DNA from: Bigelowiella natans CCMP2755
Lineage: Eukaryota > Protista > Cercozoa
Assembly (NCBI GenBank): GCA_000320545.1
Contig: ADNK01003286.1
Location: forward strand, 59,867 to 123,866
DNA length: 64,000 bases
Direction of reading: 5' to 3'
Below are positions 1 through 64,000 of the stretch, piece by piece. A program made the position numbers and the translations under genes. Within the stretch, counting starts at the first letter, position 1. Every line of letters starts with the position of its first letter. Under the pieces are notes generated by a model that saw nothing but the letters and a program-made list of their open reading frames with translations, ran no database searches and had not been told where the DNA came from.

Positions 1-82
1 CTTATCCATAATCCCTAAATGCGCCATAATCATCGTCATCACCATCATCATCATCATCATCTAATATCTAATACAACATCAG

Positions 83-1314
83 GTTTTGGATTGGAGATTT
101 GAACTACCGATTGACGTCAACCGACTTGACGGAGGTGTATCGTGAAATCCAAGATAAAAACATAGGGGCGCTCATTCGTAGCGACCAACTCGTGATTGAA
201 AAAGCAGCAGGGCGAGCTTTCCAAGGCTGGCATGAGGGGCCTATTACATTCCTACCCACTTACAAATATGAAACGGTGCTCATTCCCACCTCAAGAAAAA
301 AAGAACAGCAAGAAGAAAAAGAAAAACATCAGAATCTATCTTTCACCATCATCATACATACAACGTGCATGATTGTATCAAACTACATTGGGAGAATAAG
401 TATTAAGTACTTTGTTTTATTTCTCTGATGATGATGCTGATGTTTAAGGGGCTCAACTGTCGTTATTGTGGATACTAACAAGTGCCACCAAATTTCTCCT
501 AGTCATATGAACATCACTTCCCCTTTTACTTCCACACATGCATTCTTTTCTTTTTCTTAAAAATCATAGTAATATAAATTATCATTACCTCATTGGTGGG
601 GGAGAGGGGGCTTTCTTGCTTCTTGCTTCTTCTTCTTCTTCTTCTTCTCCATCGCTCTGCTGCAGCAGCAGATTTTCCCCTACCAGCGATTGCTACGAGG
701 AGCATCAAATTGAATCATTAGAATTGATTGTAATATACACACTACACACGGGCTATTATTGTAGGGTACTGATCGTTATGATCGAAGAGAGGACAAGAAG
801 AAGCGGTTTCCAGCATGGTGTGATAGAATCCAGTGGAAGGTGGATGGCAGCGTGGCAGCAGGGACTGACGTCAAGATGGTAGTGACAGTAGCAAGCGACC
901 TGCATTGTGAAGATGAAAGAAAAGATTATCAAGATAAAAATGGCGGTGCTGATGATGAGGAGGAGGGAAATGGGGAAGAATAGCAGTAGTAGTAGTAGTA
1001 GTAGTAGAAGAGGAAGTAGTAACTACTGCAACTACGTTGTAAAGAAGCCATGTTTGTGATAATGCATCTGAAAGAGAGAGGGGTGGGGGGGGGGCAATAG
1101 GTTTCTCTCTACCTCTTATTACAACAAAGAGTAGGTGTTGCTCACATTGCAGCACACTGGGTGATCTGTTTCTGCTGCTTCTTCTTCTTCTTTGCTTCCT
1201 CCTTTACTCTGTTAGGTTTTATATCAGCGTGCAGAGTTGAAAATGTCAGATCACAAGCCTGTAATGGCCTGGTTTGATATTACTGCACAAAAAGTCATAC
1301 AGGTGCTGCCTGCA

Positions 1315-1345
<31 letters not shown>

Positions 1346-2727
1346 GCGTCTGCTGCTGCTTTTGTGAATGCCAATATCGTATTACTAAAGTAGTAGTAGC
1401 AGTGAGAAGAGAGTGGAGGAGAAAAATACAGCAACATGTGCGACAGGCAGCACTCTTCTGCCTAACATATCTATCAACAATGCCCACAACAATAGCAGCT
1501 CTAGAAATCAATAATATACACCTTTTTGTCGTTACGACTGCACAGAGAATTATTTGAGTAATAATAACAAAGAAGAATCATTTGTTGCGTAATATTTGAG
1601 ATTCTACTGCTTTTGTATTTTCACCCTTGTGCATGCATTCGAATACTCATTAATTTATTCATTTATTGATTCATCATCAGCGCGAGAAAACTCGTGTTCA
1701 GAACGACATCACGCGGCAATTTGACGCTTGGGAGAACAACCAAATTCCCCAAGTCTCTCTAGACAAAACGCGCCTCAACTTCGCGGACATTCGTTTTGAG
1801 CGTCCACAAACTCAAATTGTGACTGTGGAAAATATTGGAAAGTCTTTGGCGGAGTATTATTTTGCATCTGGGGCAGCAGGAGATGGGTCCCAAGAAGCAA
1901 TGCCTACTTGGCTGACCGTGGAGCCTAAGACCCACTACATCCCTCCAGGCCATACAATTCAGCTAAAAATCACCGTGCATGTCGATACGAAATCTGCGGG
2001 TACACTAAACATGCATCAAGACAAGCTCTCGAGCATGCTCATTTTCCGCCTAAAATGTGGACGTGAAGGTGATTTGGGAAAGGACTACTACATCGAGATT
2101 AATGGTAATTACTTACGTTCAGCATTTGGGTGCTCATTGTCGTATTTGGCGCGCACACCGATGCCTGTAAGAGCAGTAGGAGGGCTGAGGACAAAGATCA
2201 ATGCAGAGGCAGTGCTTACTCTCCCAAAAGAGTTGTGGCGTTTGGTAGATTTTATCTACCGCAAAGGAATAGACGAAGAAGACTTGTTCCTTACAAGTGG
2301 GGATGACAACCAAATTGCTGACATACGTGAATGTTTGGATACTGGCCGTGCTTTCCGCGAATTTAGTGTGCACTCGATGGCTGAGGCTCTAATACAATTT
2401 CTTGTTAATCTGTCAGAGCCCATCTTCCCGATGAGCCTTTTGGACGAACTTAGGAGCGATTCTAACATAAACGATTTCTGCATGCAAGCACTTCTAAGAT
2501 TGACGCCCATTCACTATAACACTTTAATATACATACTATCATTCCTTCGTCAAGTCCTCAAGCATACAAAAGCCAACAAGCTCACTTCAACTAAGATAGT
2601 TCCTCTCTTCGCAAAGTGCATCTTCCACTACAATCCTTTAGCGGCCGAGAAGCTACAAAACATGCGCCAACGGCCTTACATGGTGCTTAATCATTATCTT
2701 ACGAGCCAGAGTTTTGTCACGTCGTGA
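83..2727 (+). CDS. OCRL/INPP5B-like inositol polyphosphate 5-phosphatase, 3' part (5-phosphatase, ASH, RhoGAP-like domains); multi-exon, 5' end outside window
   Basis: Spliced motifs FWIGDLNYR, FLPTYKY, PAWCDRIQW, SDHKPV. The final ~1 kb exon has an ASH-like segment (VTVENIGK, WLTVEPK) and a RhoGAP-like domain (LPKELWRLVDFI, LFLTSG lacking the Arg finger, HSMAEAL). Confidence 0.93.
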
Positions 2728-3370
2728 CAAGAGGAGGTGTTTATTTGTCGCATCAACAACTGTATCAGTAGTAGGTAGTAGCTGATTATTGAGGACTTTA
2801 ACAATCATTGTCACAAACTACGTACTGATGATCTTTACATCAATTAAAATTTGCGAGGCAACGTACATGCCGATGATTCACATGGCTAGATGGAATTGTT
2901 TGCGTAGCTGATTTATTTGTTATCACTTACTCTGCTGCAATAATCCATCGGTTGCAACAGCTGTCTAGCTGTGATGCATTAAGTGTAAACAAGTCTTGAC
3001 CAAAAGCAGACGTAGAAATTGCATACTCTAGTACTAGCTCCGCACATACGATCTTGTACAGCATTTCCAGCATCGCGTGGCTAAGCATGCTAGCATGCTA
3101 ATAGTTATTGGTGTTGTAGGTAGAATTCATGCATTGCATTGCTCGAGCTGCATCAGCGTAGCATGTGCGCGTATCTAGCGCATGTTTAGGGAGCGAGTAG
3201 GTTATTAGGCGGTGCGGCTCATCTAGCTCATGCTGCACGCTAGCTAGCTAGCACGTATCTCAACATGTGTAGCGTGAATAGCCTTAAAACAATTGCACTG
3301 ACAAGCAGCGATATCTAGAACTCTACACATAGCTGTCAGGCTACACGAGCATAATGGCAAGCTCTAGAGC

Positions 3371-3437
3371 TGCATAGCTACATCAGAATGGCCATTGAAT
3401 TTTTAAAATTTATTCATTACATCATCATCCGTCTCAT
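3371..3437 (+). mobile_element. Short 3'-terminal fragment of the LINE family
   Basis: Its reverse complement (atgagacggatg..gtaatgaa..ttcaatggccattctgatgtagctatgc) matches the LINE terminus at 13670-13735. Confidence 0.7.
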
Positions 3438-3859
3438 AATAGCAAGCTGTACAACGCAGTAGTAGCTCGACCCGATGTCTATTTCGTGATTATGTGGATT
3501 ACAAATCCAGCATGCAGTCGTTCTGTTACTACGCTAGCCACACACACACATATACACTCACACACACACACCACGATGTGTACTCAATAGACAACTTGTC
3601 ACACTTGCTTTTACATGCAAGAGAAAAACGTGTCAGCATAAGCAAGCTACGCAACCACAGAGCGGTAGCGCAGTAAAAACCTACGTATCATTGCAAAATC
3701 AATCATTAGCTTCATCATCATTGTATATCTTCATCCTTAAATTTATTCGAATGAGGTTTAGATATGTCGCTAAAGTAGTGTTTCAATAAATGTATTGACA
3801 AGCATCCAAGATATGTTTCAGTGGTGAAAAGAGCACATTAACAATTTGACAAAACCGAC

Positions 3860-4745
3860 TTCTGTGCAAGGGTAGGCAGGTTGACAGCAAGAAAGGGTTC
3901 TCCAGGAGGGTATTCTATCATTTTCTTTGTCACCATCTTTGTGATAAGATATCCTCTTCATCTGTCTTAGAAGAAGTTCCTTTGATGATGAAAACAATGA
4001 TGGTGAAAGAAATTAATAATACTGTTAACGCCCTTCATCACTTCAGAACCAGATCTTAACAATATACAACTGAACTTCGTGATTATGGAGGAGGAGGAAG
4101 AGGAGGGAGAGGAGGAAGAGGAGGAGGAAATATAGACGTAGGTACTCTATTTCAATAGTCATTGGAGAAGCAGTAGTAGAGGTAGCAGCAGCAGCAGTGT
4201 TTATTATTGCATTTTGGTGAATGTACAGTAGTATACGCATATAAATACGCACATGCTCCGTGAGCGAGTCGCCGTCTCCATCTTTTTGGTCTGGATGAAG
4301 GCCATTATTATCACAATCATCTATAGCATTTTTCTTGAGACCGGAGTTCGGTTTTTTTCCATCATCATCATCATCATCATCCTCCTCCGCCAATGGCTGC
4401 CCTCCTGATCGTCATTATTTGCACGTATTATTACGAAGAAATGATTCACCTCATACATGCTCATTTTCGAGTGTACTGTGCTGCCTTATTGCTTGACTAT
4501 TTATTAAATAAAGCTATTAAATCCGTACCTTGATCTTCCATTCTTTCCTGTTTCTGGTCAAGGAATTGCGTGACACTGATCAATATACGATCACAATGCC
4601 ATAATGCTATTTGTTGATGATGTGCCTACCACGATATAATGTATACCGTATTCTTGAGGCTTTCCAAAGTGCTTCTTGAAGTCCTTCGTCGTACATATCA
4701 GGACGTGATCGAAATGGTAGAACGCAGCAATATAACGCCTGCTGA
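3860..4745 (-). CDS. Unresolved coding exons (C-terminal extension of the SDR gene or a separate small gene)
   Basis: Phase-compatible GT-AG-bounded segments RRYIAAFYHFDHVLICTTKDFKKHFGKPQEY|VSRNSLTRNRKEWKIK, plus an acidic ORF at 4250-4393. No family recognised. Confidence 0.35.
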
Positions 4746-5299
4746 AAGTATCTAAACACATCATGCACACGCGTAAGTATATTATATATGTATATGTGTT
4801 TAGCAATATGGTGGGCCATAGATCAATTATAATGCTACGGATTACTACGTCTTTACTTCCTTTGTTTGTGCTCCTTAAATGATGGTGGTGGTGATGGTGA
4901 TGATGATAATGAAGCTATATCACTACCACTTTAGCAGTATATCAGTTGTGGCATGAAACAGCGTACGTGCGTTTTGCTATATAATAGTAATGCTGCTATC
5001 ATCATCATAATCATCGTTGGTTGTCGTTGATACTACTCATCATGCGTATGTATGCAGTTTAACGGGGAAAAACGACTACTGCCTCTGCTGCTACTACTTC
5101 TACTTTTGCTTCTACTACCACTACTACAACAACAACAACTTCTTCTCACTCCTCCTCCTCCTCCTCCTCCTCCTCCTCCTCCTCCTCCGTAACTACCCTC
5201 TGCATCATCATTCACTATCAGCACACGAACTACCGCTACTACTACTATCACCGCATAGCTATTCTATCTATTAATCGACGGCCGCAATACATATGTACT

Positions 5300-8338
<3,039 letters not shown>

Positions 8339-8518
8339 TGTTCGGGTTTTGAGGGATCGGACTAGCGTTGTCGCAGGGTGAAAATGGCTTACATTCTACT
8401 ATTTTTGGTAAGCAGCAATCAATGTTTTGTCGCAAGGAGGAAACGCATGCCATTTCCTTCTTCACAGTCCCAGTTCCAGTTTCAGTTTCCCCCCTCCGTT
8501 TCCACGAAGAGCAACTTG

Positions 8519-11500
8519 ATGCCGTTCAAGCGTACGAGGGGAGTGAATGTTGTTTCTCCGGCTACGGCTGCATCCCGCGGAGATTTCAACTTGGGGGGGA
8601 AGAGGAGAGGCGCAGTATCGGACAGAATGTACGACTTCGACCTGGAAAAGGAGCGAAGAAAGACAGAGGCAAATTTCGAGCACATGAACCGCGAGAAGAA
8701 ACAGATAGCTCGAATACAAAATTTGCAGTTAGGATCTCCTATTGTTGAATGGCTTGTTAAGGTACTAAGTTCTACCTGTAACCCGTAGGTTCTGCCTATG
8801 ATGTGCATTTTTTCATAGATGCGCTAGAACGGTGGCGAATCTCAATTGATTGTAATTTAACCACTGTACTTTTTATGCTTACATTAGTATTGGCAAGATC
8901 GTCAGGGTTATCATTCGATGGACATTCTGTGTGAAGTGAAATACGTCGAGATGAAGCATCTCTGTCGGAGAGCAATAGAATTTGAGAGTGAAGCCAGCTT
9001 GGATTTGTCTTCTCACTTTCGAATAGCATTTTCGCTACACCTACTGGACTCATTATATTCACAATTTCACTACCACCAACCACTTCAAGAGTTATACAAC
9101 TTGCTAAGAAATACGATCGGAAGTATGATTCTGGTAGATCATCCGACAGTGGACGTGAGGAAGTATGGTGAATTTGACTTCTCCAAACTCTTCACAACCA
9201 CTAACTATGCAGACATCGTCAGAGCAACAGTTAGTGAGTGTACTCAGCTTGAGCATGCGCTTTTAAAGCTACAGCCAACCGAAAAGGTCAACAAACTTCG
9301 GTCAATACTCTCCCATTGGGTTCAGATACAAATATCAAAGGCAGCCAAGGCTTATCGTGGAATCGTGTTCTGGATATGGAAGAATGCGAGAGCCGGTCAA
9401 GGTGAAGTTATTAGAGTCGTTCAAAATAGAATCAAGCGACGCAATCTGTTACTAAAACGCATAATGATGGGAAAATGGCGCCTCTCTTCGACGGACAGCA
9501 GGATAAATCGGACCAAGAGTGACATTACCTCATATTCTGTCGATAATGTGCGATTTCGTTCAACCATCAGATCGCTGCTGAGCAAACTTGATATTGTTAA
9601 AAAATCTTTGAAAGATTTAGACAAAGAGAAAAATTATAAGGACGAGTTAAAACAGCAGACGGAAGGGCTAGAAAAGCTCTACAAGTACTGTGAAGTTTCT
9701 TCAAGAGACAGAAAATTATTTCTCTCATCTTGTGTATCTCGCATTATCTTTCCCACAAAACTGGCTCTCACTAATTTGAAGAAATCTTACCTTCAATTGA
9801 GCAAAAGTACTGTACCATCGTGTCAGAACTTGGAAAATTATCCTTTACTCTCTACAGACCGGAAAGAACGTGCAAAGTTGCCTCAAAGCCGACAAAGCGT
9901 GAGCAGTAATTTTGGCCAGGAAGAAGACTCTACAAGCGGATCTGAGAAGCTGTTGCTAGCATGGGCTAATCAAACGTTAAGGCGTGCCAAGAAAAAAGGA
10001 GTATTTTCGATGATAGTATTTATTATACAGCCTCAAGTGCGTAGGGAGCTAGCAGATGCATATATTGAGCACTGTTTTGACTGGAATCAACCATCTCCAG
10101 AGGAAAAAAGGGATGTTGAAATGGCAATATTACAACTGAAGAAAGACTGTAGTGTTGATGACATCTTACAAGCATTGTTCACGTTGTTCTTGAGCGATAA
10201 GAATCTGTATAAAATATCCCAAAATTTACCACAAAAGAAAAATTACGGCCCTTCAGGGATTAAAAGGCTTGCTATTACTACTTCTACCCTAAACTTAAAA
10301 CCCCCCCCCTCCTCCTCCTCCTCCCAATTAGAAGGCATGGGTGAGAGTCTTGAATTACATATTAATCGTAAAGATAGTAATAACGGGGTTGAGTTTCACT
10401 TAATAAGCTCTCCAGATACTGTAATACAACTGCACTCGAAAGCTGAAAATCACATATCTGCGTTGATACAGCAAAAATCGAAGGTTACGAGTCTAAAAAA
10501 AGAAATGGAGACAACCAGAAATTGTCTTTTCCAGGATTTGTTCTCCAAGTTTGCAAGCAACATCCGCATGGCAGATGGCAAGACACCAACACAATGTCGC
10601 ACAAATGAATTGTTGGGAAAAGAAGACAAAGCACAAGTTGTTCAAAAGCCCTTACCTCCCCCCGATATAATGCCCGACATCGTCAATCTCTTCAGCTTTT
10701 TGAATCTGGACAAGAGAGCGGAAATGACTGAGATTCTGATGGAATTCGAGTGTCTTCTTGCAAATGCCTTCTTGAAATTCAGTGCTATTGATCCGGAAAG
10801 TAGGGTACATTGGATGTGCGAGCGGCAGTTCTGGTGGATGTGCCGTGACTGTTCACTGGACTTAACATCAGAAGACGTTTGCGAAGTCTTCAAAACTGTA
10901 AGTCATCACGCCAAGTATCGAAAACTAAGCAAATTTGACGTAACTCATGAACAACTGGAGATTCTAGCTGCCACTCCTTCACATGGAGGAGCTATCAATC
11001 AAATGGTATACAAGGGTGGTACATTGAAAAAGGGGGGGGGGGGGTCTAAGCGATACGATAGTTATACAGGGTCTTTCATGGGAATGATGGAATCTTACTC
11101 TTCTAACCGAGTATTGAAGAAAAAGAACAGAGGAAGTAAGAAGCATAGCTCACTCTTCTCTGAGCTTGAGATTGTAGGAGAAATGGAGAGAGAAGATTTG
11201 ATAAACTTTGGTCAGTTTGTCATTGCGCTTTGTAGCTTAGGTCTTGCCAAATTCCAGCAACACTGTACCCCTATCAGAGCTGTGAAAAACTTTTTAATGA
11301 TGCTGAAAGGGGCTCGAGTACATGCGATACATGCACACTTGGAGTACCGACGTGACTTTCGCTCAGTTGCGAACAAAGACATAATGTCTAGATACCGTAA
11401 AGAGATGACGTTGTGCTTTAAAGCCTATGCACAAAACTATCCTGAAACTAAGTCAGTCAAGACATTGCATCTACTAGATCTCGAAAATATGTGTACTATG

Positions 11501-12562
11501 TTCGGAATTTTCCCAAAACACTTGTCAACTGCGGATATACAGAAGATTTTCATGAATTCCTCTCAAAGAGGTATGGGAATAGGGAGGTTTGAATTTGAAG
11601 AGGTGTTCTACGTTCTGGCTTTCTGCGTCGATCCCACCCCATATCACAGTGTCGCATCGAAAGTCGCCTTCATGATGGACAACTTCATCACACCAAAGTT
11701 AGTGGAGACTGGGAGACTTAAGCAGCCGGTTGGTTGTCAATCACCAACTTCTGTACGAAGCGCGCGAAGACGAAGAGGTGCATCACAGAGTTCTAGTCGT
11801 AGTCACAAAGGGGGGGGCGCCAAGATTGCATCGAGGTCAAGTACTGCAAGCAGCCGTGAAAAAGCAGCTGCAGGCTACCACCCTAATAGTGGGGAGAAGT
11901 ATGGCGAGCAACAAGGAGGAGGAGCAGGAGCAAAGCCCGTGGTGATGATGATGATAAATCTTTCTGTTGCTTGTGAGATAATGTTTCTTGTGTACCGTTT
12001 ATTTGGACAGAGCGGTGTTGTCGCACTGCTGTTACTTGTGCTGTGTGATCTTCATGTCTTCTCCTCATATTCCTTACTTCCATCCTCCTCCTCCTCCTCC
12101 TTAGGTTGGAGAATTTATAACATTTTTTTCCGAATCAAGAGGATCAAAGCGGGAGGATAACAATAGAGAGCATAATGAAGGTAGGAACGTCTCCGAAATA
12201 TGGGATGAAGAAAATGAGAAAGGAAGAAGAAGAAGAAGAAGAAGAAGAAGAAGCAGAATGGCGATGATGATGATGGTGGTGATGTGTGAGCTAGCATTGC
12301 CACTTAAATCCAAGAGATGATTTAGTTTGTGTGTTAGCGCTATTATTTGTGTTGCCTTCCAACAAGTATAATGTAAACTCTTGGCTGCAGGTGGTGCGGA
12401 TAAAAAGAAAGTGCAGAAAGAGAAAATGAAGCACAAGAAAACGAAAAATATTTCTCAAGTCAGTTTTGAGGAGTTACTATCATCTGTATGATTGTGGTTT
12501 TGAGATGTAATTACATGCATATAAATAAAATACATGGGTACACACACACACACACACACATG

Positions 12563-12604
<42 letters not shown>

Positions 12605-13454
12605 TATTTATATTTATACGTGACCGTTTGCACAAATAGAAACCGGTCGTTGTGCACACTGCAGTTGTTGAGAAATTGCGTTTTGAGAGCATATTACCAT
12701 CTGAGACTTCATTGGGTGGAAGAACAAAAGTAATCCAAATGTAGCATTCTAAAAGATAAATCCTTGTTTGTTTAGTTCTTCAGAAACTATGTAAATAACG
12801 TTCTAAATTAATGTGTTTCCAATTAGTAACCTTTCGAAATAACTATTTAATTTCCTAAGATAGTGAATTTATGTCCATGTGCACCCGTGTATGTATGTGT
12901 GTGGGGGGGTGTTTAAATGTTATATATCAGTCGATTCTCGTTATCTTTGATGAATAGTATCATTGTCATCAGTCCGAAATAATACGGTCCAAAATCGAAG
13001 CAAGTCCAGTTTACTTACATGAGCATCATAAATTCAAAATTCCAAGGTGGTACTGTTGTCATTTTATCTAAAATGATCAATTGAATGATCCGTGCACGTT
13101 TTGGAAATGACAACTGACAACCACTCCAACCCACTAGAATGGACAAATCGGGCGATTCACTATTAGAGGCATCGGGTAGAAGCTAATACTAAATTTCGCG
13201 AAATTGAGTTTTTGTCTTAAATTTAAGATTTTATATCCGACGTAGAGATGAACAAGGCTGATAACAAAATTGGACGGAAAGAAATGAACCAAGAGAGCTT
13301 TCAGCCAAGGCGCATAAACCTAGATTAAATTGATGGTAGCATTGCAGCAACAGCGCCGAACCGTGATATTTTACCATTCTCCAAAACTGAAACTATTGAA
13401 TCTTACTTGATGGACAAGGATGAAATCAAGAGCCGGCCAGAGAGTAAGTGTTGA
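8519..13454 (+). CDS. Large protein of unknown function (coiled-coil, possible CH-like and EF-hand-like segments); ~3 kb central exon plus small flanking exons; ends approximate
   Basis: 1080-aa ORF 8918-12160. Upstream exon MPFKRTRG...VEWLVK ends at a GT donor. Downstream GT-AG exons lie at ~12104-12180 and ~12391-12485, with probable ones to ~13454. EKLLLAWANQTL resembles a CH-domain start. Confidence 0.75.
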
Positions 13455-13555
13455 CAAGGCCTTCATGTATGTGTGACAACTAAGTCTAGACGTAGTACAG
13501 GATGCTGCTGTTGTTCCCTCTCATCGTAGTACGTGTGCAAAGACCGTACTAGGGT

Positions 13556-13603
13556 ATGCATAAGACGGATGTAATGAAATGTTTAAATTTTTTCAATTGT
13601 CTA
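13556..13603 (-). repeat. Second tandem copy of the LINE 3' terminus, separated from the element by a degenerate (TA)n
   Basis: agacggatgtaatgaaatgtttaaattttttcaattgtc versus gagacggatgtaatgaaatatttaaattttttcaatggtc at ~13673. Confidence 0.85.
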
Positions 13604-13669
13604 GGGTATATATATGTATATCGTATACATGTATGTATATATATGTATATGTATATATTTATATGTATA

Positions 13670-15765
13670 CATGAGACGGATGTAATGAAATATTTAAATT
13701 TTTTCAATGGTCATCCTAATGTAGCTGTGCAATGCAGCGGCTACAGCGCTTGAATTGTATCTGTTTGTTTCCTTGGTCACATGGCGCATGCATGTGAATG
13801 CATCATGTTTTGGTCTAGCATGTCGCGCTTTGCGCGCAGCTTCTCGACTTGTTTTTTCTGCGGTTGTGAGGCGCGTGGTCTCATCATTGCGATCCATGAT
13901 CGCCGTCAGTTGTTTGTTGAATCTGAGTCTCTGTGGTCCGCATTTCCTGCATTGCAGAATGTGGTCCACATCTTGCAGTGCATTGCATGTGTCGCATGTT
14001 GCTTCCAATTTTGTGCGTTGTCCTCTGGACAGCAGAAATGTTCCAACATGGCCAACACCACAAATGGCGCGCATCCATGATGTGGCAATGCTTGGCAGCT
14101 TCAATGTGATTCTTGTTGTCCGAGAGCCAGGCATGAAGTCAAGTTTTTTCAAGTGCATTGCCTTGGTTCCCTCTTTGCTCCAGTTTGTTTCGAAGTTGGA
14201 CACCGCGTTCCGCATGATCGGTTTGTTGTGTGCATTCAATTTCCTTTTCAGTGTCTTGTCATTGGCACGTGTTGTGGGGTGTTCCGCTCCAAGCAATTTG
14301 GTCGTGATCAAACTGAGTCGTCGGTGCAAGGATGCTCTGTTCCACGACCTAGTTGTGTTGTGCCATTTGTGTTCCAGCAAGGATTCAATGTGGTGCTGTC
14401 CGAAAGAGCTCCAATTGAGCACTTCTTCTTCCACCACGTGTCCGTTGCCATCAACATCCTCCACCCATGCATTGGTTCGCAACCATGTCTTGGCACATTG
14501 AACTTGTGTGCGATGACGTGGTGGCAACTTGCCGCTAGCACATGGGGTGTGTCGTTGGAAATGGATCCTGCTAGCCTGGTGCGATCCCAGCACTCTTTTG
14601 AGTGTTTGTGATTCCATGGAATCCAGCTGCTTCACTTTGAACAAGTTTTTTTTTATATTTTGGACCTCCATGTGGGTGCGACACACCTGCTTGTGGCTGT
14701 GAACCACGTGTTGCAAAACTTCAATCTCACATTGAATGGCATGTGAGATCGTGTGGAGCACAGCCTGAGTGAGAATCTTCTCTTTTTCTGCAGCTTCAGA
14801 TGTGCAACAAGGGCGTGTTTTTCGAAAGTTGATCTTTCGTCAAACCATGGGCCCAAACACTTGCCACATTCTTTTCTTTTCATTTTTCCTTGTGGGTTGA
14901 GTGTTGTGTTCCACAAGGCTTGTTTTTTGTGTGGATCCTTCCTCCTGTCCACGAGGAGGCATCCACTCTTTTCCCCATTGAATCTCATTCGCCACTTCAT
15001 GCACCAGGTTGTCACACTTGTCAGATCTTTTTGCAGCCTGGTTTGCATTTCCCCCCAGCGGGATGGCGCAAATGGTTCATGTGGGGTGACATCGTCGCAG
15101 TGCATCTGATGGTCAGCAAACTTGATGTGCTCGCATGTGTCGTGGTGGGCGATGAACAAATGGCAGCTGAGGGAGGATCCTTCAGGTGCGTCGCTTTGCA
15201 GTTGCACGTGTTGTGACAGCATGCTGCCAAATTTGAATCTGGCAGTGCGCTCCCTTGGCCAGTCATCGATCCACAGAAGCAGGCATCCCCTTGCACCACA
15301 TTTTTCACTCAGTTTCCGCACCATTCCTGAATGCCAGGCTTCAGGGCAAGCTTTTGATGCGTCAGTGAATGGCATGATGCCGATCAGTTTTTTGTCAAAC
15401 ATGCCGTCTTCGATCCGCTGAGTCATTCTGGTCAGCGCTGTCTCGCATGACCTGTTCTTCATGAAAGCGCATTGATGTTTGCTCAGCTTCTCTGGTGGGA
15501 TGGCTTCGCGCAGTCGAAGTTCAACCAATTTGTCTTCGACTTTCGAAGCAATTTGGAGAAGTGAAATTGTTCTGCCGTTGAGGGGAGTGTTCAATTCTTT
15601 TCCGGGTTTGGGCATCAAGCAGAAGACGGCAGCTTTTTGTGATTTGTGACGGGTGCCCCATTGAAATGATGCATTGAAAACAAGAGCCCAGAGTTGATGC
15701 AGCTTGTTGCTTTTCTTCAACGTGTTCACATGCATGTGTGAACATGTGCATCTTTCACTGGGCAC
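13670..15765 (-). mobile_element. Decayed, 5'-truncated non-LTR retrotransposon (LINE): RT domain plus C-terminal CCHC knuckle; frameshift near 14650
   Basis: RT motifs LMPKPGK, RTISLL, HQCAF, DASKAC, PEGSSLS, HCDD (for YxDD), W..KWRMRFN.EKS and KCLGPWFD. C-terminal CDTC..DVDHILQC. Confidence 0.92.
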
Positions 15766-16446
15766 GTGCTAGCGTGTCCCAACCTGCTAGCCTGGTAGCC
15801 AACCACAGTCATGCGCCTGCCCATGGACTGCTGCATCTCATTGTGCTCAACAAATCTGAAAATCCAGAAAGTGCTGCAACATGCATCGATCGTGTCACAT
15901 GTCGTGATGGAACGCGTGAATGTAGCTAGATGGGATCGCATCGACGACGACGTGTGCAAGCTAGCAAGCAACACCATGCGCACTACTGGACTGCTAGACC
16001 ATCATGTGCACACATCGATCGAGCTGCTACTGCACGCAGTGCACCATCCGCATGCGTGCTAGCGTGTGCCATGCGTGCCGCACGTGCCAACTGTAGCCAA
16101 TCTAGCAATGCGACGTACGATACGCGATCTAGCGATTTTCGATCTGCATTTGCCTAACCCTAGCAGCCTATGCTAGTTACTTATCCGTGCATAAGCGATG
16201 CCGCTAGCCTAGTATTAGCTTAGGCTAGTTGGCTGCTTTTGCGCAGTAGCGAAAGACACTGCTAGACTGGCTCGTCTACCTATACACAGCAGCTCGCCGT
16301 TCAAATGCACACGAAGCGACGTATGCATGACATCGAATGATGCAACGTTACACCATATTGAATCAAACGATTTGAATATGATGAAAGATCACTCCGTGTC
16401 TGTCTCATTTTGACTACCTAAAGTGAGTTAAAAACTGCCGCGGCGG

Positions 16447-19288
<2,842 letters not shown>

Positions 19289-19985
19289 TTCTTGAGAACA
19301 AGTGAGGAGGGAAAGGACGAGTGTTGCTGTCGCGTTGACTTTCGAGTTGTGGAGGAGGAGGAATGAGGACATCCACCACATTGTATGATGCGTCATCATC
19401 TGTTGCATGTCTTTCGTTCAAATTTGCTCTGCTCTTCATGGCTGCGACTTGTAATCGTCTCCCGCGGCACGTGTCTCTACGCACTTTAGACCCCCCTTTT
19501 CTGTGTGCAGTACAAATCGATGATACGAGTCGTACCTGCTGCGGGATACCCATCGTTGCGATGAAGTGAAGAAAACAGCATGTGACATCCTTGAAGCGAC
19601 AACACATTATAGCAACTTACTTCGAGGAAATTGCCTCCAACATAAAGAAGTACCCCTTCTTTTATTACCTGCACACATGTTCCTGCAAGAATAGTCTTTA
19701 ATAATTTCACCCAAATTAATCTACAATGCAAGTTCGTTCTCAACGAAGCAGGAAACTGTAGCGTTTTCTCCTCTAAACTGGAGAAAAGTAAGTCGCACAG
19801 GGGAAAAGACGAACGGTCTTCGTAAATAGATAATATCAGTCTAGCAAGAGCAAACTCGGTAGAATAACAACATACTCGTAGCACAACTAAGGCGCTCCTA
19901 ATCCTCCTTGCTGTGAGTGGGTGCATGGTTCAGTGAGCTCTGTGAATAAGAAGAACACGACTCACTAGTACCACAGGCCCATTCA

Positions 19986-20468
19986 ATGTCCCTCACGGGA
20001 GAAGGCAAGATGCAGGTTAAACACACTCTCCACAAGAATGTAAAAAGTTTTAAGCACTTTGTTCTGTCCTCATGCAGAACGCCTCCTCCGGGGGATTATC
20101 CGAGGGAAAATCTGATAATCAAAAGGTGGCATAGAGCATTATTAGTATTAACAGAATGGTGGTAGCGCACGTGTTTTCCTCCCTCTTACCTATTAAACCC
20201 CACTGTACACCAACATTCTGATTTTTTGTATGTAACAGTCGTCAGCCGAAGCGCAAAACGAAGCAGAGCAGCAGGTTTGTTCATAGGCAGCACCCAATTA
20301 TTACATCACCCATGCTGATTCTATGGGCTCTTCTCACCTTTGCACTACCGCACAATTACTAGTTAAAAATTGCGCTGAAATCCAAAAATCGACAAGAGCT
20401 TGCTACAGCGATATATCACGCTGAGGAGGTAGGCATGATTGTCAAGATAGGGTAGCAGATTTTACGAA

Positions 20469-20530
<62 letters not shown>

Positions 20531-21502
20531 ACATCACTTGATATGCAGGCTGGGATTCCAGCTAAGGAGACCATGTGGGGACTGAACCGAATGGCATCTG
20601 CAAAAAAGTTGCTGGAAAGCATAAAAGCGCATGATGAAGCGCATGAGGTGTGTGATGGCCATAGGCATTTGATAGTTTCTGTGTTTTAAAACTGCGAAAT
20701 TATTTCTGGGTTCTTCTCATTTAGGAAAGCTATTCTTCGACTAAAAAGAAAGGAGGAAAGGTGCCTAATCTTAAAAGACTTAAATTGACATATACACTTG
20801 TAAACATACTGAACCCAAACGTGCATGAGATTTTAAATATCTACATCTAGACGCAATGGGTCAAGGACAATCACGCAAATGGCTGTATGGTATTATTCTC
20901 CTTAGCTCATCACCAGTCGTGTCGTCGACTTTTTATGCTTCCTTTTCAAGTAATCCACATACTTCTTAGGTTCATGGTTGTAACGTGCGGTTTAGCATTT
21001 TTGTCCGGAGACACCATTGTCGGCACTGTGGAAAGGTTTAGCCATATGATAATGTACAACCGAACAAAGATTTATGGGGAAAAGAATTGAGATATTATTA
21101 TGCAGCTGTCCTCATCTTCTTCATCAGACGTATATTTGGTGTATTCTGTGAATATCAGGTGGTATGTAATACACATTCTCAAGGACGGGTCCAAGTCCAA
21201 GGGTAACATCCACTTACAATATTTCTCGTATGTTCGTTGTGCGTGAAGGTGTTTTATGTGGCTTTATTCTACTGTTTGTTAATATTACTACATATAGTCT
21301 ATATATAAACTCAAACATACATACACATATACGACTTGTCGGATTGCATTTTTGCCGGAGGTGCATGGAGTGGTGATCTGCCCAATAGCGAGAAAGAACT
21401 TGATGGCTTACATACACATGATGAATGTGAATTAGGTACAAGAAGCCCCAGAGAATATGCGACAATTGCTACGAGACAATTCCTCGCACACCTAACTATT
21501 AG
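19986..21502 (+). CDS. Small FYVE zinc-finger protein, multi-exon (start uncertain)
   Basis: Spliced reconstruction TQWVKDNHANGCM|VHGCNVRFSIFVRRHHCRHCGK|VVCNTHSQGRVQVQG|YKKPQRICDNCY...TAG. This contains the WxxD, RRHHCRxCG and RxCxxC FYVE motifs. Not visible in the ORF track. Confidence 0.88.
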
Positions 21503-22572
21503 CGCTTCTGCCACTGGGCTAGAATCGATATAGTAGTATTTGTAGCCCGTAAATGCTTTTGTTATCATTGTGAACTCAATGACGCTGTAAATAAATCATC
21601 ACAACAACAAAGCATGAGATTGTTGAAGATGTTGTGGATCGCGTTGGTTTGAAAGTGGGTCGTCATGCAACACCTTGCACTGTATGAGTAGAGACAGTGT
21701 TTTGCTGAGGAGTGATGCCAGATCGCCATGAATGTGTGTCATGCATGCATCATTGGCCTGCTCTCCATTCTCCATCTGTGAGGCTTATGGCTTCGATCAC
21801 AGCCGAGCCTTTACAGCAAGACTGGACGTCTCATCTAGTTATGTGCTGCTGGCACATGCTCGATCAAATCAAGTACAGTACGTAGACGACAGCATCTTAG
21901 TACGTGCGTTGTGCTCAGCGCCTAGCTAGCTAGCTAGAGCTCTGCATGTGATGCGGTGATGTGTGAAAGAAGCGGTCGATGTAAATCGACCAGGCAGTCG
22001 CAAGGCGCAAGCGCTAAACCGGGCAGACATCGTAGGCAGGCGCTTGCCACTGGGTTGGCGCGAGAGGGTCACGGCTAGCTAGGGCCACATCGATCATGCA
22101 CTCTTTTGCGGAAAGCACAGCGCGGTGCAAGCTGCGCTGTGTGCTGCTCATCGCAATGCAAGTGACTCGCACGGTGAGAATAAGTCGTCTAGCTAGCTAG
22201 ACGTGTGTGTTCTCCACGACCCAGCTAGCCAGTTCCTGACACACGGGGTCCATGGGGGTGTGATGCTTGTCAGCGTGATTTTCGTCCGCGCATTGCATCC
22301 AGGTGCATTTGTGATGCTTTGGCTTTTGAAGCCAGTCATTTCCATCATATTTTGTCTAAATGTTTGGTTTACTGCTAACTCACCGGTACGAGATGACATA
22401 TTTCCAACTATCCCAGTGATAATAACATCAGTCGCATCTTTTCGTTATCCTCCATTTTAGAAGAAGAATATATGTAGTAGTTTTCTGCTTATATTGTTAT
22501 CGCATTTAATCATGATACGCAACAATAACAACAATAATATCGGATCCCCAACTCTCACCAAGCAGCCACTCA

Positions 22573-23227
22573 ATGATGCAAGCGGTGCTCATCGTGATTG
22601 TGATGTTGTTGCCTCTTTCTTCCTCCTCCTCCTCCTCCCTGTCGTCTCATACGTCACGGTGGAATAAAGCTATAACTCGTGGCACCCTTTCTTCTTCTTC
22701 TTATCCGTATGGGGTCGCTACTGCGAGTGTGATTTCTACCAACCGCTTGTTGTCGAAGAAGAAGAAGAAGAAGCACCAACTCTCCGGTAAGCTCAATGGT
22801 GCATGGATTGTTTCTTGTGTTAAATGGTAGTGACCCTGCTTGTCTTTTCTCGTAGATACGTTTTGTTTACCTACCCCCTCTCACCCCATCTTTCTATTTC
22901 CGACATCGTATTCTAAAGAGGTCCGCGGTAAGCAGTTTCTCCCCCGAGTGAGCAGTAGCCTGCAGCCGTCGTATTTCCCTAGTCACGACAAAGAGCAAGG
23001 AGTGGCAGTCAATCATCGTCGCAGAGGAAAAGAATTCGCACACAATGGTGGTGGTTTTAGTGGTAATAGTCGTCGTATTAGGAGTAGTGGTAGTAGTAGT
23101 AGTAGCATCAGCAACAGCAGGATCGCTGGTGGGTACAACAACCAACCATTGCAAAGAAATGTGCGGGCGCTAGCAAAATCTTCTTCCAACATGCCCTCAG
23201 CGGTCGGTGCTTACATATAATAACATT

Positions 23228-23273
<46 letters not shown>

Positions 23274-23745
23274 TACTGGTGCTGCTAAAGTATGCATGCA
23301 TGTATCACAGTTTTTTTTTTTTTTTTTTTTTTTGCAGCATTGCTGAGAAACAGTAATTGTGAAGTGTGAGACTACTACCTGCAGTAACACTGCACGTACC
23401 TTCGTCATCATTTATCGTTCACGCATGCATCAAATAGATCATATACGTCGAAGTACTGCATTTGTCATAGTGGTTACTATTAATGCAGTTGGAGAAGGGG
23501 CTTGCGATGATATCCTACATCGTACCTCTCATGGATGGACTAAGATACGCCAAATTTCTCCTCAGGGACTTCCCGGTTTTAATTCATTCAGAAACTAAAT
23601 AACATAAATACTGCACACATAACACTATTTAGTATATAACTAACGTGCAGCTATACGAAAACTTAGAGCTTTGCGGCCATATTCGTCCCTCTTACCCCTG
23701 TTATTAAGTTCTACTACTCTTTTCCATATGCAAGGTCACACACCA

Positions 23746-23782
<37 letters not shown>

Positions 23783-24927
23783 AATAAATATATCGCATAA
23801 GCTATCCCTGATAATCTGCAGCTCCGCAAGTACAGAGGGATTCATAGATATTATTCGTAGTGAGTGTGGTATTATTATTCCTAATTGATTAACCTCATAT
23901 TTCTGCTCAATCCTTCTTTGTCCCTCTCCACTCCTCACCCCCCCCACTTCTATCTCTATCTATCTCTCTCCTTCCTCCTCTCATCAGTCTTATCTTCTTC
24001 TTCATTCTGTATCTTGCAATCGCTCAAAATCGAGAGCTATCACGATTCGTCCGTTTCAATGGCATGCAGGTTAGATCTTGCAGTATATACTACTTACTGA
24101 TCACGTTTAAGAAGAGCCACAGTTTATTTAAATGATGCTATTGATTCATTCATTAGGCTGTGCTCCTTGACGTAATTTTAAATGTGCCTGCCCTGGCAGA
24201 ACGGTAGTAAACTTTTGATGATAATACACTTTAGTAGAGCTTCGTTGATTTCGACAGGTTTCATCTCTCTCTCTCTCCCTCTCTCTCTTACTTATCTATG
24301 AGTGTTGATGGATATTGATATATGTGTTGTCACAAGATTCCTCTTGCCGAACGCGGTTTTCAGCAGCGACTTAGGCGTTTGGTATGATTTTATTTACTAC
24401 TTTGCAACACCTGATTTATATAAATATCACCATCATCATCGTCGTCGTTGTGGGCACAGGTCCTATGTTCAAGTTTACAACACGATATTTCTGTACGTGT
24501 TTTGCTCTGTGGGCTATGGAGCTATTTCATCTCTAAGAGGAAAGGTCTTTTCATCACATCAAATACTATGATTAACAAATATGATGATGATGATGTTGAT
24601 GATGATGATGTGCCTTTTATTCTCATTCCTGGAAGAGTGTATTATTTCCTTGTTATAATATCTCTCCCTCATGTGGTGCTACGGATCTAGTCAAAAAATG
24701 GAGATTAGATTCCAGACATTGTAGTATGAAATATTGTAACAACGCTTGATAGGGCGATGTGACTAATGTTTATGCACAAATGGAGATGTTGCCTTGTGGC
24801 AGGAGTAATCGCTGCTGATGAAAAACAGCTCAAGAATCTCATTATCATTATTATGATTAATTATCAACCACTGTCATTGCTACTACTATCAGGCCGGAAA
24901 GATTCCGTTAGTTGGAAATGCGGCTGA
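22573..24927 (+). CDS. Putative multi-exon gene of unknown function with a hydrophobic N-terminus
   Basis: MMQAVLIVIVMLLPL start; short AG/GT-flanked segments (LEKGLAMISYI, AVLLDVILNVPALAER, IPLAERGFQQRLRRL, AGKIPLVGNAA*). Joins not verified. Confidence 0.4.
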
Positions 24928-25541
24928 TGCATCGGCATCGAACTACTAATGTGAAGAAAGTAAAGGACATTTAATAGATAATGCGTCGTCTCACCAATGT
25001 AGCAGGCTAGGAGGCTAGGAGGTCGTTCACATGTGTGATGTGCATGTAAAATGGTGGTACACAATTACAAGACCGCCAATGGCGAGTGTGGCATGTGAAC
25101 ATGCCTTGATACCCGTCGCAAAGTGATGTAGCTGTAGCATTGCACTCATCATGTCACATTGTCATGCTTGCACTTTGCACAGGCTAGCAGGGGGGGCATG
25201 GCTAGATGGGGGGATGCAAATGTGCAAAGCATTGCACATTGAAAGTGACACATGCAACATGCGCGTGTTTCAAAAAGTTTGTTTTTTGACAACCCTGGAG
25301 ACTAGGAGACCCCTTTTGCCCCCCTCTAGCCTTCAATGTGCGAAGCGATCTAGACTCCATGTGCAACTGCCATGCGCCGAAGCAACATGACGTGCCAACA
25401 TGCTCTGGTACTGACATGCTAGCAAGGGAAGCGAATGCGACTACCATGTGCCGTGCTGATGTGTAGAGATGTGCGACTGCTCTAGCTAGCTAGTGCTCCA
25501 GTGCTGACGCAATGTGAGCGTGCGATGCTGGGATGTGCGAG

Positions 25542-25610
25542 TAGCGCTTCTTCTAGGTTCTTTACGTGCTACTTTATTAGCGCTTCTTCTAGGTTCTTTA
25601 CGTGCTACTT
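25542..25610. repeat. Direct duplication of 33 bp (36-bp period)
   Basis: tagcgcttcttctaggttctttacgtgctactt occurs twice with a 'tat' spacer. Confidence 0.95.
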
Positions 25611-25619
25611 GGAGAGACG

Positions 25620-26271
25620 TGCACAGTGCAGGCTGCTAGCGCAGGCGGGTGCACAAAGCGAAGCAAGTGCAACAAGCATGTGCAAAAGGATTTGGGGAAA
25701 GTTCCTGGTGAAATTCAATCATTTGACTCACAAAAAAACCTCCATCATGCACTGCAACAAGCTTGCTTTCGTGCTTTCTTTTTTGTTTGACAGTTCCGGC
25801 TTTCAACAGGTTCACGTGGTCATCTCCACTTTTCTCTCGGTTTCGGCGCGGCTTTTTCTTTTCAATTGCTTTTTTCACCACTTCACTACTTTCGATCAGC
25901 AGGCTGGCAGGTTTCAGTCGACTCTTGCTGAAAGTTTTGTCTGACGCACCTTCCAACGTGCACCTTCTAGCCTTGCAGGCCTTGTCAGGTGACAACAAAC
26001 GTGTGACCGCGTGTGCCATCCTGGTGTGTCGCCCTTTCTGAAGTCTTGAAATTGCCCAGTTGTTTCTCACCTTTGAAACTCACAGGATGACCCAATTTGC
26101 ATCTCACCATCTTGCCTGCCTCGCATGAATCACAATCCCCATCCTCCTCACAAGGGACTTCTGTGTTTTCCAACTCCGCATGGTCTTCGGATGCATGCTC
26201 CAATGAAACAATGAAACAATGATGAAAAACTACCAAAGTGTTGCAAGACACTTGCAGTGTCCAACTGCCGA
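25620..26271. other. TpA-depleted relic (degenerate repeat or coding remnant of unknown origin)
   Basis: Only about four TA seen in ~650 bp (two CTAG, two CTAC). Overlapping Tyr-free ORFs on both strands. Confidence 0.55.
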
Positions 26272-26415
26272 TGATCCATGGGAATTTTGTCCTGCGACTT
26301 GATAAATACTTCTTTTTGTTGATCCATGGGAATTTTGTCCTGCGACTTAATAAATACTTCTTTTTGTTGATCCATGGGAATTTTGTCCTGCGACTTAATA
26401 AATACTTCTTTTTGT
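26272..26415. repeat. Tandem minisatellite, 3 x 48 bp
   Basis: tgatccatgggaattttgtcctgcgactt(g/a)ataaatacttctttttgt, three copies. Confidence 0.97.
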
Positions 26416-26477
26416 TTAGTTATTACCAGACACTGATCTATCGGAACCTCCCCTCCTACTCCTTCCTCTTATGTCGT

Positions 26478-27151
26478 ATGGGCCTAGCAAGGAAGAAGAT
26501 CAGGTTTGTGATTCATCATGTCATGATGTTGAATGAAATGTATGCCGCTAGGAGCGGGGGGCGGTCTGATAGACAAACTGCATCTTTTCCATAATCAATC
26601 ATCCTGTTTTTTCCATCAGAGCTGCCAGTGATCGAAGCTGTCGATTATTGATCTGCAGCGCCACCCTCTTCGCAATTTTATTAGCTTTCGGAACAAGTAG
26701 TAACCACATCAGATGATAATATGGAAGTGCCTACGTGCGCAGCTTAACTCAACAGGATTCGTTGTTACAGGAGACGGGTCAAAAGGAGGAGGAGGAGGAG
26801 GAGGAGGAGGAGGAGGAGAGCAAAGCATAAGGATGCTCGGAGCGGCTAAGAGGCTGCTTCTTGTTGACTCTTTTGGAGTATACATCTTCTAACTATCATA
26901 TCTTCCTCCCCCCTCCTTCCCCTTCTTACCTCTCTTTTCTATTCATCGATCAGGTGATGTTTCAGTCGTATCATGCGATGAAATACCCTATGACAACTAG
27001 GGCAGGACAGCCCACATCGGGTAGTAGTAGAAATAGTTATTGTGAAAGTGCTGATGGTGCTGATTAGAGCTGGGGGGGGATGATGGTAGTCGTCATTATT
27101 GGTTGAGGTTGTCGTGATTTAAACATCAGGCTGTAAATTGGACAACTGATC

Positions 27152-27192
<41 letters not shown>

Positions 27193-27403
27193 ACATATTT
27201 CGCAATTTGTTTATCTGTTTTCTAGCCCTGTACGGTTACTGTAGGCTCCTTCTTCATGCTTTAGAGCACTTACAGCCAACACACGCTGCGTGTGTACTTG
27301 AGGGTGGGACGGGGAAATCCAGTCATAGGGTCAAGGTAGTTGTGGCCGTACACCAAACATAGCGCCAGTCGTGATACTGCTTTCATGCTTAAGTTGTCCA
27401 GCA

Positions 27404-27462
<59 letters not shown>

Positions 27463-28212
27463 AGTATGTGTGAGAGAGTAGTAGTTATGTTCAGAGCAGC
27501 TGGTGTGTGTATTGCATATCGACTCCTACTACTACTATTACAAGATACTTGGGAGCTATAAGAGTAATCGCAATCCCCCTGCTGACGACCTCCGATCTCA
27601 ATTTAACTTAATGGTAGTAGAAGGAGTAGTGATAGTAGTATATTGTGCTGCTACTGGTACTGCTGCACAAGCTCTCTCACCACCATCAACTGCACTATCA
27701 GAGCTTCTGGTAAAGCATTTGGTCTCTGTTGTTACATGCATTTGCTGTATGGCGTTCGTATGAATAGGAACCCATTGCAGACGCTCTTGGTATTGCATCG
27801 ATATATAAGGTAGTAGTAGTAGTAGCAGTAGTAGTAGTAGTAGTAGTAGTAGTGCTACTCGTATTTCAGCATTCTCATTGCCACCGATGATTCAATGCAT
27901 TTAGAAGAAGGAATTGCTATTAGTAGTTTCCATCTTGAGGAGGATTAGAAGATGATGGTCATGCACCCACCAGCATCATTCTCTTTTGTTGTTTGATTGC
28001 TTAGGTTGTATGTAGTCAGCAACGAGCTGCCCTCCTCCTCCTCCTCCTCCTCCTCCTCCTCCTCCTCCTAACAGATTTTGACTGTTTATTTATATTAGGA
28101 AGGTTATGAGGCAGATGACGTGATAGCTACCCTCACCAATACAGCAGTGAATACGGTAGTGGATAAGTAAGAGAATGTGAAAGTTATTAACAAAGGCTCA
28201 CGACGAAGATGT

Positions 28213-28251
<39 letters not shown>

Positions 28252-28784
28252 CGTATAACTATTTTCCCTTGAATGATGTCGCTACTACACGCAATTGTTC
28301 TAAACAACACTATATCTCTTCGCTTTTTAATTAGTGACGTCCACTAATCATAATCATCATCATCATCATCACCACCATCATCTCATTACATATGGTAAAA
28401 TTATATATTATTGGGCGGGGTCATTATTTGTTGGCCCTCTTCTACCGTGTGACGGCGACAAAGGATGGCATCGATTCAGTCGTCATCATCTCGAGCGATA
28501 AGGTTGGCGTGCACAAATATTAAGTACCATGTAGCAGCTAATGCTAATGTATTTACGACACACACGAACAATGCTTTTCATGTGTGCGCATATAAGAACG
28601 ATGCATCTAATAACCCCAACATCATAATAACTTGCATGAGATCACCAATAACTACTACTGCTACTACTTTAGGACTTACTGCAGCTGGTTGGCTGTGGTA
28701 AAGAGAAGGAGGATGAGAAAGGGGAGGGGGACAGGAACACCCTTATGTCGTCGTCTTCAACTACAGGTTGCTATTATTACTACT

Positions 28785-28851
<67 letters not shown>

Positions 28852-29218
28852 GGGGGGTGGGGGGTTATAGTGGAAGTGAGTAGTAGTGAGTGCACACCAC
28901 CAATCTTCATTACCTCCTTTTCTTATTATTCTTATTATTCTTATAATTATTGTTGTTATTATTGTTATCATCATCATCATCATCACCACCACCACCACCA
29001 TCAGTGAGGATATGCAAGCCGAACTTGAAGGCTCTAAAGAGCTTCTCTACCAGCAGCATCGGACCTTATGAGTCAGTGAGAGACCGAGAGAGAGTTGTAG
29101 TGCTAATTGTCATTCCCATGCTCATTCACAATCTCCTGCCATGCATGCATCATTACTAGTGTATCATCCCCATCATCATCATCATCATCACCATCATTAT
29201 CATCACCATCATCATCAC

Positions 29219-29253
<35 letters not shown>

Positions 29254-29648
29254 CAATCATCGTTGTTCTTGCCCCTCCTCCCTCCCTCCCTCCCTCCCTC
29301 CCTCCCTCATCAGAGTTGTGGAGAGCTTTGGAATCAACCCAGAGCAAGTCAGGAATCATTTCTCATTCAATCAATCAATATATACACCTCATTTTGCTGT
29401 ATAGTGTTGTGACTTCGGTCATGTACTTTCTCTGCTGCTGCTGCTGCTCCTTACCCCCCTTCGTTCGTTGTGTTGTGCATGTAACAGATGGTGGACTTCC
29501 TCTCCCTTACAGGCGACAGTGCGGTATGTAGTAGTAGTAGTAGTAGTAGTAGTAGTAATGTAGCGAGAAGGAGATTGCCTTTGAATTTTATTTATCAGTA
29601 TGTAATTTATGGTACGAGAGTTTATGATCGTTTGTCGTCGTCTGCCTC

Positions 29649-29685
<37 letters not shown>

Positions 29686-30482
29686 AATAATCTCGAGTAG
29701 GATAATATTCCTGGAATTCCTTCCATCGGAGCAGCAAGGGCTAAGAAACTGCTTAACTCTTACGGCACCCTCCAGGAAGTGGTTAGTCTCTCGCTCTCAC
29801 ACGCCGCCGCACAACATGTTAGAATTAAATAATTGGGAAGCCATCACTATTCTTCTATACCAATATTATAAACTGTAAATATGTGTATGTGTGTACCCGA
29901 AAAAATAAAGTTCTTGCTCAACCGGTTGTTGCAGCATTGCCATCACCATATCTGCTTTTGTTTGCTGTTCTTGGTCATGTTCTTATCTGTCAAAAAATAA
30001 TCAGATTGCAGCCGCAAACGACTTAAATGCGAAGTTTGTATATGGAGATAAAATCCGAAAAGCTGTCATCGAGCATAGGTCACCAGAGGGGATCAACGCT
30101 ACATAAATCCACGCTACATTACTCCGATTTCATGTTCTTTCCTTTGTCCTGTCCTGTCATGAAAGCTTTGTACTTTTTGGCCTAATTGATGACGATCGAT
30201 CGTTGTTCTCACAGCGCCGTGGCTGAACGTAACACGCAGCTTGTGCGGTTATTCCATGACTTGGATCTTACCCAAGAAATCGCTCGAAGTGTGGAGAAGA
30301 GTGCGGCTGATTCAGGGGTAACGTTTCCTCCGATGTTATCCATAACGGAAAGCCTCAGATTCGGTCGTGGACGATCGGGAGAGACCAACGAAAAGCTCAT
30401 GCGAGCAGTAATAGAAGAGTTTGAGTTTGATTCTCTTCTTCCTAACGCTGAGCGTGTTCATGAGATCTATCGACGGGATTAA
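26478..30482 (+). CDS. Standalone DNA polymerase I-type 5'-3' exonuclease (flap nuclease/H3TH), probable organellar presequence, multi-exon
   Basis: Exons: RLLLVDSFG|VMFQSYHA, ALYGY, YKSNRNPPADDLRSQF, EGYEADDVIATL, VVIISSDK|DLLQLV, FGINPEQ|MVDFLSLTGDSA|DNIPGIPSIGAARAKKLL. Stop at 30482 with no polymerase domain. Confidence 0.9.
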
Positions 30483-30648
30483 CGAAGATATTAATACATT
30501 ACAAGGCACGTGGAATGTATTTGTGCATGTTGTTATTAATTCATGACATTAAATGATGCTCGCACGCGGCTGCTATACATCATGTGCATGCTATGCCCCG
30601 TGTTCGTCGCTATGTCTGTCGTCACGCATGGTATTGTGAGACAAGACT

Positions 30649-31044
30649 ACGGATGTAATGTACATGTTAATTTTTTCAATTGTCATTCTTATCTAGTAAT
30701 GTAGCTTTATTGCAAAGCAGCGGCTACACAATATCTAGAATATATGCCCAACTAGCCAACGCATGCTTTATAAGCATGTAACAAAGTAGCCAAAAAATCT
30801 ACGTATCATTACTACAGCTATTATGCATATGCTAGCTATGTGATGACGTTGCTGTCGAACGGCAAGCTTCCTCTAGCTAGCTAGTCCTGTCTAGGCTGTG
30901 TGTGTCTAGATGACTTATAGCACATCTAGACATAGACATGCATGAGACGGATGTAATGATTACTTTAAATCTGATCAACAGTGCTCGTGCTCATCCTAAT
31001 AGTGTGTATAGCTATGCAATACGGCGGCTACAGCGCTTAAGTTG
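30649..31044 (-). mobile_element. Two degenerate 3'-terminal LINE fragments (30649-30729, 30941-31044)
   Basis: Both carry acggatgtaatg...(c)ggctaca, matching 13674-13755. Confidence 0.7.
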
Positions 31045-31567
31045 TCCACACACATCTAGACATGCAGCCTTCGCTGCACGTAGCCGCAGCTTTGCAAAGT
31101 TCGCGACACACAGATGCATAGTTGCAAGGCTGTGCAGGCCTGCATTTGCTCTGGCTCGTCTAGTCGTCTAACTAGTAAATATGAGAGTGGCTGCCTTATT
31201 GTATGTTTTGCATAATACATAGGGTGTCCCTTATAGCCAGGAGAGCTTATTAGCTGGACGACGATTCATCGCTACATTGCCCGCTTTTACACAGAGATAT
31301 CATGTTGCAGCTGGATTTCACCCTATTCTATGAGTCGCAATAATGTATTGCTGACAAGTACATGATGAGATACAATTTTTCGCTCAAACCATCTTCGTAG
31401 TTCTACAGTCCGTGCAGTCTATTATTGTATTCGAGCGTTTCACGCAAACACTGCTGCATATTAATTTAGGAAGCACTTTCCTGGCTTTACCCACTTTAGC
31501 ATTGCCCTTTTTTTCTCCTGAAGGAGTATCTTTCTTTCTACCTTTGCCCCTTATACTTGGGCGACTT

Positions 31568-33046
31568 TTACTTGGTCGTCGTTGCCTTTGAAGCCAGGTT
31601 GGTGGAGACGCTAAGTTGCTTCACGTGCTCTTCTTGTTGTTCGTGTATCCTTTCCCTGGCAGTAGCTAGAAGTGCTTTCAGCCTCTCAATCTCGCGCTTC
31701 TTCGCAATCACAGCAGATTCTTTCTCTGCCAGCTCCTTGGCAACAGTCTTTTTGCTCTCCCATACAAGCTTACAGGTTTCTACCATTGCATCGATCTTCT
31801 TCTTCTCTCGCAACCCTTCCCCATTTCCAGCCTTATGCTCGTTAAGCTGACCTTGAACTTCTTCGCATTCCTTTTGCAGATGCTTTTGTTTTTTACGGAG
31901 TCGGTTCGTGGTTGCTTCTAGGGTACGTTTTCCTAGCTTATATACGCGCACCTCAGCCGTACTCCTCACAAGTGCCTCTTCTGCAACAATCGCTCGTTTT
32001 TCAGTCACGGATAGAATCGTCTGCCAGCTGTCGTGTTGTTCATTCAGCTGCTCAATCTCATGTTTTCGTCTCTCTTCTTCTTCTTTTAATCGGCGCACAT
32101 GATCCTGCAAAAGACGCAGCTTGTCCTTCTGCTCATCAGCTTGACGTGCAAGCTCATGGTCCTTCTCCTTCAATCCAGTGTTTAACTTGGCTTGCTTCAT
32201 TCGATCTTCAGTCAGGGTTTGTATCTCTCGCCGTCGCCGCTCAAGTTCCTGGTGAGTTTTTTTCTTTTTGTCAATCGTATCCTTGAGCTTTATCTTGAAT
32301 GTCTCGTACTGTTTGGCAGAAGAACGCGCATACTCGACAAGCTGTTGTGTTAGCATACCAGCTTGGGTCGGATTAGGTCCACTCTGCTTTGTAAGGAGTT
32401 CGTGCATCATAGTGCGCTGACGAGTAGCACCCTTTAATCTGTGACGAATTTCATTACAATGGTCGTTGCGCTCTTGGATTTCTTGCTTTAATCTTGGCAC
32501 CTCGTCCGGAGTACCAAAGACTTCATTCGAGAGCTTTGTCTCATGATGAAGTTGTTCTCGAATCTCGCGGATCGATTTGTCGTAACCCTCGCGATTATGC
32601 TTGGAAGACTTTATGCTCTGTGTGTAGTCTTCTTTGAGACTTTGGTAATTTTCCTTGAGCGACTTTTGCTCCTCTTCTGCAGTCTCGATTTCGCACTCGG
32701 TTCTCCCAATCGCATCACGGTGTCGCCTAATCTCACTGCGGATGCGGTCCAGGTTCTCCTGCTGGCTCTCCAATTTAACCATGAGTGAGTTAAGCTTGCG
32801 CTTTGCACTCTTAATCTCGCTTTCTCGTGCCGCCCTAAGTTCTTTCTTCTTTGCTGGGGTGAGTTTCTTCAAAGAGCCTGCAGGGGTAGAGCCGTCTTTA
32901 GAGGACGACTCAAGGTTTCGTATTGCTTCGGTCAGCCTGTAGACATCATCACCGATCTCTGCCTTCCCTAAAGGATAAAGCCCATTAATATTCTCGGGGA
33001 ACCACACCCGGCGGGGCCTTTTTACGTTGAGGAACACGTCCGTCAT
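31568..33046 (-). CDS. Intronless long coiled-coil protein of unknown function
   Basis: ORF of ~490 aa, E/K/R/Q/L heptad-rich; first ATG at 33046. Confidence 0.8.
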   Translation of the reverse strand: MTDVFLNVKRPRRVWFPENINGLYPLGKAEIGDDVYRLTEAIRNLESSSKDGSTPAGSLKKLTPAKKKELRAARESEIKSAKRKLNSLMVKLESQQENLDRIRSEIRRHRDAIGRTECEIETAEEEQKSLKENYQSLKEDYTQSIKSSKHNREGYDKSIREIREQLHHETKLSNEVFGTPDEVPRLKQEIQERNDHCNEIRHRLKGATRQRTMMHELLTKQSGPNPTQAGMLTQQLVEYARSSAKQYETFKIKLKDTIDKKKKTHQELERRRREIQTLTEDRMKQAKLNTGLKEKDHELARQADEQKDKLRLLQDHVRRLKEEEERRKHEIEQLNEQHDSWQTILSVTEKRAIVAEEALVRSTAEVRVYKLGKRTLEATTNRLRKKQKHLQKECEEVQGQLNEHKAGNGEGLREKKKIDAMVETCKLVWESKKTVAKELAEKESAVIAKKREIERLKALLATARERIHEQQEEHVKQLSVSTNLASKATTTK

Positions 33047-34194
33047 AGCTTTGGAGGATGACAAGTATTGGGATACTTTTTGTTTAGAGAAAGTCGCAGG
33101 CGAACTTTGTTCTTAGTTCCTTTCGCCAAGGCTACAGACGTATAGCCCAAGAATCTGTTCGTTGCAGACCCTGGATAACAAGTGTAGAGGGGGTGGGGAG
33201 CTCGAGCCAGAGTGAGCCAAGTGTGTTATTTGGGATGTTCAGACTTAGATGTCTCCAAGAGGGAGCGCACGATATTTTATACAGAGCATTTATCAAGTAA
33301 TATACATTTTGGTGCAACAATTTTATATTTATACACTATATTTTTGATACCGGCTAAAACAATTAGGTATTTTATAATCTGTCTCTGCCCCGGTTTTGGA
33401 TTCTGAGCACGCGGGGAGTCGTCTTATTTGCTTTTCTAAACTTATGTACGACAGCAAATTCTCACATTTTCTTCCCATAATGTAAGCCATTTAGAGTGTC
33501 ATTTCGAAGTGACCCCGTGTTGCATGCGAAGATTCGTTCAAGTTTATGAAAACGTAATTCAAGTCGCGATGTGATTTTGCTGGTCATTCAGGGCTCTGTA
33601 AAGAGGGGTTGTATTAGAAAGCAGCTACTCATTTTAAAGATAGAATCTTTTCTGTTATTATAGTCTCTATTTGCCTACAGCATCTTGGTTAAGTGAAGTC
33701 GTTATTTAAGAATAGCATATTAGAAAAGAGAAAACTACTTTTGTTGTACGTATTTGTAAATCTTAGAATAAAACTTGTGAGGGATGGCTTATGGTGTTTT
33801 GGGCCTGGATTTGATAGAATGCAAAATTTACAGGAGATATTTCTCCTGACATCAATTGATCTTAATAGACCGAGAAAGAAATGTATTGACGCATATGAAA
33901 AACTCCAGGGCTTTAACTTCAGATTTGGTCTAATTGATGTAATAACATTTAATTTTGTATTGCGACATACAAACATTAAAATTAATCGAGTAAATGCTCA
34001 CCAAATCTGAAAGACAGCCCTATTGTAACCGTCACCCCTCCCTCCCCCTCATTCACAACCTTTGAACGGAAAAAAATCAAGGACAAGACTCTTTTACATT
34101 CCCGAATGAATCTTAGTCGGATTAGTAGTTTTTGGACATTAACTTTTTGCTTTAAATGGACTTACTGATAGCTGTATGATGCTTCAACAGAACA

Positions 34195-35482
34195 ATGGCT
34201 TTTGTGCGGGAAAGAGGTCGTGGTGAGTTCCAGTCGTCAGGAGAGCGCCTGAGGAAAGCATCAAAGGATGGTGACCACACCAGTATTGCACCTATCATCA
34301 CTGCTGGGGCAAATATTGAGAGTGCCGATTCGGTAAAATACCTTCCTTTGTGAAGATGGCGGTGATAGCAAAAAAATTCTCCGAAAACAGCAGAATTACA
34401 CAGAGCATTGTCAGTAATAGTCTTGCAGCAAGTTGAAACAATATGATCAACTTGCAATCATCCACCTCTGATGACTTCACTTCATTCTTCTCTTTCCTTC
34501 GTCTTTATTTTCCTCATTTTCTTCATTTTCTTCTTGCCATTGTGTGTTCATTTTTCTCTTCGTTTTCTCCACTTTTTCCTTCCTACCATGTTTTCCTTTT
34601 GCTTCTTCTCCCCCCCTCCTCTCCTGCTTCTCCTCCTCCCCCCCCTCCTTCTACTCCCTCTTCTTCTTCATCATCATCTTCTTCTTCTTCCTTTCCTTCC
34701 TTTCCTTCCTTTTCTTATTTTTCTTATTTTTCTTCGTTTCCCCCCCCTTTCCTTCTCATTGGTTTGTCTGCGTTCTCTTCTTCATTGTGGTTGATGGTGG
34801 TACTGTGTTTTGTATTCGATCCTTCCTCACCGGATGTTCTACCCCATGCAGTACGGCAATACAGCTCTCATCCTTGCCGCGGAGGGATCCCATGAAAAAT
34901 GTGTTGAGGAATTGCTCAAGCTCAAAGCGCGTATCAATGCGAAGGACCAGGTACTATATGTAATATTCCGCCATCATAAACGTCTCGCAGTTTCTCTTCC
35001 TTTCTGTGGCAGCATCCTTCGAATGTGTTCCTTTGTCTTGAAAAGCTTGATACGGCACCGCCAAACCTTGCTATTATTGCCACCTAATCCTCCTCCTCCT
35101 CCTATTCCTAAGTATGGACAAACGGCCCTCTTCCATGCTGCTGGAAGTGGAGATGCAAAGATCTGCGACCTGCTACTGAAACATGGAGCGAGTACCAATA
35201 TTCAGACAAAGGTAGTGTGAGGATGTGATGGTGATAATGAACAATGCATGATTATGATGATGATGATGATGATGAACAACTCTATGTATTGCATTCAAAA
35301 CATTAAATTTATGTATATTTGATATCATCATGTGCATTCTGAAAACATTACTAATGTCCTCCTCCTTACACCCCCCAAAAATTCTCTGCTCTCCTCATCG
35401 GCAAATATATATCTCTCTCTCCCGAATAATAATAACAACAATGATAGCCCATCATCATAGACCCCCCCCCCTCGTCTCCCTC

Positions 35483-35527
<45 letters not shown>

Positions 35528-36691
35528 GTGTGTGTTCCTTACTGATGGTATTGTCTATTGTGACATTTTTTTTGTACGTAGTACGGGCAATCAACGTTGA
35601 TGAAGGCAGCTTATCTGATTCATCACCATACGCACTACAATATCGAGAATCTTATCGAGAAAAAGGCTGACCTCAATCTCAAAGACGATGTTGGTTAATC
35701 ATATAATAATAATATGCGATTTTTCTTATTCATGATACATTTACGGCTTGGTCCCACCTTCCTCCCCCGTTTCCTTCTCCTCTTCCTCTCTCTCCCCCCT
35801 CTTCCTATTATTATTCTTCTCTTTTGATTCTTGATAAACTATATAAACAGAAAGGAAGGACCTGCCTCATGATTGCGTCTGAGATTAATAAGTACAAATC
35901 TGCCATGGCAATGCTAGCAGCAGGGGCAAAAGTAAACGACGCGGATAAGGTGGGGATTTCGATGATGATGGCGACGATGTGGATGCTCTTGTATATAGTA
36001 TCGATCATTTCTGTTGATGTACTCGCTTTTGCAATAATTTTGTCGCCTTCTTAAGATGAAATTACTAATATGCATGGCTGAAAGTCATCATTATCATCAT
36101 CATCATCATCGCCTTCATAATCATTTTTTTTTGGTTTGTTTGTATAATTGTTCAGGAGGGCACGACAGCGTTAATGATAGCTGCAAAGCATGGGAACTAC
36201 GATATCGTTGGTATATAATAAATTCAATACCATACCTGTGCGTGTGTGTTGGGAGGGGAGGGGGAGGAGAGAGCGAAAACGGCGCTTTAGTTTTGAGGAA
36301 ATCGATTTTTTGATAAAGAAATGTGAGGGAGTGAATAATGAATTAGTAGTACTATTACATACAGCTCCTCTCTCCTCTCTTGATGGTGGACTTCTTCTCT
36401 CCTCTTCTCATTCTGTACATGTTCATCTCTCTCCTCCTCCTCCTCCTCCTCCTCCTCCTCCTCCTTCTCGTCTAATAGAGGCCCTAGTTGGAAAGGGGGC
36501 TGATATCACTGCAAAGAATGACCAAGGATGCACGGTAGTAGTAGTAGTAGTAGTAGTAGTAGTATGTAGCAGCATGAGAAGAGAAGCAGGAAGAGTGCGT
36601 ATTATTGTCTCATCCTAAGATAACCTTTCAAATGGGTAAGACGTGCATTACATATAGGATGATATGAGTTATATCTGTCTGTTGTTGTTAC

Positions 36692-36730
<39 letters not shown>

Positions 36731-37289
36731 CATGCAGGTCGAAAGCATCACGACAAAGTTATCCGAGGCAAATATTGACGATTCCAACCATAAAGATATG
36801 TTAGGAAAGGCCATTAAATCGGTAATAATAGCAACACTAGTAATCATATCTCTTATATGCTCTAACGAATACATTATTTTAAACAATCAAACAACCAACC
36901 AACCACTGAAAATGATGATGCGGTCTCTTCATTCCCACAAGATAAGATAAAAACGATGATAATGAAAATAATAATAATAATAATAAGATTGCCTACTCAC
37001 AGATGATGATGATGTTGTCTCTTTCATTTTGATATTGTTTGGATAGCGTAGTAACAGATGTTGTTGTTTATGATCCTTCGGCCTCCCTCAGGGTAAAGAA
37101 ATCAAGGAAGGAAAGAAGAAATTCACGATGAGGGAGGAGAGAATCAAAGCTAAAGAAGAGGCAGAGGCGAAAGCAAGGGCTGCCAACTTGAATCGCTTGA
37201 AGAATCTGCACGAAGAACGCCAGCTTGAGAAGAAAAAGATCGCTGACAAGGCAAAGAAATCAGCAGCCGCAAAGCCTACAGAAAAGTAA
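34195..37289 (+). CDS. Ankyrin-repeat protein (~6 repeats) with a basic coiled-coil tail
   Basis: Exons YGNTALILAA..., YGQTALFHAA..., YGQSTLMKAA..., KGRTCLMIAS..., EGTTALMIAAKHG|EALVGKGADITAKNDQG; last exon ends KPTEK*. Confidence 0.92.
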
Positions 37290-38358
37290 ACGGGGAGGAG
37301 GGTGGTTGGCAGCTGTTATCATCCACGGTGTGGGGCCATCTTGATTCCTATCGAATCTGCCCTGCCACCATGGAGAAGAAGGCATATAAATCATCTCACT
37401 ATTAAGTAAACACGCGCGTGCACACACACACACACACAAACACCCTACATTTTGGATCAATTCTACTTTTTGAACAATTGGACGACTAGATAAGCTCTTG
37501 TAGCTTCCTTCTTTGGTAGTAGGCTGTTCTAGCAATTCCTCTCGTCTTTGCGTACTAGTAGTATGAACGACATTGAGTAGTCTATTGCAAGGATATTGAA
37601 GGTACTAGTCGATTTTATGCGATTAGTCATCTTCTCTCTCTAGGAGCAGCTAGCTGGTACATACGTCATTATTATCATAAATTCATCTTGATATTAATAA
37701 TAAGATCACCACTGCTGCAAGTCGTTTGCTTTCATGATTAAGAATGCGCACCGTCGCATACTATGAGTTCCTAGTGTAGTCAATGAACTTTGATGTGTAT
37801 GTGACATGCAAGCTAGCATGCCGAACATCACTGCGGCAATGAAGCGCTAAGCGTCGTGCATGAGGCTACGGACGAAGTCCTCGCGATCGATGACGCGAAT
37901 GTGATGCATGAGTTGTAGTAGCATGATCGATGCTAGGATATGGTCTAAGCTAGAACGTAATATCATCGTAGTCATCGCAGGGCTGCACAGCAGCCATATT
38001 AGCATATGCGCACTCATAGGTACGAGATGCATACATCGACGCTACTAAGCTGTATAAGAGTCACACGCACCATATGTAGCCTTTGTTTACACATCTAATT
38101 ATATTTATCCGAAGCATATAGGACTTAATGTTACTAAAATTATTATAAGACAGAGAACATTATCATCGTTAGCATTGAGCATTGGCGGAAGATGAACTCC
38201 CGACTAAGTGCTAAGTGCAGCAACTCTCACACAAATATATCGATCTAGATATGTCGCGCATTGCCCGTAAAAAGATTGGCTACTGCTGCCCTCGGTCTGC
38301 TTCGGACTACTGCTTCGGTAGATAACAGACGCCTCTCACTATCTAGATTATGGCGTGC

Positions 38359-41300
38359 TTAAGAAACAAGACACCCATCATTGTTTTGTTCTTGCTGCTG
38401 CTGTCGCCTTTGTTGTTCAAGAAGAGCTTGTTGTCTCCGTGCTAGCTGTGGAGGAATAGCACCCGACACAACGGGGTTAGGGTACTGACAGTCCGGCAAA
38501 GCACACCGAATAGTGCCACGACGATTTAGCACTCGGCATTGCGGGCATATCCAAGCAGGAATCGACGCGAGTTGAAGTTGCTGCATCAACGATGGGTCGA
38601 TACCTGTAATAATGATAATAATGATAATAATAATAATTAATAATAATACATGACGAGCATGCTATCTCTCACCTTGTTATGCTTTTATCAGCTCTCTCAT
38701 TGCACTACTAATTTATCATCGACGAAATAACAACTACTACTACTACTACTACTACTACTAGTACTTACTCATGAGTGCAGCAGTTGCAGAGTCCATTCCC
38801 CCCGATCCTATCAGCTGCTGTGGTGTCTCCGAATCGTTCAAAGATGAGGGGGGGGGGAGGGCTGCTGCCCCTGGGAAAAATCTTGGATCAGGCTGATAGT
38901 TCGGATTGGTCCTTCTACAAACTTGGCACCGATCAGGTATGATGTTGTTACGGTATGTGCATGATGGACAATCCCACGCATCGTCGCCGAGACGACGTAC
39001 ACGTTTCTTTGGAGAACCTCCTCCTCCTCCTCCTCCTTCGATTTTGGTATCATTATCATCATCCTTGAATTTGCTATTCTTCTCCTCAGTAGTAGTAGCA
39101 TTAAGAGACGACGAAGATGGTAAAGAGCTTTGGGAGGACGATGACCTCTGTGCCGATTGCTGTGAAGACTTTCTTTCTCCTTCTCCTCTAAGACGACTAG
39201 TGCCGCTACTGCTGCTACTGCTACTAGGGGGGGGGTGTTGATTTGCAGAATATGTTTTGGTTGATGCTGCTGCTGCTATGAGAGAATCTTTTTCTTCTGA
39301 AGTAGGTCGCAGAGTGCTGTTTGACACCATAGAAGGACGGCGAGCAAATGCATGCTTCCTAGCGATGTTTGAGGTAGTTTGTGTAACGTAGCGAGTGGTT
39401 CTGATTTGCCATGAAAAATAATAATAATAAGAAGAAGAAGAAGAAGAAGAGAGTTAGAGGGGTAGGAGGAGAGGAGATGAGCATTCATTTCTCGAGGAGT
39501 AGTGTGCAGACCCCGAGCGCCCAGAGCCGCCTTTGAACGAATTTTGCTGGTTTTTAGTTCTCTTTTTTATTTCTCTTCGCCTGTTTTTGGAGGGCGGAGG
39601 GGGGGCAGCGTGAGAAAGTAGAGGGTAAACAAGGACAGACAGATGGCATGATGATGATAATGACGGCTGCGAAGTCACAGTTATTGCATCATTTATGATA
39701 TATCGATCGTAGCCGAGGAGGCACATGAAGAAGAACATCAATCAAACATGAATTCTCCCTATTCGTCTCCTTCCATTTTGACAAGCGTATTCAGAAGTAT
39801 CTAGGCATTTGATCAATGAATCAACCAATGATCTTACCACTGAGACTGCAGCTTACAGCGTCCATTCTTTGAAGCCTCGCTGTGAAGGCTCTGTATCAGA
39901 TCTCGAGCCTGAAAGTAGGCACGAAAAAAAAAGATGATTTCCATGTGATGCTGATGGTGACGATGACGATGATGATGATGACAAATTGCCAGAAGCAACA
40001 CAATGCCGTCGCATTTCTTTGAGGACGATATACGGGGGTTGGTATATCTATATCCTCCCTCACCATGAATAATATCGTCGTTTTTGGTTAGTGTGGGTAG
40101 TGTATATGGTTAATTATGCTTTTCTTGACCCTTTGCCAAGCAAGAAGGTCTTTGGGAGAGAAAGTCTTCTGTACGCTGCCCCCCTTCTGATCATCACGCC
40201 AGGTCATCACATCGTAATGATCACCCGTGTAGATGAGGTATGCACGTTTCTTGTATCCCCCCCTGACAACAATCAGATAAAGGCCCTTCATTCACGAATG
40301 ATTCCAAATCAACCGACGATGAGCTTTCTTTATATGTCGTTGTCGTAGTCGTTAGATGCCATAATTTCTTCTCTTCTCTCCCTTCCTTCTCCTCCTCTTG
40401 AGAGAATGAGTATGATTACAATGGTGTGTTGTTATGACTTACCCTTGACCAAAAATGTCCTCCCTTAAGAAGTGGTAGTCAAATGCCGTGATTTCCATCT
40501 CAAAATGACGAGAGAACACCTGGAGCTCTATCCCCCCTCCCTACCATTTTTACCATATAACACGAATGATACAAAAACACACAAAATTAGAGGCTCAATG
40601 AAACACATCAGTTGTTTGAACCAATTCTCCATTGAACGCGCATAAACGACGTGGTAATGATAGAAAAATACGGAAAGGGGGGGAAGAGAATAGAAACAAG
40701 AAAGTTAGTGGGATTTATAAGTAAATTTGGGAAGAGAAGAAGAAGAAGATCCAACACATCATTCGTACAAAAAGGGGGGAGGAGGGGAAAATTAGAAACA
40801 ATGTTCCTCTCAAAATAACAATTAAAAAATCGGAATAACATTAGACGTGAAGAAAACAGCTATAATAGTAATGGCAATAGCAATAACGATACTACTACTA
40901 CTACTACTACTACTACTACCCATTGTTGCGGATCTGTGACTACGTGCACATAGTTTGCAGGAGACATGCCCTGGTGATGATGATGATGATGATGATGATG
41001 ATAACATTAATAGTGGTCATATTGCGATAAGGAAAGAATATCAGGAAAGAGTAGTAGTAGTTGTTGTTGTTGTCGTTGTTGTTGTAGTAGTAGTGCGGTA
41101 TTATGAGAGTGGGAGAGGGGGGGAGGAGGAGGCGAAGGAAGCTTCTGGGAAAAGGAAAAAGAAAGAAGAAAGAAAGAAGAAAGAGAATCAAGGTGTGCGA
41201 GATGTTATCCTTTTATATCCTCCTCCTCCTCCTCCTCCTCCCTCTCTGTTAGTTCTATCTATCATGATGATGATGATGATGATTACTAGAGTTGCTTGGT

Positions 41301-42039
41301 CATATGTTTGAGGATCCGTGCTAATGATCTCCGAGGCCTTGGACAAGCAAGAGACAAAAAATAACGATTCAGCAAAGGATGATCATTATGATGATGATGA
41401 TGATGATCATGATCCAAATATACACCAGCAAACGAGAGAATAAACAAAATTTAATTAGAGAAATTTTGTAGTTAGATTTCCTCGTCCTCCTCCTCCCCCC
41501 CTCCACATCTTTTCCGATTTTTCCTGCCGTAGATGTAAAATTTCTCTTCTTTATATTTCACTACTTATTCCCTACAAGAATTCTCATCGCAGTGGCCTTT
41601 TCGTCGCTTGTACCGTCTAATAATATATCAAATGACGGTTGATGATAGTTTACGTTTATAATGTAAAAAAAAAAAAAATAGGAGTACTTCATTATTCGTC
41701 TTCGCAGCATTCGTGTGAAACAAAAAAATGTGCAGCTAAATCTCTCATCATCACCTACCTTCAGGGCTAGATACGTAAGATATTGAATGAAACAGACACG
41801 AATTGTCCCTTGGCATTTGCTAGTAGTAGAGAGGGGTAGTTTTTGAGCAGGGATGATGAAGTGAAGGGGGAAGGACGGGGGAGTGAATCAATAGAGTGAA
41901 AAATGTTATGAGGAAAGAGGTGCTGCTCGAATAACACCAATGAAAACTTGTACACTCTATATGATATGGAATGGAAAGTAAGGGGGGAGGGCGGGTCAAG
42001 AATCACGCTACTAGACATATTCGTAGGAGACGAAAGACT

Positions 42040-42087
<48 letters not shown>

Positions 42088-42931
42088 CGCACATTATAAT
42101 CCTCACTGCACCCTATATCACGCCACATAAAATCACGGAGAAAGGATTAAAATAGAGAACTTTTCGCTCCATTTTCCCCGTTTTTTTAACTGAAGGGGGG
42201 TATTCCCATCCCTTTCCTTGTTTCACTGACATAACAAATATGACGGTGTTAAAATGGCACGAGTGTCGTAGAGGAAAAGGAAGAAGAAGAAAAAGAAGGG
42301 AAAGAAGATAATGATAAAATGACACTTTAGCTCAATTTCTTTTTCAGTGTAGCCATTAGTATCATAGATACGATTCACCAGTTGCGGTCACAGGCTCTTT
42401 TCGCAAATCTTGAACCCTGAAGGAGTCCCCACTTCGGACCCCATTAGCTTCCAATGAAGACGTCGCCAAGGTCATATTCATTTTCCTATATGTTGGCCTA
42501 AGTCCCCCTACAGCGTGCATCCACATCATATTGGAATGTTTACGTGTTTACGTGCATCGGTGTGTTTTCTATATTATGTGTGCTACAATAATGATCGAAT
42601 GGAACAACCTCCTCGATTTATGATTTCAAGTCCTTGCAAATCAGCGGGAATGCTGAGCCTTGAAGCAATTATGGCCTTTGTATTGAGATGTCTTTGGTCA
42701 ACAGGATATTCACTAAAATGATCTACTCTTCCTTATCCTCACCTGCAAGCCTCGAAGAGTAGTCTTTTGGAGATCAACATTGTTAATTGTCACTCGTTTA
42801 TGCTGTGAAAGGCCCTTGGCCACGACGAGAAGGCGAGCGGTTGCTTTGCTGTCAGAGGGAGAAGAAGCCCTTGGAGCCTGGGAAGGCATTTCTACAAGGC
42901 CTGCTAGCGACGACGCACGAATTGTGGACAT
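38359..42931 (-). CDS. OTU1/YOD1-like deubiquitinase: N-terminal ubiquitin-like region, OTU domain, two RanBP2/NZF-like Zn fingers
   Basis: DNSCLFHSISY (catalytic Cys box, ~41775-41810), DPQTYDQATL, QQW|GGGIELQVFSRHF, YLIYTGDHYD (His box), WDCPSCTYRN...RCQVC and WICPQCRVLN...RCALPDC. Confidence 0.88.
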
Positions 42932-43009
42932 GTTTTAATTCATCAATCTACCGACTGAATTCCATTGTCGCAAGTGTAAAATGGCTTCTATTTAGAATAC
43001 AAATTAAGA

Positions 43010-44200
43010 AGAAGTGGCTGCTGCTTGCGACGACCAACGGAATGACCAAGTCACCAGCATGTTGAGCAAGCGCTTCTTGAGAACGACGAGGAGGGGGGAC
43101 AGCAAAACAAGCAACAAAGAGATGCCATTGAACGACGTAGGCGAGAGAATGGCACAATGGACAAATCTCGTGGTTGACAGTTTCATTGCACAGTGTGATG
43201 CTAGGATCGATGGTTGCTTCCTGCCAGCACTCACAGACCTTGTTTGCAAAGCACATGCACACACATGGCTTTTGCAAGGCGTTCTGTTCACACACACGTC
43301 AGCAAATACTGATATCAAGTAAAAGTCGCTGCCACATTGATGTAGCAGCAACAGCGATGCAGTGCACATGCACAAGCACAGGCGATGTGCGTGTGGTCAT
43401 GCACGCACGCGTGTCAGACAACAAGTGCGCGTTGCCATGACGTGTCCGCCTTGAGTGTGCCAGTCAAGCAGTGTGGCACCGAGACAGTCATCGTTGACCA
43501 TTTTGTGAGTCCTAGAGTCATGGTCACGGTCACGTAGGAAATTGAAGACACGGATGTTCGCAGCTGCAGCTGCACGTCTAGACATCTCGATCTGGACACC
43601 TGCACTCATGGTGCACGCTGTGTGCATGCACACGCATCGCTAGATCGCTTGTCGCTTGCAGTGTGGGCCCATGTCAGTGTGTCATCGTGCTTGCGCTGAA
43701 CAGGCAAGTTTGCGCATGGATGTTGTTGCTTGTCTTTGTTTGCGTTTTCATCATGGATGCATGGGATTTGGGATTGTGCACATTGCATGTGCTCTGGTGC
43801 TCTAGCTAGCTAGCTAGTGCTCACATTGCATCATGCCGAACCGTCCGGCCACACGACACCCAGACATGCTAGCATGATCGACGATCAGCACCGACAGCTG
43901 TCGTCTAGTCGTGTGCGCGCGATGCACGTATCGTACGTGCGTTGCACGTGCGCATCATGCGATGTGCATGCATGTCGATCTGTGCTCATCATACATGCTA
44001 GCATGTATGCTGCTTTAGTGCTCATGAGCGCATGCAGCAGCACTGCTAGCTAGCTAGCTAGACTGTGATGGCATGGCTAGATCTGAGATGGCCATTGTGT
44101 GCATCGCAGCGCGGAGCAGACTTCGTCGATCGTATCAAGTGCGGCAGCGCCAGTGTATCGTACGTCGATCATTCACAGCTAGACAGGCTAGCAGGCTAGC
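43010..44200. other. TpA-poor, CTAG-array-containing intergenic relic
   Basis: Long runs without TA. Cys/His-rich, nearly Tyr-free overlapping ORFs. (CTAG)n arrays at 43802 and 44046. Confidence 0.6.
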
Positions 44201-44202
44201 CA

Positions 44203-45208
44203 CTAGCTAGCAGAACGCAAAATGACAGCAGACATCACAACCTTTGAATCATGAAACAATGCACAATCAGGGCTAGAAAGCTCTAGGATGGCATTATAGT
44301 GGGTTAGATGGGTTGCATGCATTGAGATGTACGCACATCCATCGCGAATGATCGATAGATAGCTCATTATAGCGCCATTGTTGCCGTCCAAATTGCTGTC
44401 ATTCAAGTGTTGACGCATCGTTGTAAACCCCATTCAAGGAAGCCATAGCAAAATCAATCAAGGATCCCCCCTATCCATGCCATAGATAGGCGTTGCGGGC
44501 TGTCGTATGAATGTAGATAGAGTGGGAAAAAATCAACCCACTTTTATAAGAAATATGCATCCTTTGCATGTGTTGTGTATGGAATAATAATGCAGTACAT
44601 AAGGCAAATCCCCAGCTCCTCTGATAAGAAGATATTGATACACTGGACTGCCACTCAGCCACATGCCCCAAGTCTGTGTCCATGAAACGATATGCATACG
44701 ATGCGCACGGTGCACTTTTGTTGGGAAAAGCATAAATGGAGACGTACTTGCATGATCAGTGTCGCTAAACCGGAGGCAAGTTCGAAGAAGAGGAGTTATC
44801 AGATTGCTGTTGGTGCTTTTGTATCCTTCGTTCTGCTTCTTTGGACACTTTGTCCATTTGAGCTTTTAACTTCGACAATGCTGCGTCCATCTGGTTGATC
44901 ACTTTTTCGTACGACTCTAGTTCCTCATCATTCATGTTTTTTATCTAAAAAACACGATAATAAGTTATTATTTCCTTCCTCCCCTATTGTCTAAGTCCCT
45001 ATCCTCTCTCTTATTCCTTGATTAAAGATACCTCCTTCGGAGGAATGAGATCGATGTTGATACCAAGCTTTTTCATTTGGGCTTTTACATCTTCTTTCTC
45101 GTCTCCATCCCCAAATATAGATCCTAACTCCAGCTCTGAAAAGCTTGATTTGAATAATGCGATTGTTGAACCCCTTGCATCGCTGAGGAGAGCTCTTTTT
45201 TCTGCCAT
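44203..45208 (-). CDS. Putative gene of unknown function (3' structure unclear, possibly decaying)
   Basis: Exon MAEKRALL...LIPPKE|gt, then an AG-bounded exon IKNMNDEELESYEKVINQMDAALSKLKAQM.... Divergent from CFAP46. Confidence 0.45.
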
Positions 45209-45890
45209 AGCTACAATACTTCGTACGAGTTCTAGAGTGATTTAACCCTTGTTGGATATGCCGAATGGAAAACATATTATCGTGAAAATATCGTAAAGTA
45301 TTTTGACTTATCATCGTTAATTTCGCCAAACAGCTTGGAAGCTCTATCGCTGAAGAAAGGACTTGTGTAACCTTTGGTTATTGACGGTTGGTTTTCTAGC
45401 CGTAAACGAGAAGAATCCACATTTCCTTCCGGGTTTGGGTTGAGTTGGGCACAAAAATGTTGTCGCTGACACTTGAAACCAAGGCATTATCACATTTATT
45501 ATCCTCGTTTTTAAGAAATTGATGAAGTCTGTAGAGATCAGACGGATGGAATCTATTTATCATATGCGACAATAAACATACGAAGTCTTTCCGCTAAAAA
45601 CTGGACTGTTTCTTTTCCTCTGAAGGCCGTTTCCGGTTCCATAACGCTCGCCCCCCCCCTCGCTCAAAACTAGAATCTACCGGATATATTATGAATATTT
45701 AGCCGTTAACTCTACATAACTGTCTGGGACGGTCATTTGAAGAAGTTTTCAGGTTGAGTCAGTGCTAGTTTACTGCGTATTGCGGAACTGAAAATTACCC
45801 CTTTCGGTTTTCTCCCTTACCAATGAAACCACTACGAATTTAACGAATAATAAGATGAACTTTCTACATTTCGATGTAGATCTAGCCGCA

Positions 45891-46978
45891 ATGGATACGG
45901 TACATTTTCGGGCGACGTTGGCTGATTTGCAGCGTGCAAGGGACCAGCAGGTTGTTGGCTCAAGATTCTTGTCGAATTGTACATTCTAACGCTTGAAACT
46001 TTACGATACCCTAGGATCTCAACCTCCTTCGCAACGCCTTCAACAATATAGTCTTTAAGCCTGGACAAAAGTTTAGAGATCCAAAATTGATACCTGGGGT
46101 AAGGAGCACGTAAAATTCATTGCGAAGAGGTGTTGTTAACCTATCAATTTATGGTGTTGCAGAGCTTGCTGGTCATGGTAGCCGAATGCGGTTTAAACTT
46201 AAACGACTATGAAACTGCATCTGCCTCTTTGGCTCTTTACGGAAAATCTTGCCCCCCACGCGACCAATTTTGGTGTCGTCATCTTCTGGCAAAAGCAATT
46301 ATTGCCTACCAATTTGGAAGCCAGGCGAAAGGCCACGCCCTTGTTCACAGTGTACAAAAGGTGGGAGTTAAAAAAATGAAGAGAAATATACAGTTTTGCC
46401 AAATATGTTTTGCTATGGGGTCTAGTTGGACCATGCTGATGATTTTCATACAATGTTGACAGTCTGTTGAGTTTATTCTGGAGGCAATACGGCTCTCCAC
46501 CGATGCTGCAGAGAGAACCAAAGAATATGGCCATCTCGTGTATAATGCTACTGTACTGTATTGGAAGGTTACAAGGTTAGTATAAAAGCCGTTGTGAGTT
46601 TATCGACAAATGCTAGAACTTATTTCGTTTGTTTGTCTAGATGCTTGCAACGTGACGGCTACAGGGTCCACCTTCTGAAAAGCGTTCAAAAGCTCATCGA
46701 AATGCTAGAAAACACAAGCGAAGGTGACCGTCGATATACCAACAACATCGATTGTAGCAACAGTAATCCCTAATCCACAGAATGATAATCTTTCAGACGA
46801 AAGAGATCAAATGTGGTTCATAGAGATGTATTCGCTTGCAACTTTTGCCTGCTTTGACGCCGGAGAGGACCGCGCCAAAGAGTATGCAGATAAGGTAGAG
46901 CGAAGACTTTTAAAGTAGACTTTGTCTTTTAAATATATCATATAGAAGCCCAAAAACTGGTTGTGTTATTTTTAGATG

Positions 46979-47047
<69 letters not shown>

Positions 47048-47429
47048 CGTGTGTGTGCGTGTGTATAATGGTGAATGCGCGTGTCTTGCGTAAATGTAGG
47101 CCATAGATTTACAAGTAAAGTACTTTCCGGAGAATGTGCCTCTCCAGCTCAAGCTTCTAAGGTTATTTCTTGACAATAACTTTTAGAAGTACACATCATA
47201 ATATATAACAGAGGGGGACATAAAAACCTGAGTAGTTATGGCGTTTTGGCTGCGTCATTTTACCTGCTGCGAATATTAGGTACCGTGTACACGTGAGTGC
47301 AGGCTCTGCTGATAGCGTGCTATCAAAACCGGGGTTTAAAACTGCAGTTCCAAAATCAGCATTAAATCTTCAAAAACTGCGGAGTGCTCAAAATGGAGAT
47401 CAGGCTAAACTACAGGTGATACTACTACT

Positions 47430-47464
<35 letters not shown>

Positions 47465-50400
47465 TTACTATTACTATTGTAAATTTTGGAAACTGATAAG
47501 CTAATGCCATACTTGGTTAGAATGGGCTACAGGACTGCCTGGATATGTTAGATAAAGAGATGAAAGAGAAAGAAGACGGCAGCGTAGACCCGGAAAATTT
47601 ATATCTTGTCGCACAGATCGGTCAAGTGGCATTCGATGCGAAGTTGTATACTATCTGCCATAAATGTATGTCTAGGGCACTCTTAGTGAATCAGCTCGGG
47701 GGACTATACCATGCAGGCGTTCTGGCCGATGTACTCAAACATCAACTTTCTATCGTGCACCCTCCTGCAAAGGTCATTTCTGCTCTTGGCAAATGCACGA
47801 CCCGAGAAGCGCAAATGCACCGATTATCGATGCATCGAATCGATAAACTCAAGGAAATCGTTGTGTCCCTGCAATCTGCAGAGCGACTTAAAGCCCCTGA
47901 GTTCGTCGAGGATATTGCCCAAATTCTATGGAATAACGTAATGCCTCTGTTACATCCTCGGTACTATAAAGAGATAGATGTGGTACTGAATGCAAGCGCC
48001 AACGCACTATCGAAGATAAACTCCAATCGCACCCTTCTTCGTGTCCACATACACCTTGAATCGGCCAAAAGCCAGCTGCATTCCGAGCTCTTAAATAATG
48101 CTCAGGATGAAGTTCGCAAAGCATTTCTCCTAGATTACACTCTTGCCGACCGTTTTTTACCGGAAGAGTTGCGAGAGATTTTGAACTCGGAGGAGATTGA
48201 GCGCGTCATCCATGGCACGGAAAAGCTAGAAGTAGTAGAAGTCTCCCGTCCTCTAGATGTCCAGTTGCTGCCTTTAAAGAAGAAGCTTCAACTACGCCAA
48301 GACAGCTTCTATGTCCCGACGACCAAGGAGGAGGAGGCACTTATTAAAATAGAGCGAATAAAAGATGCGAAGCATGCCAGCCGCTCGGAACGGGCAAATA
48401 TGATTGAGCAAGTCATTGAAATCCTCAACAAGGCCTCGGAAACAAAGGATGCTGACATAAAAGAAGGTAAAGAGAAGGCAGCGGATGATGAAAAAGATGG
48501 CGACGACGGCAATGATGCCAATGGCAACGAGGAAGGGAACTCGTCGCCCTCTGTGGATTCAAAAGCCGCTGCTGAGTTAGAGATGATGCGTGCCCATTTA
48601 TGGTTTGAGGTTGCAGATATGGCGATAAGAAACAAGCTATTTGACCTCGCTCACACGGCAGCTGAGAAGGCTTTAGGATTTGAATGGGATGTCAAAAGGC
48701 CGTGTCATAGACATCTCCTTCTGGAGCAAGCAGAATCACATGTAATCCTGGCCAAGTGCTGCGCCGCCCACATACAGACTCTGGGCCATGTACCAGGGGA
48801 GATAGAGGATGACAACGAGAATGCATTATTGCAATCAGAGGATGTACCTGAGAAGTTGCCACGATGGTATGGTATCCGTAAACCGAAGCCTCTTGAAGTG
48901 GTCCCTCTTGCCCGGATATTTCAGAAAATTGTGTTGAAATCGCTTGTCAAGTCACAGGAAATTGGGCTCACGATCAGGGAGAAGTTGATACCAGTAAATG
49001 CACTGATTCATATGTGGAATATGCACACCTCTGCGCTCGCGGAGCAAAGCCGAGCAATTGCAACGAACGAGGTAGATGCTGATGATGGCGGAGAGGCAAA
49101 GGAAGATGAAGAAAAAGACGACGATAACGATAAGCCACAGGACGAAGGCGGCGATGAGCACTCGTCTTCAGAGCATGTTCCACCGCCAATCTGCCATAGT
49201 TTTTTCCTTGCTCTAGAGAGCGTACAGAAAAAGCTGTGGCCAAGCTCTGCAGCAGGGGAGGGGAATGGTTGGGCACCTGACATGGATGAAGATACAGTCC
49301 AACTCCTTCTGAAAACAGCCACTGTCGTTAGCAGATATCTTGAGAAAGAGAGCAAGATGGATCGGTGTAAATCGCTTGTGCAAGGTACACTTTCAGCCAT
49401 TTCGTCTCAACCAGGGTCCATAGACTACGCCGGTCCTTTGCTTCAATCTTTAGCCCGTGCATCGCAAGGCACTGAACCCAGTCCGATGCCTGAAAACGAC
49501 TTTGCGAAGTGCGTCATCTGGCTTGAGATGTGTCGTCTAGAAACTCTAGACGAAGCGAAGAAGCTGGATTTGATCAAAAAGACGCATAGCACGCTGTTGG
49601 AGGCCTCAAAGAAACTTGAATCGAAGCGAAAAGAAGAGGAAGATGCTGCAGCAGCAGGAGAGGGTAAAGACGACGACAAGCAATCTCCTTTCGAGCTCCC
49701 CGGGCTGAAGAACTCTCCCGACATGAACGTGGAGCAATACACCACTTTGTGGGCACAGCTCGCCGTGTTGTCTGAAAAGTTGGGGCAAAAGCAGATGGTG
49801 GCTATAGCTGCTGAGAAGGCCTCAGAAGAGTTCCAAAAACTATTTTCCAATGCAGATCTCATGGCTGGAAGTCCCTTGCCTCTGGCTAAGCTCAATGCTA
49901 TTTCGAGTCAAAGATGGCACTGGGTGACAAAGAGTGAGTGTGCGTACGGGCTGAGCATCTTGAAGCAAATTGACCCTAAGACTCAAGACCGGCAAGTTCA
50001 AGATAACCTGAGGATCATTGCAATCGATAAATTTATGCGAGCTACCTTCTATGCCACGCGTTGTGCACTACACATGGTGAAGGATAGGAAGATGAACCCC
50101 GTAATACGGAAAATGCTAGGTGAGGGTGGGCACATACTGCACACGATAAAACATTTTTGGAACGCAACACTACCGTTCGTCAACGAGAAGGTGACAAGGC
50201 GGCTCATCATGAAACCAACACTAGTGATACAGAAGCAGATAAGTCTTTTCATCCAGGCGCTTTCTCATTATGTCGCCAATCCAAAATTGTACGTGAAGCC
50301 TGCTCTAAGAGTTGAAATAGGGTGTCTGCTGCTCGAGTGCGTTTTCGATCAGGAAGAGTGGAAAATGGGCGTGGACCTTAGTGCCATGATGCTCAGGGAA

Positions 50401-53400
50401 CTTCCACAAAGCTTGGCAAAGCCTATATGGAAAGCCAGAGTTCTTTTCTTGCTGAAACTAGGTCAAGATGTGGAAAGAGACATTGTGAACATCGGCCAGG
50501 ATAGTGGCGACGTGTCATTGAGGGCAGGACTCTATTCTTCTCTCGCAAAAGCTTCCGCAAATAAGGAACAACAATTTGAGTTTTATCAAAAAGCCCTTGA
50601 AACCATTGGTGAGACCGGTAATCCACTGGACAGTGTTGACATGCTAGTGGAGTTTGCAGAGTGGGTATACAGCAACAACTTAGGGAGAAGAACCACACAG
50701 GACCAGCTTCTTACAGCAGCTGACTTGTTGCTGGATGCAGACGATTCGTTAGCAGAATTTGAAAATGAGGGCAAATCGAAGAACGCAAGCATTAGATCGA
50801 GGACTTCCAAAGGTATTATAATTATTATTATTATTCTTATTATTATTCTTATTATTATTATCGGCAGCCACATGCAACATGCTGATGAGTACGTCTTTCT
50901 ACTGCTTCTTGTGGCCATATGTGTCTTTGTTGTCTAACGCTGCATTCATTTTAAGAACATGCGCAAAATGAGCATTTTCATGCTATCCCTCTCGATTTCA
51001 CATAAGTGGTAGCTGCTTCAAGAAGTCATTCAGCAAAATCACACACAATTTTTAGGCAGCTCTCGAGGATCATCACGGGGTTCAAGAGGCTCCGCTGCCA
51101 GCCAAAGTATGCAAAAGATGTTTGGCTCTAAAGCAAGTGATCAGAAGTCTCGAAGGACTCGCTCTTCCAGCAATATTTCGTCAAAGATGTCAAGAGCCTC
51201 CAAGAAAGGCCCTCAGGTTAAAATGCCTTCAACCATTACTATTGGTCAGATGGCAAATTTGGTCCGTATTTATTGTATGCTTGCGACGATAGCTTCCAAC
51301 AAGCAGCACTCGTTGCGTCTGGCCCTCGTTGCACATAGCTTCGTAGAGAAGATATGGAAAGTCTCGGTGCAAAGCGTTAACCTGGAGGTAGAGTGGAAGC
51401 GCAAAATGGCAGCAGCAGCAGCAGCAGCAGCAGCCGAGGAGAAAAAGGATGATGAAAAAGACAATGCTGATAGTAATAAGGATGGGGTTCCAGCTGCTGG
51501 TCCTATTTCTTGGTCTACTCCAAGCATGCCTGACGCCTGGATACATTGGCATTTAGACGAAAAGCTGCGACAAGCATTCAGATCTTGTAGCTTTGAAGGC
51601 ATGGTACCGAACAAGAAATCCGTCAACAACCCAGAGAGCTTGGTGTACTATCTGAAATGGCTGCATAAGATCATGTTAGATCGTGGCTACGTGCTGCAAA
51701 GCCTTCCTGTTTTGGCGCTCCTAGAGCTTCTTTCTCTTGATGTGTCGTGCAACTCAGAGCTGACTGTTTTGGCTCGTCTTCTTCGTGCTCAAGTCTTTGA
51801 AATCCTGCATTTACCCAGCAAAGCAAAGGAGTGTTGCGTTTCTGCAGAGCCAGTATTGCCATATAAGGAGCGGTTTGTGTTAAACAATGAGAGGGTTGAG
51901 CAGAGAGAGACGCTTAATGAACTCATTATGAAGCAGCCAGACATTAGTAAAGGGTCTGGAACAAATCACACTGCGACAAGCAAACAAGGATGTATTGGAA
52001 CGGGGAAACTCTCGGACAACTTCCCTCTTACCCCCATCCTTAAGAGAGAGAGGATGATACTCAAAAGAAACGAATCGCAGGGGATCTGGATTGAAGTTGG
52101 ATACCAGTTGCTGCGGCGAGGCCGTATACGCGAGGCAGTCAGATTGTTGAATCTGGCAAAGCGACATGCGGAAGCATTTCAAGATACCACAGTTCTGATA
52201 GAGCACAGAGCCATCATGGCCATTGTCCACATGATGGCCGGGAATCACGAGTTTGCTGTCAAGTTAGTGCAGCAAGTTCAGTCTATGGAAGGTAATAGCG
52301 ACTGGTGGATGAAGGTTGTGCTTATTCTGTCCTCCGTATACCTTGGATTTGCTTTCCCAATACTGCCCGATATGGTTGGTCTGGATAACCCTTTCATCTT
52401 GCACCCACATCAAACACCAGACCTGCACACGTCGTCATCGTCGCCTACAGCAGGGCATGGTGCTGATGGCCACGAAAATAGCAATAGCGGTGATAAGAAT
52501 ACGATTAGCATGTCAGAGAACAGCAAAGACTTAAAGGGCCAGGCAATTCAAGTATTACGGAATTCAATCCGATTATTTGTAGCATTAAGCCAAGGCGAGG
52601 CCCGCAACACTGCTGGAGCCGACTATCTGCAGAAAGCAGCCATTCTTCAAAGGATCCTTGGCGAGGTGGTGACAATGCCTTCTCCTTTCTCCTTCTCATC
52701 TACCAAGCTTCTTTCGCAGCCAAGCAAAATGATAGCACGTGTGTCTCAATTTATGCTGGCATTCCAGATGCTGATTGAAAGCTCTATAACCACGGAGATG
52801 TTGTTCGATCACCAAAACACGATTCTCCTTCTACGTTCTTTAGCTCACGTCCTCCGAAAGGCTTATCTCTCCCCGAATGAAATTCCAGCAATTCACGACA
52901 CGCTACGCCGTGTTCTTCGCAACAAGCCACACCTTAATCCTTCCAAATTCCCCATCTTGAAACTTATCCAATCCGTCCCCGAAGATGCAGATACCGTGCA
53001 TTTGACAATAGCCCAACTAGTTCTGAGACATGCAGAAACTATGGCAATGCAGGCAATGCAGACGGTATTGCCATCCTACACCCCCCCCTCAATGTCGCTA
53101 CCAATGGCAAGACAGCTACAAGACATTAAATTAGAGCTGCTGCATATCACCACGCTTCTTAATATGGAGACACACTGGTTGACAATAGAGGCCAATCCGG
53201 TAGATGCCGATATTAACTCTGCAGGTGATGAAAAAACCGTAATTAACGCTCTGCTCACAAAGCATTCACGGTACTTCAAAGAAAAACATGTGGGAGTGCC
53301 GCCAATTCAAACCGGAATTATGATGGTGCATACCGCTACTGAGGCCAAGAATCTGTACACGTCAGGAGTGATAAAGCCGAGGCAATCAAGGTCCATGTGC

Positions 53401-55581
53401 TACATGGGCAGCGGCTACGTGCAAATTGCCATGGAGATTATGCTTGATTTCAACGATGGGAAAGAGGCAGACGATCAGCTCGGGATATGGGTATCTCTTC
53501 CTGAATCTTATAATACCACCGTCCAGGAGCCCAAAAACAAGGTAGAAAGTAAAGGGGGGGAGGGCGACGGCCCTACGAGTGTTGAAGGTGGAGATCAGGA
53601 GGAAGAGGCCTCCAAACAGGAGGAGAAAAAGGATGAAAAAGATAACAATCAAGTCTTTCCAGATGAAGAGGAAGAAAAGGCGAAGCAAGCAAGAAGACAG
53701 CTGCTTACATTGCAAAGAAACGTGTGCGATGAGGTTATTATGAATGGAAATAAAGCTTTACATTGGTTCTGCTTAGCAATTGAATCGGGACTGGAGAGTG
53801 ATTCCATGCAAGTTGTGAAGGAGGTCAGCTTGCAAGCCATGTGTATCGTCGGAAAATGGCAACCACTACTTACGGCAAAGCTGATGCATCTTTATCAGAG
53901 CGCAAAGCTGCGTATACATGCGAATGGGTTGTTTGTACAATCAGTAGGTGCGAAGAATCCGCAAAGACTAGCATTAAGTAGATTGGAAAATCTACAATTA
54001 TCGGAGTCCCAGCACGTATCCCCTGAGGAGACTAATAAACTCTTACTTTATTTGGAACAAAAATCAAACGCATATCGTCGAACGGACTTAAGAGTAGCAG
54101 CGAGAGATGGTAATGCCGAGGCAGAAGCAAAAGAAGCTTCTCCAGAAGAGGAGGGAGAAGAGGAGAACTCTAGTGCTGGTAGCTCAATGGCAACACCATA
54201 TGCTGAAGAAAGCATCCAATTGTACCAGAAAGATTGGGGCCAAATGCTCGACAAGCTGCTAAGTGCTAGCAGCAGCAAGAAAGTTGCTTACATCTCTCTT
54301 ACATATGTTCCAGAGCATCACTGTCTCTACGGCTTTTTAACAACAAACGGACATCAATCCAACGATGATGGCAATGATCCTGTTGATGAAGCGGAGGCTG
54401 GCCAACAAGCTCCCCAGTTCCAGGTCGCACGTCAAGTCTTCACACGGAGACAAGAGGACGAATTCCGACAGCTGCAACTGCGACATCATAAGTGGAAAAA
54501 CGTGCTAAAGCGTCAGATATGTACGTATGGCGATTCCGAAAGGCAAGAGCTCAAGCAAAGCGAGGCTGAGCTTTCAGCAACCGTTACTAGATTTTCAGCC
54601 CTGGTTTCACCTCTGCTTTCTGGGCTCGGGGTGACGACAACAACCACAAATGGAACATGCGAGGAGGTGGAGGATTCGAAGCAATCGTCAGGAGGACAGA
54701 ATGTTGTTGAAAAGAAGTGGGCTGATGATAAGGATGTGATACTAGTCTTGGATACTTCTCTCTTTGAGCTTCCCTGGGAGGGGTTAGAATGCTTCAAAGG
54801 AGCAAATAGTCTCAGCAGGAGCTTTTCCTTAGCAATGACATATCATCAACTTATTAGCTCAGAAAAGCAGGCTGAAAATAATGCGGGAGCAAAGCAGCCG
54901 ATTGGATATGTAGTAGATCCAGAAGATCCAACAGAGGAGAAGCAGTTGTCACATTCATTCAAAGAATCCATTGCAGCAGAATCTGACAAGTGGAAGGGGG
55001 TTCTCGCAGGTGACAACGACGATACTGTTGTTGTTAGTGATGGTGAGTGGCAGCAACTTCTTCTAGATGCAAATGCCTTCTACTTTGCGGGATTTGGAAG
55101 AATTATGTCTCACATCTCGAGCTTGTATGTGGCTCCTCTGGATCTTTCCCAGATCAGATTCACAGTGATAAACGACAAATGCTCGGTAGAAGCCAGCAAT
55201 CGTGTCCAGAGTAAGCTAGATAACCAAAAAACCGAGTTGCAGCTACAATTCGAAAGCGTGTATAACACCGCTTTGTTGTGGTCGCTGTGTGGGGTTAACA
55301 CTGTAACAATAAATCAATATGCTATTTCTGTGGAATCGAGTGTCGTGTATCAAAAGAAGATGCTGAAGGACTTAGTCTCGGGGCAAGGCCTTGCTTCTTG
55401 CATCACAGCTTGGAGAAGTGATAATAGTGACGCAGATTCAAAGGATCAGGGTAAGGAAGAGGCGAAAGAAATCAAAGAGGGAGAGCAACTTGGAAAACAA
55501 AAAGAGATAGGCAGAATAAGGCGACGTCTATATGACAGGCTAAATCCCATTATGTGCGGCGTCATCGGGGCTAAGCTGTGA
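45891..55581 (+). CDS. CFAP46: Cilia- and flagella-associated protein 46 (TTC40)-like
   Basis: N-terminus MDTVHFRATLADLQRARDQQ|DLNLLRNAF, then ELLVMVAEC...PPRDQFWCR and YGHLVYNATVLYW...GYRVHLL. TPR-like giant exons. C-terminal LVLDTSLFELPWEGL..SLSRSFSL and GVNTVTINQY. Recognised from memory of the family. Confidence 0.85.
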
Positions 55582-56184
55582 TTGTGATATTGCCCTGCTA
55601 GATGACACATATCTAGATATTTTCGTCGTTATCCAGACATTCACAAACTTTAAAATGAGTGGTAAATACTGCTATCGCTAGCTTTATCTTATATGCCATG
55701 CTAGCATGTCGGATGGAGTTTATGTGCATAGTGGCATGCCATGGTGCGTGTGGCTTTGTTTTTGCTCAAGCTCAAGCATGCGCGAACCTTAATTTATACG
55801 CGAAACGCGTAGCTGCATGCATGAAATAAAAGAGCGAGCGCGCACTAGCTAGCTAGAAGCCCAACCCAGCTTCGGAGAGGCGGTGGTGACAGCAGAGAGC
55901 AACCAACGATAGCATAAAGTCAAGAAAAGGAGTATCGTATCATGAATTTGATACGTGGTTATTATAATAGCTATACGATTTTCGCCTATCTTGCGCAGCA
56001 CACACACGCACATACATACATAGCCGTTGTACTGCAGTACACGTGTCGTCGCATATGCTATATATATTATTACCATCGGTTGAGATACGATAATAAGAGA
56101 GAGAAGTTTGAGCAAACAAAATCTTATCAGATATAAGTTGATCGTTATAGGTTAAGCATTTAGGTTTGGAACTCCTGCATTACT

Positions 56185-56575
56185 CTACTTCTCCACTTTG
56201 ACCGATACCATCTCGATTGGCTCCAGAGGCTTATCAGATGCATTCGTAGCGGTTTGTGATATCGCCATCACCACTTCACTCCCTTCAATAACCTATTATT
56301 GATAGATTAACATCACAGATAAGTTGGTATGTAATGCCCGTCTGTCTGCACTGCACTCGTTGGCATGTTTAATGCTTCACATAATATTTATCACCACCAC
56401 CACCACCACCACCTTTCCGAAGACAGGATGCTTGGATGGAGACAAGTCTGTTCTCCAGTAATCAAGGAACTCGTTGTGGTTCTACGTTCCATTATCATTC
56501 AACGGACGGTGAGTACACAGAAAGCGTTCTGGACACCGACGACTATACATCGACAGCGACGTGCCTCTACTACTG

Positions 56576-56609
<34 letters not shown>

Positions 56610-57136
56610 CGTATTGATGAAGAACTGAGAACCTCCACTGTTTGGTCGGCCAGTGTTTGCCATTGAGAGTGTCATAGGCTAAATATAATCGTAACAACGC
56701 GTTTCGATCACGATTTTGTTAGTGATAATGGTGATGCATGATAATAATGGTTTAGATTTCATGTACAGTATGTCTAAATTTTTTAATCTTTCATTTTTAC
56801 TTACGACCTCGTTAGTTATCTCAGCTTCGAATTCGTCTGGAATATTACCCTAATGATGATGATAGAAAGCAGACGGGCAGAGAGCAGACAATACGGGGGG
56901 GTGGTTAGAAATAGTGCCTAGCGATGATGCGCTCATTTCTGTGACAGTAGAAGGGAAGGAAAACGAATAAATGATCGAGCAAAGAAGGATACTAACATCT
57001 TGCCTGACGATGGTTTCTTCTCCAACCATAAAAGATGTGCCTGGTTCTGGCCCTCCCGTACCACACCTGCATTTTTGTGGGAAGAAGAGGGGTGCTTGTC
57101 AACACTAGTAGCTTTTATCTATTGACTAAAAAACAA

Positions 57137-57177
<41 letters not shown>

Positions 57178-57590
57178 CCTTTGGCTTGCAGGGTCCTTGG
57201 ACACCGGACAACTGGTAAATGTAGCAATAAGCTAATGAGAGATCGACTAAAGAAGGAATGAAGTGAAGTGTCGTCGTATTACTACCCGAATTGGATCATG
57301 AAATTCTGGATCGTGCGGTGAAAGTGGAGTCCTTTCGATGAGTTGCTTTTAGGATTGCAGGAGTAAATTCAAATAATAGTACTACCATCATAGTAGCCCG
57401 ATTCTGCCAAATCGACGAAGTTAGCGCTGGTGATAGGCATCTTGTCTTCAAAGAGCTCGGCCTTGAACGTACCCATCGTTGTTTCGAAGGTAGCAACAGG
57501 ATTACCGTTGCTCGTGGAGAAAAAAGCTTTGGTGACAGCTGTATTGGACGGTAAGCGTCTGGTCATCCTTCTCAACATCATCGCCATCAT
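56185..57590 (-). CDS. Cyclophilin-type peptidyl-prolyl isomerase with probable mitochondrial presequence
   Basis: [79 protein letters not shown]. Arg-rich, acid-free N-terminus. Confidence 0.95.
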
Positions 57591-58318
57591 CGTGCTGTGT
57601 GGGGGCTAATGAGATGTGACCGATCAAGTCAGAATACTGTGTTATTATATTTTAGATATTTACCGCTGTATTATTTATCCAAAAAGTAATACATGTCCAG
57701 AAATCCGACCGTTCTGTTTCCAGCAGTCCTTCGCTATTAAATCCGAAGGAAGTTATTTTCCATCAAGAAATATGCCTAGAACAGGCAACAGATTCGGCAA
57801 CAATCTGTCACAGATTGCGCCACACGCATAATCCTTCCTCCAAAGCGATGAAAACCGATCAAAAAATCCCCCCCAAAACAATGGACCTTCAGACAGTGCC
57901 GGATAGTGATGACAAAAAAATAAGCAACATTGTTCCATATGTAGATATCTCTTCCTTCATTATGTCCTGGGATTTCATACTCGAGACATAGGCCACAAGA
58001 GTATTATTTTTTTCCAGAGATTCAAGGAGATCCTCGGAGAGAAGCGAGAGAATAATATACTTCCCAAGAATCGTAGTCGCCCTGCACCGTTAGGCCCTGC
58101 ACAGGACGAGCCGGTTAGTTCCAATATAGACCTACGAGGGAGGCACGAGGCAACTTATCACTAAAATTCGGGAAGAAATTTGTTCTTGCTGCAAATCGAA
58201 AATTTAGCAGCATTACCACAGCTAACCAATTGGTTGCAACCGCAGCAGTCATCAGCTCCGACCGTAACAAACTTACTCATCATCCGAGTAAAGTACTACC
58301 CCGTTGGGTAGCATAAAA

Positions 58319-58633
58319 ATGAATGGCATCTTCGAAGTCGTCGTTCATTTCTCCAAGTTCAAGAATATTGATCTCTTCCGCCAAGGGTATTTAAAAGTCA
58401 TTGTTGAGTGTTGACTTTAGTGGGTTATGTTTATGAGCTGCTCTCTCCTGCTGTGACTTATTAGACTTTATTGCATTCGAGCAACATTATACTCTGAGAA
58501 ACCTGAAGATGAGAAGCGCCTTCCAGTTGGAGAGGGAATGCCATACTACCTCCTAAACGAGAAAAAGGTTGTTTTCGTAGTGCGGAGACACAAACAGCAC
58601 TCGCAAGCATCATCCCATTGTTCCAAATCCAAA

Positions 58634-58684
<51 letters not shown>

Positions 58685-58867
58685 TTCATGAAAGAATCTC
58701 ACAGAACAAGAAAATAGTCTACGCTTCAAAGATATCCGACTCTCACCGCGCTTTTTACTCCAAAACATTTCGAGTCCAATATGTCGATCAAGAGGTAGAC
58801 CTCGAAGATGCGTGCTTATTCAGGTAGTAGTATTATGACTAACGGATTGTGTAGATGATGATTGAAC

Positions 58868-58898
<31 letters not shown>

Positions 58899-59095
58899 CC
58901 TAGTACCGACAATACCCGTTCACTGTCAAATAAATCACGATCCAATCACAGATTTGAAAGGAATGCAAAAGCTCGGTCAGACAATTGCTATCTGGCCCTA
59001 GAGCTTCTGTTCGCAGAGTGAGCCATTAATTATAATATTTATACTGCTATAATATGCTCGCACATCTTATTCTATCAGTTAGTAACTTATTACTG

Positions 59096-59160
<65 letters not shown>

Positions 59161-59952
59161 TGTGTGTGTGTGACTCTTAGATACAATTCCACGGATTATG
59201 CGATGAGGAAGGAATACCCCTCTCAAGAAGACTTTGAAATGGTGGAGTGCTTAATTAATAGATGATGATGATGATGATGATAATGATGGTGATGATGATG
59301 AGATAGTGATGATGATAAGAACAACGTGATATTATGATATGCCAACTCGGAACTTATCTACTTTGTTGAAAAGGAGGTTAAGATGTGTTATCTTGTTGTT
59401 GTTCTTCTTGTTGTTGTTGTTTTTCACAGGTTTCTTTAAAGTGGCTCACAATTAACAAGTTCAAAGCTGGTCATGGCAGTGGGTAGTACTCATCATCATC
59501 ATCATCATCATCATCATTATCATCACATCCATCTACTGGTGCTGCTGCTGCTGCTGCTGATTGACACAAAGTTGTGAAAGTTGTTATAAATTATACGTAA
59601 CACTTCTAGGTTTTATCCTTCAACATTCGATGATTCTCATTTCTGCTTGTTGGACGTAATGATACACTTCATGCTCATCGACTACCAGTTCAGACAGACG
59701 ACTCTTACTGTAAGTAGTAGATACTACCAAACAACGATTATGTATGCACCATCTTGAATCCACACTACTCTATGGCCAAATAGCATCCATCCTTCTCTTT
59801 TTATTTCCTACTGTTATACTTTATTTTGTTCCATGTGACTAGTACTCATGTTGTTGTTGATTCAATAAATTACAGTGGAGGCCTCCTCCAGGGAGTGGTA
59901 AAACTCAAGTATACGAGCTAACTTGCAAGGTATTAGTAACTAGACTAGATTT

Positions 59953-59990
<38 letters not shown>

Positions 59991-60791
59991 CGTCGTCATC
60001 ATCATCATCATCATCATCATCACTATCATCGTCATCATCATCACCACCATCCTCTTCTTCTTACTCCGTGATAGACCTTCGAGCACTCCCTATTTCCTAA
60101 AAATCTTATCAAAGCAACCGGAAATGCATACAGTGAGCGAGAGGTAGTAGTAATAATAATAACAATAAGAAGATGATGAAGAAGGGGTATTCCTTTATCT
60201 GCTGGAGAATGAATTATATGACTCAGCTACTCACCTTTCCACTTCTTCCTCGTCATCATCTTCATCTTCTTCTTCATCTTCATCATCATCATCCTCTTCA
60301 TCCTCTTCATCATCATCATCTTCATCATCATCTTAATCTTCATCGCCAGGTACGTTCAATCGCAGATAAGCACCATCTTAACTACATCACTCGTTTGATC
60401 TCTGCTTACAATTCCTTGGGTCGTGTAGCTGACGGGGTACTATTTGCAGTAGTACTACTAGTAGTTGTTGTTGTTGTTGTTGTTGTTGTTGTCTGTTGTC
60501 TGTTGTTGCTGATGGATCGTGATCTTGAAGGTGATACTTCTCCTTCCATCATCAAACTACCACCACCCTTTCATATATATTATTATTGATATTATTATTA
60601 TTATTATTGCTGCTGTTGTAATTTGTTGTTGTTCATCAGTTGGACCCATCGGCAATATCTCCACTAGAAGTTCCCAAGCAGATGCTGAGAGAGAAAACTC
60701 CCCCAACCCCCCCCTCTCCAAAGACGCAAGCACCGACCACTCCTTCGAAAGAGAACGAGGAGGGGGCGAGAACGGACGGTAAAGATAGTAA

Positions 60792-60823
<32 letters not shown>

Positions 60824-62049
60824 TTAGTGGTAATAGTAGTAGTAATAAGAGTACTGCTACGAACCATAACGCAATTACAGGAGCACAGTCCCAGGCCAAA
60901 GCAAGTAGTGGTGGAGGAGGAGGAGGGGGGGGAGACGCAAAGAAACGATCAAAGCCTCTTCCTCCACTCAAAGCAGCAAAGAAAAGGTTGATGATGATGA
61001 TGATGATGATGATGATAACAAAACCAATGACACGGCAATAGTGTCAATTTGATATGAGTAGTATTGTATATATCATAACCCATGGTGTTGATGATCATCA
61101 AAATTAATATATTAGTAAAATTAGCAGTGATACGTTCTCTTCTCTATCTACTTTGTGCTGCAAACTTACTTACTTACTTACCGCTCACTGCAGATTTGCT
61201 TTCCCTTCCTTATCACGTTTCTCCAAACGCATCTTATGGGATGATGACCCGAAAGCAGCATCGAGCAAAAAAGTACCAGTAGTAGTTGTTGTAGTGGTAG
61301 TAGTAGTTGTAATGGTGGTAAAATACTGCTTGCTCCTGCGTTGTTGTATATATTTCTCAATATGCATCTTTAGCATGACGTGTACGTTCGTATATCGAAA
61401 TGCCTTTCCTTACTCTCCATGTGCCCCATTTCATCGATGATGATGATGGTGGTGATGATAATCAGGTATGTGCTGATGTAACGTTGATGCTCACCAGAGA
61501 CATTAAGGCTATTGCAGAACAGGTAGTAGTAGTAGTAGTACCAGCAATGCTCCTTGATCGATGAGTATATGTTGTATATTTTATTAATAGTGATGATGAT
61601 AATAATAATTATCTCGATTGATGGTCATCACAGGGCAGCAATCAGCGAGCATGATATCACTTTTTGGTTGTAACAAATGTTGTTGTTGTTTATAGTATTA
61701 TTGTGTTTGTGCATTGATTCGTATAGAATTTCCAGCTTTGGAACACGTTCATTCGCCTCATCCCTTCCAAAACCTCCCAGATTCGCAAGTCTTTATGTGT
61801 AAGTATAACAGCGTTGTGTGCAATATGACAGGATCAGATGTGTTATCATGTTGCTGCTTTGGAACATAACACTTGTTCGTCTCATCATCATCATCATCAT
61901 CGTCGTCTTGATCATTTTCCTTTTCCGTATATAACATAATGTGTCATACGATGGTGCGCACCACCTCTTAGAAACAATACATCGAGCTTCTGCACGAGAG
62001 GGTGACATGCTTTGTATTCCGTGAAAAGTTTGCCCACAAAGACAGGTAC

Positions 62050-62082
<33 letters not shown>

Positions 62083-62402
62083 CAAAGTTGTAAATAGTAG
62101 GAATAATAATTACGGTAATGATAAATATGTGTGGTAATTATAAGGTGGAGGTGTGCCCCGAAGGACTTGTTCGCACAGCACAATCGACAAGCTCTTCAAG
62201 TCAGAAGGGCATGGGGGCAGGTAGTAGTAGTAGTAGTAGTAGTAGTAGTTGTGAATTTATATATTACTAGTGATTCATACCACCACCAAGAATGGATGAT
62301 GATGCATAAGATATTGCCCTCTCCCCCTCCCTCCTTCCCTTTGCATATTGAGGAGGAGGCATGATAAGGCAATTCACTCACACTATAAGTTTCTTAAACT
62401 AG

Positions 62403-62437
<35 letters not shown>

Positions 62438-62647
62438 GAGAAGAAACAACTGAAGTCCTCCTCCTTATAACGATAACACATTGATGATTGCTCACTCTCT
62501 CCTCCTCCTCCTTCTCCTCCTCCTACCCCCCCTCTTACTTGTGATGATAATACAGGCAACAATGGCTAAGTTAGTGCTAGAAGATCCCGACATCTTCCCA
62601 AATCCTAGTGATCATGGTACAAACTGCTACTTCTATATGTATCAATT

Positions 62648-62689
<42 letters not shown>

Positions 62690-62900
62690 CTACGAATACT
62701 ACTACTACTACTATTACTCCTACTACTTTTTTGTCTTTACTTAAAATGAAAACATCATCATCATCATCGTCGTTATCAACAACCAATCAGTCGTGTTGTT
62801 TGAGGAATCTTTCGAGCAATTCAATCCCAACAACGAATATAAAGGGGTGGGTACTACTACAGGCATAATAATAATAATAGTGATAATAGTCACCATTTTA

Positions 62901-62959
<59 letters not shown>

Positions 62960-62973
62960 CATCAGATAGATAT

Positions 62974-63006
<33 letters not shown>

Positions 63007-64000
63007 TATCACAATTTGTCAATTATATCCTCATCACGGCATTCACATCGATGAAGAAGAACATGATAATGATGATGATGACTTCGTTGTATTAACTGCT
63101 TTTATTATTCTTTTCAACATCGTTTCACAGACAATGACGTCATCAATCTCGATATCAAAAAACCATTTCTCCCCGTCGGTGAAGGACAGGCCACCCTCTT
63201 CATCAGCCGCTAGCAAGTTTCGAGCCGAAACTGATCCAACATCTGCATGGGGGCGACGCACAGAAGCAAAAAGGGGGGGGGGAGAAGAAGAAGAAGAGGG
63301 AGAAAGATCTAAGGGGCCACTGTACCGTAACAACTTACTTACTAAATCTAACCAGTAGTTGTGTGATAATGATGATGATGATGATGATGATGATGACGAT
63401 GATATTAGGCCTTCTCGCTCTAGTTCCAATGTGAGCAATAGCAGCATCAACGGAGGAAGTGCTCGCCATCACACAAAACGCAATTCTCTCGGTAGCTAAC
63501 TGTAATCAATATTAAGGAGATGACCGGGGGCATTAATGGTCTCTCACTACTTCATTTCCAAATTATGAGCTCATTATAATCCTAACCCTATTATTATTAC
63601 TCTGGATATCGTTTGTGTTGGCTGCTTGGGGTGCTGTAATATTCAATTGAAAACAACATCGTCGTCGTCGTTTCTACTACATCATTGTCGAGAAGAGGAT
63701 GATCCTTTCTTTGCGCCCAATACTACTACTACTACTAATATCAGCAGTAGTGCCTGTATGATGATGATAATGATATATGCACGATGTGTTCTCGTCATCG
63801 TCGTCAGTATTGCGTGTTGTAGTACAGCAAAGATTTTTATCATTATTATTATGATGATGATTATTGTGCATGCATCTCCCATTAACGATACTCTTCTTCT
63901 CCATCGTGTACGTTGTGGTGTTGGTTGGTTGGCGGTGTACGTACAGGCATGGCGGATTTGGCAGAAGAAGATGGAGAAGATGGAGAGGGGGGGGCAGCCA
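58319..64000 (+). CDS. FAM135-like protein (DUF3657 region), 5' part; continues beyond window
   Basis: MNGIFEVVVHFSKFKNIDLFRQG|LYCIRATL, FYSKTFRVQYVDQEVDLEDACLFR, FYPSTFDDSHFCLLDVMIHF, LTRDIKAIAEQ..FQLWNTF. Confidence 0.8.

Follow-up and report, generated by a model that had tools for sequence, protein, structure and literature searches.

Near-complete loss of TpA and tyrosine from a truncated LINE copy in Bigelowiella natans, consistent with TpA-directed hypermutation

The 64,000-nt stretch of Bigelowiella natans DNA analyzed here (the window) contains a reverse transcriptase (RT) frame of 370 codons without a single tyrosine. Comparison with other copies in the genome makes it very probable that a LINE inserted, already 5′-truncated, into an intergenic spacer and was then nearly saturated by the TpA-specific A:T>G:C hypermutation of this species. 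That process is already known for B. natans, including its link to RT genes (Mettrop et al., 10.64898/2026.01.13.699255), and the locus is an additional example rather than a new system. It adds an illustration at the protein level and a natural dose series of copies; the series strengthens the preprint's case, hitherto indirect, for transposons as targets, and yields testable details of sequence context, apparent 3′-first polarity and leakage into the flank.

A truncated and silent LINE copy

The limits of the element (Table 1) were taken from homology with longer copies: it begins at about 15726 and runs to a shared 3′ terminus at about 13672. ORF1 and the endonuclease half of ORF2 are absent, the cut lying immediately before the RT. 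The limits of the 370-aa frame are artefacts of later insertions and not the element's own ends: the GTG with which it starts and the ~13 codons at that end belong to flanking DNA, directly after a TAG within a CTAG scar, and the 8-nt insertion at its other end probably postdates the last editing. The frame scores 33 bits against RVT_1 (cut-off 29.6), while a Pfam search with the C-terminal part of ORF2 gave no match. No target-site duplication was seen by eye, the 5′ flank being heavily edited. With an HCDD active site, a truncation, frameshifts and an RNA depth of 0-0.5 over the RT (vs. 15-57 for the exons of the adjacent GAPDH gene; one RNA set, sampled at 6%), this copy is dead.

Table 1. 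Features of the LINE copy and its surroundings (window coordinates)
Feature	Coordinates	Strand	Remarks
5′-truncated non-LTR retrotransposon (LINE, subfamily A)	13672..15726	-	RT and C-terminal region with CCHC-type knuckle
370-aa frame, 0 Tyr	14653..15765	-	flank (~13 codons), then RT region (~355 codons); terminates in insertion
8-nt A/T insertion	14654..14661	-	provides the frame's TAA stop and two of six residual TA
CTAG between 4-nt direct duplication	14567..14578		belongs to 10-nt insertion 14571-14580, second frame shift
Catalytic motif HCDD	15091..15102	-	YCDD in intact sister and outgroup; His codon 15100-15102
C-terminal part of ORF2	13694..14515	-	within 355-aa frame 13694-14761; also TA-stripped
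Single-copy 5′ flank, TA loss reaching ~380 nt in	15727..16110		
(AT)n-like tail and second 39-nt copy of LINE 3′ terminus (13563-13601)	13563..13671	-	largely not TA-stripped
GAPDH gene, last exon	16450..16725	-	normal TA content, expressed; outer limit of edited zone

The family shares with APE-type LINEs an ORF2 with Exo_endo_phos_2 and RVT_1 domains (seen in the sister element L038 and in the outgroup P0001; the endonuclease is truncated in the window copy), a CCHC-type knuckle, variable 5′ truncation, a common 3′ end and a simple-repeat tail. It differs from them in the lineage-specific YCDD, in PEGS for PQGS and in KAYP for KAFD, and the window copy, with HCDD, lacks their intact (Y/F)xDD.

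The last ~150 nt of the LINE (window 13563-13775) showed very high contig depth in DNA runs, as well as RNA reads that end in poly(A) at 13601. This signal probably comes from many tail-only copies together with a host transcript whose end is the duplicated terminus. Short tails related to that of the LINE lie at 3371-3436, 30649-30728 and 30943-31045.

Loss of TpA from the element and its flank

The preliminary description of this locus had noted the absence of Tyr from the 370-aa frame and listed a series of altered RT motifs; the translation indeed contains no Tyr, and all the motif strings named are present. Zero Tyr in 370 residues has a probability of 7e-7 at the Tyr rate of the intact sister and of 3e-5 at a rate of 2.9%. 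Since Tyr codons (TAY) always contain TpA, Tyr vanishes, to His or Cys, wherever TpA is lost. The frame has one TA where ~66 are expected, leaving 1,114 bp free of TpA, and the interval without TA from 14656 to 15770 is the longest such gap in the window (the runner-up measures 534). Over the element body (13760-15726), 6 TA remain vs. 119 expected. The observed/expected ratio of TA is 0.08-0.13 at 14-16 kb, where CA and TG rise to 1.5-2.0, and 0.46-1.26 across most of the window, two further low patches aside.

The depletion extends ~380 nt into the single-copy 5′ flank and ends at the 3′ tail. All 12 TA left in the flank lie in CTAG, CTAC or GTAG, five of them in X-CTAG-X scars. TAA and TAG together occur 15 times on the two strands of the LINE copy vs. 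68 in the sister, with TGA unchanged. Because TAA and TAG are lost, long antisense frames have opened within the LINE (13755-14501 and 14153-14611, both on the + strand), which are not genes. More generally, TA loss removes two of the three stop codons, so that dead copies display long open frames and are called as genes, a caution for annotators.

A second TA-stripped repeat lies at 25601-26300 (TA observed/expected 0.11), with matches of ~70% at at least 10 other places and, at its right end, a short tandem unit found at at least 28 places; its minus-strand frame resembles, by eye, a Copia-type pre-integrase motif, for which Pfam gave no support. The region 43001-44300 is a TA-poor, CA/TG-rich patch with many CTAG scars.

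Copies at different stages establish the direction of change

At least 40 places in the B. natans genome are related to the window LINE (best 84-95% identical), with staggered 5′ starts and one common 3′ end followed by (AT)n-like tails. One family member, JGI Bigna1|144798 (P0002, 100% identical to loci L008 and L052), figures by position in Table S8 of the preprint's supplement (10.64898/2026.01.13.699255). The nearest relative outside the genome, in a Logan assembly, is 46% identical, and all others are ~25-35% identical. Among the genome's copies no family-A element with complete Tyr was found, and the closest full comparator is therefore only 66% identical to the window copy. This is subfamily B, found by protein search of the genome, which includes at least 13 young copies that are 99.3-99.9% alike, have long open frames, mostly of 1179 aa, and hold 13-14 Tyr in full RT regions; young B loci are L036-L047, L050 and L056, on contigs C2167, C1129, C3306 and others. 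The comparators were natural unedited sister copies, not a consensus or a repaired frame, with L038 as the reference in B. Such copies give the direction of change independently of an in-silico reversion, which would presuppose its own outcome.

None of the 58 TA in the RT region of the intact sister is kept in the window copy, and 36 of them read CA or TG. The sister's 14 Tyr have become 7 Cys, 4 His, 2 Phe and 1 Ser, and the same Tyr codons in 29 paralogues read His, Cys or retained Tyr. TA is thus the ancestral state, as the preliminary description had proposed from the motifs. At 66% identity, part of the difference between sister and window copy is ordinary divergence, which makes the test within B cleaner.

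Young B copies have 0-7 of 156 TA converted relative to L038. In L049 (C1193:60715-64791), a copy caught mid-process, 53 of 156 are converted, with three other substitutions in 3242 nt; in L058 the figure is 58 of 67, and in L060 139 of 145. The change is specific for TpA: the five other dinucleotides tested in L049 (CG, AT, GC, AA and TT) were barely altered, with 0-1 changes per 150-425 sites (CG 1/157, AT 1/212, AA 0/425, TT 0/154), excluding both decay of CpG and an overall bias towards A>G. Family A behaves in the same direction, with 97 columns dimorphic for CA/TG, against 18 with the control pair, and a third state that is TA in 188 copies vs. CG in 61. RVT_1 scores were 68 bits for the intact copy, 57-59 for edited B copies, and 39 and 33 for A. 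As to whether long copies are more heavily edited, the correlation in 28 copies did not reach significance (Spearman -0.29, p 0.13).

CpG decay would require that CG gave rise to TG and CA without TA ever having been present. CG is the third state in 15-20 of the 97 dimorphic columns of family A, and decay may explain these. The contrast between CG (1/157) and TA (53/156) within one and the same copy nevertheless makes it next to impossible as a general account, as do the Tyr codons that are conserved in sister and outgroup, read His or Cys in the family, and are kept as Tyr in some copies.

Both strands are affected. The products CA and TG number 69:70 in L060, are interleaved along copies, and split binomially across five B copies. 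CG, the product of a double conversion, is seen rarely, in keeping with a target that disappears at the first hit. Since both strands and the unique flank are hit, the change occurs in DNA. This bears on the possibility of an ADAR-like A-to-I editing of the LINE transcript, later fixed by reverse transcription. The element does pass through RNA, and ADARs prefer U before A, as stated in the preprint (10.64898/2026.01.13.699255). RNA editing predicts TG on the sense strand only, though, and it would not deplete a single-copy flank; the preprint's mutation-accumulation lines, moreover, show DNA mutation in DNA that is not of retroelement origin. We consider this explanation highly improbable.

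Which motif changes belong to the window copy

The preliminary description read eight motif differences as single TA>CA/TG products, and took the one at the active site to mean that the catalytic motif had been struck. Five are borne out as changes of individual copies, because paralogues show the reciprocal product or a kept TA: KAC (6 His, 2 Cys, 1 Tyr in paralogues), LFIAH (6 His, 3 Cys, 2 Tyr), STF from TTA>TCA (11 TCA, 3 TTG, 2 TTA), WP from CTA>CCA (CCA vs. CTG/TTG) and GA from GTA>GCA (GCA vs. GTG/GTA). KCLG does not derive from KYLG: the motif reads RCLG in the intact sister and RALG in the outgroup P0001, and Cys occupies the position in 15 of 16 family-A copies, so Tyr was never there in this lineage. 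QCAF, carried by 8 of 8 family-A copies, is probably no change of the window copy itself either.

For HCDD the outcome is mixed. The Cys is native, as the lineage's catalytic motif is YCDD in sister and outgroup, leaving only the His to be explained, and this His is of the TA>CA type. It is common to the covering family copies: the codon is of CA type in 11 of 11 family-A copies (changed further to Arg in one), among them the least edited ones and one with the neighbouring TA intact. Edited B copies at the same Tyr gave 2 His vs. 5 Cys (Fisher p 0.002 against family A). As HCDD and QCAF are found throughout family copies whose lineages are up to 12% apart, both probably predate the window insertion, and our favoured view, held with reasonable rather than full confidence, is that HCDD was inherited by family A. 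Sites of family A with proven TA often yield one product only (from 3/27 to 15/56), so a master with Tyr, followed by repeated independent His outcomes, is a possible alternative. Whichever the origin of HCDD, the window copy shows no targeted kill at its active site, contrary to what had been claimed.

The two sublineages of family A, both of which include copies with HCDD, are separated by 26 synonymous and 8 non-synonymous fixed substitutions, vs. 29 and 43 private ones (p 7e-4). The contrast argues for purifying selection on the masters of the sublineages, under which subfamily A may have been mobile with an HCDD active site.

One might suppose instead that His and Cys are native to a functional family throughout, or that TpA was lost through selection on codons or composition. 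Native residues do account for KCLG and the Cys of YCDD, and probably for HCDD and QCAF in subfamily A; among 146 distant RTs, three have His at the catalytic position and 14 have QC. But most Tyr sites are His/Cys dimorphic with Tyr retained in some copies, and the loss is independent of frame and reaches the non-coding flank. As a general explanation, either version is very improbable.

Sequence context and CTAG scars

Conversion is slower at CTAG, CTAC and GTAG. In B, 64% of TA were retained in CTAC/GTAG vs. 18%, and in A 65% in CTAG. In the preprint's mutation list (10.64898/2026.01.13.699255), A>G rows in TAG context look scarce, as judged by eye rather than by formal count.

Many of the residual CTAG are nevertheless not survivors but later insertions between 4-nt duplications, and the CTAG excess is made up of spared sites plus small insertions. 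CTAG occurs in 15 of 38 small insertions in A copies, and 156 of 747 CTAG in the window and the loci lie between 4-nt direct duplications, vs. 0.5% by chance. There are 43 such sites window-wide, including 14567-14578, 15765-15776, 15783-15794 and 15957-16269; they look like excision footprints. Gain of CTAG by substitution in edited copies found no support in B. Runs of (CTAG)n were observed at 3240, 21922, 22189, 25482, 30873, 43802, 44046 and 55845.

Editing appears to proceed from the 3′ end

Over the last ~550 nt of young B copies only 5 TA are left, whereas their 5′ and RT parts have 11-24 per 300 nt; in the outgroup element the density is uniform (13-23 per 300 nt). In L049, conversions from 5′ to 3′ amount to 0/37, 0/25, 2/19, 14/31, 21/23 and 15/17, and the few conversions in young B copies cluster directly upstream of the stripped tail. 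Editing thus looks 3′-first. Several 3′ sites keep TA in older B copies and have CA or TG in common among 10-13 young copies; at others the young copies are divided 9:4 or 7:4. The simplest reading is that 3′-edited masters continued to retrotranspose and that partly edited copies kept multiplying, although gene conversion or collapsed repeats in the old assembly could mimic shared edits. We tentatively suggest, at a little under even chance, that the mutator enters LINEs at the 3′ end, which is shared and present in high copy number, and moves on towards the 5′ side, and that partly edited elements stay mobile. If so, TA erasure would be an incomplete, cyclic defence that reshapes living elements too.

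The tails of L010, L024 and L030 switch abruptly from (AT)n to (GT)n, which may reflect processive conversion of one tail strand or a repeat that was compound from the start.

Relation to known hypermutation and possible mechanism

Mettrop et al. (10.64898/2026.01.13.699255) report de novo TpA>TpG/CpA mutation ~1000-fold above background in B. natans mutation-accumulation lines, with 231 de novo mutations in two viral inserts, all but one of them A:T>G:C and described as located on TpA; the process was caught on integrated NCLDV and virophage DNA, and RT and endonuclease-RT domains were enriched among TpA-poor coding sequences. The window LINE agrees with it in species, substitution, dinucleotide and involvement of both strands. 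Two further hallmarks recur here: both products, TpG and CpA, lie on one strand, in the window LINE and in its copies, and the change falls on foreign or mobile DNA and not on host genes. The accessible part of the preprint contains no comparison of LINE copies; the copy series, the 3′-to-5′ gradient, the flank leak, the sparing of CTAG/CTAC/GTAG and the inherited edits come from the present analysis.

In the sequence of events that we propose, a 5′-truncated LINE entered the spacer, after which the A of TpA on either strand was changed to G, to be read as TG or CA. A site normally changes a single time, since its TpA is then gone. TAY thereby becomes His or Cys, and CTA, TTA, GTA and ATA become Pro, Ser, Ala and Thr or Met. 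Editing would be aimed at silenced repeat chromatin; H3K9me3 together with H3K27me3 marks transposable elements in B. natans (10.1101/2025.03.17.643675). For the chemistry we lean slightly towards a TadA/ADAT2-type enzyme that deaminates adenine to inosine. An ADAT2-like adenine deaminase is also proposed in the preprint (10.64898/2026.01.13.699255), with structure-based candidates only.

That TA loss serves genome defence, the preprint's own proposal, is plausible. The same pattern might, however, have another cause, such as error-prone synthesis during repair, or base modification within silenced chromatin, and be a by-product and not a selected defence; this departs from deaminase-based defence only in the inferred steps, and we hold it to be possible, if less than probable. 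In its favour, the enzyme is a candidate only, young intact copies persist, 3′-edited masters seem to have kept spreading, and editing is most intense in the 3′ part, beyond the RT core on its downstream side. The process does not quickly stop subfamily B, in which an intact RT region is found in at least 13 young copies; and since the window copy was non-autonomous through its 5′ truncation before being edited, editing gained the host nothing here. On the other side, strict TpA preference fits TadA-type deaminases, and AA (0/425 in L049) is untouched, unlike the WA signature of polymerase eta, a mutagenesis that can be rejected as such on this ground. The on/off behaviour between mutation-accumulation lines described in the preprint also suggests regulation.

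Beyond Mettrop et al., a further literature search returned fungal RIP papers only. RIP likewise makes saturating, dinucleotide-specific, both-strand transitions in repeats and leaks into unique flanks. Its direction is opposite: RIP turns CpA into TpA and creates stops, whereas here TpA, Tyr, TAA and TAG are lost and CpA and TpG gained, giving an adenine-directed, AT-to-GC hypermutation that is the reverse of RIP. RIP also depends on a homologue of cytosine methyltransferases (RID/DIM-2) and on a premeiotic stage of a sexual cycle, while in B. natans, according to the preprint (10.64898/2026.01.13.699255), clonal lines acquired the mutations, and a viral insert present as a single copy was among the targets.

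Other observations in the window and the genome

More than 100 places in the genome share an identical RVT_1 score and open frames of 1659 aa, and seem to represent a very young, high-copy and unedited retroelement. Host genes in the window include an OCRL/INPP5B-like gene with ASH and RhoGAP domains (1666-2727), the GAPDH gene (16450-16725) and a gene for a large protein with a Peptidase_C50 match (51109-55581), which may be CFAP46-like.
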